64,000 nt of DNA, from positions 593,238 through 657,237 of the forward strand of contig NW_005434669.1 of assembly GCF_000315625.1 (NCBI RefSeq). Direction: 5' to 3'. The position numbers were made by a program, and so were the translations under genes. Origin of the DNA: Guillardia theta CCMP2712. Taxonomy: Eukaryota; Protista; Cryptophyta. The notes under the pieces are model-generated. The model made no database searches. It saw nothing but the letters and a program-made list of their open reading frames with translations, and was not told where the DNA came from. Position 1 is the first letter of the stretch, and every line of letters begins with the position of its first letter. Below are positions 1 to 64,000 of this stretch, one piece after another.

Positions 1-2140
1 CTATCAAGACCGGTGACTTGAGACTTCAATGAAGTGTTTACTATGTGCCCACTGCCAACTCCCCCCCTACTTCGCCCCACCATGTCAGCAATGCGTTGGT
101 CAGAATTTTCGCTCCTCCTGCACGACATCAGGTAGGTAAGGACGGCGTTTGCGTCACCGTAGAGAAGAGCCTCCTTGGGGCTTTGAGTCAGGAAATGCAT
201 AATGCGGGTGAAGTCGTTGACCTGCGAGCCTCAGCTGCTTCGACATGGCGGCGCGTCTCACCTGTTGCCACATCATCTCATCGAGCAAGGATGCACGCCT
301 GAGAATGCTCCTGTGCAGATCCCACATGCGGACTTTCCTGTCTCCTCCTCCTCTCAGCCCTGGGCACCACACGCGGAGGCTGCAGCAGCAGGGTCAAGTG
401 CAAGGAAAGCACGGAGGAGCAACCACCTGCTACATCGGCTCTTCCTCAGCAGGTCGATGGCATGGAGGCCAAGGATTGCGCTCAGACGCAGGGAGCATGC
501 AAGGGAGGTGAACAGCGACACGTCCAGCTTCCGCTTCGTCAACATCGCACAACTAGACGAGAGGATCAAAGCCCCTCCCCCAGCAGCGGAGCCATCACCC
601 GGCAAGGAAGCTGAGGGCTATGAGCGGTAGAGGGAGCATGCTTCCGTCCTCCTGCCCTCACATCACAAGCGATGCTCGACTTGTTTCATCTCACCACCCT
701 CCTCGTACGTGATGACGCTATGACCTTGTGCTCGGTCAACCAGGCAAGAGCAAACGGCAAGGACGGGACTGACCACACAAGGGAGCACAGAGCAGGAGAG
801 CCCGAAGCTGGAGAGACACTTGGACTTGACGGGGAGGGACGAGAACCACGGGTCTCTCTCTTCCATCATTAAGGATGTCCTCAGCCCCAGGACCGCCGCA
901 TTGATCACCACGAGCCACCTCCTCAGCCTGCTCGCCTTCTCACACTTCACCACGTCCCGCTCCTCTCCCGTGTTCGATTCACCTCGCCGAATGACATCCT
1001 AGGTCAACAGCTCCTGCCTCTGACGACGCAGCAGCCACCTCCTCTCCTGGAGTGCAAGTCTCGTCAAGGATCAAGTCACTGGTGATCCCATCCACCTGAC
1101 GATCCAGTAGCTTCCGTTGCACTGCTGCTCTGCGGTACGTCAAGGACGTTCGTGAGGGTTCAGATCAAGTCACCTTCTTGCTGCGATCGTACATCTGCAA
1201 GGATGAGCTGACTCCTGCACACACGAGCAGCGTCGAAAGTCGAACGGTGAACGTGTGGGATTGCCGGAGAGAGCCAGCAAGCATGGACCAAGCAGCGATG
1301 GCGACACCATCCTGCAGGAGCTCAATGATGACAGCAAGAAATATGCCAATCTCACCGAGATCAAGACAGAAACGAGGGAGTTCTGAGTGAAATTGTGCAT
1401 CAAGGCAGATTCGTCACCATCAAGATTCCCTGCTGCTTCCTGCCGGCAGCATCATGGCAAGTCTTCAAGGAGGATGGAGGAAACCTCATCCCTGTGCGAC
1501 AGCGGCTCCACGATCCAGTAGCCCTGATGCACGTTCCATGAGGACTGGCAATCAAACTTCAGAATGAGCCGCACGCGACTGGATTGGTTACGACCACAGC
1601 CAGTCCGTCCTCCTCCTCTTGAGTGTAGCCGCTATTGTCATCAACGTATGGCATTGCTGCCATGGCAGGAAGCGATCGAAGCTGTCTTTGCTTCTCTTCG
1701 GCTCAACTTCCTCTCCTCCTCGACGCTACTTCGCTACAGCCTCCTCCCCCTCCACTCAGCATCAAAAGCGTCTTTACTACTACAACTACCCCACTCGGCT
1801 TTTTTTAATAACGAAAATGTAGGATTAGCTTTCTTGCTCCTGCTCCCGCTGCTGATCCCGGCCCACTGCACCTTCTCCTTGCTCCGTCCCGCCCTCTCCT
1901 TCTTTTCTCTCAGTGTAGCACTGCCAGATATCTAGGATGACGACTGGTAGGAGAGGACACGGGAGATTCCACAGTCAGTGGAGAATGGAGCGACGAGGTC
2001 TGGCAAGGAGTCGACCTGAAGAAAGGGAAATGCCGGATGAAGGAGGAGCATGAAACACAAACTCCCACGTCTGCCGTCATGTGGTTTGAAAGCCTATGTA
2101 TCCTTTGGTTAAGTGCAGCATTCGATGCGAAGTACTGAAG
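1..2140 (+). CDS. Partial multi-exon gene of unknown function (5' end probably outside the window; 3' end uncertain)
   Basis: Coding-like segments (e.g. RREHAREVNSDTSSFRFVNIAQLDERIKAPP; ELNDDSKKYANLTEIKTETR; FVTIKIPCCFLPAASWQVFKEDGG) separated by short GT..AG stretches; no recognisable domain. Confidence 0.35.
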
Positions 2141-2551
2141 AGTAGGATCAAAAGCAGAGGCAGAGAGAGAGACATAGGGCGTCGTTCAACAGAAAAGACT
2201 TTCAAATCGATGTTTGTGTTCTTTTACTTCTTCCTATCCTTTCTTGTGGATATGTGGGAATGAACTGCAGGTGAACGCCCAACACAGAAATTTACGGATT
2301 TTTCTGGTATGCGCTCTTCAAATATGTAGAAACCCACATGTTCACCGAACAAGTCGCAAATGCGATGAAGGTTCGATCCAGTTTCATGGTTTGAGACAGA
2401 AATATTTTAAGCAATTTCGTCGCTGAAACAATAGTAACTGAACATAGAATACGGAGGAAACGATATCTTAATCCTGCTCTCGTTTCTGACTACTAGGCTT
2501 TTTCCAGAGAAACAAATTGTAGCTCATGACAACCTCTCTACACAGTCCGTC

Positions 2552-2592
2552 TTCCTCCTCCTCCTCCTCCTCCTCCTCCTCCTCCTCCTCCT
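2552..2592. repeat. (CCT)n microsatellite
   Basis: Directly visible ctcctcctc run upstream of the EF-hand gene. Confidence 0.95.
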
Positions 2593-2713
2593 GATATGCT
2601 AGCTGAGAGTAGATGAGTCCTCCGATGCTCACGTCACTGCCGCCGCATTCCCTTAAAAAAACGCAACGGTTGTCAAAGTCAAGTAACCGTCGATAAACGA
2701 CTCAAACCGCGCT

Positions 2714-3335
2714 ATGGTGTTGTCGCAGCAGGAGATAGAGAAAGCGCACGACGCGTTTGAGAAGTTCGACGTCGATCATTCCGGCTGCATCGACGCATGG
2801 GAGCTCAAGGAGGCCATGAAGTCCCTTGGCCAGAACCCGACAGATGAGGAGGTTGGTTGCCCACGAATCTCACTCTCAAGATTCAGAAAGCCGATGTGCG
2901 CGTTGCCTTACAAACTGTGACAGGTATTTGGTCTTCTTGCGCAAGTCGACACTGATGGATCCGGCAATATCGACTTTCAGGAGGTGCGTTGTGTTCCTGG
3001 GAATGTCTCGGTTGTCAAATCACAGCCTGAAACACATCGCAGTTCCTTCAAGTCATCGAGAAGCAGAAGGTATGTACTTGAGGTGTAAGCCTGCCTTAGT
3101 AACGACGGACCTTTAGGATGCACACGGATCGACTGGAGAAGATTGGGACATGGTTTCCGCATTTGTCGCTCTTGGAGGTAACCCTGACAAATCTGGTGAA
3201 ATCAACACGGACAAGTTGCGCGCAACTATAGAGAAGTTTGAGCTGACAATCGACATTGAGAGACTCATCGAAGAGACAGATACAGATGCTTCCGGCCTGA
3301 TCGACTATGAAGAATTCAAGGCTATGCTGAGCTAG
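2714..3335 (+). CDS. Flagellar outer-arm dynein 18-kDa Ca2+-binding light chain (LC4-type, calmodulin-like EF-hand protein), 4 exons
   Basis: Spliced: MVLSQQEIEKAHDAFEKFDVDHSGCIDAWELKEAMKSLGQNPTDEE/VFGLLAQVDTDGSGNIDFQE/FLQVIEKQK/DAHGSTGEDWDMVSAFVALGGNPDKSGEINTDKLRATIEKFELTIDIERLIEETDTDASGLIDYEEFKAMLS*. EF-hand loops are present, and the AFVALGGNxDKSG signature is typical of LC4 rather than calmodulin or centrin. Confidence 0.85.
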
Positions 3336-5904
3336 ATGACAATTCCAGTGATTCGCTAACTATACGCATGAAACCTGCAACAAGGTTGAGTGCCCATGAT
3401 CTCGCCCTCTACCGCACTGGCTTTCAGAGGGCGCTTAACGTACATCCGCGCAATAATGTCTTTAGCTTCACAAGTTCGAACCTGTTTCTTCCTTGCGCGT
3501 TTTTGCTCTAGAAAACTTATGAACATCTTAATTTTCCAAAAGCCTGTAATTGAAAACACAATTGGTCGAATGATATTGCCTGAATCGCAATATGTCTTGT
3601 GTTGATATCTCTTCATATGTGTAACCTCCGCAGATGAAAGTTCCGTTCATGATTGTGTTCGGATAAGGCACACAATGGAAAAATCACACTAGTTGTCAAA
3701 ATCCCAACGCATGTGAGATTCAACATCGTGTTCTGCTACGGAACATTGTGTCCGACGACTCATACACGTTAGAGATTAGTTCTTGGAATTTCCAGTACAT
3801 GAGAATAGGAGAACGGAGGGATTGAATATCACCTGGTGTTTCCTCGCAACACAATTGGACAACTTGGGTTTCCCGTGCACGTTTCCAGAGTCGATGAAGC
3901 TATCTCGACACGCAAACAAAACGCTTCAGCGTTTCACTTTGTTTATTTTCTGGATTAAGATAATGCTTTGGAAAGGAAGAGAAGGTCTGTTAGAGAGGCT
4001 TTTAAACTTTGATTCCAAATTTCTTTTCAAGGAGCGGCCTGCGAGCAAAGTTTATCTTACTTTCTTGAGAAAATAGTACTTACTCATGGTGAGCATCACT
4101 CTTTGCACATGAATAGAAGAATCCTGAGCAAACCTTGACAGATTGAAATCTGGAAAGAGAAAAAAAACGGCTTTCAGATGCTGACTTTGCTTGCCAACAC
4201 TGACTGACCTTGCAGGAGTGGATCGCGTTGGGGCCTTTGACCCAAAGAATCCATACATGCTCTCTGCCTTAGTGAACTACATGGGAATGTAAGATCGAAT
4301 AACAGCAAGAATTAAAAAGCATGGCACGCAATATCATTCATTGCTAGAAAGTAATGCAATTCAATTGCAGAAACGAAAACACCGAGTATTCCGTGCGATC
4401 CATCAAGCATAAATGAAAGATAACGGAAATTCATGCAAACATGAAGCTCAAAGTTCATCAAAGAACATATTCCTGTCAACTACACAACGCCTGAACCGAT
4501 GTTTGCAACAACGTTCACGCACCATTTTTGCCAAGAGCCGCCTGCACTGCGAAACCGTCTGTAACTGACAATGCAATCCCCCAGGCACCTTCACTCGATC
4601 AGTCTCCGTCTCCGTTTCCGGCGGCCGGCCGGGCCGGCCCGCAAGGCCCTGGGCTGGTCGCTGGTCGTGAGCTTGACTCGGATATCTCAAGGGGCCACGA
4701 CGATGACGGTCAACCTCGTCTTTTGAGATTGAAGTTACAAGTGAAGTTTTACGGAAACTTTTATTCCAAATCTGCCTCCCGGAAATTTCGGCATTGAGCG
4801 ATACTACCCCACCCTACCTATTGAGCGAAACATAATCTGAAAGGTATGGGTGGGACATGAATTCAGGGATGTGACCTCGGAGGACCGGAAGGAAGGCCGT
4901 GACAAGTCAGAAATGGACCCCAATTTTCCCAGAGGTTTGTAGGGGTACCCAACAGGATAGGGTCACGAAATACATGCTGACTTCGCTTGATGACGTTGGT
5001 GACCAACATACCCTTCCACCACCCGGCATTTGCACTGGTTTTGGGGGGTGGGATAATTATCGCTTTCGTACCCACAAGTCCACACCTTTTGTTCGACATC
5101 GAGAGGGAGGGGTGGTGCCTCCAGATATGCACCCAACCGCCCCTCGACTACATCATGCTGTTCATGACTACCCTACCCTGAAATCCAAAGATTGCAACAG
5201 GGTGGTCGACCAAGGTATTGCAAGGGTGGGTGAACGACGCTAAAAAGAGGGGTGAATGACACTGAGCACCTCATAGGACCCTTAATCTTCCGAAATACCT
5301 TATTTTCGATCCAGTAAAACCCTTGCTGATCACCACCCACCTCCCCCATCAACATAGAATGAATTCCTATCCACCCCCCTCGCTACCACTGAGCTACCAC
5401 CAACAGTCGTATGGTCTGACATAAAAAGATTACCACCCACCATCTGCTCCTCTACCTCTCTCGGTCTCACCCACCCCCTGACTTTCAGTGTGATTGCGAC
5501 CACCCACCCTTTGGGTGAACTAATCTAAACATTCCCCAAATCTCAGTGGACCCAACCCGCAGTCTGTCTGCCCGTCTTCATACCACCCACCCTTCTCACC
5601 AGGAAACCTTCCGGTAATACCCCTCTCTTCAAAAATGTACCCTCACCCCCTACCCGGTCTCTCTCCCGTTTTCCTTTGGCACTGGGGACCGTGAGCAGAA
5701 CCTCGCTGTCCTCATCTCCTCTCTACAACCTGTTGCTGCGGCGGCGGGCAGAAGAGACAGACAACTGGTGAAGATCAAGATTCGAGACGTTTGTGAGGGG
5801 CTAACAGCACTTATCCTTCCGTTCAGTCAAACAAGTAGAATCTTTGCAGAACTCGAAAATTGGAACAAGCGGACAAACAAAAGAATTGGTAACTTGGGGC
5901 TACT

Positions 5905-6579
5905 TTGCGCAGAATGTCCTGCAGGCGATCAGGAAGATGCTCGAATCGATCAGGAGAAAAATCTGACCTGAAGAAACTGTGCCCACTATGCTTGACCCCA
6001 GTGCGCGTTGGTACGGAATCAAAGCATTTTTTAAGCTCAGAATGCAGCAAATATAACTCATATCACACGGGGTCTTCTGAAAGCAGAAATGTATCTTGTA
6101 TGGTGAGTGGGAGACATCTCGGCCAAAATTCTGCTCACGAGCCAGCAAATCGTGCAACACCGTCAATTCACTGGGATGACGTGGATGGAAGGTCACTTGA
6201 AAGGTGCTCGAATTCTCGCCACGAACCCAAGAACTTCCACAGGAATTGGGATATGATTGATATGTACAATGACTCCGATGACGATGACACAATTGCAAAT
6301 AGTGAGAACGGTGAAACTTCCTCAAGATGCTCAAGATCGAGCTTTTTCTCAGCAACATCGGCATGGAATGGTCAATTGGAGGAAACAATATCGAAATTCT
6401 CTCATGATACAAAGGAACTTTGTAGTCAGATTGCTTTTGCTTTAAGATACGAAATCGAAGAAGGTTTGCGCGAAATGCAGATGAGGCGGACAACGAATGC
6501 ATTTGTTGGATGGAACGAAAATTCACTTAGAGGACCCTTGTCACGATCAGTTTCGAGACCAGGGTGGACTGGCAAGTAG
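5905..6579 (+). CDS. Hypothetical protein (possibly the last exon of a gene starting near 5.7 kb)
   Basis: 224-aa open frame with an acidic patch (DSDDDD) and a CPLC motif; no family recognised. Confidence 0.35.
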   Translation: MRRMSCRRSGRCSNRSGEKSDLKKLCPLCLTPVRVGTESKHFLSSECSKYNSYHTGSSESRNVSCMVSGRHLGQNSAHEPANRATPSIHWDDVDGRSLERCSNSRHEPKNFHRNWDMIDMYNDSDDDDTIANSENGETSSRCSRSSFFSATSAWNGQLEETISKFSHDTKELCSQIAFALRYEIEEGLREMQMRRTTNAFVGWNENSLRGPLSRSVSRPGWTGK

Positions 6580-7158
6580 CGGTTGTGTTTGGCGATAGTA
6601 TGCATGCAACTGAGTCAATAAATGCTTGCCATTTCTCTGTACTCTTCTTTTAATGCTACACATTCATGTGAGATTCCAACAATTTCCATCTTCTGGATCT
6701 TTGGAATTGCTCTCAGTGTAAGTGGGGCCCTTGAGTCTCAGATCAGTTTGGGTGAAAAAGCAATGTTACCTGTATCAGCTCGCAAATGAAGTTGTCTCGA
6801 TCGTGATTGCAGTGAGCAGAAGTGGCGATGGTCGTTCATTGGCAACGAAGGGAAGCTAATGGCCGACCGCGAGCTCTGAGGAAGAAACTCACATCATGCT
6901 ATTCTGACAAAAAGTCTATCTGCTTTCGACATCTCGCTCGATCTTTGAGCACCCTGAGGGAACAGGCAGAGAGGAGGGCCCATTGTTCACCACACGCGCT
7001 CCCTGTTGCAGTCTTCAATGCGCGCATTTTCATGCCGTGACCGGCACATTTAGGTCACGGGGTTGCTCTTTTGAACAATTCCTGAGCCGTGACCACGAAA
7101 ATGTATAAATTCTATATCTAATACGCCCTTATATATTGCTATCACTGCTGTTCGGAAC

Positions 7159-8458
7159 ATGGCGAGATTGACGGAAAGATTGAAGGTATGCGATGCACAA
7201 ACATTTGGCGAGAAGAGAGGGAAAGAGGAGGGAGAGGCTGAAAACTGGTTAGGAGATTGAAGATGGTTCGGTGAGGTCTGAGTACATCTCCTCTTCACCC
7301 TCGAATCCATGGCTGGACTAGTTTGCGCCTCATGTGGACTTGTTTGTGCATCGTGTGCTCAAAACTCAATCGAGACGGGATCGAGGGTTCGAAGATTGGT
7401 TATAACGCTGCAAACAGGAAGAAGCCGGTGCACAGTGGATGAAGATCGTGAACCACCCATTCACTGACGCGATTGCGAATGGATCCATCGGCAAAGAGGC
7501 CATGAAGTTCTACTTGATTCAGGACCACCGATTCCTTGACAACTTTGTGATTCTGCTTGCTTCGATGGTTGCAAATGCACCGAGTCTGAAGGTGTGACGC
7601 TTTGATGGTCTTTCCTTCCGTATATGTTACACCTTTCATGATGCAGGACAGAATCCCTGGCTGCCAGTTTCTTGGACTGATCACGGGAAAGGAGAACACG
7701 TACTTTGAGAGATCTCTTGAAGCACTTGGAGTGGGCGAAAAGGAGAGGTACATCGCAGCTGAATTACTATCCGCCTCGGTATTTCATTGGCTGAGGAACT
7801 TTTAGATGCGAAACTCCGAATTCATCAGCAACGAACGGCTTCATGGTGACTGTTTCATGTGTCCATTTCTTGCTTTTCACCTCCGAAGACAGGAGCTGAT
7901 GCTGAACACGGCAAGGAGCGGAAAATACGACGAAGTAGCCTTTTTTCCTTTCTCCTTCCCTGTCGCGTCTGACCAGATGGATAGATGCTCTGTTTGCTCG
8001 TGGTAGCTGAATGGAGCTATCTCTCATGGGCCGGTGGGTAGGTTGGTTTCAGCTTCCAAGGGATGAGTGTTGTTGTTTGCAGATCGTGTGAAAGGAGGGA
8101 GGCTGTCGGAGCTCCCATTCTGGTGCAACGAGTGGATCGGTGGAAGGCATCTCTCAGCCCTTGTTTGAGTTGAAAGTCCTGTAGATCTTCATTGCGGCGA
8201 GTATTTCGAAAGCGTCGTCTCGTACCTTCGAGGCCTTCTCGACAAAGCAGGAGAGACGGTGAGCCAAATGCTCGTCCTGTCAAGTTGTTTGACTTGTCAT
8301 GCACAGATGGACGACGAGAGCTACGCTAGATGCAAGGCCGCGTTTCTCAGGGCGGTAGATCTCGAGGTGCTCGTCTACTGACATGATGGGGTGAGAGGTC
8401 TCATGGGGTGATGCTTTAGGTTGAGTTCTTCGATCAAGCTTGGAGCTTGCACAAGTGA
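7159..8458 (+). CDS. tenA: TenA/THI-4/PQQC family protein, TenA_E type (thiamine/aminopyrimidine salvage)
   Basis: Spliced: MARLTERLK/EEAGAQWMKIVNHPFTDAIANGSIGKEAMKFYLIQDHRFLDNFVILLASMVANAPSLK/DRIPGCQFLGLITGKENTYFERSLEALG...MLCLLVVAEWSYLSWA...FWCNEWI/DLHCGEYFESVVSYLRGLLDK...RAVDLE/VEFFDQAWSLHK*. It carries the HPF, YLxQD and ExxFF hallmarks of TenA. Confidence 0.85.
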
Positions 8459-8564
8459 ATCATTTTCTGCGAGTGATCTAAAAGGATTACTGGTCGCTGC
8501 TTGTCAGCAAGAGAAGTTTATATGAGCAACTTGGAAATGTGAACATTAAAGGTCTACTTGTAGT

Positions 8565-11066
8565 TCACCGTCGTCTGTTGTTGCCGGACATGACGCCCTT
8601 CAGCGCCGAGGAGATGAGGCGGTTGGCGACTCGAGCTGTGGCCTTGGGTCGATCTCGCGTGACAGGCAGACCAGAGGCCAAGAGCTCTTCTCTTGTTGCT
8701 TCTTCGCACCTCATCACCTGCACTTGTGCAAACTTGCCCTTCTCCCTCATCCCTGAGCAAACGTAAATTTGATCTCACGAGAATGCAAGAGATCACCCAA
8801 GAGGTCCGCCTGCAGCTTGTCTGCCGCCCCGCAGCTCGAGAAGATAGCCCAACCCCAGCTCGGAAACTTGCAGCGGAAAGCTACGTTGTCGCAACCGACC
8901 ACCTCCTTGAAACATGTGAAGATGTGACAAAGGTGCACGATCCTACCTGGATGTGACGTAGGAGCTCGTTTTCAAACATTCTCGAGCCAACGCTGTACAT
9001 GCAATCCAAAGGAACAAGACAAAAATGTCATTCCTCAAGCTCATCATCAGAATACATCTACTTGCTGTTCCAGGTTATGACAGAAGGCAAATTTTCGAAA
9101 TGATTTCGTGTTCTCTTCCGATTGATTACCTGTGATAGGCCATCAGCCCCTTTGCCATCGCCTTAGTAATGCCCTCAAGACACTTGAACGAAGAGATGGT
9201 TTACCTCTTCGAAGATGCTGTCGTTTGCCTTGATAAGTCGGATGTGGGAAAGAGATGCCACATTCCTATCAGCCAAATGATTGGTTGAATACTTTTGAAC
9301 AGGTGCCCACCTGCACAATTTCTTTCCAAAGAAAATGCGAGAGAGAGAGATGTTTTTCGCATCAGAAGGGACAGAAAAACCTATAGCTTGAATGCCTGAC
9401 AGTCGAAAGATCGAGCAATCAAGCGTCGAGTTCGACTCTTCAAGACGATTCTCACCCCTTTCAATCACCGATGCTCTCATGTTGCACAAGATGGTGCTGT
9501 CGACCAGACGAGTTCCCTTCCCCACAGCAATCTTTCACAGGCATCAAACTCTCAAACCCATCCATCCTGCCTTCACCGTTCCATGACGATAAGCAATCCA
9601 GAATGATTGTGGAGGCGGACGACAGGAAGAGGAAGCTTGTTGTAAATTGCTCGGGCCATTCTGATCAGACCTTCAGTGCTGTAGTGGTCCAAGTACTACA
9701 ACCTCGCATGTCTCAATCAAGTTTTCATTCGAAACATGTCTGATCTTGCAGGAATGCTTCACGGTGTCAACTTCTACTTCATAGAAAGTTGTTAACTGCC
9801 CTGTCAGGAGAATTACTTTGCACAAGGCAACGATCACGAGGAAGAAATGCCTTTCTGAGTGCTCAAGTGGACCACGATCCTTGCATCGTGCGCTTCACTG
9901 GGCTGCCGTTCTCACTTTAAACATCTTTGACAGCCAATGAGAACATATTGACCTGTGCAGTGAAACTAAAGAAACCGTTGTCCGGAGCCCTGAGCTGCCA
10001 AGTGGGATCCCAGTGACACCTGCTTATGACATTTCAGGCAAGGGTGGCTGGCACAAACATCTGCAACCTCGAGTTCGAGCTTGGCTTCAGCTCTAGATAC
10101 GTCTTCTTCTTCGGCTGCCGCAGGTATCAGCGAGCAGCTCTATGTGAGGGGAAATTGTAACCTGGTCTTCCCAGACACGAGATGAGGTGAGATCCATGCG
10201 AAACGATTCGTAATCATACAACAAACTGACAAGGAGTGAGCTGCCGCACTGAAAGAATCAAGCTTGACATTTCCACCTGCAGTCGGTCTGTTGAGAGGTT
10301 TCATCTGGGTTGGAGGCCATTTCAAAGATCGTTTCCTGCAAAGCTTTGTCTTCCTCAGGAATTCGCTCTGAAGGCCTTGATACCTGCAGCACGTCAACAA
10401 GGAGTCTCGCAGGCGTAGGCTCACCTGCCCCACTTGGTCATCAGTCTTGTGCTGATCGTCATGCTCATTCTTTTGAGAACTTTCTCCGCCCACCCGTGCT
10501 GCATGAAGTAAGGGCCTGCAGGACCACACTGTTGGCTTACCCTGTCTAGGACGGTAGATGGCCATAGCAGGTCTGTCTCTTTTTCCAACGCTGTTGTCAA
10601 CCTCTCGGGCGTCCGGTGTACGTGAGCTTTCAATCTGTCTCTGGGATTCATTCTCATTGCTCATTGCCTCTGTTCCAATCGAGGTCATTGTGCGATCCGA
10701 TGTTTCAGACGAATCCTTGCGATGTAGGTACTGCAATGCGCAACATCGGGGAGCAAGATCCTGTATCTTAAGACAAGGAAACCGACTAGTCTGACATACT
10801 TCGACACTTGTGGGCTTCTCCAGGTCTCCCTCAGGCATCACCATCACTCTCATGCCATAGCGGTCTGCAAGGAAAGAGAGGGTCTCTCGGAGCGGCTGAG
10901 ACAACGGGGGGAACACCATCCTCTTCTGAGCGCCTCTGGAGCGCATGAAGGATCGGAGCAGGTGGTCGAGCTCATCCTCAACCCTGCTCGAGAACTTCCT
11001 CGTCCTGCTGAAGCTCAGGGAGTCCAGCAGCTCCCCTGCTGCCGATGCATGAAGGCTGCCATTCAT
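8565..11066 (-). CDS. R3H-domain protein with C-terminal RRM-like region (R3HCC1-like), multi-exon
   Basis: N-terminal R3H-like segment (RMVFPPLSQPLRETLSFLADRYGMR), an RPAMAIYRP motif, an RRM-like exon at 8747-8938 (..FPSWGWAIFSS..) and a terminal RPKATARVANRLISSALKG, which resembles the R3HCC1 C-terminus. Confidence 0.55.
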
Positions 11067-11628
11067 CCGCCCCCTCCGGCTCTGAACTAACCGACTATGA
11101 GCCCGCCTAAGAGACCTTACAAGCTTGCCTCAGAGCCCTCTGCAAGCCCGCCTCATCCAGGTGTAAGGAGTCAAGCTCCAAGACAGTCCTAAGGATTTTT
11201 GCAGGCCACCATGATGACAACGGAAAAACGAAAGTACACTTATTCGGATAAGATTAGGAATTATGAAACGGCTATCCGTGTCAAAGGTCGCATGCTGACA
11301 CTGCCAGACATACGATGTACCCCCATATTCCCTATAATTACAAGGGGTTAACAGGAGCGACTGTCGGAGTTTCTGACTCTTGAATATGAAGAGTCAGATC
11401 ATGTGTCCCGTGATAGTTTGTGCAATCGTTTCCGTGCTTGCACCCCCGCTTGGACAGCATATTCCACCCCTTCACTTTCCTCCTTCACCACCGCACTCCT
11501 TCCGACGCTGTTCAGATTCCACCCGGAGCCCTCTCATCCCCTGACAGCTGCTTAGAACTTCTAAGTTTACAGTCTCGTTGTCCCTCCTATTCAAAACTTG
11601 GTTCATTCCTTGCGGAAATTTTGTGGTC

Positions 11629-12207
11629 ATGGAGACTCTACTAGACTCCAACAATCTGATCCATTGGATGCAGAGCATTTTTGATGTGGTTGATGACAAA
11701 GGCAAGCACCAAACCCCAAATGAATCGCAATCTAATGATGTCAACGTACAGATAGACTCAAAGAGAAAAGAATCAGTCGGCAGCGCCAGTAGCATTGCAT
11801 TGCGATCTTGTCTGAGTTCCTCCAAAAGCCCATCGCCAAAATGCAAAAAGAGCGTCAAGTTCGCATCAGGCGATGCACCCTGGTCGGATGCAGACCTTGC
11901 ACGGAGGCTGGACAACTGCAATTCTCAACACGACTTCAACCGAGTCGTTACTTTCAATAAGGAGACTTCGCCCAAACGACCCAGTTCGCCGATTATGGTC
12001 AGAAGTTCCTTGTCTCCCGAACCAGGCGCTTCCAACCATGAAACAAGTCAACAAAGTTCTGATGCTCAAAACCTTGCCATGAAACATGCACTCATGGCCA
12101 GATCGATTGCTGGAAACATGAACGAGAAGCCCACTCACAACAAACCTAGGAGGCACTCTCCTGAAAGAAGTTCTAGACTTCTTCAGGGTGGCGTCATGAT
12201 TCTATGA
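11629..12207 (+). CDS. Intronless Ser-rich hypothetical protein with LRSCL and KKSVKF (PP1-docking-like) motifs
   Basis: 192-aa ORF from ATG 11629 (METLLDSNNLIHWMQSIF...); motifs read from the translation. Confidence 0.55.
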   Translation: METLLDSNNLIHWMQSIFDVVDDKGKHQTPNESQSNDVNVQIDSKRKESVGSASSIALRSCLSSSKSPSPKCKKSVKFASGDAPWSDADLARRLDNCNSQHDFNRVVTFNKETSPKRPSSPIMVRSSLSPEPGASNHETSQQSSDAQNLAMKHALMARSIAGNMNEKPTHNKPRRHSPERSSRLLQGGVMIL

Positions 12208-13625
12208 TATAGGAAGTCTTGTTGATTTTCGGCTCGTGTTCGTTGTGAATAAACAATGTTGTCGGGGAACGCAAATTTCCTGCCTTTTTAATCGTGTCCG
12301 ATCTGGAGACATGTTTCTGGTTCCAATCCAGCACGATCATATACATATTGGAATGCGCCAGGTCAATGTGTCAAGATTTGACATATTGCCATGATTCTAC
12401 CAAAGCTACCATATCTCTAGTTGATCGCCAAAGAAAACAAGCCTGGCATTCACTACGTAGCTCCAGCCATAGTTGTGCTCTGTCGACTGAACGAAATCCT
12501 AATCAAATTGATTGCACCTTACACGTCTGAAATCATGACGATCAAGCTCTATCTCAAGTATCGAGCTACATATGATTGCTACATCGCTGGACATGCTGAC
12601 GATCGGAAAGCTCAAGTACTGTCGAAATATACAACCCGAGGTAGGGCTATATGTCACGGTCCCACCTGTCCGAGATTATGAAAATGCGAAATGGTCACAG
12701 CATATTGGTGAGCTCGGAAATCATCCCAATCTTGCTATCTAATATGTCTCCTGTTTTTCTTTGATCTTGGCCCGTCCTTCTTCGTAGCTCTGGGCTTAAG
12801 AAATAGCACCCCGTTTGCGTATAATCAAACTTGCAAAAGGCTTTTAAGCTTGATTAAAAGTTAGCAGCACTCTAGTAACATCGCAACACAATCGAGGTCA
12901 AAGTCACTGTCTTGAATCTTTTATTAGTTTTCATGCTTTTGGGCCTTGGTATACAACTTACATTAGGAAGGATCTCTGAATACAGGAATGGTGTGGTATG
13001 TAACCCAGGAATCGGGTCAAGGTAAAGTCGAGAAGCAGCAGACTTGATTTGTCTCCAGGAGAGTAAAGTCAAGCGAATATCTTATGGATTCTCTGCCCGT
13101 ACTAACGCTCAAGATAACTGACCTTATTTCTTAGTTGACCAGGGGTGGTTCAATAAGTCATGTAGGTTCAGCGCTCTTGTTATATATGATGAACCTTCTG
13201 GTTTCAGTGTACACTGTCATCATTTGCTTGTGGGAAGGAGATCTGTGTTGATTTGTGGCCCTTCTGCCTGCTTGCTGAAATTTGTAGATCTTCTGCCTGT
13301 TTGTTTCAGCAAGCAGGCAGATTACAGCACGCAATGCTGTAAGTGCTAACCCTGCCATTGATTCATACTACAAGTGGCCGCCCCTTCCGTCGCATACTTT
13401 GAATGGCATTTCAAAATAATTTTCCATACTTGATTTGAGAGAATCGTTGAATGTGCTCTTTTTCTTAGAGATATTTGTTTCAGAGAGGTTGATTCTTTAT
13501 TTTGAACCTTGCATGAACATGTTTCCAAGAAATAAAAAGAATAAATGTGTCTTAAGAGGTGCAGGTGACCTACCTTAAAACTTGATTTGATTTCTAACAA
13601 GTGAAGTCTGCTTGCGCGATCGACT

Positions 13626-13922
13626 TCATTTTTTCTGCTTTCTATTGGCCCAAGTTTGAGGTCTTGATAAACGCCTGTCCGTGCTCTCCCGCCTCATTGT
13701 GGTCAAATCAGGTTCCGACGAAGACACTTCCAAACTGAACCTCACAGTCTTCTTTAAAGAGTCCGTGCTCGAGCTTCTCCGCATGATCGTTCGATGACTA
13801 GTCGTCGGCGACAAAGGCTGGTCGGGATTTGAAAACATATCATTCCACCATGTCACTAAGCCTTGATCCAACGACGGCAGAGCAAAAGCCAGGTCAAATT
13901 TGGGCAACGTTTCTGCGGACAT
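13626..13922 (-). CDS. Intronless small hypothetical protein with KKTVRF (PP1-docking-like) motif
   Basis: 98-aa ORF MSAETLPKFDLAFALPSLDQGLVTWWNDMF...TIMRRSSSTDSLKKTVRFSLE...; shares its motif layout with 11629-12207. Confidence 0.5.
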   Translation of the reverse strand: MSAETLPKFDLAFALPSLDQGLVTWWNDMFSNPDQPLSPTTSHRTIMRRSSSTDSLKKTVRFSLEVSSSEPDLTTMRRESTDRRLSRPQTWANRKQKK

Positions 13923-14432
13923 GGCGGTTGGATCAGAAAGGGGATCAAAAGACGGTGATGCAGTCGCAGTGTTGCGATGCACGGACTGCAGATGAGATAG
14001 CTGGGAAGGGAGGACGGGAACTGGAGGGGAGGAGGCCAGGAGTAGGGACCGCAACGCTGACCGCAAGGAGGCAAAGGGTTTTTCGGAGTCGGGTGGGGCC
14101 GCCGGATCGGAGTTTCGGATTTACTACACATCTATTGGGCCCACGTCACTAAAAGTTTTTCAAACTATTTTATCAAATTTGAAATTATATGATCAATCTT
14201 CCAAAATTTTACGATGACTCCATGCTCCGGAAAAGTAACCGTCCTTCAATTATACTTGTAGATATATCAAGTAGCGCGCTTTTTTATGTGACATAATCAG
14301 GACAATGATGCTCCCAAGGGGTCTGGAAATCCGGAGACAGGTTGATGAGCTCTAATCAAGTTCCCGGGCAACGCCAGTAACCAACTAGCTAACTTTACTC
14401 AGCCCTTGTTTCCCTTGCCTGGTTCCACATCC

Positions 14433-17400
14433 ATGGAAGGGAGGGAGGGGAACAAACTTGACCAGCACGATGAGGAGGTTGATGGCAGAGCTCGCAGACA
14501 TTGAATCATTCTCACAGTCCAGTGCTCCAGGTTGCTCTGAGGTCCATCTTCCCCCACGAGTTCTCCTGGTGCTCCTCCTTGAGGTTCCTGTCCTTCCTTG
14601 TTTTGATCCGTGTTTGCTCCTGTAGCTTCGCAGATGACGAAACCGAGGTAGCAGCGGTGTCATGCTCAGATGGAGATGAAAGGGAAGAGAGCTACATGTA
14701 CAAGGTGTTAACATTGTGTCTTTCAGCGGGACAAAGTAACGATTGGTCAAATAGCTCGTCGTTCCAGCGGATACCTCTGAGTTCAAGACATGTGGGCCAA
14801 GTTTGACATGCGCATGTTCCATGACCTCTTGCTTGTTCTCCCAGTCCTCAACATGCCAGGAGCGGACATCATCAAGTTTTGTGAAGGTGGACGAACTCCA
14901 TGTGCTCCGGAAAGTGATGCTAGCTCCAGCTAAGAACCTTGGTTATGAGAGTAGTTTACCGACCCTGGAAATCCATTGCCTGCCCCCCTTGTACTTGTTG
15001 TGGTCTGTCCCCGACGGTAACTTCCGCTAGCTCACCTAGAGCTTGCCAAGTCATCCTCGTCTTCAGGTTATCCATCCGATGATCCTCCCCGTTTCGAGGT
15101 CGCGTGCAGTTGGCTCAGTCCAGTTCAGATCAAGCAACTGGAGCAGTAAGCTGCGGATGTTGCTCCTCGTCATTCAGCTGAGTCTGGCAGGGTTATGCTA
15201 GGGATGTGGGAGGAAGTGAAAGGGAGCGGAGTGATATTCCTATGGCAGGACTTCCTGTAAAATCTCTGTGTGAAATTCATCGAGTGACGGAGCCACCAAA
15301 TTTGCAGGCACAGGGAGAGCATGCGGTCCCTTGGCTTCGGAAAAGAGGTTCGACTAGTCCCTTGGATCGACGAGGAGGATCCTACAAATGGTGGTCTGAG
15401 CGCCATTTCCTTCTGTGCTCCAAGTTCAGCGACAGCAGAGGAGGTTGCGGTAATTCTGCGACCGGACCAAACATCAGATGTTGTCGATCAAGAACAAATA
15501 TCAAGTCTGTTGAATGATCGCTTTGTCACAAAGTATCTAGCATTTGTGAGACGTTGTTTTGAAGTGAACGATGCAGAGATGCAAAGGTTTCCTTGCTTGC
15601 TCTCCTTGGGCAGGGACTGGTTCACTCGTTTGCAGGGAATTCTTGCAAACCCAACACACGTGTGACTTGTGCTTGGAATCTAAGGTGAGCAAGTGCTATA
15701 CACTGCGTGCGATGAAACAAGTTTTGTTTGTGTACAAGTTGGGCAGCAAACATCGGGTGCTGGACTGTGGGCATTATTATTGCACAGATTGCTTGTCATG
15801 TAAAATGCCTGTGCTAACAATATGCACGTGTTCTTGATGCGTTGTTGGCTAGCCATGTTTCATCTGCATGTCTCAGAAGGCTCAATAGATCTCTTGATCT
15901 GCCCCAAGGTACTTGTGATGTGTTGTATACCTTGTATGTGATTGCTGAACGCTAGGGAGATTGCCGTATTCCGATAGCTCCTTATGTTGTGAAAGATATC
16001 ACGAACCAGGAGCTCTACAATCGATTTCAGGTGACAAGACCGTGCGTCTGGTCTGTTTGCATGGAAACTCTTGTTGATCTTCCACACCAGACCATGTTTC
16101 ATAAGAAGTCTCTCGAGAAGATAACAGGTGTTACAAGGATACAGAAAGTGTGGTGGAACTTGTTTTCTCATTCTCATGCTGCAAGGACTGCGATTTTGTC
16201 CTCGTTGTGCAAGTTTGGATCAGATAGAGGCTCATTCAGCGGTCTAGGCAGCATCTTCTATATACTCCTCTATGACTGGTGCCGCAGGGAACCGAGGAGG
16301 GTGCCTTCGAGCCTGTTCCGTGCGTGCCAGAGACAGCAGGAGATTTCAACCTCTACATATGTCCCAAGGTGTTGCGTTGAAGTGTGTGCGAGCGAATGGC
16401 AAGCGCTGTGACTGCTTCCTGCAGTGCAGCTTCACGTTCTGCGGGAAATGCTTCAGGGCGTATCATCCAGGTCGTTGACTGTCCGTTGAAACTCTCCACG
16501 ATCTCACGTGGATTTCACAGGAGTTTCCTGCGAGTCCCGAGAGTTCCAGTGAGTCTCTTCTCCTGCAGCAGCAACTCAGTGGAAGGAGCTCATGGCTGTT
16601 CCGATCAGGCAAGTGCTTGACCTCAGCAACCCAAGGCTGCAGCAGGTGAAATTTGAAGCATTGCGCACAGTCCGTCACTCGCTCCAGTCCATGCAAGAGC
16701 GACTAGCCACTCAGAGGCTAATCCAGCAAAGCACCGGTCAGCTCCTTGCTTCTCCTGCCTCTCACGAGGTCTCATCGCTGGTTGCACTTGTATAGTGCCG
16801 TGCCCTACATGTGCGATAGCAATCGAGAAGACAGAAGGCTGCAATCACATGCTTTGCACGTGAAGCACTTCTGTTGATCGCGTGAGAACATTCATGATGA
16901 GAACGCCTTTGGACAGGTTTTGTGGCACACACTTCTGTTGGAACTGCGGGAAGGCGATCATGTTGAGCAATCCATATGATCACTTCTCATCAACAGGCTG
17001 CAAGGCGTTCAACGATGAAGGTACAAGTTGAGATGTCTATCAGTCGCGATATGGCCTGATGAGAGTTCGTCCTGGCCTGCAGACATTGAGCGAATTAGGA
17101 TGCAGCAAGGCTTTCTGGGGGTAGGCAAACCTCTTCTGCGTGACGGAGGGAAGAATCTGAAACCAGAGCAGGCAGGAGCGCGAGCAGACGCGAGGGCGCA
17201 AGCCGTTGGATTCTACCGGAACCGCCTCGGCCGAGCGATGGTCAACGATCCGAGGGTACGTGTCTTGTGCTCTGTACTCGCCTGACTCGAATGTGTAGGC
17301 GGTTCCTTGTCCAAACTGTCGGGTGAGTGAAGATTCAGATTGTGATGAACTTACCAAGGATGATGCCAGGAGCAAATCATGAAGCGAGGAACCAACAATC

Positions 17401-17571
17401 ACATCACCTGCAACAACTGCTCAATCCAATTCTGCTTTCTCTGCCGGTGAGACCGTCACTCGCTGCAGGGTCTCCACTTTGATTCTCCTTGCTGGCAGTG
17501 TGCGACTGAAGAAGATGGCGGGACACTTCAACCCAAGTCATCCCCAGCACAGTGACGTGCAAGACACATGA
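14433..17571 (+). CDS. RNF14: RWD-RBR E3 ubiquitin ligase (RNF14/Itt1-like), many exons
   Basis: RWD: DQHDEE/VALRSIFP, LEIHCLPPLYL, GYPSDDPPRFEVACSWLS, MWEEVKGSGVIFLWQDF. RING1: CDLC..CGHYYCTDC. IBR: CSFTFCGKCFRAYHPG. RING2: CPTCAIAIEKTEGCNHMLC..CGTHFCWNC. Extra C-terminal CPNC..NNHITCNNC..FCFLC; stop at 17569-17571. Confidence 0.85.
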
Positions 17572-18220
17572 CAAGGGCGACATGAAACATGTAACGACTC
17601 AGTCGCTTCTTTCTCAGCATTTGGTTTCTGGCACTCAGCTGATGACTGCAAGCCTGCTGATAACAACACGACGCACAGCACACTGCTCTCTCAGCTCTGC
17701 GAACTGAACGGCAACAGTCGCAAAGAAAACAAGAGAACAAACTAAGTGATGGTGCTGCCGACACTGACGGCTCTGCCAACTACCGCCGCTTGGTCATGAA
17801 AGCCTCTACCGCATGGTACGGTAGTACCGCTCTTCTGGCACTATACCGAGGCATCAGAGAAACTTCGGAAAGACGCCCCGATGCTTGTAGATAATCACTG
17901 ACACGATGTTGCCATTTCACTGACTTAACTGATGAGCTGCATAGAGCCATGACTGCGGCAGATATCAGTGTTGTTGTTGTGATAGATTTCAGTACAAGTG
18001 CTGCCTCCCTTCACGGCTCTACTCGTCTGAACTCCGAGTTCGCATCTCAGTGAGAGTTCTCAGTACCATCGAACTCGCAGCGCAAAGTTGCTGTCTTCAT
18101 AATTCGATATCAGTTCTCACTGTTCTCAGGTGGAACTTATTTCTGTCTTTTTGTTTATAAATACAAGGTCCTGAGGTGAGCTCGATCAGTCTACCTGTGT
18201 TTCCGCAAAAGGATGGCGAA

Positions 18221-19947
18221 ATGAGAAACCAAGCAGCGCTGGCAATGGTTGCAGGAGGGTTGTGGGTAGGGGGCATGCAGGGAGCAGCTTTCGTCGTCAT
18301 GCTGCTAGGAGGTATTTCCTCCTTCCCATCCTCCCCTGCTATGCTTCTTCCTCTTGCCTCGCTTCGTCTCGTGACCTCGACCAGTCTGCTCTGCAATTAT
18401 TCACTCCTGCCATGCTTGCAGTGGGCATCTTCCTGCTGAAGTCGATCATATCGCCAACGCTCGGCGTCGTCCCTGTGGACATGACAGGTCAGGTTGTGAT
18501 CGTGACAGGAGGAAACAGTGGCTGCGGGCTAGAGACCGTCAGGTCAGCACGGGTGGTGACCAGGGGTTCAGACTGAGCTCAATCTTATCAGGATGTTGGC
18601 TGGATGGAATGCTACTGTGATCATGGCCTGCCGCGATGAGAAGCGAGGAGAGATGGCGGCAAAGGACGTGCGATCTTCTTTGAGCCCTTCGAGCAAGGGG
18701 GAGGTAGCTCCTGCTGATCCCGCTGCCCCCTACCTAACGGTCTCAAGGTGCTGGTGTGGAAACTTGACCTTGAATCCTTCGATAGCATTCGAACTTTCGC
18801 TCAGAAGTTCCGAGCAAGCGGTGAAGCTTTCACACCCGATGTCTTGCAAGAAGGCTGACCTGCCCAGGCATGCAACTGAATGTGCTGATAAACAATGCGG
18901 GGGTGCGATACCATGCTTTGGAAATAACGCAAGATGGAATAGAGCTGCACTATCAGGTCTGAGAGTTGTTGAAGATAGTTCGAGGTCCTGACTGAGTGCA
19001 AGGTCAACCATCTGGGACACTTCTTGTTGAGTATCGAACTCCTTGAGCCTATGAAGAAAGCAGCACGGAATGGTCGGAGAGCAAGGTCATCACCTTCTAC
19101 TTTTACCTCTCCTCTCAACTCTCTTGGTGCGTGCTAACTCCCGGCTCATGACACCAGGATTGTACATGTTTCAAGCTCAGCCCACCATTTCGGAGTGATA
19201 GAGAGCAGCGTATACTCGTCCAAGATAAGGAACACCGACGAGTCGTCCTTCAAGGCAGCCTTGCAGCCAAGCCGTTCATCTCCTCACGCTTGAAGCAGCG
19301 CCGGATGAAGGAGAGCGTCGAAGGAGTCTACGGAGACACCAAATTGATGCAGGTGTGAGACAGCAAACTTGGTCTCAGCGTGCTGATGCCTGGCAGGTGG
19401 TGATATCGAGGGAGATGGATCGAAGGCTGTCCGAGTACGGCATCAACTCCTACGCTGTGCATCCAGGCGAGATTTCGCACTTGTCGGCCATCATGTGATG
19501 AGAGCAGCAGGTTTTGTGAAGACTTCCTTCGGAAAGCGAGACAAGAGATGGTGAGGAGTGAGGTAGCGTCACAAGGCTGTCGCTGAGCCTCCACGAACAG
19601 GCTCCAAACTTTCCTTGTCCTCACTAGACCCCTGCTTGCCAGAGACCCGATGCAGGTCTGGTGCCCTCCTCTTCCAGTCCCTGCCCCTCAGCTTCCCCTC
19701 CCTCCCTCCCTGTTTGATCGAGTGGTTGGGGCGCAGGGGGCGATGACCCAAGTGTATGCGGCTACATCTCGTGAGCTCGAGGGACGCGGGGGACTGTGAG
19801 AGAGCACGCGCAGAGAAAGCTTGACCATGACGGTGATGCTGCAGATATCTTGATAATTGCAAAGTCGCAACTGCGTCAACTCTATCCCAGGATGCAGCAC
19901 TGGCGAAATGGCTGTGGAACACAAGCATGGATCTGATTTCTGTTTGA
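18221..19947 (+). CDS. Short-chain dehydrogenase/reductase (retinol dehydrogenase 11/12/13/14-like) with N-terminal hydrophobic anchor
   Basis: VVIVTGGNSGCG (TGxxxGxG), VIMACRD, LINNAG, VNHLGHFLL, VHVSSSAH, catalytic YGDTK, AVHPG; ends ..LAKWLWNTSMDLISV*. Confidence 0.88.
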
Positions 19948-20028
19948 AAGCACGAGGAGGAATAGGAAGTTAGAGTGTCAGCATGCGAGGTTTCTTTATG
20001 TATTAATCACGCAGAGCACATCTCTGCT

Positions 20029-22921
20029 TCAGACTGAGCATAGACCGGCACGCACTTGTCCCATCTTCACTCCCTCCTTGTAGATTGTTTGTATCATCCA
20101 CCTGGAAGAGAGTGAGAGGTGAGACGAGGAGAGCAGTCTAGTCAGTCTTCACCTCCTGATGAGGTCGATGTCTTTCTGGGAGAAGTCAAACTTTCTTCCG
20201 ATGCTCAGGTAGGCAGCGAACATGCAGGCGAACACCTGTGTGCTGGTCACCTTCAACCGCCTCCTTCCCATCCCTCCTACCCCGCAGTCGCAGCAGTTCA
20301 GCTGCCGAGGGACCTCGTCTCTCGAGGGGAGAGGCGCTTCCAGACCGACATGTCCTCGTCCTGCGACCGGCGACTTGTCAGGCATCAGTCAAGCAGACGG
20401 CGAGGAGGGAGCACCACGCTCTGCTTGTCCTTCAGCTCATCCTTGATCCACCTGTGCAGGTTGTCGTGTACGTCCCTTCCTCGCGTGTCAGCAGCACATC
20501 TGAGGGCATGACGGCAACTCACTCGTGCTTGTTGGAGCCCAACGAGTCGTAGACCTGGCGAGCAGTCAGCGCCACTTGCTCGTAGACCCTCCAAGTTGCG
20601 CCACCTCCGTCCTCTTGTTCTTGAAGTCGATGCAAGCGCAGAACCAGTGAACGTTGTCCTGGTTGATGGGGATGATCTGATAGCGGGTAGTGAGGCAAGG
20701 CTTCGTCAGGGGCCAAGAAGAGATTGTTGAGGAGCAGGGACCAACCATCTTGTCACAATCGAAGACGTTAATCTTCTTCGTCCACCTGGTCTCGCATCTC
20801 AGAGAAGATGTTCACACCCCAAGCAACTCGGTGTCACCTCCGCACATTCTTGTAGCTGTACACCTTGTTCTCTTCATCCAGAAGCTTTGTGTAAAAATAT
20901 GTGTTTGCAAACCAGCATCTCGGTCCCTATGGTTGCCGTCATCGAGCGCTGAGAAGGAAGGACGAGCCTCACCATCTCCTTCTCCTTCCCAGGCTCACAA
21001 GGTTTCGGCATCTTTCCTTGGGACCCTCCACCATGCTCCTCCCTCCACCACTCGAGCCACCAAGTGATGACCTTCGATTAACCGGTAAGAGAAGAGAGAG
21101 GGAGAAGGAGAGAGGCAGAGGACGAGGGGAGGCAGCACACTTCTACCTCACTGTTCAACCAAACGCCGTCTCGCATGCACTCCAGCTTTTCTCTCGTCAC
21201 GTCGATGTCAAATCGATCAGCGATGAGCTCCTTCTCTCCATGTCACTCAGGGATGTGGCAATTGGTGACATTCACCTTTGGTCCGAGCTGAGCCAGTATG
21301 GTATCCAGCAACCTGGACATCGGAGGATAAACATCAGGCAGCAGCAAAAGTTGCGCCCACCGGCCATCCACTGATCCTCCTCTCGCTAACTCCAAGGGAG
21401 TTTTGGGTCCTGCAGGAAGAAAGTGAGGCGAGAGCGACGAGAAATCAGCCTGACAGTCACCTTCGGTCACCGCAGAAGCAGACAACTGAGACGTCAAGGC
21501 TTGCAGTTTGGCCTGCAGATACAACGTCATCATGACGTCATCACACAAGAAGGAGAAAAGGACCTCATATTCTTCTTTTTGCAGCTGCTTCTCGAGCTCT
21601 ACATCAGCAAGCTTCCTCTCGAGCAGGGCCTGGAGGACGCAAAGAAACAGACATCAAGTCAGGTCAAGGACCTCGCCAGGTAGTGAGATAGACGTGTCAA
21701 GTCTGACTTACAGTTTTCAACAAGATCCGCTCATGCACATTCATAGGCAGATACTGCGTCACTGAGTTCAGATGGCTGCACGGTATCACAAAGAGATTCC
21801 AAACCAGAGGACGAGAGGTCGGGCTTTCCTGGCCCAACCCTTCCGCCACCATCCCCCGCCTCTTCGACTCATCATCATGCACGCCGTTCTTCTCCCTCAT
21901 GGAGTTGAGGTGCCAGGGGTTACCCCAGGACTGCGGCGCTTGTCTGCTGCGGGTAACTAGGAGGCAAGCACAAGGATAGCAGCACACCTGTGCGCGAGGG
22001 GACTTGAGCGGAACGCGTTCCAGGTGGGGGAGAACTCGTGGGGGGAGTGGCTGCTCTCTTTGTAGTGCTTCTCCTGCATCCGGATGCTCCGATGGCTCTC
22101 AGAGACCCTGCAGCAAACTCAACATCCCCCGATGACAAGCCAGGCGGGAGAAGCGAAGGAGGGAGGGAAGCGATTGGCAAGGCGGAGAAGAGGGAAGGAT
22201 TGGAGCAGAGGAAGTGTTTAACAAGAGGATGCACAAAGGAGCAGATTGGTAAAGAGGAGGCAGTATTGATGGTGAAAGAGGAGGAGGAGGAGGTGGTGGT
22301 GGTGGTGGTAGTGGAGGAGGAGGAGGAGGAGGAGGAGGAATATCTCGCCTCATCTTCCTGTCTCTCTTTTCCGCGAAGCCCAACTGTTCAGGGCTGCAAA
22401 TTGTCTTGGGTAACAGGATATTGTCTCCGTCTACACCAGCAGGTGAACTCTGAGGAAAGAATCAACGCAGGTGCAGCCCTGAAATAACTCGAAGACCTTG
22501 AGCGGGGGCTCGATCCTGTAGATTGGGGTCGACCGATCTGCGTCCGACGTCTCAAGAGGGAGGAGAAACGAGGGAAGTTTCTACGCAAGTGAATCCTAAA
22601 GCTTGCCGGACTCGACAGCATTGCGGGGGAAGGGTCTGCGAGCGAGCGGGAAGCATTCGTTGAAGTGCCCTTTGCACTATGAACCCCGTTGCTGGAGGCG
22701 ACATATGCGTCTTGCTCGCCATGTGAGAGGATGTTCAACAGACAAGAGAGCACGCACTCGATCTCGATCCATAAGTCGACGCATGAGACTCGAACACGCC
22801 AGTCGTGCCTTGACGGACGCCTGATAAATGTAAACATGACATAGAAGCAGCAGGTCAGCCTACTGGACGCCGGCCTCTTGCTGTCATGGTTCCTCTCCCC
22901 GTTTTCAAAGCTTGCGCGCAT
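20029..22921 (-). CDS. Ulp1/SENP SUMO-specific cysteine protease (peptidase C48); start approximate
   Basis: GVWLNSEV, FYTKL, RWTKKINVFDCDK, IIPINQDNVHWFCACIDFK (catalytic His), VYDSLG (Asp), PRQLNCCDCGV (Gln/Cys), FDFSQKDIDLIRR; long low-complexity N-terminus. Confidence 0.85.
22278..22339. repeat. Compound (GAG)n(GTG)n microsatellite inside the SENP locus
   Basis: Directly visible. Confidence 0.9.
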
Positions 22922-23805
22922 CCTCTTGCTGGTTCTGGAGTCTTCTCAAGGGTCAGGCGTAAGTTGGGTGAGATTCCATGAAATGCCTTCACTCGTAGAC
23001 TTTCGCTTCCGTTCCGTCTGCCCTACTAAGCTTTCCTAGTAATGCGCAGTAAAAGAACCATTCACGCCACGCTCAAGCCACGTACCCACAAGGAACCGAT
23101 AGTTTGTGATAGCGTTACTCCAAGTAACGTAATCATTCACCTGATGAGAGCACACGAGAGGAGGATGCGTCAGGTATGCACGTGCTGCACAAGCAAGAAG
23201 GAAGAGAGATATTCCTCCGCTTACCCTTCACTCGGTTGCTGCAACCTCAGCACATAGACGAAGAGAGGAGATGTAACAGCACTGCTGCTAGAATGTCAAT
23301 CACTCAAACATGCCATCTCCCTCGGTCAATCCCAAACCCTCTCGATCCTCACAGCCAACACAGACCATGCAAGTATCGAAAGAGCAGAAGCCGCTTCACG
23401 CATGTCGTTGCGGTTGACATGAGACCATGAACACCAGTCTCCTTGTGTTTGTCTCTACGGCATGATCTCCTCTGATCATCTACACGTCCTCCTCTTCCCT
23501 CACTCCCCTCCTTCTTGACCGCCTCCGCGCGCTCACATAGCGGAAGGGATGAGGAAATCCTGGAGACACTTGGATGGTGGGGTAGTGTACCAGTCAGTGT
23601 TGGAGAGCTTAGTGGTGGGTGATTGACTACGGGTACATATACCAGGTGAAATACTAGTAAATATGGGGGTAATGAACGAAGGCGAGTAACTTTCCATACA
23701 GCATGGTACTTGTGTTTGACAGGTTTGATAGAGGGGTGGGTGGGGGGCAGTCTGCTTGGAACAGAGCGGGGATGGGGCCCGAATTACCCTCAGCTCTACT
23801 AGGCT

Positions 23806-25543
23806 ATGGCAGAGACTTTCGATTTTCGGTCGGACACGGTGACGAAGCCAACGACGACGATGAAGACGAAGATGGTGGAGAGCGAAGTTGGGGACGACGT
23901 GTTCGGAGATGATCCCACAGTGATCGCTCTCGAAGAAGAGTGTGCTCGCTTGTTCGAGAAGGAAGCGGGTTGTTGCCTCGATTGTATCCCACGTCGATGA
24001 CCCAGAACGGCAGGCTTGTTCGTGCCCTCCGGGACCATGGGGAACTTGATTGCGGTCATGGTTCACTGTGATAGCAGAGGAAGTGAAGTCATCTTGGGTA
24101 GCAAGAACCATCTTGTTGTCTACGAGCAGGTCGAGCCTTGTCAATTGTTTCTCCTGTTGAGTGAGAATTGCAGGGAGGCATGTCGACCATAGCAGGAGTT
24201 CACCCGAGGCAGCTCAAGACGGAGGAAGAGCATGACAGGTAGAGAAAAGTACGCTGTGAGCCCGGCTCCTTGACATCCTCCACAGCTCGACCCCAGTTGG
24301 AGGGATATCGCTGAAAGAGATCGAGGAGAATATCAGGGTCGACGACGTTCACTTTCCAAGAACAAGGTGAGCATGTCCTCGGGAATGTTTCATTCGCCTT
24401 GCATGCAATTTAACTGCTAGCAAGTCTCGCCCGTACCTCAACCATCCCCGCACCTTCTCTGACGTCCTTTCGTGGCGATCTCGATGACATTCGCTCAAGG
24501 CTTGTCTGCCTGGAAAACACGCACAATCTCTGCGGTGGAGTTGCTTTGCCGGTGGATTATATCGACAAGGTTGGATCGTTATGTAGAGCACACGGGTGAG
24601 GAGCAAGGAGTGTCGGGGGGCTCGTGGTGATGTTGAGTGGCAGATTGAAACTTCACATGGACGGAGCTCGAATCTTTAACGCGGCCACCGCGACTCAAAC
24701 CTCCGTCGCTCGGATATGCCGCGATTGCGACAGGTTGATTGCTCAATGAGAAGCTTGCAACGCTCAGTCTCCTCTTCCTCCAGCGTGTCTGTGTGCCTGA
24801 GCAAAGGGCTGGCGTCTCCTGTTGGAACGGTCTTGCTGGGGACGAAAGGTAGAGGTTCACAAGTGTGCAGTAGAGGATCTTAGAGGTTGACCAGACTTCA
24901 TCCGGTCTGCACGGCGCATGAGAAAGGAAGGAGAGACAGGGATGAAGACACTGACGTGCTGACAGCTGGAGCAGGTGCTGGGCGGGGGGATGCGACAAGC
25001 TGGAGTGCTTGCTGCATGTGGCCTCGTGTCCCTCCGCGAGATGACGAGTCGGCTACAAGAGGACCACAACAATGCCAGGCTCCTTGCCGAGGGACTTTCT
25101 CAGGTCCTGCTGTCAGGACAGGAGAGAGCTGGTCCTGACCCACTTCCTTAGATTGCTGGGGTTGAAGTTGACTTGCTGTCGGTTCAGACAAACATCGGTA
25201 GGACTCGGCTTGCATCGGCTCGTTTGAGAGCCTCCTGCCAGTTTACTTCCGATTGACTAAAGGAGGAGCCAGACAGCTTGCTGCAGATCTCAAGACCAGG
25301 TAAGGTTACGGGCCTCTGCAAGGAGGCAGAGTGTGAGAGGGCGGATGGGAGAGCTCATTTGTTGCACTGAACTGACGACAGAGGGTTGCTGATTGGAGCC
25401 AAAGATGACTTTGTTTGCCGCGCAGTGCTTCATTACATGGTAACTGCGATGATATCCTATGAGACATGGAGTCTGACGACTTTTAGCTTGACCGGGCAGC
25501 TGTAGAGCGTCTGCTTGAGAACATCCGCAACCTCGTGGTTTGA
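23806..25543 (+). CDS. Low-specificity L-threonine aldolase (PLP-dependent, GLY1/ltaE family)
   Basis: [67 protein letters not shown] (PLP lysine), [12 protein letters not shown]; ends [18 protein letters not shown]. Confidence 0.93.
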
Positions 25544-25664
25544 GTTCGCCCGCCCGTAGCCCACTTTTGCTCAAGTCTATCGGGTCGTGAAGGTTTCTCT
25601 CGAGCTAAGTGAATGAGACGAGCTCTTGATCTGGCTCAGATCCCTTGAGACTGGCCCCGTCCTC

Positions 25665-26975
25665 TCACTTCTTGCTGGGAGGGCCGAAGGAGTACATGGG
25701 CTTGCCTTGAAGGGTCCGGATGGCTCGAATGAGAATGCCCTGGCGGTTCTAGTCAGTCACTAAACGGGCAGCAGGGTCAAGGTCTCGAGGACAAGCACCA
25801 TGAGGGCTCCTGGCAGAAGCAAGATTGAGAGAGCCACCTCAGCTGCCATCAGCCTGCTGGTCGATTAGCGACCTCCTGCGATTGAGATGCGCCCACCTCA
25901 TCGTATGCAGGAGGAGAGACGGTGTAGCTTCCGAGTTAGCCTCAGAGCCTAGAGGAACAAGACTCAGCCAGAGGAGGGGCGTCTGTGAGCTGGAGGAGGG
26001 GCGTCTGTGAGCTGGAAGGGGGGCAGGTCGACTCACTGGGACCCACAACTCGAAAGGGCTTAAGCCTCAAGCTCCCTTGCCATGCGACATGTCGATATAC
26101 AGACACGAGAGCTGCTCTGTAGCCCGCGGACATGGCCCGAGCAAGACTTCCTATCCAGCCTGTGATCCTTCAGATGTGAGCAAAAGCAAGCGCGTGGGAC
26201 CTTTTCTGTCCCTGGCGAAGCCTCCGCCCTGTCGGAACAAGAAGATAGAGAATTGAAGGTAGCATGCGCAGATAAGCTGTAGGATCTTGGTAGGGTTGGA
26301 ACTGGGGATGTTTTGAATATAGTCGATCCATGCAGGAGCAAGTCCGGAGTCTCTCGCTCCCTTGAGCATGATGTCCTTGTAACGAGCTGACGGCGGGAGC
26401 TCATACGGTTTGGCCGAGTGAGAAGAAGCAGTGAAAGCAATAGCCTTCACTTCCCTCCCGTCGTACGTCTTAGCGAGCACCACGGTCTCGTCGTATGGCG
26501 GCTTGGCAGCTGACCCTCCTTCCGACAGCCACAAGCGCTCATACTCCTCCCTGCCCAGCTCCAGCAGCAGCCCATGGCAGCATTCGTCGCTTGTTGCACT
26601 GGTCAGCGCTGCCATGCCGGGTTCGAGTGGGGGGAACATGGGCATGTTGAAGGCCAATCTGAATCCCTCGACATATGCTGGGCATGTCGACTTGGTGGTG
26701 ATGGCAGTGCCGTTGGCGCCTCGGGAGTTGCGCTTGTCTGGGCTGAGGTTGCTCCCGAACGCAAAGTTGTAAACGACGTCAGCCTGGACTTCTCTTGGCC
26801 TGGACCTCTCGGAGCCCACAGAAGTAGATGGAGGCCTTGGCTCCGTGATGGACATGGAGAGCGTCCTCAAGTTTCTCCTCGTGAGTCTTGAAGGGCAGGT
26901 TGTCGGGAAGGAGACGAAAGCTGAGGCAAGAGAAAAAGCTTGAAGCAAAGAGAGGGCAAGGTAGAGGAAGCGCAT
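25665..26975 (-). CDS. Gamma-glutamylcyclotransferase (GGCT/AIG2-like fold) with bipartite plastid-targeting presequence
   Basis: Signal peptide MRFLYLALSLLQAFSLASA|FVSF followed by an S/T/R-rich transit peptide; GGCT motifs YNFAFGSNL, GFRLAF, HGLL..L, LWLSEG, PSARY..IMLKGA...GL..WI; further short exons end GILIRAIRTLQGKPMYSFGPPSKK*. Confidence 0.8.
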
Positions 26976-27202
26976 GGTGTTTGAAGCTAGAAAGTTGGAT
27001 GTTCTTCCCTGCCTGCTCCTTGATCTCACACTGTCTCTTCTCTCACTCTCACAAATAAGCTCCTTGTCTCTTCTCTCTCACTCTCAAACAAACTCCCCTC
27101 CCCTCGTTAATCTTGTTTATATCTTAGGTTGGACTCATACCGCCCGCAGTGCGCCATGGGCCACGGAGCAATGGCGGCGGCAGGGACAGCGAACGCCGTG
27201 AG

Positions 27203-29441
27203 GATGGCGGAGGCGAGATGCAGGAGTGCGATAATGGAAGCCATGGCAGAGGTAGAGAAGATGCTGCGCATGCTGCCGCTTCAAGCACGAGAGAGGCGGG
27301 TGGGCATGAGGCAACGATGCTCCTGGGAAAGGGACTCTGCTGGAGACAATTCAGGGGAGCATGCGATGATGGGGGGCGTGCAGAGGGAGGAGAAGGGAGA
27401 GCAGCAGCTGACGATGGCAGTGACTCTTGCTTGCCTTCCTGTAGGGGGGTGACTGCAACGGGAAGCTCTCCTCAGACCGGCTGACGCAGATCGTGAGGAA
27501 GGAAGGATGGCCTGCGGCCTTTCGGCGAGTGTGTCCGTCATGTGCCCTCCTCTGCTCATCCCTGCGGCAGACCTCTGATGTGGGCGAACTGCGGTAACGC
27601 GTTGAAGAAGAAGGCGGAGGATGAGAGCGGCATCACCTACCCGGCCTTGTGAGGATCAGACGGGGGGGTGGCGACCGGCGCTGATGGACATGCAGGCTGG
27701 CGTTCCGAAGGCCGCCACAATCCAACACGTAAGAGAGGGAGGGAGGGAGGGAGGGAGGGAGGGAGGGAGGGAGGGAGGGAGGGAGGGAGGGAGGGAGGGA
27801 GGGAGGGAGGGAGGAAGGAAGGGNNNNNNNNNNNNNNNNNNNNNNNNNNNNNNNNNNNNNNNNNNNNNNNNNNNNNNNNNNNNNNNNNNNNNNNNNNNNN
27901 NNNNNNNNNNNNNNNNNNNNNNNTCACCCTCCCACGAAAGTCAAATATTCGACTTGCCCCCCCCCCCCCCTCGACTTCTCCCTTCCTCACTCGAAAAGAA
28001 ATCTTCCTCCCCTCCTCGGCCTCGCTGACCCGGTAGCGTCCTCCCGAGGTCCTGACGTAGCGATGAGCATGCTTTTAGTCTCAAGCCTCAAGTTCACTCG
28101 GGAGGGAGGGGAGAAGAAGGGTATACAACATGCTGCTTACACTTGGTGATGTTGATAGATTCATCTCCGAGATTGAACGAGTGAACTTGAGGCTTGAGAC
28201 TAAAAGCATGCTCATCGCTACGTCAGGACCTCGGGAGGACGCTACCGGGTCAGCGAGGCCCAAGAGGGGAGGAAGATTACTTTTCGAGTGAAGAAGGGAG
28301 AAGTCGACTACGAAACGTGCTCGTCGCATACTCGACTTTCAACCCGACAGGTCAGATCATTATCACGATGGTTGCGACGAGTTGATAGAAACAACAGTGG
28401 GATACTGTCAGAGCATGAACTTCCTGGCGGCGATCTTGATCCTGCAGGTTCGGGGTTACTGTGGTGCAGCCTTGCAGTTTGCATGTGACGAGTGAGCTAG
28501 ATTGATGAAGAAGAAGCTGCTTTCTGGGTACTGGCTACTGTCGTCGAGCGCATCTTACCCATGTACTATCACCGCTCGCTCCTCGGGCTCTCCATCGATC
28601 AGGTGGCATTTCCTCTGCCGTAGCGAGCTCATGGCGAGGCTCTCAGGCGGTTTTGAAAGATTATCTCTGCGCGGAGATGCCGGCGGTATGCAAGAAGTTC
28701 GAGGTGATGACCGTCAGCCCCGAGACTGTGGCAGAGGCTGACAAGAGCCGCAGGAGCTCTCCTGCGACCTTTCCTTCGTCTCCACCAACTGGTGACGGCA
28801 AATGCAGTACCATGACGGCAGTAACGCCCTGTGGGTCTCAGGCTCCTCTGCATCTTCATCAACAGCCTCTCCTGGGACTGCGTGAACCGAATCATGGACA
28901 TCCTCCTTCATGATGGAGACGCTCAGATTCTCCTCCGTGCTTCTGCTGCTGTTGTGAAGCTCATGCAAAACAAGGTCCTGCTCAATCTCCCTCTTTCCCT
29001 TCCCTCCTCCTCCTCGTCATTGTCATCGTCACTATCACCTACACCGCCGCAGCCACCTTCTCACTCCCCTTACTCTCGCTACTGCTCCTCGTCTCCCTCA
29101 TTTCCTCGTTTCTTCAAAGTCTCTGTGGATCTATTCCAGCTCTCCTCACTATGCAGCAGATCCTAGCTTGCAAGACGCAGGAGGACCTGCTGATGGTGCT
29201 AAAGCCCAAGGAAGGAACGCTCACCCTCGAGAAAGGTTCAGCACTTTGCCTCCTGCTCCTCTCATGTGGCGGTGCAGGCAAGGCGATCGAAGCAGATCAA
29301 CTCATCAAGGTTGTCTTCACTGCCCTCCCCCCCATCCCGGACTTGCCGCAGCGTCGAGCTCTCCTGGACCAGTCGTTCCGTGACAAACTTCGCTTCTCTC
29401 CCCATATTCAGCTTGCCCCATGTCCAATCGCAGGCATCTGA
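27203..29441 (+). CDS. TBC-domain Rab GTPase-activating protein (ends approximate; spans an assembly gap)
   Basis: RLTQIVRKEGWPAAFRR..W, IER/DLGRT (IxxDxxR arginine finger), LRNVLVAYS..VGYCQSMNFLA (YxQ glutamine finger), EEAAFW, VNRIMDILL. Confidence 0.85.
27735..27923. repeat. (GAGG)n microsatellite running into a 100-N assembly gap (27824-27923)
   Basis: Directly visible. Confidence 0.95.
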
Positions 29442-29652
29442 GGAGGAACCTTGGCGTGACAAGGGTCAGTCCAGACAATCCCAGCAACTTGTACATATCC
29501 ATACGCCATCAGCATCTGAATTAATTGCTGAAGCAAGTTCGATGTGCTTAAATCAGAAGTGTAATGAATGGTTGACAACATAAAGATTTGAATTGAATAG
29601 AAACTGAGCGCTGCTAGATCTGGAGATCTACATCGACCAGCACCTCAGCTGC

Positions 29653-32485
29653 TCATGCTGCTCCACCCTCATGAGTCTGCTCTGGCGCCTTGATCCTGTC
29701 GGACAGATGCTTCACTGCCTCGGCTAGCCGCTGCTGCTCGCTCTCAATCTTAGCCAACTGCATCCAGCACAGCAGTCAGTGGAAGGAGGCAGGAGGGCGA
29801 GAAGAACCAAGGCGAAGGGCTAAAGCAGAGAAGAGGCAGGAGGCAGAAGGCGAGGGAGCACGAGATACAAATCAGTTGGTCAACCTGCTGCTGGAGCTGC
29901 TCGAGCCATGCTGGGGCTGCGGCAGCGGAATCTTCTCCGCCTTTCGCGTCCTCCATGGTCAGCGCATGGGAAGTGGCAGCAAGGCCACGAGATTCGGAGG
30001 AAGTTCTCCGATGAATGCTGACAGTCGATCCGTGCCTTGCTACCATCCCCACCTGACAACAACCTGAGAAACTCTTGGACGACCGCAGGTAGAAGCACCG
30101 TGAACAACTTTGACTTGTCTTTCCCTTCCGTTCGCCGCAGCTTGTGGCTCAGCAAACCCCACATGACAGCTGCACGTTGTGCCGTACTGATTGCAAAGGT
30201 GCCATCTATTTTGTCGATGTTTTGCCTCTGAAACAAAGGCATGCTCTTGGCGAGGCTGTTGAGCTCCTCTTGAAGGACAGCAGAGTGTTGCTGAAGGACG
30301 CTGCGAAAGTCTCTGGTGCTGATCTTGATCGCGACGATGTTGGTCTCCGCCGTCATCCTCAAGTCGACGTCCTTCAGCCCTATCAGAGACGAGGCTCCCC
30401 AGCTGGCCTCGCCCACAAGGGACCAGTCACCGACATAATCGCTCTTCTTCAGCGTCATGATCGTCTGCTCCAGTGACTCGACCTTGGCACTCCCTCTGGT
30501 GATGATGTAGAGCCCGTCGCTCGTGCTGCCGAAGTCGAACACCTTGCTCCCTTGGAAGTAGGTCAGACTCTGAGTCACCACCCACAGGTCAAGGATCAAG
30601 GTCATCTTCTCCGGATGCTCCAGGAGAGAGAAGAGGGGGACCCGCATGATGACGTCACCGTCCATGTAGGAGAGGAGCTTCTCGTTGAGAGAGGGAGGCA
30701 GGAAACGGAGGACCTTGTCCCTCTCGCTGCCTTTCTGCTTGTGCTCGTGGTCGAACTTGACCCAGTTCAACACCTCCGTCTCTATGGTCCGAGGAACATC
30801 ATAGTCTCTCAGCAAGTCAACGACTTGCTGAACCTTGGAGTCTTTGTCTCTCGTCACGCGCTGAAACTGATGCACAGCCTCCTGCACCTCCGCCAAGAGA
30901 ATCCCGAACAGAATCGCACCGATCTGCATCAGGATGATAACGAATCCGACTTCAGTCGGGTTGTTTGCGCTGATGTCACCGAATCCAACTGTAGTAAAGA
31001 TTGTGACGATAAAGTAGAAGGAGATCAAATATTGCATCAGCCACTTAGGCTCTCTGTTCGCGTGTTTGCTCTCAAGCAACAAGTCAATATCGTCATCGCT
31101 CAAGACTTTCAGCAGCCAGAACAGGCAGGCACTTGCGTTAATGATGATCGCCATTACCAACACAACGAGAATAAGCCTCATGACGACTGGAGGAATTCGC
31201 AATAAATCTCCGATCGTGCTCGCAGTGGAGCTTGACTTAGCGACTTTCAGAACCTTCAAGAGCTTGAATATTCTGAGAGGCTTGATGATTCTAACCAAAC
31301 GCAGCATCACTGGGTTTGACAACTGAACGCTGTTGCTGCCTTCACAAGTCGACAAGATGGACATTTCTATGTAAGAAATGGGAACTGATGTGATGGCATC
31401 GAACAAGAACCCATGTCGAAAGTAGTGCTTTGCTACAACCGAACGCTCATAAAGGTACCGCCCCTTGAAGTTTGTTCAACGTCAGACAAACACAGAAACA
31501 AGTCAGACTCATGATTGAAAACCTGGAAGAAGATGCCAGTGTTGAAAGACAAGATGATATCCCTGAAACAAACATCTTGATCAATATATGCAGTCAATCT
31601 TGACAGTCACTCACGACAAAAAATAAGAATCCACGAAGACCTGCGTTCAACAGGAGCATCAGATATTCCAACTTGCTAGTGTGCAATGGGTATCACGTCG
31701 AAAGGAAGAGTTGGAATAGGCGAACAAACATCTCGATCCCAGAAGAAGGCGATTGTGATGGGAGTGACGATTGCTGTGTACAGCAGCAGACTAGCTCCAA
31801 GCAAAAGCCACACTGTCCCAAACGGCGATGCAGGGTGAATCAAGCCGGCACGAAGGTTTTGACGTTCCTTTGGGATGCCAAAGACCCACAGCAGACATGA
31901 ATGATGCTGAGAGAGGAGTGAGAATCAGATCGGACTGAGCTCGCGGTCAACTACCTCATCTTGATTCACCGTCGCGTCTTCATCAAGCATGTCCGTCCTA
32001 AACATGGAAGCTGATTTCTACAAAGATAAAAGAGCGTCAATAGAGCAAAGCGAATGGTCCAGAAAATGATTGGTACTTACATTCAAATCACGATGGACCT
32101 TCTCCTCAACCACTTCCTGCTCTCTGTCTTCGGATGCATAACTACCTTCTTGGAAAGGCGACAGATCGCATCTTTCATTGGACTGGATAGGTTCATCTTT
32201 GCCGAAGACAAATGTTGCTGATGCTGTTTCCCTCACTTTACGATTCTCCACTGGTACAAAGTTGAAGTCCGAGCTTGATCGTTGAGACTCGGAACTTTCA
32301 TTAACGACATCTGAGGGGCCGAGCATGGTATGAAGGCAAATGACTTCACTGCTGTCCTTCAGGTATGAATCTTGCTGAGGAGATGAGAGGACATTCTCTT
32401 GAAGGTGAGGAAGCAGAGGGGGGGGATGATATAGGCTGACCTCCCCTTCCCTCTCCGGGTCCTTCCAACTCCGAACTGCTTGCAT
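29653..32485 (-). CDS. Voltage-gated K+ channel with C-linker and cyclic-nucleotide-binding homology domain (KCNH/HCN/CNG superfamily)
   Basis: S4 MLRLVRIIKPLRIFKLLKVLK, pore TIFTTVGFGDI, S6, C-linker (LPPSL..RVPLF), CNBD (GLYIITRGSAKV..YVGDWSL); short upstream exons encode S1-S2 (31.4-31.9 kb) and an N-terminal extension. Confidence 0.88.
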
Positions 32486-32863
32486 TGGAACGGATCAGGT
32501 TGCAACGACCACCCCTAGTAAAGCCATGGAAATGACCGGTCTTAGAGTACATATTGAGATGCTCGATACTGAATGGGGAACAAACAAAAAATGGTTTCAT
32601 TTTCCCTAGGACCGGGTCCTACTCTCCTGGTTCATACTGAAGTAAGTTCCTAGTACTCGGGTCGTATGTGTGGCCTACTAGGAATATGGTAGGACCCAGT
32701 CGGTAAGCACAAGTCGGTCTCAGAGTCTCGACCGCAACCTGTTGGTCTCCTGCAGGAGTGACTGAGAGGTTCGAGTCAAGCGATCCTGACTGCGACTTAC
32801 AGGCTGCGGCTGACTCTGCGAACTCCCGCCCACCGCACGCGTCTCTGCAAGCATGTGTCAGAT

Positions 32864-34260
32864 CTATTTCAGAGCCCCATGCACGTCCAGCAGACCTGGA
32901 GCTGCAGCTGATGAGGTAGAGAGAATTTTCTTGAGGCCATGCTTGACATGTCCCAATCGGCTTCGTAGTGAAGACAGGGGGGGTTCAGCAGGCGGCGCCG
33001 GCGTGCAGACATTGTCCGCGCTGTCCTCACTTGATAGCAAGCTGGGATCATGGAGCACCCGAGAGTCATCAAACACAGTCGCCTTCTCACTTCCTTCCTT
33101 GAGCCTTTCTTTCTCTCCGACCTTGTCATTCTCCCTGCGACGAGCCCTTCTGACATCGTGCTTCCTTTCGCCAACATCTCTGAAAGTCTCAACAAGACTT
33201 TGATCATTCATCTCGCGACTGACTACTTCTCGACCAGACAGGCGATGTCGCCTTTGTCTATCGCCGTTGTTTTCTAGACTGAGAGGTTTCTGCCGTGAAG
33301 GAGAGAGGCTTCCCTCATCTGCTTCATGATGATCACCTGGCGCGCTCATCTGACTAGATCTCGATCTCATGAATTCCGAAGTTTCAATACTCCGAACTAG
33401 GCGAGACCACCAGCTGTTTGATCCAGTCAGAGAGCTTTGAGAGATGTACAGTTCACCTGAAATGCTGAGTCCGAAACTTCTCGGCTTCGAACTGTTGAGC
33501 GGTGATTGGTTCAGGGCGTCTACAGTGAGCCATCAAAAGAGTCACCCTGAGAGCCTTCATGTACGTTGCACCCAAGAAAGAATGATCAACAAGCCCAAAT
33601 CGTCCTGCAGATGGAAAGCTCTCAGTGCTTCACCGACTCCTTCTTACCAACCTCCTGCAACAGGATGCAAGAAGATGAAAGACGTTCCATCTTGCTCAAC
33701 CTGCACTCCTGGCGAAGGAATTATGCATCAGGCGACATAATAAATGCATGTCGACACCTGGAGGGAAAGCAGGAGATTTTCCAATGAAAGAAAACCTGTG
33801 TGCGTGTTGGGAGGCGAACGAGAAGGAATGGAAGTAGAACAAACCACTTGCGGCCCTCGTCATCACTGGCGTTTCTTCTCAGCAGGATACCGTGCTGCTA
33901 GAGCGATTCATGGAGGAAGGGGCAAATCCCTCTCTCAAACCTGTGCGCTCGCAACGCCCTCAGCCTCGAGCTTCCTGGCGCAACTATGCGATGAGTGCTC
34001 GGGATGAAGGCGGAGAAGGTTCCAAGTGACTCACTTGAGCGCCTTCGATGCTCGAGCATCGATGTACAACATGGGCTCATTCGTGCTGTCATGAGCTGAG
34101 GAGAGACAACATGTACGAAAGGACGACATCACCTGTAGTAGTTGACAGTGTCGCCGTAGTCATCGTTGGTCAGGCTGCAGGAACTGATAAGAGGGTGTTT
34201 ACAGTTGCCGCAAGAAAACCTCGATGCTCCACCAAAAACAATCACCAAGATTCGAGCCTA
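32864..34260 (-). CDS. Hypothetical multi-exon protein (extent uncertain)
   Basis: Long final open frame 32864-33370 with charged low-complexity sequence plus upstream coding-like fragments; no domain recognised. Confidence 0.35.
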
Positions 34261-34929
34261 CATGGAGTCAATCGATGCACTGAAACGGAAATGGTCGCCA
34301 CCCGCTGAGCAACGCTGAGAAATTTTTTGCACAAGAAAGTGATCAAAGCCCCCTGACTATGAGCGATATGTACTACAATCCCTAGCAAAACTGTGAATGG
34401 ACCATATTTTTTGCTTGGGACCTCGTTTCACCGTCCTTTCCAACCTCACGCAGATGCAATTTCAAATGTTCAGCTAGATCTTTGACTTCAGAGGTCTCAA
34501 CATTGAAAATCTGACAAGGATATGAGATAGTTCGATTCAGAATTTGATTTCTAACCTTTTGTCGGGCAGCCTGTGAAAGATCCGCAAGTGCACCTGCAGT
34601 CTTGTTCCAGAAAGGATAGCAATCACAACCAAACCTAGGATCACATCATCATTTCAAATTTTTTTGGATGAGAAAGAGCTTTGAAAATCCACTTACAGTC
34701 CGCTGATGACGGATGCGGCTGTCAAGCAATCGCGCTTGTCTGTGCGTATCCCATTGATGTACGTCAGACGTACCCTAAAAACAGGCTCATCCGAGTACTT
34801 CACAATGTCTTCACGACAGTGACAACTCATGGGACTGATGTCTTGCAAAAAGTTGGGCATGACATAGACAGCTTACCAGATGAAAGGATTACTTTGCTGT
34901 CTCTTTCACAATTTGTGCCTGTCTACCTG

Positions 34930-35456
34930 TCTACCTGCCTGCCTGCCTGCCTGCCTGCCTGACCCCTTTACCACTCCAATGTTCTTCTTACATCTCTCCC
35001 TCCCTTCTTACATCTCCCTCCCTCCCTCCCTCCCTCCCTCCCTCCCTCCCTCCCTCACTCACTCACTCACTCACTCACTCAAACCCTGCCTAAAAAAAAA
35101 AAACGTCTACTGGCACAGATCCCAATGGCTCTTCCCTCCAGAACCACAAAGTACCTCGGGGCCTCCCTAACGCAGCCTCACCCTAAAATTCAGTGGCGGC
35201 TGCTTGAACTACAGCAGATCCTTCCTGCCAACCTTGGGCGGTCTAATTCCGTGCAAGNNNNNNNNNNNNNNNNNNNNNNNNNNNNNNNNNNNNNNNNNNN
35301 NNNNNNNNNNNNNNNNNNNNNNNNNNNNNNNNNNNNNNNNNNNNNNNNNNNNNNNNNTCCCTCCCTCCTTCATTCACTCACTCACTCACTCACTCACTCA
35401 CTCACTCCCTCTCTTCCTCCCTCCCTCCCTCCCTCCCTCCCTCCCTCCCTCCCCCT
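34930..35456. repeat. (GCCT)n/(CCCT)n/(CACT)n microsatellite complex flanking a 100-N gap (35258-35357)
   Basis: Directly visible. Confidence 0.9.
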
Positions 35457-35964
35457 CCATTTCTCATCACGTTCTGTTTCACCCTCACCGCATTGCATTG
35501 CGACGTAGCAAGTTTTTTAAGCTTTACAGTTGTAACCAACCGGCGGCGGGCCGGGTAATCGACCCGGCAGCGACACTGAGGGATTGACACGAGCAACGTT
35601 TTTTATAAGTTAACCGCAGTCGTAAAGTCTTTTTTACCTGTGTAAGGCTCTTGCTAGGACCATGCTAGACCATGCAGTGCCTATCAACTTTCATGTCTGC
35701 CGCAATGGTCACAGAGTGGGGGCCACGGAGAGAAGGATAGACCGTCGGACGGGCTTGATGGAGATGCTCTCCATAACCTTCCTTGATGAGCAGAACCTCA
35801 CGTGAGCTCAGTCTACTTGACGGCGCTGTTATGCATGCTTGTCAAATATCCATCATAAAGTGGCGATTGACCCCGACGTATTTGGTGTTTTGATGTAGAT
35901 TCGGCTTCCCGTCCCCTGCATCTCGGCCACAGCTTATCCTCTTGTATATTTGCAGTCAGTCTCA

Positions 35965-38900
35965 ATGAAGAGCGCCAAGCAAAAGTCGCAATATAGCGGT
36001 CTGCTGTCGGGACTAGAAGATCATGAATCCGACAGCCTCAAGTTCGGGGATCAGATAGCTCTGATTCCGGAAGGACAGAATGCCATCTTGATGCACTCGG
36101 GGTGAGCTCTCTCTTCAGAGCTCAAAGTTTCATATTTCTCCTGACATCTGCATCATTGCAGGTCTTTGAAAAGTAGACCACTGATCCAATTTTTCAATCA
36201 AGCTGTCACGATGCCGACAAACATGTTAGACTGTCGGTGGAGAATATTCCCCAAGTGTCAGTACGAGGCATCGAAAGCGCTCAAGAAGATCCAGAAGAAG
36301 AGAGCGTGGGATGAAGGGAAAGGTCTTGCTCTGCCTCCTAGGCCAGGAAAGTTTGAAACTGTAGATGACGTGGCGTCCACTTTTGCAGCCGAACACAACT
36401 TGCATAACGTGGAGGCAGTGAAAGAAGTTGTACAGAGTGTCGCTGCCATGGAGGAGGAGAAAGAGGCAAACACGGCCGAGCTGACAAGGAGGCAAGGGAA
36501 GATTATACTATTCGGAGACAGCATCCAGTTGCAGCACGTGGCTTCGGGGTTGTTCCTCACCGTTTCGAAGTTGCGCGGGTTCGAGAAAAGCACTCGAGCG
36601 CTGGAGATGACGGACCGAGGGAGCGATCACGCCATCTTCCGGGTGCAACCAGCTTTCAGAACTTACGGGCAGGGCGAGCCGATCGGATCTGGAGATCTGG
36701 TCGTGTTTGTCAGCGAGAAGAAGGTATTCGGTACCACGATGTTCTTTCACGTTAGCTCGACAATAGGCCAGGATCTGGTCCTCCAAGACAAGCTCCTCGA
36801 CGAGAATCAGCTGAGCTTGAGCTCAGATGGTCGCACGGGAGTAGAAGAGCTCTGCTCTTCTCCTACTGACGTCAAGATGACCATGTTCCGGCTTATCATC
36901 TTCCGGCAATGGGACCTGCCGGAGGAGCAGGAGGCGTTTGTATATGGAGAAGACGTAGTATGTCTGTATCACAAGGACTTCGAGTCTTACCTCGAGTATG
37001 ATGGTCACGGGATCAGTCAACCGGTGTTCACTGAGAGCCAGCGGACTTCGGAGAAGGCTAGAAAGAAGAGTTACTGGATGTGGAAGCTGGAAAGAACCTC
37101 CCTCGTATCAGGAGGGCAGAAGCTATACGCCATGGCGCAACAGTTCCGGATGAAGCATCTTCCGTCAGGCATGTACCTATGTGTGAGCGATGACAAGACT
37201 GTGGGTATGACATCGGACGTGAACGACGAGAACACGTTGTTCACGTTCAAGCCCTTCTCCAAGGAAGAGACTGTACAGCCCGTGAAGGCCGGTTCATCCG
37301 TGTACCTCATCTCTAGAGCTCATGGTTGGATCATCGCAGAGCACTCAACGATGAGACCCAACGACGACGAGATCGCCAAGAGATACCGCAGGAGGATTGC
37401 AGTTCGTTCGTTGGACCAACTCCCCGAGCGAGATGTTCTGACTTTGATGCGAGTGAATGCAACAATGACGTCGAATGTTCTCAAGGTTGAGAATACCCTC
37501 CATGTTATCAGGTCCTGAGCTCTGACTTCATCCTAGGTTTCCAAGACCATATCCGTCCTCAAGACTCTCTTGTACCATAGGCTTGCTCGATTGCCAGATT
37601 TCCAAGGCGAGCTGCAAACGTGAGGGAAATGAACAACATCGTTGTCTTTATGACGATGTTTGATGACGCAGCACCTTGCCAGAAGAACTGCCGGGGCAGG
37701 CTGAGCTTGTGATCAAGATCTATGACGACGCTCATGGTCTCACTCAGCCTCACCTGCTTCGACTGCTTCTCAACGCTACCTACGACGACGACGACAACCC
37801 CATGTCTCGGGACGGAGTTCCGAATAGGCTGCTGCAGAAGCTTCTGCGGGAGACGTCCTGCATTGAAACCGTCATGAGCATCCTCGATGAGACCTTCAAG
37901 AAAGGAGTTCACATCCGATGGCTGGAGGCGGAGGACGCGAGGTTCAGCAGGATGGTGGAGCTGATGAGGTTGATGTACAGGCTCATGAAACAGGTGGTGA
38001 AGGGCGACGAGAAGAACTCGCTGGTGCTGATGCGATACAAGAAGACCATCCAGTCGCATCTCGGCCGAAGTCTTCAGTGCACGGGCACACTCATGGAGAT
38101 GTACGTGGGCAAGCGGAAGCTGCTGATGAGCATCACGAGGGAGGAACTAGAGATGGTCTTCCGCCTGCTAGAGGAGGAGAAGAACTCTCAGTACCTTGAC
38201 CTCCTACTCTCCATCTGCTCGCACCAAGACACACCCATCCCTTCCAATCAGCTCCACGTCGCTCACCTCCTCGGCGAGAACCGCACCATCCTCCCCCGCA
38301 CGAGGATCACTAAGACGATGGGAGGAAGAACAAAGCTGGAGTTCTCCATCTCCGACTCGAGGGGCTCCCCCCTCCCTTGGATCGACGTTTCTCAGCTGCA
38401 GAGCAGGGGAACCTTCCTGCACGGCAGGGACCTTTGCTCCGACATCCTACTCGCTTCCTACATGGACTTGAGCCCCCAGCAGAAGATGGTCAGATTCTTC
38501 ATCCGCAGCACAAACTTGATAGGGCGGGTAGCGCTTGGCCGCAACGTGCCAGCCATCAACAGGATGTTGAACATGCCGGAGTTCTGTTTCGGTTACGAGG
38601 ATGTTCTGTCGGTGATGGAAGAGGAGAGCGTTCCGTCGTTGATCCGCGCTCAGTATTCGCTCCTCTTGCTCCGGCTCTACATCGACCGAGAGCCTCGAGC
38701 ATCTGAACCTGAGGTGTTGTACACGAGGATGTCTCGGATGATCCAGGAAAGGAACAGCCACAGCAGGGAGGAAGAAGGGGAGGGAGAGGAGGAGGAGGAG
38801 GGCCGGAGGGGGAGCGATAGAAGGGGGGAGGAGGTCAAGGGAGAGGTCGAGACGGGGAGGAGGTTAAGAGATCTCTCGCTCTATCTGCTCAGGATGATCG

Positions 38901-41900
38901 AGACATGGAGGGGGGAAGGGATCGTGTGCGACATGCGAGACTGGAGCCTCGACGTGGCGACCTACGGGGAGATCGAGCTGCTGCGAAGCTGGATCGACAC
39001 AGTCGACTTTCTCTTCGACGTCGGCATCGTCTGCTCTCGTCGCTCAGCCGCATGTGACGTGTCGTACGCGCAGAGGCTTCTGGCTGGGCTCCACCGCCTC
39101 GTCCACCTCCCTGACTCGTACGAGCCACCAGCAGCAAGCAAGGAGACGATGATGCGATGCAGCCTGCGGTCTCGCGCCCTCGAAGTTGTGCATCGGCTCA
39201 TGTCTCTCAAGACTAACATCCGCATCTCCTTCTTCGTTGATCGCTGGGAAGATTTCTTCCTATCCACAGAAGAACATGGGGGAGCGAGTGGAGGAGGGGC
39301 GGGAGGAGGCGGAGAGGATGACAGCTCATATCTGTTGCATCAAGATGGTAGGGACGGAAGAATCAAGAGCCTGGTGCAGGAAATGTTTGATGAACAAATA
39401 CTTGGAAACGAAGGAAACATCAGTGACGTGTACGTCGAAGGCAGCTACAACTCAGACCTGTTCGTGAAGTTGATGACAGACATGCTTGTATTCAATGACA
39501 TCAAACTGAGCAGACAGGCCGTGGAGCTTCTGATCCGACACATCGATCAGAAAGTTCGATTCCTGCAAGACATGGAGCAGATTCAGGTGCTGGTGTACCC
39601 GGAAGCTGCGCGCGTGTACGAGTCTGCCCAGCTGCTCGTCTCCGATCTCGTCAGGCTCAAAGATCGTCTGCTGGCTGACAACGAGGAGGCCCTCCAGCAG
39701 GCGACTCTTGTCATCCGCACCATCTCAGCTGCCCTCATCCCCCAAGGCGCCAGGTCAGCCTCCATCGTTCGCAAGAATCAGACCATCCTCAACAACCTCG
39801 ACCTCGACCGCCACGTCATCGAGATCCTGCGGCTGGTGAGTCGCTCGACGAGGTCGTCGGAGCCGGAGGAGGAGGAGGAGAAGGAAGAGGCGAGCAGTGG
39901 ACAGAGAGAGCTGTTGCAGGCTTGCTGCACCTTCATCTCGCTCATGGTCAAGGAGTATCCGAGGGCTCAGGTCAAGGTTGTGGAGCACGTGGACCTGCTG
40001 GTAGAGCAGCTGGGGAAGAAAGGGATCAACGTGGCAGACGCTATCCGAGAGGTCTTCTCCAACAACCTGCCCTTGTGCTCTGAAGTCCCGGAGAGCCTGT
40101 TGCGGCATCTCACGTCCGCCATCAAGACCTGGGGGCAGGAGGAGAGTTGGATGCGAGCGCTGGAGGTGTTCCTGCTTTGCGATGGGGTGCTGATCAAGAG
40201 AAATCAGAACCTCGTCTCCCGTCTCCTGCTGGAAGAGCATGAAAGCCTCCTCCTCCTCTCCTGCGACTTGTTGGCCGACTGCCTTGACAAGGCAGAGAGG
40301 AGGCGCGAGCTCGAGTTTCACATCCAGTGCCTGCGCATCCTAGCACTCTGCGCGTCAGGAAGCAACTTGAAAGTGCAGGTGAAGCTGATGGAGCTGGTGG
40401 GGCTGGAGCGAGTGGTGCGCAGCATCGTGGAGCTCGACGAGCAGCTGAGAGCGGAGGGGCGCAGCTACGACAATCAGCTCTACAGGCTGCAGGAGAGCAG
40501 GACGAGGGTTGTGACGAACGTCTACCTCACGTGCGAGGACGGACGAGCCAAATTTGCGATCCAGTCTTGTGGCTGCATCATGACGGCAGACGCCGAGGGA
40601 CGCAGCCTCTTGGCGACCTTTATGCGGCTGGTGGAGGACGTCGAGAAACGCCTGGGAGCAGCAGGCGAGGAGGAGCAGGACAAACAGGATGCTAGCTGCA
40701 AGCTCGTCGAGAGCTTGGCAGAGGCTCTGCGATGGATGATAACCAGCAGCGACGTGGAGACAGGGGAGGCTCGTAGCGAGCAGCTCCACCCCCACATCCA
40801 TCCGCAGCTGCTCTCCCTGCGCATCAAGCTGGTCTCGCTCTACCAGACCTTCGGTCCTCAGCTGCAGGAGTCGACGGAGAGCATCAACGCGCTCTTGGTC
40901 GAGCTCAACCACCTGGGAGTGCTCGGGGACCTGCTGGTGAAGGCGGAGACGGGGGAGGCAAGCTCAGAGCCTCATCGCACCGTCGAGGAGCGTTTCCTGC
41001 ATGGGCTGCGGAGCTTCAAGGAGGGAGTGAGGAGCGTCATCGGTGACGACAGCAGCGGCTTCTCCTCCTCCCTCATCCGCGAGATGTCTTGCCTGCTGAC
41101 TTCCCTGCGGGGACAGGACGACGACTTGAGCGCGCTGAGAGAGTTTTGCCGGCTCATAACGGACGAAGACTGCGAGTCAGACCTGCAGCACGTCGGGCTG
41201 CAGGTGCTCCGAGCGATCGTGTACCTGAACCCCGCGAAGAAGAGCAGGAGGGAGCAGGAGGAGGAGTACGCGAGGATGAAGACTTTCGACGACCCCTCCG
41301 ATGCTCAGAACAACGTTCCTGAGTTCTTGAACCTGCAGCTGCTGGTGGCGCAAGCAGGGGCGGTGGACGCTTTCCTGGCATGCTTCTGTCAAGATGATGC
41401 ACGCATAGTACGAGAGTCTCTCCTGCTTGCTAACTCGCTCCTTGCCGGGGGGAACGCGATGGTGCAGCAACTCTTCTCGCGGTACCTCGCGTCTCCTTCC
41501 AGCCAGACATTCTTCTTGAAGCTCCTCGACACCTTCGAGCATGCGACCATGCAGATCAAAGAAAGGAAGAAGAGGTCGAAGAAAGACAAGGCGAGGAAGA
41601 AATTAATCGAGTCAGCCACCGTTGAGAGAAGAGAAGAGGATGACAACGGATATGTCGTGATGACGGAGGTGATGGCGATGTCTTCATCTCTTCTGCTGAC
41701 ATGACAACCCTCAGGTCATGAAGTTAATGCGCAGGCTGTGCATGGGAGGGAACAAAATGCTGCAGGACATTCTGAGAGAGCAGAAGTTGAATCGAGTCTC
41801 CATCAACTTCTTCGAGGAGACTGTCAAATATCTCATCGCCAGCGAGCTGGTGAACCCGACTTCTTCCACTTCTCCACCCTAACTTCTGACCTCTCCCTCT

Positions 41901-44557
41901 CCCATCCTCTTCCGAAAGACATAACCCCTCCCCCCCCTCTCCTCCTCTCCTCATGTCTGAACCCTCTCTCAGGACATCAACTCTCTCATTGCGTCTGCCA
42001 ACGTCTACGAGGTGGAGGGGATAATCCGCGCGTTCATGATGATCGCTGACGCCATGTACGGCCCCAACCTCGACAACCAGTGGGAGCTGTCGACCGCTGA
42101 CTTCTTCGACCTCGTGGATCGCATCTTCTCCCGCGTCTTCTTCGAGACTTGCTCGAGCAGTTCTCAGTCGCCCGACAGGAGCCCGCAGGCGGTGAGGGTC
42201 AGGAACCTGATGAGGACGCGGCTCAAGGTCGCCATGTCGACTTGTCTCAACGCCTTCCTGGAGGGCGTCCAGGATGACGTCATCCCTGCCCGGATGATCA
42301 CTACCCTGCAGTGGAGCGGAATCGTGCAGCAAACCACTCACTGCTACGACATGCTGCAAGAGAAGACCGGACTCTCGGAGGCGGAGCTTGTGAAGGAGGG
42401 AATCAGCTACTTTCTCGTCATGTCGTTCCTGGTGGCGTTTGATCGCACCGGAGTGATCAGGATGGCGATCAAGCAGACGGAGAAGGCAGGAGCATTCTTT
42501 AGGGAGAGGATGGCGAACATCGAGATCGAGAGGGAGGGGAGGTTGGAGAGGATCTTCTTCCAGCTGCCCGAGGAGTGTGTGGCTGGGGGGGAGCTGGACT
42601 TGAGCTACATGGAGCTCTTTGAGAGCATCGAGAGGGGGAATCCGGAGAAGAAGAGCAAGAGCTACATAGAGAACATGAAGAAGATCATCGCGCGCGAGGA
42701 TTTTCATCAGAGGATTCGAGACTCTCTTCTCTTCTTCACTGTCACTCACTGGGACTTGATCAAACGCGCGACCCTCGTGTGGGTCCTGCTCCTTCACTTG
42801 CTCCTCGTCTGCTCCAGCTACGCCCCCAACGATGTCCTTGCCGGCGAATCTGCACATGATCGTTACGTTGAAATGAAGCTCAACTCAACGGAGTACGACA
42901 GACGTTTCTTTGAGGCCTCGGGGCGGGTGCAGGTGGTGGTGGACTACATGTGCATCGTCAACCTAGTGCTCTGCTCTTTGAGACTCTTCTCCTTCTGCAC
43001 AGTCACAGCACCCGAGATCATCCGAGAGCAGAGATTCCGATCCTCACATCTTCGCCATTCTACACACATCCCGTCAGGTTACCAGAAACAGAACAGCGGG
43101 GCTGATCTATGGCAGGATCAGGAAGATGTGTTTGTAGATGTGTTCAACGCACAGCAGAAAGCTCCGGCTCGTGCTCCGATGGAGAAGCTAATGGCGGCCG
43201 AAGAGCAAGAGGATGGAGAAAGAATCTTGAAGAGAAGATTCAGGGCAAGGAAGCTGTTGCAAGGGATGCTGATCCTCGTACAGTCTGAGAAGTTCTTGTA
43301 TGAGGTTGCTTTCTTTCTCTTTTCTCTTGTTGCTGTTGTGATGGACAACACGTTGTTCACCACCTTCAGTCTGCTTGAGGTGATCGCTACTCTTGTGATG
43401 CTCACAATGACATGACGGCCTGCAGGTCTTCCTGTTGGAATCCTCTCGCAATGTCATCGACGCGATGCGGTTCAAGTCCATGGCGATGCTGAACACCTTC
43501 TTCATCGGGCTTGTCTTCCTCTACGCCTGGATGATCTTCGGCATCCTGGTCTTCGATGACTTACATCGCGATGACAAGGACAACCCCATCTGCTCCAACA
43601 TGTTCCAGTGCCTCGTTGCGTATCTCTTCATCGCCATGCGCGGCGACGGCATCAAGGATATGACAGCCGCGCCGTCCATACCTCACAACCTCGTCGACTC
43701 GCTCTCAAAGCCTGACGTCTTCCTCCTCCGACTGCTCTGGGACTTGACCTACCAGGTAACGCGAAAGAGGCGCGGGAATGACTGACCAGACCACTGCAGT
43801 GGCTCTTCATCTACGTGCTCCTCGCTATCATCACAGGCATCGTCATCGACGCCTTCGGCAGTCTCAGGGACAAGAAGCAGAAGGAGGAGGAAGACCTCAA
43901 CAGCGTCTGCTTCGTCTGCAACCTCGATCGCTTCCGCATCGATCAGGTGCCTTGTCCTTCTCTCCGTCCCTGTGCAGTCCAACAAGTTTGGCAGTATGGC
44001 GTTGGGTTTGTGAAGCACGTGAAGTTCGAGCACAACGCGAGGTGGTACCTCTTCTTCCTGATGCGAGTCAAGCACACCCCCGTCACCCTCCTGACCTCGC
44101 AGGAGAGATACGTCAGAAGCAAGGTCCAGCCACTCCCTCTCGCCTCCTGCTGACTCGTCGCGGCAGGTCTGGCCACAAGTCGGGAAACCTCGCTATGACT
44201 GGCTGCCCAAGTGATTCCTCACTCGGACATGCTTCGAGTTGCTGACTGAGATGGCAGGGAGAGGACGTTCTCGATGCCTGAGGAGATCCTGGAGGAGAAG
44301 GACCGGGTACTTCATCTAATGCCTTCCTCTCTACCCTCACTGGGCTTGTTTCCAGCTCGAGCCCAGGCTTGCTCAACTGGATAGCAAACTGAACGCCTTT
44401 GAGAACAACCTCCTGCAGCTCATGGTACTGCTCGCTCCTTGTTTCCAACTCCTCAAACTTGTGGCAGGAGCGTGTCCGTGAGAGGAAGGAGGCTGGTACC
44501 GATGACATACTGACCCTGTGGAGTCGGACGCTTTCTAGCGCTTCAGTGCGTGCATGA
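35965..44557 (+). CDS. ITPR: Inositol 1,4,5-trisphosphate receptor-like intracellular Ca2+-release channel (possible extra 5' exon near 35.66-35.8 kb)
   Basis: N-terminal LKFGDQIAL; suppressor and MIR domains (ILFGDSIQLQHVASGLFL, FRMKHLPSGMYL); RIH (NRLLQKLLRE); RIH-associated region (LLAGGNAMVQ, RRLCMGGNKMLQDILREQ, YGPNLDNQ); IEIEREGRLERIFFQLP; pore RGDGIKD; S6 LLAIITGIVIDAFGSLR; C2H2 CFVC...HVKFEHN. Confidence 0.92.
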
Positions 44558-44810
44558 CAAGCCTAGCCATGTCTGTCTGAAGGTGTCGTAGACGGTCATG
44601 AGCTATTCTTCCTGTACATTAAAGAGATACTTGTATGTAGGAAACAGCACTCTTCAAGAGTGTTGCAACATGTAGCTCGGCATGTCTGATGTTGTGATGG
44701 AAGGGTTCACTAAATACGTATCCGCTGCCTTCCAGTGCGCTTCTTCTGTCCCTCTGAGGCAGACCGTCCGCCACTCATGAGTAAAAGCTGTAGGGCCGGA
44801 GAGACGCGTA

Positions 44811-44895
44811 ATGGCCAGTAGGAACCAGGAACAGATGGAGCAGAGTGTGCTCGCCACTAGAGCCTAGCAGGAGGGGGAGGGGGAGGGGGAGAGCA

Positions 44896-44948
<53 letters not shown>

Positions 44949-46264
44949 GGAAGGAAAGGAGATAAGACCTGCAGAGCTTGTAATGACAACTCTCAAAAGT
45001 CTGTCTTGAACTTATGCGGGATTGAGGCTCTTTTGAGACGCCAGACATGTGACATGTTCTGAGCTCATCGACTAAGATGAGATCTGAGCTCATCGACTAA
45101 GATGAGATCTGAGCTCATCGACTAAGATGAGATCATCTTGGTTGCTTATCATCTTCTTTGCCAGGTGCTGGTGAAATGTCCAAGGAGAGTTCTGTGGTAC
45201 TTGAGCGACTCCTCTACCTCCCTCTATCTCTCTCCTGCCCCTCCCTCTATCTCTCTCCTGCCCCTCCCTCTATCTCTCTCCTGCCCCTCCCTCTATCTCT
45301 CTCCTGCCCCTCCCTCTATCTCTCTCCTGCCCCTCCCTCTATCTCTCTCCTGCCCCTCCCTCTATCTCTCTCCTGCCCCTCCCTCTATCTCTCTCCTGCC
45401 CCTCCCTCTATCTGTCCCTGAAATCTTGCTCAGGCTCCTTGGATGCCGGATGTTGACAAGGTACAGTCTGCTTCTGACATTCCCATGTATCCTGAGAGAG
45501 ACGGCAGGTCAGAAGTAAGTTCGACCATTACGACGTGGTACTCCGAGCCTGCATGTTGCTGCTGACCTGACAACGTGACGTGATGAGAATGGAGACGGGG
45601 AGCTTGATGAAGGAGAATGCATAGCGCTTGCCAAAGATCTGATCGCCAGCTTTCAACTCGGCAAAGTAGATGAATCCCAAATCAAGGTTGTCCTAATACG
45701 CTCACGTGATCTTGCTCATGGATGAGACAGCAATGTTCGGAGTCGCTCATGTCGAGGGTAGATGGACTGTCCGGGAACCAGGACAACAAGATTCAATTCG
45801 AAGAATTCCTTCCCTGGTCTTGAAAGCATGTGTCCTGTTGTGCATGATGAGTTTCAGGTACATCCAGGTGGCGGAGGAGCACTGGAGATTGTTACACCCG
45901 AGCACGAAGGAAGCGGCGGTGAGACAGTCCTTGACATCTGTTCGCTTGACATGATTAGGCTCACAAACCTCGAGAGGACCGTGAGGGGCAGGACGACGAG
46001 AACTACTCGCCTGAGGTCGCTATGGATGTACCAGGCCCAACCACACCCTGACCCTCCGCCCTCAGTCTGTCTTGTCCAAGATCTCCTCTCTACGCGCACA
46101 AGTGGCTGAGATCAGAACCTCCTTGAAGGTCGCATGACGCATAGCGCGTGACCTTCCCTGACTGAGCCACTGACCTCCTGCATCAGACGTGGGACTCCGA
46201 GTTCGAGGAAGAGCTTGAGAAGTGCATCCAAGAACTGCCTGCCGCTCTGACAGCGCCTGTATAG
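44811..46264 (+). CDS. EF-hand calcium-binding protein, multi-exon (start uncertain)
   Basis: FDHYDV/DENGDGELDEGEC and NQDNKIQFEEF EF-hand loops; coiled C-terminus ..WDSEFEEELEKCIQELPAALTAPV*. Confidence 0.6.
44898..44945. repeat. (CAG)n microsatellite
   Basis: Directly visible. Confidence 0.95.
45061..45134. repeat. Tandem 25-bp minisatellite GAGCTCATCGACTAAGATGAGATCT, about 3 copies
   Basis: Directly visible; each unit contains the inverted repeat CTCATC..GATGAG. Confidence 0.92.
45218..45412. repeat. Tandem 23-bp minisatellite CTCCCTCTATCTCTCTCCTGCCC, about 8.5 copies (intronic)
   Basis: Directly visible. Confidence 0.95.
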
Positions 46265-46948
46265 ACCCGCTCGCAAATGTACAGAGGATCTCTAGCTATC
46301 AGTAGATCTGCCCGAAATGTCAAATCGGGAGAGCCTGCTGTAGAGGGGAGCTCAATTCTCCCTTTCTCCCTCCTTTCTAGTCCATTCCTTTCTCCTCTCC
46401 TTCTCTCCTCCTTCTCTCCTCCTTCTCTTGTCTTCCTCGGCCCGCATTTCTTCGCCTAGTGGAGGACCCATGAGCCGCTTGAAAGTCCCATCACCCCACC
46501 CCATCACTTGCAATGAGTATCCCAAGTACCGGTGGAAGAGAGAAAATGGAGTACCCCCACCCTGAGTCAAAATGACAAGCGATCACGATGAAAGGACAAG
46601 CAAGAGGAGGGGGAGCAAGTAGGGAGCGAAGGGAGCGAACAAGGTAGGTGGGGATAGCCATAGTGGTCAGGAGAGGATGTGATAATGCTTAGGGAGCAGG
46701 GAAGGGAAGAAGCATGCAGAGGAAACGAGAGACGGTTGAAGTCGTGGGAGTGAGAGTGATGTATGAGAAAGGAAACGACCCTGCCAGTGATCTTTTGATC
46801 GTGTGATACTCCACAACTTATTTCTCTTCTTTCCTCCAGGATTCGTCGTTTTGTTTCTGCTTGACATGTCTGCGATTAGACTGTGGGTTGTCACAGTTGT
46901 CTCTGCAAGACCTTGCATGTGCGGCAGCGAGTGAAATCACCTCCCTTC

Positions 46949-49093
46949 ATGGCTTCCGTTTGTCTCTCACGCAAAGGGCTTCCTCTCAGCCTCTACGCCC
47001 CGTGGGTGCTTGTTTGCTTCCTCGCTCTCTTCCATGATGGGGCAGTCTCAACTTGTCCGCTCGGCTACTTCAACCTGACAAACTTCGAAAGCACTCGTTG
47101 CATCATGTGCGCTGCTGGCACCTACAGCGCCACGAATGATTCGCTATCATGCACTTCCTGCCCAGCAGGAACGTATGGGACCCAACCTGCTGCGAGCTTC
47201 TGTCTCACGTGCTCTCCTGGCACCTTCCAACCTCAGATTGGACAGACTTTCTGCGATCAATGCTGGAAGGGTTACGCCTGTCCGCGGCCGGACATAGGAT
47301 ATCCAGATCCTTGCGTCGTTGGGAAATTTTCTGTAGGTGGTCTTTCAGCTTGTCAAGATTGCCCCCAAGGTCAATTCAATGATCGCACCATTGCTTCCTT
47401 CTGTCAGACATGTACTGGCGGAACGTTCTCCTTACAGGGAAGCTCAAACTGCACCAAGTGTCAACCAGGAACGTACTCTCTGGCTGGAGCAAGTACTTGC
47501 AGCAGCTGCCCCTTGGGAACGTACAACGAGATGGCAGCACAGACGGCGTGTGTCTTGTGTCCTGTCGGGATGTCGTCCAACATTTCGGGTCAATCATGCT
47601 ACGCTTGTCCCGTTGGTAAGTATTCGAATGCTCAGCGCCTTTGCTTGTCTTGCAATCCTGGGACCTACGGCAACACAAACCAGAGCTCAGCGTGCAGCAA
47701 CTGTCCTCTAGGGCAGTTCAGTATGATCTCTGCCTCGTCTGTCTGTTCAGTCTGCGGTTCTGGAAAGTATTCCGACAGAACAGCTCAGAGCTTTTGCTCT
47801 GATTGCGCGACTGGAACTTTTTCTGTTGCTATAGGTCAATCTTTCTGCTCTCTGTGTCAGTTGGGAAGCTACAACTCGAACACTTCGCAAACATCTTGCT
47901 CGACATGTGAGGTTGGGACTTACAACAACCAGAGCAAATCTTCTGCTTGCAGCTCTTGCGCGCCCGGGTATTTCAATGGAATCATCGGAGCGACGGCATG
48001 TGCTGTGTGCTCCAGAGGATTTTACAGCAACACGAGTGGAGTTTCGGTATGTTCGGCTTGTCCGTTGGGAACGTACGGAACAGCACAAGGCCAAAGTCAC
48101 TGCCAGGCATGTGCGAGAGGAAGTTACGGCAACTTGCTCAATTCTTCTGCTTGCTTGGATTGCGCACCGGGAACTTTTGCGGCCAACATAAGTCAGAGCA
48201 GCTGCCTGGCATGCCAGCCCGGGTCCTTCACTGTCTCCTCCAGACAATCCTCATGCTCCTTGTGCCCCGAGGGATCCTTCTCCAACTCCAGCGGCAGCAC
48301 CGCCTGCCTTCACTGCCCAGCTTTGACCGTCAGCGCTGCACCAGGCAGCACAAGCTGCTCGAGCTGCCCACGAGGCAAGTATCAGCCGGCGTCAGAGAGC
48401 TCCATCTGCAAAGACTGCAGCATCGACGTCATCCTCAACTCTCCCCAGCTGTGCCAGTCGAGCTTTGCCTCTCTCATCCCCTGCGTAGCAGGAGAGTACA
48501 TGTCGCGTGAGCAGACGTCGCTGACGCTCGTGGAGGATCACGATCTTGGCTCCTGTGGGGGTGGAGGAGGCCCATGGAACATAACCTCGAGCGGAGGAGC
48601 CATCAGCAGCAACGAGTTTCTCTTCCTCAACGGCTGGACGTGCAAGTGGGACTTCTTGACGCGCTTCAACCTTGGCATCAACATTACTCGGTTCCGAGCC
48701 GACCATGCTAGCGCGGCGCTCTACCTCGAAGAGTGGGACGGGCGTGGCAGGTACCTCAGCCTCTTGCAAAGTCAGGTGGGGACCATGTGGGACCTTCCGA
48801 TGACTTGGGAGTATCTTCATCCTCGCGTGGGTGAGTACCGCAGAGTCTCTCTCCTCCTCGCTACCTTCCACGACTCCGGATCCCTCCTCATTCCAGCGGG
48901 ACTGCGAGCTTCCTGGAGGTCCTACGGGCCCGCCATCTGCCGCGCGTGCCCTGCTGGGACTTTCTCAGCTGCTCCTCTCAGTCTGGCCTGCTCTTCCTGC
49001 CCCTCCGGCACCTTCTCTGGCTCCGGTCAATCCTTCTGTAGTCAGTGCCCCCCCGGCAAGACTTCCCCGGCCGGTTCGGGCGAGTGCGCATGA
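46949..49093 (+). CDS. Secreted cysteine-rich protein with GCC2_GCC3/ephrin-receptor-like repeats and a CUB-like insert
   Basis: Signal peptide (..PWVLVCFLALFHDGAVS), many CxxCPxGTY/F repeats, and a non-repeat insert CGGGGGPWNITSSGGAISS..CKW..GINITRF..GLRASW; AATAAA shortly after the stop. Confidence 0.85.
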   Translation: MASVCLSRKGLPLSLYAPWVLVCFLALFHDGAVSTCPLGYFNLTNFESTRCIMCAAGTYSATNDSLSCTSCPAGTYGTQPAASFCLTCSPGTFQPQIGQTFCDQCWKGYACPRPDIGYPDPCVVGKFSVGGLSACQDCPQGQFNDRTIASFCQTCTGGTFSLQGSSNCTKCQPGTYSLAGASTCSSCPLGTYNEMAAQTACVLCPVGMSSNISGQSCYACPVGKYSNAQRLCLSCNPGTYGNTNQSSACSNCPLGQFSMISASSVCSVCGSGKYSDRTAQSFCSDCATGTFSVAIGQSFCSLCQLGSYNSNTSQTSCSTCEVGTYNNQSKSSACSSCAPGYFNGIIGATACAVCSRGFYSNTSGVSVCSACPLGTYGTAQGQSHCQACARGSYGNLLNSSACLDCAPGTFAANISQSSCLACQPGSFTVSSRQSSCSLCPEGSFSNSSGSTACLHCPALTVSAAPGSTSCSSCPRGKYQPASESSICKDCSIDVILNSPQLCQSSFASLIPCVAGEYMSREQTSLTLVEDHDLGSCGGGGGPWNITSSGGAISSNEFLFLNGWTCKWDFLTRFNLGINITRFRADHASAALYLEEWDGRGRYLSLLQSQVGTMWDLPMTWEYLHPRVGEYRRVSLLLATFHDSGSLLIPAGLRASWRSYGPAICRACPAGTFSAAPLSLACSSCPSGTFSGSGQSFCSQCPPGKTSPAGSGECA

Positions 49094-49448
49094 CAGTTGA
49101 AGGGACTCAGTGACTAATAAAAGCTTGTGAATACTTCCTCGAGCATCTCCCTGAGGCAAGCTTGCATATTGAGTAAAACAAGGGCATGGCTGCGTCATCG
49201 CTCGATTGTGGGAATCGCGAGGGGGGGGGGGGAGGATGGAATGAAGGACGATTGTAGGGGAATAGTGAGAAGGGAAGGGAAGGGAACAAACCAACATATC
49301 CGACAACATGGCACCGTAACGAAGAAAATCATTCATTCAGTGAAAACGAGGTCTACCTGACTTCCCTTTGACTACGATGTGCTAGCAATCCGTCTTCAAA
49401 GTAGCTATTCGATTCAAATGTTTTCTAAACTATATTCACAGATTCACA

Positions 49449-50564
49449 ATGGATAACGTGCAAGGAAGGCTGACGAAGCTCGTCCACATCAGCAAGCGAG
49501 CTTGCGACCAGTTGGGCATTCTCGTGCGATCCATCTACAGCTCCATCGACGAGCAAACAGCCACCGTGAAACAAGATAAGAGCGCCTTCACCATCGCAGA
49601 CGGTCTCGTGCAGGAGCTGCTGAGCGAGCTGTTCGAGGGCAAGGTGAAGACGATCGTGGGGGAGGAAGACGATGCGCAGGTGAGGCTGGACAGGAGGCCG
49701 ATGACGGTAGGATCGCTGTGCGTACCGGAGCAGCACGAGAGGATCATCGAGAGGAGCCGGAGAGGGATGCAGGAGCTGGGGCGAGAGCTGGAGGACGGGG
49801 GGTACCAGGACCTGACGGTGTTCATCGACCCGATCGACGGGACGCGAGAGTTCTCGACCAAGAAGGGAGAGCAGTGCAGCATCTGCATCGGCTTCTCGGA
49901 CGGAGGGGGGCAGGCGGTGGCGGGGCTGGTGTACCGCCCGATCCCAGAGGGGTGGGAGACGAGCTGGGAGGAGGAGCGGGCGGTAGAGGCATGCACCTGG
50001 GGAGGAGGGGCGAGGTCGGAGGGGACGGCGGTAGGGCGGCTGGATAGGAAGGAGGGAGGGGGAAGAGGCTTCCTGACAACCAACGGGAAGATCTCAGGGT
50101 TTGTGGAGAAGCTGATGGGAGAGCTGAAGGAGGAGCGAGTGAGCTCGGGGGGAGCTGGGAACAAGATGCTGATGCTGCTGGAGGGGAAGGGCGGGATGTA
50201 CATTCAAGACAGGGGAGTGAGCCGGTGGGATACATGCGCGGCACAGGCAGTGATCGAGGCGTACGGGGGGCTTCTATGCCGACTGGATCGGTATCTGGAG
50301 GAGGAGAAGCTTGTGCCGTACACGTACGTGAAGGGAGAGAAGAACGCGGACTTTGTGAAGGGGCTTGCGGAGCTGACGGCATACAACGCGCGGGAGTGGG
50401 GGGAAGGAGGGGAGAGGAGGAAGGCGATGGAGGCGAGGGAGGTGAAGGCGTACTCGAACCTGAACGGGCTTCTGGCGGTAAGCAAGGAAGGGAGGGAGAG
50501 GCTGGGGGAAGTGCGGGAGGCGATGAGGAGGGTAGAGGAGGAGGAGGGACCTTCATACGACTGA
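49449..50564 (+). CDS. BPNT1: 3'(2'),5'-bisphosphate nucleotidase (BPNT1-like, FIG/inositol-monophosphatase superfamily), intronless standalone copy
   Basis: FTIADGLVQ, VGEED, FIDPIDGTREF, GGAGNKMLMLLEGK and WDTCAAQAVIEAYGG. GGAGNK..EGK and WDTCA are typical of the BPNT1 branch. Confidence 0.85.
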   Translation: MDNVQGRLTKLVHISKRACDQLGILVRSIYSSIDEQTATVKQDKSAFTIADGLVQELLSELFEGKVKTIVGEEDDAQVRLDRRPMTVGSLCVPEQHERIIERSRRGMQELGRELEDGGYQDLTVFIDPIDGTREFSTKKGEQCSICIGFSDGGGQAVAGLVYRPIPEGWETSWEEERAVEACTWGGGARSEGTAVGRLDRKEGGGRGFLTTNGKISGFVEKLMGELKEERVSSGGAGNKMLMLLEGKGGMYIQDRGVSRWDTCAAQAVIEAYGGLLCRLDRYLEEEKLVPYTYVKGEKNADFVKGLAELTAYNAREWGEGGERRKAMEAREVKAYSNLNGLLAVSKEGRERLGEVREAMRRVEEEEGPSYD

Positions 50565-53500
50565 GGGAACTGAACTCTGAGACCCTCAGCTTGAAGGTTT
50601 AGGGTGGTAGGGGGTCCGTAGTACATATGGGGTTGTCCCTGAACAGTATCTTTGTAACTTCAAATTCAAGTATTTCTTCTCGATTGCTGTTCTGATTATT
50701 TCGAATATTGAAGAATAATTTGGATTACTCATCACCAAATCTTGTCGCTTACGCCCCAACTTGACCATCTGCCGCCATGCAACACTTCACCCCTCCATCT
50801 CCCTACGACCACCCCACCTTTTCAGAGAACTTTACCCACCTTCGCTGTTCAAAGCCACGATCCGGTACCCCTCCACTGGCTACCCTACCCCTGTCTCCTG
50901 GTCGCTTTTTCCCCCGACTCCAGACTTCCTCCATGGCGAAGTCGCAAGAACGGTGGACCGCAGTAGGCGACAGCCGCATGCTCGCACCATCTTGCTCCCT
51001 CGAACCTGACAGGACAGATACTAGCCTCTAACAGCCCCCTACTCTCCTTACCCGCCCTCCCCTCCATAGCCCCCCTCCTTCCTCCGCCTCGTCAAGATGC
51101 TCGTGCAGTATGCTGCTGGGCAGTGATCGAGAGGGTTTTCTTGACCATACATGAGTGGATCGCGAGCTCTTGCCTAGTCACATGGGGCTCTCACTGTCTG
51201 CTCTCCTCTCACGGGACCGTGGCACTCGACGCAGGGACACGCCTCTCCCAAGACGAGGCAGTTCAGCGCAAGGTGACAGCTTCGATTCAGGAATGGTGGA
51301 GGAGACCTGGTCACTTGACTCTGGCTCGACGAGTTTCGAGGAGCGGTCGAGGTATCATGACTTAGAGTGGTCGAGCTGCTCCGTCTTGCGCTATTCGCTG
51401 CTTCCTGCACTGGCTGATGGGGTAGAACGCGAGATGGAGAATTTGCTGCATTGCCGAGTGAGCACGCGTTGTTGGAGCTGTAAGGCAAGGTCGTGGATGC
51501 GTTTTGACCCCACTGATGTTTCTTCTTGCAGCACAAGGAGACAAGATCCATAACGAGAGCGTTGATGGGTGGGCTCGTGCTCGCTGTCTGCTTCTTGGTT
51601 GCCATATGTCTGTATCAATCGTTTCCTTGCAAGGAAGAATGCGTGATATCCGTCTTGATCATCCGGCACGGCGAGAAGCCTTTGAACGCGTCAAACTCAA
51701 GACTCAGCCCTCTTGGAAGGGCTCGAGCTGCATACCTAGCTCGATGCGCATCAGGGAGAACGAGGGCACTAGCTCGCGGCCCTCCGACGATGCTGCTTGC
51801 TGCCAAAGCAAACATGAGCAACGGTAGCTCGTTCAGGTCCCATGACACCCTCGTCCCTCTCTCGGAGAGCCTTGGAGTACCTCTGTACAGCAACGTGAGC
51901 AAGGACGACTTGAACGGCTTCCTGGAGCTGGTGCTCTCAGCTCACTGTGGGGATACGATCTTGGTCGCCTGGGAGCACTTTACGATTCCTCTCCTTGTCC
52001 AGGCGCTGGGCGTGCCGGAAGATCCTTACTTCTCTCAGTGGCCGAAGACTTGCAACTCGCTCTACTTTCAAGAACCGAGGCACCTGGAGGCCGACAGCAG
52101 CTGCTACGATCTGATATGGCGCATCTCCCTTGATTTGAGAAACTCAAGTGATGGACCCTCGAGAACTGCCTCACGCGTGACGGAGTTTCATCAAGGTAGG
52201 CGGAGGGTGTGAGCAAGGAGAGACAAGTTGTTTCATCTAACAAGATGTGACAGGTTTCGGCGGGCGGGAGGGCAGCGACTGTGCTCAAGATCTAGATGTA
52301 AATTATTGAAACGACTTGAACATGTAAATAGAATTCGTGCAAAACATGGTCTCTGCGAATCTGCTCTCAACTGCAACTGCCTTCTAATCCTATCTTTGCC
52401 ATCAGACAAGATTTCCTTCCATGCCCTAGTCCACCGGGACATCCTTTTTTTTTTCAATAAGCTGCCCTCTCTCCCCCTTCAGTCGTATGAAGGTCCCTCC
52501 TCCTCCTCTACCCTCCTCATCGCCTCCCGCACTTCCCCCAGCCTCTCCCTCCCTTCCTTGCTTACCGCCAGAAGCCCGTTCAGGTTCGAGTACGCCTTCA
52601 CCTCCCTCGCCTCCATCGCCTTCCTCCTCTCCCCTCCTTCCCCCCACTCCCGCGCGTTGTATGCCGTCAGCTCCGCAAGCCCCTTCACAAAGTCCGCGTT
52701 CTTCTCTCCCTTCACGTACGTGTACGGCACAAGCTTCTCCTCCTCCAGATACCGATCCAGTCGGCATAGAAGCCCCCCGTACGCCTCGATCACTGCCTGT
52801 GCCGCGCATGTATCCCACCGGCTCACTCCCCTGTCTTGAATGTACATCCCGCCCTTCCCCTCCAGCAGCATCAGCATCTTGTTCCCAGCTCCCCCCGAGC
52901 TCACTCGCTCCTCCTTCAGCTCTCCCATCAGCTTCTCCACAAACCCTGAGATCTTCCCGTTGGTTGTCAGGAAGCCTCTTCCCCCTCCCTCCTTCCTATC
53001 CAGCCGCCCTACCGCCGTCCCCTCCGACCTCGCCCCTCCTCCCCAGGTGCATGCCTCTACCGCCCGCTCCTCCTCCCAGCTCGTCTCCCACCCATCTGGG
53101 ATCGGGCGGTACACCAGCCCCGCCACCGCCTGCCCCCCTCCGTCCGAGAAGCCGATGCAGATGCTGCACTGCTCTCCCTTCTTCGTCGAGAACTCTCGCG
53201 TCCCGTCGATCGGGTCGATGAACACCGTCAGGTCCTGGTACCCCCCGTCCTCCAGCTCTCGCCCCAGCTCCTGCATCCCTCTCCGGCTCCTCTCGATGAT
53301 CCTCTCGTGCTGCTCCGGTACGCACAGCGATCCTACCGTCATCGGCCTCCTGTCCAGCCTCACCTGCGCACTGTCTTCCTCCCCCACGATCGTCTTCACC
53401 TTGCCCTCGAACAGCTCGCTCAGCAGCTCCTGCACGAGACCGTCTGCGATGGTGAAGGCGCTCTTATCTTGTTTCACGGTAGCTGTTTGCTCGTCGATGG

Positions 53501-53579
53501 AGCTGTAGATGGATCGCACGAGAGTGCCCAACTGGTCGCAAGCTCGCTTGCTGATGTGGACGAGCTTCGTCAGCCTTCC
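49464..53579. repeat. Large inverted repeat: arms 49464-50564 and 52479-53579 (about 1.1 kb, >99% identical), about 1.9-kb spacer
   Basis: The arms are reverse complements from GGAAGGCTGACG to the TGA stop; six nucleotide differences found by eye. Confidence 0.95.
51097..52309 (+). CDS. Histidine phosphatase superfamily (phosphoglycerate-mutase-like) protein with type II membrane anchor; 5' exons uncertain
   Basis: TM LMGGLVLAVCFLVAICLY, catalytic LIIRHGEKP, LSPLGRARA, RSHDTLVPL, ILVAWEH, YDLIW; last exon GFGGREGSDCAQDLDVNY*. Confidence 0.82.
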
Positions 53580-55305
53580 GGCAGTAGGTTTTTGGTACCA
53601 CATCTCAGAAATCTTTGCGGCGCTTGATGACTCTTCGATTGTCGAAGAAGCTTTCATCTCATAGGTTGTAAGCGGCCTATTCTGAAATGTAAGCAGACAC
53701 TGTTGGAGTAACGCCTCGTCTCGTTTGCTTATTTCAGAGCCACTTCTATCGAAGCTCACGTCACGTGAACCTGGCTGAAAAGAAGATGAGAAGGAGACTT
53801 GAGGATGATGAGGTCAAGATTAGATGTTGATTACTTGTCCTTGAAACACGCCTGCTTACCTCGTGCGTGAACTTGTAGAATGGAAGCCATTCCGAGGCGA
53901 ACAAGTCATCACTCTGCACTCTCCTCATAACGTTTTCAACGTAATCGGCGTATTCCTTCGGACCTTCAGATCTTGCCGTTACAAGAAATATCAAAGACCT
54001 TAACGTCGGTCGCAATCCATAAAATCCCTCCAGGCTTCAAGCATTTGTGCATGTGATATAAAATCTAGATGCCCAGCGTGAGTAGATCAAATGAAGAATA
54101 GAGACCCCACATTGCTTCGGATGATCCTTCGGGAGATATCCTTTTTCGATGGCCAAGGATCTGGAAAGAACACCCAGATCTGAACGTAAAGAGAGCTTCA
54201 GCCGACTCAAGTCGGGGACGAGACCTCAAGCTCAACCTGATCTAGCGAGGCTTGCGGCACATGCTCGCTGAGCAGTCGGGATGCATCTCCGCGCACAACC
54301 TTCACGTTTTCAAGGTTTTTCTTCGGAGTTGAGTCAAAGAAAGGATCAACATGGATTCATCACACCTTATCGAGTTCAGCCAGGCAGTGTGCAATGCTAG
54401 TCTTATGAATCTCCACGCCCAAGAAGTTTGTCTGCGACATGTAACGCTATGGCTCAGGTCTCTTCAGATGGTCGCACTTGCGGAAACGTCAGCGACATCT
54501 CTCTGAGACTTTCGCCTCTCCCGAAGCCCAACTCCAAGACCTGTCAGGCGTTAGACTCCTGCAAGCATCCCTCCCGTCAGCTGCGTGACTTGCCGTGGGC
54601 TGACTAGAGTTTGCAAAGAGCCAGCTGAAGTCAAGCTGCTTGCCTGTAGCAAGTTAAGCGGCTCATCGAATTCGATCGTCTGATGACAACCGTGCTGGAG
54701 GTCTGCTCCAAACTTGCCCCAGAGGCTTCTGAGTATCCGTCGCTGAGCCGGAGTGATCACTTGCTGTGCCATGGTACTCAGACAAGCCAGACCATATGAT
54801 GGGAAGCACCTGTCGTTTCTTGTACCATGCTCGCGACAACGGTGACTCCTCTTCCCTCTGCCGCCGCTGCAGCCGCTGCGAACTGCGTCATCCACAGAAG
54901 ACTATTGACCCTCGACGAAACCTTGCAGGCATCGGACAAGCTCTCCTCCTGGTTAGAGTTCGAAGGGAACAATCGAGGAGCTATGCTGTCGAACGCGTTT
55001 TGACCATGCTTACGGAGGCCAGGGAGAGCAGCGGCAGTCGAGAACGAATTCGGACTTTGCCGTCGGATCTCTCCAAACCAGGGAGTCTCCGCGAAACAGC
55101 ATGTAGTCCGGCTCAACAATCCTCTTCCTACGCAGTCAACTCGAGACAAGAACCTTGAGGGAGCGAGTCTCCCGTGGCAGCCTCCAAGGAACGAGCACAG
55201 ACCGATTATCCCAACCTTGCACAACGTCATCCTCTCCCATCCATGACGATAGCTTCCTTCTCCTATGCTCCTGGTCCCCAGCCCGCACTTGACGAAGGCT
55301 TCCAT
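52479..55305 (-). CDS. trmB: Fusion gene: bacterial-type tRNA (guanine-N7)-methyltransferase TrmB (intron-rich) plus C-terminal BPNT1-like phosphatase (intronless)
   Basis: Spliced TrmB: ITPAQRRILRSLWGKFG../VLELGFGRGESL../TNFLGVEIH../NVKVVRGDA../IWVFFPDPWPSKKDISRRII../LKPGGILWIATDVK/EYADY../..RPLTTYEMKA..ISEMWYQK. It continues with no stop or intron via PTA into GRLTKLVHISK.. within ORF 52479-53759. Confidence 0.82.
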
Positions 55306-55310
55306 CTTGA

Positions 55311-55365
55311 ATCCTCCTCCTCCTCCTCCTCCTCCTCCTCCTCCTCCTCCTCCTCCTCCTCCTCC
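55311..55365. repeat. (CCT)n microsatellite immediately 5' of the trmB start
   Basis: Directly visible. Confidence 0.95.
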
Positions 55366-56086
55366 TTCCATCGGGCAAAAGTACCGGCCTACCCCCTCAC
55401 CCCCCACCCCCACCCCTCAAAGTTTCCGAGGGACCCCACCTATCCTTCTCCCTTTTTATGTTGCAATCGTACCCCCCCTCAGTTGCACGTGCAATGTAGT
55501 AGAACTGCGCACATGCTCTGAGTTGAAGAGGACGAGGACGAGGACGAGGACGACTGAAGCGTAAGTGTGCTCGAGCTCCGGCCATGCTCGAGCTCCGACC
55601 GATCACAGAGGACATGAAGGAATCTTGTCTGATTGCTGCGCTACCTCGTTGAAGTTGAAGTGCGAATTCCTGGAATGGAGCCCTTGCTGTGCATCCAAGA
55701 ACAGATTCACCTTCATAACAACAGGTACATGCTGAAAGCGAGATGAGATTCCATGTTCTGAACGAAGATTCCTATGATGTTTGGAAATACAATGATAGGA
55801 AGAGTCTGATCTTTTCGTGAAGTCACAATGTTGTTTCCTTGAGGAATTTTTCTTTCTATGCCTTGTTGACTTTTCAAGTAACACTTCAAGAATGACATTG
55901 TTTTCAGGTTTTACAGTTGAGTGTATATCATGTTATTATGGAAAAGTCATAAGTATGTTTTATGTGTCGAAGTTTAAAGGCTTTCATTAAATACGACAAG
56001 TAATCAACGAATGTTTCTCTGTCGACTGCATTGTTAGTTTAGTCTATCCCCAGCTCAAGACTCTCTCAACTCTCTGTACATAATAT

Positions 56087-58221
56087 CTAATCTATCTTGA
56101 TTGAAGAATAAATCTTGCGAACAAACGCAAAACAGCTGGCGAATCCTACGAATCCACAGAGTACAAACATGGCGTAGCACAAGATGAACAAGTAACTGAA
56201 GTGCCGAGTCAGACGAAACACAACAACAAACCATGGATTACCCGAAGAAGATGCAGGTAGCCATGAGATCGAAGACAGTCGCCGGATGAGATCTTGAGAA
56301 GTAATGAAAGCTTCCGTAGAGAAACAAGTACACCGCAGTCGTTCCTGCTGTGCAGAACGAGCGCCACCACCACCTGCAGCACACAAAACAATCACTCCAG
56401 ATGACCTGCAGGAGCCTCGTCATACCGATAGTCCTCCGCACAGAGCTGGAGATAGCACAAGACAATCGCGATCTCAACACAGGTGACGATGAGGATCAAG
56501 AAGACTACAGCCAGGAAACCGAAAACGTAGTAGAACCTGTGCTGCCAGATGGAGGACAAGATGAAGAACATCTCGACGAAGACAGCTCCAAACGGCAAGA
56601 GACCCCCAGCCATCGCTGAAACCCACGGCGACATGTACCACATCTGAGGCGGAATCTGTCTCGGAATGGCGCTAACTGAGCAAGGCACGGAGAAAGCATC
56701 TTTCCTGAATCCGAGGTAGGCCCCGAAGAAGATGAGAGGAAGCGAAATGCCAAACCACAACAACATAAGCACGATCAAGGTTCCGAACGGAACCGCTGTC
56801 GATGATTGCTTGAACCAGGCAACCAAATTTACAAGGAAGAAAACCAAGAAGCAAACTCCTGGGAAAAGCAAAGCTGTCATCAAGGTTGCTTTGAAGTGAT
56901 TTGGCTCCTTCACGAATTTGCAAAACCTTGCAGAGACATAGCCAGCCGGAACTCCCATCAAGACGTAGAAGAACAAGACTGCAGAAAGGAGGGAACCACG
57001 ATTTGCCGGAGAAAGGAAACCCAAGGCAGCGAAGAGCAGCGTCAGGATAGACATGATCAAAAGCTGCACACCCGTTCCTGCACACACTGAAAGCAACGTT
57101 GCATGTGAAGGAGGACGAAACACATCATTGTAAACAAGCTTCCAGCCCGTTTCTTCCCTCATCTCACGGTTCGCCTCATACTTGTCCTCGGCGCTCAGAG
57201 CACTTTCATTGTATCGGGCAAAATCCTTTCGGAGAATGCGGGTCATGATGAGACCCACGATGCCAGTCAAGAACATGAGGATGACGAGGGAGTTGACGAT
57301 GGAGAACCAATGGATCTTGTCGTCCGTCATCTGCAAGTAGACGTCCCAGCGTGACGCCCATTTGATGTTGGTACGTTCCCAGATGACGTCATACGTCCAG
57401 ATGACCTCGCCGCCTTCCTCCGCATTGATCACTTGCGGGACGTGCGGTTGGAATTGACCGTTAGGAGGCTGGACACAGGTGGCGAGCTTGACGTAGGGCA
57501 CCTCAGTCTCGTCCCACTTGCCCGTGTAGTGATGCTGGATCGAGAAAGGAACAACTTGAAACCCGATGATGAAGTTGCCGTTGTCTTCGGAGTGGCTTGA
57601 ATGAGCCTCATCAGACGAGTCGACTGGGTGATACAGGATCTTGAATCTGAGGTGATTGTTGAGCACAAACTGATCCGCGTTGGACGTGGGGTTATCCTTC
57701 TCTGCTTCACTGGTCTCAAGCTTTCCACCTAAGGGATAGCCGAGGTTGTAAGTTTCAACGGGATCATCTGGTTTGTCCTCATAGGCAAATGTCTGCATTT
57801 CGGCCAGTGGGAGGGAATCCAAACGCATGTTCACTCTGTAGTCCAAGATTGCAAAATCCTGAAACTCCTCCATTTCCTGGGGTGTGTACCTCTTTCTGCA
57901 CAAGGTTTTGCAGTACTCAGTGACCTTCATCTTTGCCTGAAACGCACTCGTATGAGCTCTTTCTCCCGTCAATGCTTCTCCCAGGTTTTCAGGAATGTCT
58001 CTGACCCTCTTCGGCGCACAGAAAGGGAGTTGGTAATAGTCGAACTGGAGGGGGGTTTCTGTTGAAACAAGAGTCTGAACCTTGATGTTCACCGGCTCTC
58101 CGTTCTTAAAGGCACGAGGAGCAACACCAGGCAGGTAGAACCCAGACGACATGTGTACCTCGCTCAGAAGCATCGCCAGCGCCAGCGCCATCGCTCGCTT
58201 CAGCCCTGTCGGTGCCGCCAT
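56087..58221 (-). CDS. Transmembrane 9 superfamily protein (EMP70/nonaspanin, TM9SF2/4-type), 3 exons
   Basis: Signal peptide then FYLPGVAP, ENLGEAL, WASRWDVYL, IHWFSIVNS, EETGWKLVYNDVFRPP, GGLLPFGAVFVE, EDYR/WWWRSF; C-terminal KID (KxD/E Golgi-retention motif). Confidence 0.96.
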
Positions 58222-58913
58222 CACGCTGCCAGCTGCTGACTCACCTCTTCGGTTACAGTGCCGCTAACCTGACCGTTACTGGCATCAGTCCGATCGGCCC
58301 GGCCAGTCACCAGTGGCGGACCGGACCGTGACCTGACTTGAAAAACATCGGGCCCGCCCGCCGCCGCCGCCGCCGCCGCCGCCGGGCCCGGCCTGAACTG
58401 AACCGTGCCACGGTGAACCTTGCTTTACTCAAAGTTAAGTTAAAAATCAGTACGAGGACAATAATGAGAGTCGACTGAGGACTCAGGCCGCTGGGCCTGA
58501 CACTGTCGCACAGGCCAAACGGCGAGAAAAGAAAGACAGCGAGAACCAAACCCAATCCTGCCGACTGCTGTCCCCCAAACTTAAGTGATACGTGAACGGT
58601 CACAGTGGCCGCTGGGGGGGGGGGGGCGGGCACACGCGGCGGCGGCAGGCCGGGCTGCTGGGGCCCGGCCAGGCCCACCACTGAGACGGGCTCAGCCGCG
58701 GCCTTATCTTCAAGCCTCCGCCGAGGCTCCGAGGCTGAACAGGCCGCCGCCCGGAGTCCCCCGGACTCGGGCCCGGGGGGCTCCGACCGCCTCAGTGCGG
58801 CCCGGCCACCGGCACCGACAGTGATGAGTGACGTGATGACTCGGTGAGATGATGAATGATGACAGACCTTGTCAAGACGAACCTGTTTTGGTTTGTTTGA
58901 ACGAAACTTGAAA

Positions 58914-60342
58914 ATGACGAGAGCGAAGATGGCGATAGACCCGCGGGAGCTGGTGAGCTGCTGACAGTTACTGGAATCAGTGAATGAGAGACGCAGGACG
59001 GAGTAGAGGTGATGGTGATGGAGGTGAAAGAGGTAGGGAATGTACAATAGGTAATGTGTGGTAGCCGCGGCGACTATTGGGGGATGAAATTGATCTACAA
59101 GAATGACAGCAAGGAGAGATTAATGAATCATGGTGAACAATTGGGAGATAATCACCACCATTCAGATGAGGATGCAGAAGATTTCATGGAAATGGTTGGG
59201 TCTGATCCAGTTTGGAGTTGGTGATTGTTTTGATCAGGTGGAGGCACTGGCGGGCAAGGAAGCGTCGCACTCCATATCACGCATACTGAAGCACGCAGCT
59301 GAACGACATGGCAGGCACGTTGCGAGGCTTCATGACGAGGTCAGCACCTTGGCCGCATCGCTGCTCATTTCGAGGAGACACAACGAGAGCCTGAAGAGAT
59401 CATTCCTTGCGATCATAAGCGCCTTGCTGGACATCGTTGCTGCCACTGCTCAAGTCATCCGAGATGTAAGCACGGAAATTGATCCATCTTCAAACAATGC
59501 TCAGAATTCAGTTCCGCGCGGCATGTGCATGTCCTGCCGCGCAGGAGCGTATCGTGAAGAGATGCTATTAGAGAAGATTGCACAATTACAAGCAGCAAGT
59601 GAGTTGCATGAAAGCGAAATTGCGGTACAAATGTCTTGCCTTCAGGATCTGTGGGATCAGACACAAACGCATGATGAAAGATTTGTTTCTTCGTCCATTT
59701 CGACGCCAGCCGATACCGTATCACATGGAAACTTGAATAGACAGGACCACTTATCAAGATGCGAAAATGATTCTTACAACCGAGTTTCACATTCCAACGA
59801 GCGAAGTCATGAAGTAACCAAAGATAGAAAACTGTCTGATCTTGATGAGATGCTGTCCAATCAGTGTCCGGATGCCTCTGCTGTGTCTTACAAGATTTCT
59901 GCAAGCAAGATTTCTATCTTCGAGGAGCTGATCTCACCAATGAAAGAAGAAGCAGATCGCTCACACATGAAAGAAACTAAGCAGGAATTGTCTGTGGACG
60001 TCGGAAGATCTCCCCTCAGATCTTCCATGTTACAACAAGGGGGTGCGAGTGGCAGGGTTATGCAGCGGAGCTCCAGCATCAGGCTGATACCACTTGAGGG
60101 TCTGTGACTGTTTGCTCGTGTCCCGCAATCTCATCACTGACAAGTTGCCAGATGAATCGGCAGCGGCATGGTCAGTGACGACAGGGCATGACGAGACGAA
60201 GCGCGGCTCGTCACGCACGTCCTCGTGGGCAAACATGGATCAAGTAGAGAATCAACTGGCTATCATCTTCTCTACGTCCCAGGCTGTTCTCGAAGCTTCA
60301 ATCCACAGCGGCGAGAATGAACCAACATTCCAACACAGCTGA
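58914..60342 (+). CDS. Hypothetical coiled-coil protein, multi-exon
   Basis: MTRAKMAIDPREL splices in phase into the 59130-60107 frame at VEALAGKE; helical charged sequence; no family recognised. Confidence 0.5.
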
Positions 60343-60375
60343 CATGATCCATAACCAACAATCATTCACCCAAAA

Positions 60376-61245
60376 TCATAAATACACAAGTGAGTACATA
60401 AAAGATCGCTTAGAATTCTTTTCAAATTTTGATAGGACTTCCATAATCTCACTTTCCAAGTCCGCCGCAGATTCCAACTGCGCAAAGCAAAACAATCAAA
60501 CTCATGCGCGTGGCAAGGATTGTGTACCATTCTACAGAGCTGGCAAGTGTCTTGCGCAGCAATCACAGCTTCTTCATGTTTGTCAATAGTCTCGAGGTTG
60601 ATAACATGCATTGCCCTCATATTCTCACTTTCTCGTCCTTGCAAGTCTGCCATGAAATAAGATTGATAGAAAAAAGGTTAATTCGAGGGCAACAGTAATC
60701 GTTGCTAAAGAGCACCTTGCAGAACTGCGTCGAATACTCGCTCTTCGTAGGTCAGAACGACGTCAAGCTTTCGGTTTTGATCCATGTCCTGGGCTCTACT
60801 TAAAAACGTGGTCCAGCTTCAGTGTCACTGAAATACCTGCCACCGCTCGGGCGCTCGTTTTACATTGACGTTTCTTTGAAGCATTGCGATCAGACCGTTG
60901 TTTCTATACAGGTTTTCATCCTTTCTTTGCAAATCAACCAATATTTCAGCATAGGGCGTTCCAAACTCGTATACATTAGGCTTGTCCTTTTCATGACATT
61001 GCGTTAGCCTCTTATCAACCAAACTCCTGTGTTCGTTACCTGGGAAGGCCCAGGGAGACGCACATTTGTTCCTGTTCCGAAGGATGTGACATTAAAACCT
61101 GAATGAAGCAACTGTTTGTGCGCCTCCATACTCCTAGAAGGGCAGTGATTCTCACAGAGTGGGAAGGAACATCTCTGCTTCGTCACCTGTTCATGTTCGA
61201 TGAACATACCGTCGCGAAGTTCAAACGTTTTTTTTCAGCGACCAT
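60376..61245 (-). CDS. SSU72: RNA polymerase II CTD phosphatase Ssu72
   Basis: [25 protein letters not shown] (CX5R), [56 protein letters not shown]; ends YSLVYL*. Confidence 0.93.
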
Positions 61246-61703
61246 CCTTCCGCGAAGAACCTGACGCTAACACCGGGTACATCAGAGGAAGCGACCCAGA
61301 GTGATGTGGGTGAAGCCGTCGTTAATGCATTCAAACAGATCAGAACCGCACGGACAACATTCGGGCAATAAATTGATCAGAGGGACGCTCGTCATGGGAA
61401 GAACAAGTCGAAGACACAAGGATGCGTCCAGACAAGACAGCACTCTTTCAAGCTTCATAAATCAAGAAAGGAAAACAAGCGGAAACACTTAAAATGTCTT
61501 TCTAACAATGATTCTTCTGGATCAACATTGCTCTTTCTACTCTTATCGTTTGAATGTCATCTCATCTCTGACCAACGAGTCGCTGATAGCGCACACCATC
61601 ACAAGTTCCTCATGGAGTCCTCTGTCCTCTCTCAATCGCTCTCGGGCCGTTCCCTGTCATTTCCCTCTCCTCTGATTCACAACATGCCTCCTGCCATCTC
61701 AGA

Positions 61704-62385
61704 CTCTCTTCTCTTGACGTCTCTTCTCTTCTCTTGACGTCTCGTCTCTTCTCCTCTCTTGACGTCCCTTCTCTTCTCTTCTCTTCTCTTCTCGTGACGT
61801 CTCTTCTCTTCTCCTCTCCTCTCTTCTCCTCTCCTCTCCTCTCCTCTCCTCTCCTCTCTTCTCTTGACGTCTCTTCTCTTCTCCTCTCCTCTCCTCTCCT
61901 CTCTTCTCCTCTCTTCTCTTCTCTTCTCTTGACGTCTCTTCTCTTCTCTTGACGTCTCTTCTCTTCTCTTCTCTTCTCTTCTCCTCTCCTCTCCTCTCTT
62001 CTCTTCTCTTCTCTTGACGTCTCTTCTCTTCTCTTGACGTCTCTTCTCTTCTCTTGGCGTCTCTTCTCCTCTCCTCTCCTCTCCTCTCTTCTCCTCTCCT
62101 CTCCTCTCTTCTCTCCTCTCCTCTCTTCTCCTCTCTTCTCTTCTCTTCTCTTGACTTCTCTTCTCGTCTCTTCTCTTCTCTTGACGTCTCTTCTCTTCCC
62201 TTGACGCCTCCTCTGTTCTGTTCTGTTCTGTTCTGTTCTGTTCTGTTCTGTTCTGTTCTGTTCTGTTCTGTTCTCTGCTCTGCTCTGCTCTTCTCTTCTC
62301 TTCTCTTCTCTTCTCTTCTCTGCTCTTCTCTGCTCTGCTCTTCTCTTCTCTTCTCTTGACTTCTCTTCTCTTCTTCTCTTCTTGC
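61704..62385. repeat. About 680-bp polypyrimidine pentanucleotide satellite (CTCTT/CTCCT/CTGTT) with interspersed GACGT units
   Basis: Directly visible. Confidence 0.95.
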
Positions 62386-63548
62386 CTTTTCTGCCTGTCC
62401 TGCTCCCTTGCGCATATCGCACTTGAACAAGCTGCTTCACCCCAGAATGAGTTACCACCAGGGGTGTATTGAATGCAAATACCTGGGGTATTGAATGGTA
62501 GGTATTAGGAGGGGTGCTTGAACTAGGGGCTGCGATGTTTTCAAGTACCGGTGATTATCCCATTGAATGGAGGGGTGGAGTCGATGGTGAGACACACGGC
62601 AGGAGGCTGCGGGGGTGGGAAATTGTGACTTGCGAGATTTGAAAGATGGTGGGGTAGTCCGAAAATCGCGGTGCTACAGGCAGGGTGGGGTGGGAGGTGT
62701 GAGGGGTTGTATCAGGTAAAGGTGGGTAGTTGAAGGGAATAAATGGGGGTGGGGTACTCCTTCGCAGGTTTGACGTGAGCCGGGTGTGGATATGCAGGGG
62801 AATCTCGAGATTCTCAAAGAATGGAATGTGATGAGCGAGTTTTCAAATATGAACTTACTGGTTCAAATTTTGATTCGTTGGATTAGGAATTAAAATGAAA
62901 AGTGGTTGATACCGGGGTAGGGTGTGTTGATGAGTGGGGTGATTTTTCGCTTCAGTAGGGTGGTGTGGTGGGAAGGTGGGGTGGGTGCTCATATTGGGTC
63001 AGTCTGGGGTCCCCTCTTTTGTTTGGGTGTTATGGAGGGTGCAGGGGTCAATGTGTACTAGCAATGGGGGGTGATACGAGGTTATGGAGGGGGTAGGGGG
63101 TGATCTAGGGCATCAGAATCCCCGGGGTGGTGTGAGCAAAGTGGGGTGGGGGTAGTAGAAGGGAAGCGAGATGGTACCAGCAATGAAGCATGGCTAAGGT
63201 GAGAAAGATGCAGCCGCTGATTGCAACTTCATCCTTATCCTCCTCCTCCTTGATTCGTCTCTATGGCAACTTCGATGTCAAGACAATCTCTCGCTTCCTC
63301 TCGTAAACGGAGACCGGGTCTTGCTTGCTTGTGCTTGCAGGGGTGCATGTGTCCATTCCTTCCTAGGGTGAATTATGCTTGTGCCTGATCCTCTCACACT
63401 CCCGGCTACCTGGGTTGACCACCTATGTCTTCACGCGGTTGCTTCACATCTACTCCGTCATTCTGCTTTAGAGCTTCATTCCCCTCTTGTAGATTTATTT
63501 CCACATGACGAGTGATGACATTTTTCATGAGTAGTATTTTTTAAATGG

Positions 63549-63588
63549 CAATGCGAACTGCGATGTTGCAATGCGAACTGCGATGTTG
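63549..63588. repeat. 20-bp tandem duplication CAATGCGAACTGCGATGTTG x2
   Basis: Directly visible. Confidence 0.85.
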
Positions 63589-64000
63589 GTAACCTGCTTT
63601 GAATCTTTTCCTGCAGTTCGAGTTTGTTTCAGAGGATTATTCTGCCATTCAAGAAATGCATCGTAGATGTATGAGTGAGAATCCGCGTGCTCACAAGATG
63701 GCATGAAACAGAAGGCCACTCACAACGGGAACTTGCCTATGGCTCTTCGAAGATCAGCTTCGGATGATCCGCTGCATGGGCAAGAAGCATGTGGCGGTAA
63801 TGATATGGCATACAACATACCGCGAACGGAATCAAATTGCATCGAATACAACATGGTTCAATTCAGATATTACAAGAGCTTCTTGCCAAAAGCAGCCATC
63901 GCAAAGGTCTTGAGATCGACAAAAACGGTTTAAGATTCTTATCTTTGTTTATGATGAGAATGACTAATTGGTTCCTCCATCCAGGATGGTCCTGTCAATC

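Follow-up and report, generated by a model that had tools for sequence, protein, structure and literature searches.

Within the window (the whole 64,000-nucleotide stretch of Guillardia theta DNA that was analyzed, which matches the CCMP2712 reference at 100% identity), the minus strand from 55305 to 52479 carries 11 exons which, when the spliced coding sequence is translated, give a single 770-aa reading frame from the ATG at 55305 to a stop codon at 52481-52479. The domain order of this protein is a leader of approximately 145 aa, a complete bacterial-type TrmB domain, a Pro-Thr-Ala linker, and a BPNT1-like phosphatase. Exons 1 to 6 lie at 55305-54922, 54875-54810, 54763-54690, 54642-54593, 54539-54478, and 54431-54366, and exons 7 to 11 at 54320-54237, 54179-54111, 54064-53998, 53954-53860, and 53774-52479 (all minus strand). 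The whole coding sequence was defined by its spliced joints, a contig of RNA run X1, and translation. A possible 22-codon upstream extension, a candidate from the sequence, begins at an in-frame ATG at 55371 and includes a (GGA)n repeat encoding poly-Gly (55306-55371, minus strand); the 5' end of the transcript contig, at about 55337, falls inside it. The 3' untranslated region occupies 52350-52478 (minus strand), as determined from the 3'-end RNA reads of run X16.

The two enzymes meet inside one continuous exon, as a sequence-only reading of this DNA had stated: an uninterrupted minus-strand open reading frame (ORF; 53759-52479) runs from the TrmB C terminus (RPLTTYE...WYQK) through Pro-Thr-Ala into the Inositol_P domain, and the junction peptide reads ISEMWYQKPTAGR. 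The coordinates, motifs, and linker given in that reading were all correct. On the minus strand, the TrmB (Methyltransf_4) domain spans 53589-54763 (exons 3 to 10 and the first 62 codons of exon 11), the three linker codons span 53580-53588, and the phosphatase domain spans 52482-53579. The fused TrmB has no stop codon of its own, and the frame thus runs on into the second enzyme. At this locus, the reference annotation holds only a 287-aa phosphatase model that starts at 53603 (the Met of EMWYQK), with no TrmB.

Both halves of the fusion retain catalytic motifs

The N-terminal half is a predicted single-subunit tRNA m7G46 methyltransferase of the bacterial type. By BLASTP, Escherichia coli TrmB (YggH, b2960) matches residues 146 to 354 of the spliced protein with 31% identity over 212 columns (E = 3e-32), the likeness covering E. 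coli residues 23 to 226. In addition, five consecutive exons match Pfam profile PF02390 colinearly over profile positions 6 to 120, with a sum of approximately 71 bits against a cutoff of 24, each of the five matches falling below the cutoff when taken singly. The translation contains the SAM-binding motif I (LELGFGRG) and the acidic motifs GVEI and RGDA, as well as FFPDPWP..RR, LKPGG, ATD, RPLTTYE, and EMWYQK. Bacterial TrmB has the same order of motifs, namely, an N-terminal Q-rich helix, LE(I/L)GFG, GxE(V/I), FFPDPW..RR, and a C-terminal T-x-(F/Y)-E. The fusion protein differs from the E. coli enzyme in its leader, in an insertion of approximately 30 residues before RPLTTYE, and in an Asp that aligns with E. 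coli His151, a residue which we take to be functionally important. The stretch FFPDPWPSKKDISRR, which holds the FPDPW motif and the downstream Arg pair, and RPLTTYE are both kept in the two relatives described below.

The C-terminal half is, by sequence and predicted fold, a BPNT1-like 3'(2'),5'-bisphosphate nucleotidase (predicted pAp phosphatase), and its substrate may be pAp, PAPS, or inositol 1,4-bisphosphate. The Inositol_P profile (PF00459) scores 89.4 bits against a cutoff of 27 (E = 3.6e-25). A sequence search of the Protein Data Bank (PDB) placed BPNT1, a Li+-sensitive pAp/inositol-1,4-bisphosphate phosphatase, first (rat 1JP4 and human 2WEF; E = 2.4e-18), followed by INPP1 and CysQ (E = 1e-6 to 1e-7). 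A Foldseek search with the predicted fold of the last exon returned BPNT1 (1JP4 and 2WEF; E = 1e-13) and SAL1 (8F9Y), and then INPP1, Hal2, and CysQ. Thus, BPNT1 is the best solved relative by both sequence and fold. The two proteins share the metal-binding motifs GEED, DP(I/V)DGT (DPIDGTRE in the fusion), and WDTCA, plus GGAGNK; GEED, DPIDGTRE, and WDTCAA line up with the corresponding BPNT1 residues and are invariant in alignment A1. However, identity to BPNT1 is merely 20 to 25% or so, the model of the last exon has additional low-confidence stretches relative to BPNT1, and the fused phosphatase is joined to TrmB by three residues. The pAp phosphatases SAL1/FRY1 of Arabidopsis and Met22/Hal2 of yeast belong to the same superfamily, with the expected reaction, but to a different subfamily. 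Both domains of the fusion retain their catalytic motifs.

The fusion gene is transcribed through the junction

The fusion gene is transcribed. In RNA-like contigs, ten spliced joints (nine GT-AG and one GC-AG, with introns of 43 to 85 nt) tie the upstream TrmB exons to the last exon. One spliced 3,767-nt contig of run X1 extends from 55304 to 52252 and passes through the junction with 0 mismatches; it also merges a convergent neighboring gene. An intron-containing contig of run X11 (53382-55166), likewise with 0 mismatches and bearing the copy-specific bases of the minus-strand phosphatase copy, bridges the junction as well. Thus, both a spliced and an unspliced contig cover the interval 53560-53620, in which the sequence-only reading had proposed an RNA check, and the in-frame fusion that it described is borne out by the spliced contig together with the continuous ORF. 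Two sampled words of the 65-nt stretch centered on the junction were present in 10 runs from six studies. The transcripts that span the junction are assembled contigs rather than single raw reads, and overlapping transcripts can be merged in such contigs. Run X16, the sole raw RNA run, is 3'-end biased and has no depth at the junction; its minus-strand 3'-end reads accumulate at 52354-52607, with no further 3' ends seen within the fusion gene at the low depth of this run. One contig of run X2 that crosses the junction holds two bases of the other phosphatase copy. This contig is possibly a k-mer path switch or a strain allele, and we did not count it as independent proof.

Besides or instead of the fusion protein, the locus might give two products: a separate phosphatase from an internal promoter or start (the Met of EMWYQK) and TrmB-only isoforms by other processing. 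The reference does model the minus-strand copy as a 287-aa phosphatase from 53603, and the contigs are compatible with overlapping transcripts. However, TrmB is not followed by a stop codon, X16 has no 3'-end reads inside the gene (at low depth), and the spliced TrmB exons share one contig with the phosphatase at uniform identity. We regard this arrangement as decidedly unlikely.

A highly expressed RNA neighbors the fusion gene; a search of Rfam gave no match for it.

The phosphatase half duplicates an adjacent gene in inverted orientation

The phosphatase half forms one arm of a 1,104-nt inverted repeat whose plus-strand arm (49464-50567) shows seven differences from the minus-strand arm (52476-53579), i.e., 99.4% nucleotide identity. 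The repeat begins exactly at the fusion junction and stops just past the stop codon. Its plus-strand arm belongs to GUITHDRAFT_64161 (49449-50564, plus strand), an intronless, stand-alone 371-aa phosphatase ORF located 3 kb away. Unlike the fused copy, this paralogue lies in the opposite orientation, lacks TrmB, and has its own N terminus (MDNVQ followed by GRLTKLV) with no leader; beyond its first five residues, three positions distinguish it from the fused copy. Its ATG lies just 355 nt from the upstream gene. The phosphatase half thus duplicates the adjacent stand-alone coding sequence in inverted orientation, with the boundary of the duplication exactly at the junction. The sequence-only reading had recognized the fusion itself but did not include the inverted repeat or the neighboring phosphatase gene.

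Hanusia phi and a close relative of Guillardia share the fusion

A metagenome contig, L001, is colinear with the G. theta locus at 94.9% nucleotide identity and carries the same fusion junction, with PPA as the linker. A transcript of Hanusia phi (P0002) encodes the same fusion; its junction reads ELWYRKPTTGRL, with PTT as the linker, and its phosphatase part has 86% amino acid identity. The transcript has no intron before the last exon, which was either spliced out or is missing from the Hanusia genome. The junction and the three-residue length of the linker are therefore kept in three taxa, none of which has a stop at the end of TrmB.

We considered whether the inverted repeat or the junction could be a misjoin. 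Near-identical inverted repeats are known to cause assembly and de Bruijn path errors, and the X2 junction contig bears two bases of the other copy. However, the junction is found in the reference, in contigs (both spliced and unspliced) from separate studies, in a diverged relative known from an independent metagenome assembly, and in H. phi. Misassembly, which the sequence-only reading had named as one possible undoing of the fusion, was rejected on this evidence as extremely improbable. That reading had also allowed for a recent accidental chimera absent from related cryptophytes, whereas the fusion is present in both H. phi and the L001 relative. Since it is real, expressed, and common to these taxa, the fusion is neither a misassembly nor a single-strain event.

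Farther afield, we found no TrmB sequence near more distant phosphatase homologues on any of 58 contigs, 18 of which had at least 2 kb upstream. A metagenome scan with a single protein gave no matches, and an alignment-based scan yielded 53 loci, TrmB being absent from all of them. Five intron-containing fragments (L057 to L060 and L062) hold segments that are 68 to 81% identical, but their 5' parts are missing, which makes them uninformative. When the TrmB region of the transcript from Hanusia was the query, only the self match was returned; neither a full-length fusion model in the collection nor stand-alone TrmB orthologues from other cryptophytes were retrieved. The combination of TrmB and phosphatase was not among the listed top matches of two very large protein collections, barring partial Guillardia/Hanusia entries, and none of the papers listed in a literature search described a TrmB-pAp phosphatase fusion. 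The best reading is that the fusion is restricted to the Guillardia/Hanusia lineage. The architecture that the sequence-only reading did not know from other organisms is accordingly absent from the 58 other homologue contigs, but it is not confined to G. theta.

In comparison with L001, the TrmB part has a dN/dS ratio of 0.29 and the phosphatase part one of 0.17; synonymous divergence is 0.15 in the TrmB part and half as high, 0.07, in the phosphatase part. While the G. theta paralogues differ from each other at 7 nt, either one differs from the L001 orthologue at 28 to 31 nt (approximately 2.7%). Gene conversion from the stand-alone copy, if that copy is under selection, could preserve the fused phosphatase even where no selection acts on the fusion itself, and the locus might then be a near-neutral, tolerated chimera in which the TrmB half alone is needed and the phosphatase is a passenger. 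The near identity of paralogues beside diverged orthologues fits this account, as does the lower synonymous divergence of the phosphatase, which conversion or homogenization might give. Against it, the junction has stayed open and the phosphatase full length and intact as far as H. phi, none of the three taxa has acquired a stop codon where TrmB ends, and the plastid leaders that homologues in other algae carry suggest that an organellar isoform is needed. On balance, we consider a passenger phosphatase unlikely.

The leader is a candidate targeting signal

The N-terminal leader (54810-55305, minus strand; exons 1 and 2) was examined by hydropathy and composition, and Pfam found no domain in it. 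It has one hydrophobic segment at approximately residues 26 to 44, MTLCKVGIIGLCSFLGG, followed by a Ser/Arg-rich stretch, and is a candidate bipartite targeting signal. In cryptophytes, nucleus-encoded proteins of the complex plastid carry a signal peptide and a transit peptide, with Phe, Tyr, Trp, or Leu at position +1 for stromal proteins (PMC12136025). The leader has no Phe at any obvious +1 position, and its cleavage site and +1 residue are ambiguous; because of this, any compartment named here is a guess. For At5g17660, a plant homologue in the Trm8/TrmB family, a chloroplast location is predicted (PMC2956550), and the bacterial-type TrmB of the fusion is presumably organellar.

Many algal homologues of the phosphatase bear their own signal peptide and an "AAAFH"-type plastid leader. 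In such proteins (e.g., P0070, P0080, and P0120), the phosphatase domain is 40 to 55% identical to that of the fusion, and an organellar isoform is presumably provided; they have no TrmB, and the leader is on the phosphatase itself. SAL1, which goes to organelles as proposed here for the fusion protein, likewise has its own transit peptide, whereas in the fusion the leader belongs to TrmB.

DISCUSSION

We propose that the locus is one nuclear G. theta gene for a bifunctional, putatively organellar protein in which a leader and TrmB are linked to a predicted pAp phosphatase. In the Guillardia/Hanusia lineage, an inverted copy of the phosphatase coding sequence would have landed at the 3' end of TrmB, replacing its stop codon. 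The two phosphatase copies would since have been kept 99.4% identical by gene conversion; alternatively, the stand-alone copy may have been recently rederived from the fused one. The selective value of the fusion would be that the TrmB leader carries the phosphatase into an organelle (the complex plastid, the periplastidial space, or the mitochondrion), so that the cell would have a pAp phosphatase in the organelle in addition to the leaderless one, which is presumably cytosolic. The two enzymes would act independently. We hold this explanation as a whole (gene, origin, homogenization, independent enzymes, and organelle delivery) to be probable, though by no means assured. That a pAp phosphatase might borrow the N-terminal extension of TrmB to reach an organelle was one suggestion of the sequence-only reading, and it gives the best fit to the adjacent leaderless copy, the leader-bearing algal homologues, and the bacterial-type TrmB, with the compartment still a guess.

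The other suggestion of that reading was functional coupling. In yeast, tRNAs without m7G46 are degraded by Rat1/Xrn1, and loss of Met22 blocks this decay because the pAp that then builds up inhibits the nucleases (PMC7473580). By analogy, the fusion might link m7G46 formation to local pAp removal, tuning the surveillance of hypomodified tRNA by 5'-3' exoribonucleases. Besides the Trm8-Met22 parallel, the conservation of the junction and of the linker length in three taxa would suit such a role. However, the fusion protein has a bacterial-type, single-subunit TrmB behind an organelle-style leader, whereas rapid tRNA decay takes place in the nucleus and cytosol; the fusion is limited to one narrow lineage; a leaderless copy of the same phosphatase adjoins it; and none of the papers listed in our literature search linked the two enzymes as a fusion. 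Moreover, the same phosphatase family is fused elsewhere to unrelated partners (START, Fapy glycosylase, and cupin domains), suggesting that such fusions are opportunistic. We therefore consider coupling quite improbable, and the Rosetta-stone reading is speculation drawn from the yeast analogy. An organellar or periplastidial protein that both installs m7G46 and clears pAp, coupling modification of the tRNA body to 5'-3' exonucleolytic quality control, would be very improbable. The supply of an organelle-targeted phosphatase is most likely and is favored over a tRNA-decay switch.

While both enzyme families are well known, their combination was found nowhere else among the top protein-collection matches and the papers listed. 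The G. theta annotation can now be corrected for a missing TrmB gene and two phosphatase models, both mis-spliced. The locus is also a clean natural example of the birth of a fusion gene, by an inverted local duplication that ends exactly at the junction, with stand-alone and fused copies held almost identical while orthologues diverge. Given the yeast parallel, the fusion protein offers an inexpensive and appealing way to test for functional coupling, at a low prior probability; if coupling were true, this would be a second, independent occurrence of the Trm8-Met22 logic. If the leader is a plastid or periplastid signal, the fusion would represent the retargeting of an enzyme by capture of another protein's leader together with that protein.

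Expression and structure of the TrmB-phosphatase fusion gene

A single minus-strand gene spans 55305 to 52479, and its last exon is an unbroken ORF (53774-52479) in which a Pro-Thr-Ala linker joins the end of the TrmB domain (RPLTTYE ... EMWYQK) to an Inositol_P phosphatase domain. When public sequencing runs were aligned to 52100-55900, ten splice junctions were evident on the minus strand, each removing an intron of 43 to 85 nt; after allowed 1-nt slides, nine have GT-AG splice sites and one (54592-54540) is GC-AG. The spliced exons form a single frame of 770 codons counted from the ATG at 55305. Translation may instead begin 22 codons farther upstream, at an in-frame ATG (55371) located beyond the 5′ end (~55337) of the contig from run X1. 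This candidate start falls within a (GGA)n microsatellite of ~18 units (55306-55371), which is in frame with it, would encode poly-Gly, and was skipped as a repeat in read mapping.

The 3767-nt X1 contig covers 55304-52252 in spliced form, with 0 mismatches, through the junction. An intron-containing contig from run X11 spans 53382-55166 and carries the copy-specific bases of the minus arm of an inverted repeat, and a contig from run X2 also crosses the junction. Both words sampled from a 65-nt stretch centered on the junction are present in 10 runs from 6 studies. Reads from X16 (raw RNA, 3′-end biased) placed a minus-strand 3′ end only at ~52354-52607 and, at low depth, revealed none after TrmB, the position at which the sequence-only reading had allowed that transcripts might stop. 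That reading's in-frame fusion within one continuous exon, with its PTA linker, is thus correct. Contigs can merge overlapping transcripts, and the X1 contig extends into a convergent neighboring gene, merging the transcripts of the two; we therefore infer, from contigs rather than single reads, that the fusion is very likely transcribed as a single full-length mRNA.

Over 21 kb, the window matches Guillardia theta CCMP2712 scaffold JH992969.1 with 100% identity; there, the reference annotation represents the fused copy only by a 287-amino-acid Inositol_P model and leaves the TrmB exons without any gene. Collectively, these data identify a real, expressed gene that is absent from the annotation. 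Both reference phosphatase models (284 and 287 amino acids) fall short of the uninterrupted ORFs (371 amino acids for the stand-alone copy); the two copies lie at 49449-50564 and 52479-53603 in the window (L002 10001-11116 and 13031-14155).

Divergent from the fusion gene is an unannotated, spliced plus-strand RNA (55499-56100; intron, ~55727-55909) that is very highly expressed, with X1 contig depth up to ~14,000 versus ~40 for the fusion. Its longest ORF is only ~80 amino acids, and it had no Rfam match. The 5′ ends of the two are at most ~160 nt apart, which suggests a bidirectional promoter. The convergent gene lies between the repeat arms (51526-52344, plus strand; intron, 52194-52251); it encodes an RHGE motif of the kind present in histidine phosphatases, had no Pfam match at E 0.01, and has a poly(A) site at ~52344, abutting the fusion mRNA at its 3′ end. 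Farther out are an intron-less EMP70/TM9SF protein gene (56392-58224, minus strand; Pfam E 6e-179) and a gene for a large Cys-rich repeat protein (46883-49093, plus strand) whose end lies 355 nt upstream of the stand-alone phosphatase.

Origin and conservation of the fusion

The stand-alone phosphatase (GUITHDRAFT_64161; 49449-50564, plus strand) is an intron-less ORF of 371 amino acids that begins MDNVQ and then GRLTKLV; its published 284-amino-acid model wrongly drops two in-frame internal stretches. Sequence comparison revealed that it forms, with the fusion, an inverted repeat of 1104 nt with 7 differences (49464-50567, plus; 52476-53579, minus), a feature absent from the sequence-only reading. 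Similarity begins precisely with the codon that follows the PTA linker and stops 3 to 5 nt past the stop codon, and the flanks are unrelated. These sharp ends document an origin by inverted duplication, in which, as read from the sequence, a local copy of the phosphatase coding sequence was appended to TrmB at its 3′ end. The coding strand of the phosphatase is strongly biased toward purines and toward G (GC skew, ~0.3 to 0.5 in 52500-53500 and 49500-50500), which produces mirror-image skew peaks at the two arms.

The sequence-only reading had also considered a recent accidental chimera absent from related cryptophytes; the fusion is present in two. An ENA metagenome contig from a close Guillardia relative (L001) shares 94.9% nucleotide identity with 54332-51936 and is colinear with it, with exons, introns, and junction alike. 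A transcript-derived Hanusia phi protein (P0002) contains FFPDPWP, is joined by splicing at THE|SGSRDV, and reads ELWYRKPTTGRL across the junction, with two small introns kept upstream. In the comparison of G. theta with L001, dN/dS is 0.29 over 170 codons of TrmB and 0.17 over the phosphatase, and introns are 90% identical.

The fusion predates the split from Hanusia, yet 28 to 31 positions separate the fused L001 orthologue from either G. theta copy, while the G. theta copies differ from each other at only 7. These counts would indicate either ongoing homogenization of the paralogues through gene conversion or a recent rederivation of the stand-alone copy from the fused one. In a less likely rival reading, the phosphatase tail would be a passenger that stays intact solely through gene conversion from the stand-alone gene.

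Identity of the two halves and distribution of the architecture

E. coli TrmB (annotated K-12 record) aligns to residues 146 to 354 of the spliced protein (31% identity; E 3e-32), and five consecutive exons each match part of the Pfam Methyltransf_4 profile, in colinear order (positions 6-25, 26-46, 49-74, 76-97, and 100-120). The full set of SAM-binding and catalytic motifs is present. By sequence, this half resembles the single-subunit bacterial enzyme more than Trm8/Trm82. The phosphatase half is nearest in sequence to rat and human BPNT1 (E 2.4e-18 and 6e-17). An AlphaFold model of the last exon only (mean pLDDT, 72.8; phosphatase core mostly >80) matched BPNT1 first, followed by Arabidopsis SAL1, INPP1, Hal2, and CysQ. 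Its metal-binding motifs are intact and do not vary across relatives.

Among the best 150 cluster representatives of phosphatase homologues, some long proteins carry other N-terminal domains (START, Fapy glycosylase, cupin), and a Pfam scan of 10 of the longest detected Methyltransf_4 in none. Phosphatase-subfamily members of other organisms (P0154, P0201, and P0155) are predicted to be fused to START, Fapy-DNA-glycosylase (H2TH), and cupin domains; such predictions could reflect either genuine fusions or gene calls that were merged. Outside L001, tblastn with G. theta and E. coli TrmB queries found no TrmB in 53 metagenome loci (at least 2 kb upstream in 18 of the loci searched) or in six contigs carrying the nearest non-Guillardia phosphatase homologues (50 to 55% identity). 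The search for this architecture elsewhere, as proposed from the sequence, thus found none beyond the Guillardia/Hanusia lineage in the proteins and loci examined, and no such fusion was found in the literature searched. The architecture appears to be new.

A proposed role in organelles

Yeast tRNAs without m7G46 are destroyed by Rat1 and Xrn1, a decay that is blocked through pAp accumulation when Met22 is lost (PMC7473580); these facts, on which the sequence-only reading drew, hold. The coupling of m7G46 modification to rapid tRNA decay that it proposed is attractive but of low probability, and we found nothing linking the fusion to that pathway: the decay is nuclear and cytosolic, the fusion is limited to one narrow lineage, an unfused copy of the same phosphatase adjoins it, and the phosphatase family is joined to unrelated partners elsewhere.

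Leaders suggest organelles instead. With alignments reaching the domain start, 88 of 200 homologues have <25 residues ahead of the domain; many others have 50- to 120-residue extensions, with a hydrophobic signal peptide and then motifs such as AAAFH or SAFA. Leaders of red-type complex plastids have a Phe right after the signal-peptide cleavage site (PMC12136025). The match to this pattern suggests that such algae often produce an organellar isoform of this phosphatase. The stand-alone G. theta phosphatase has no leader, and TrmB has an N-terminal extension of ~145 amino acids with one hydrophobic segment and then a Ser/Arg-rich stretch. The second Trm8-family homologue of Arabidopsis, At5g17660, is predicted to be chloroplastic (PMC2956550). 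Taken together with the bacterial type of the TrmB half, these features make the fusion protein most plausibly an organelle-targeted bifunctional enzyme; we infer both its compartment and that the two activities are independent. The TrmB half would methylate organellar tRNAs at G46, the phosphatase half would remove pAp formed within the organelle, and the fusion would have been retained since it delivers the phosphatase there. Its role is thus most plausibly cotargeting rather than pathway coupling.
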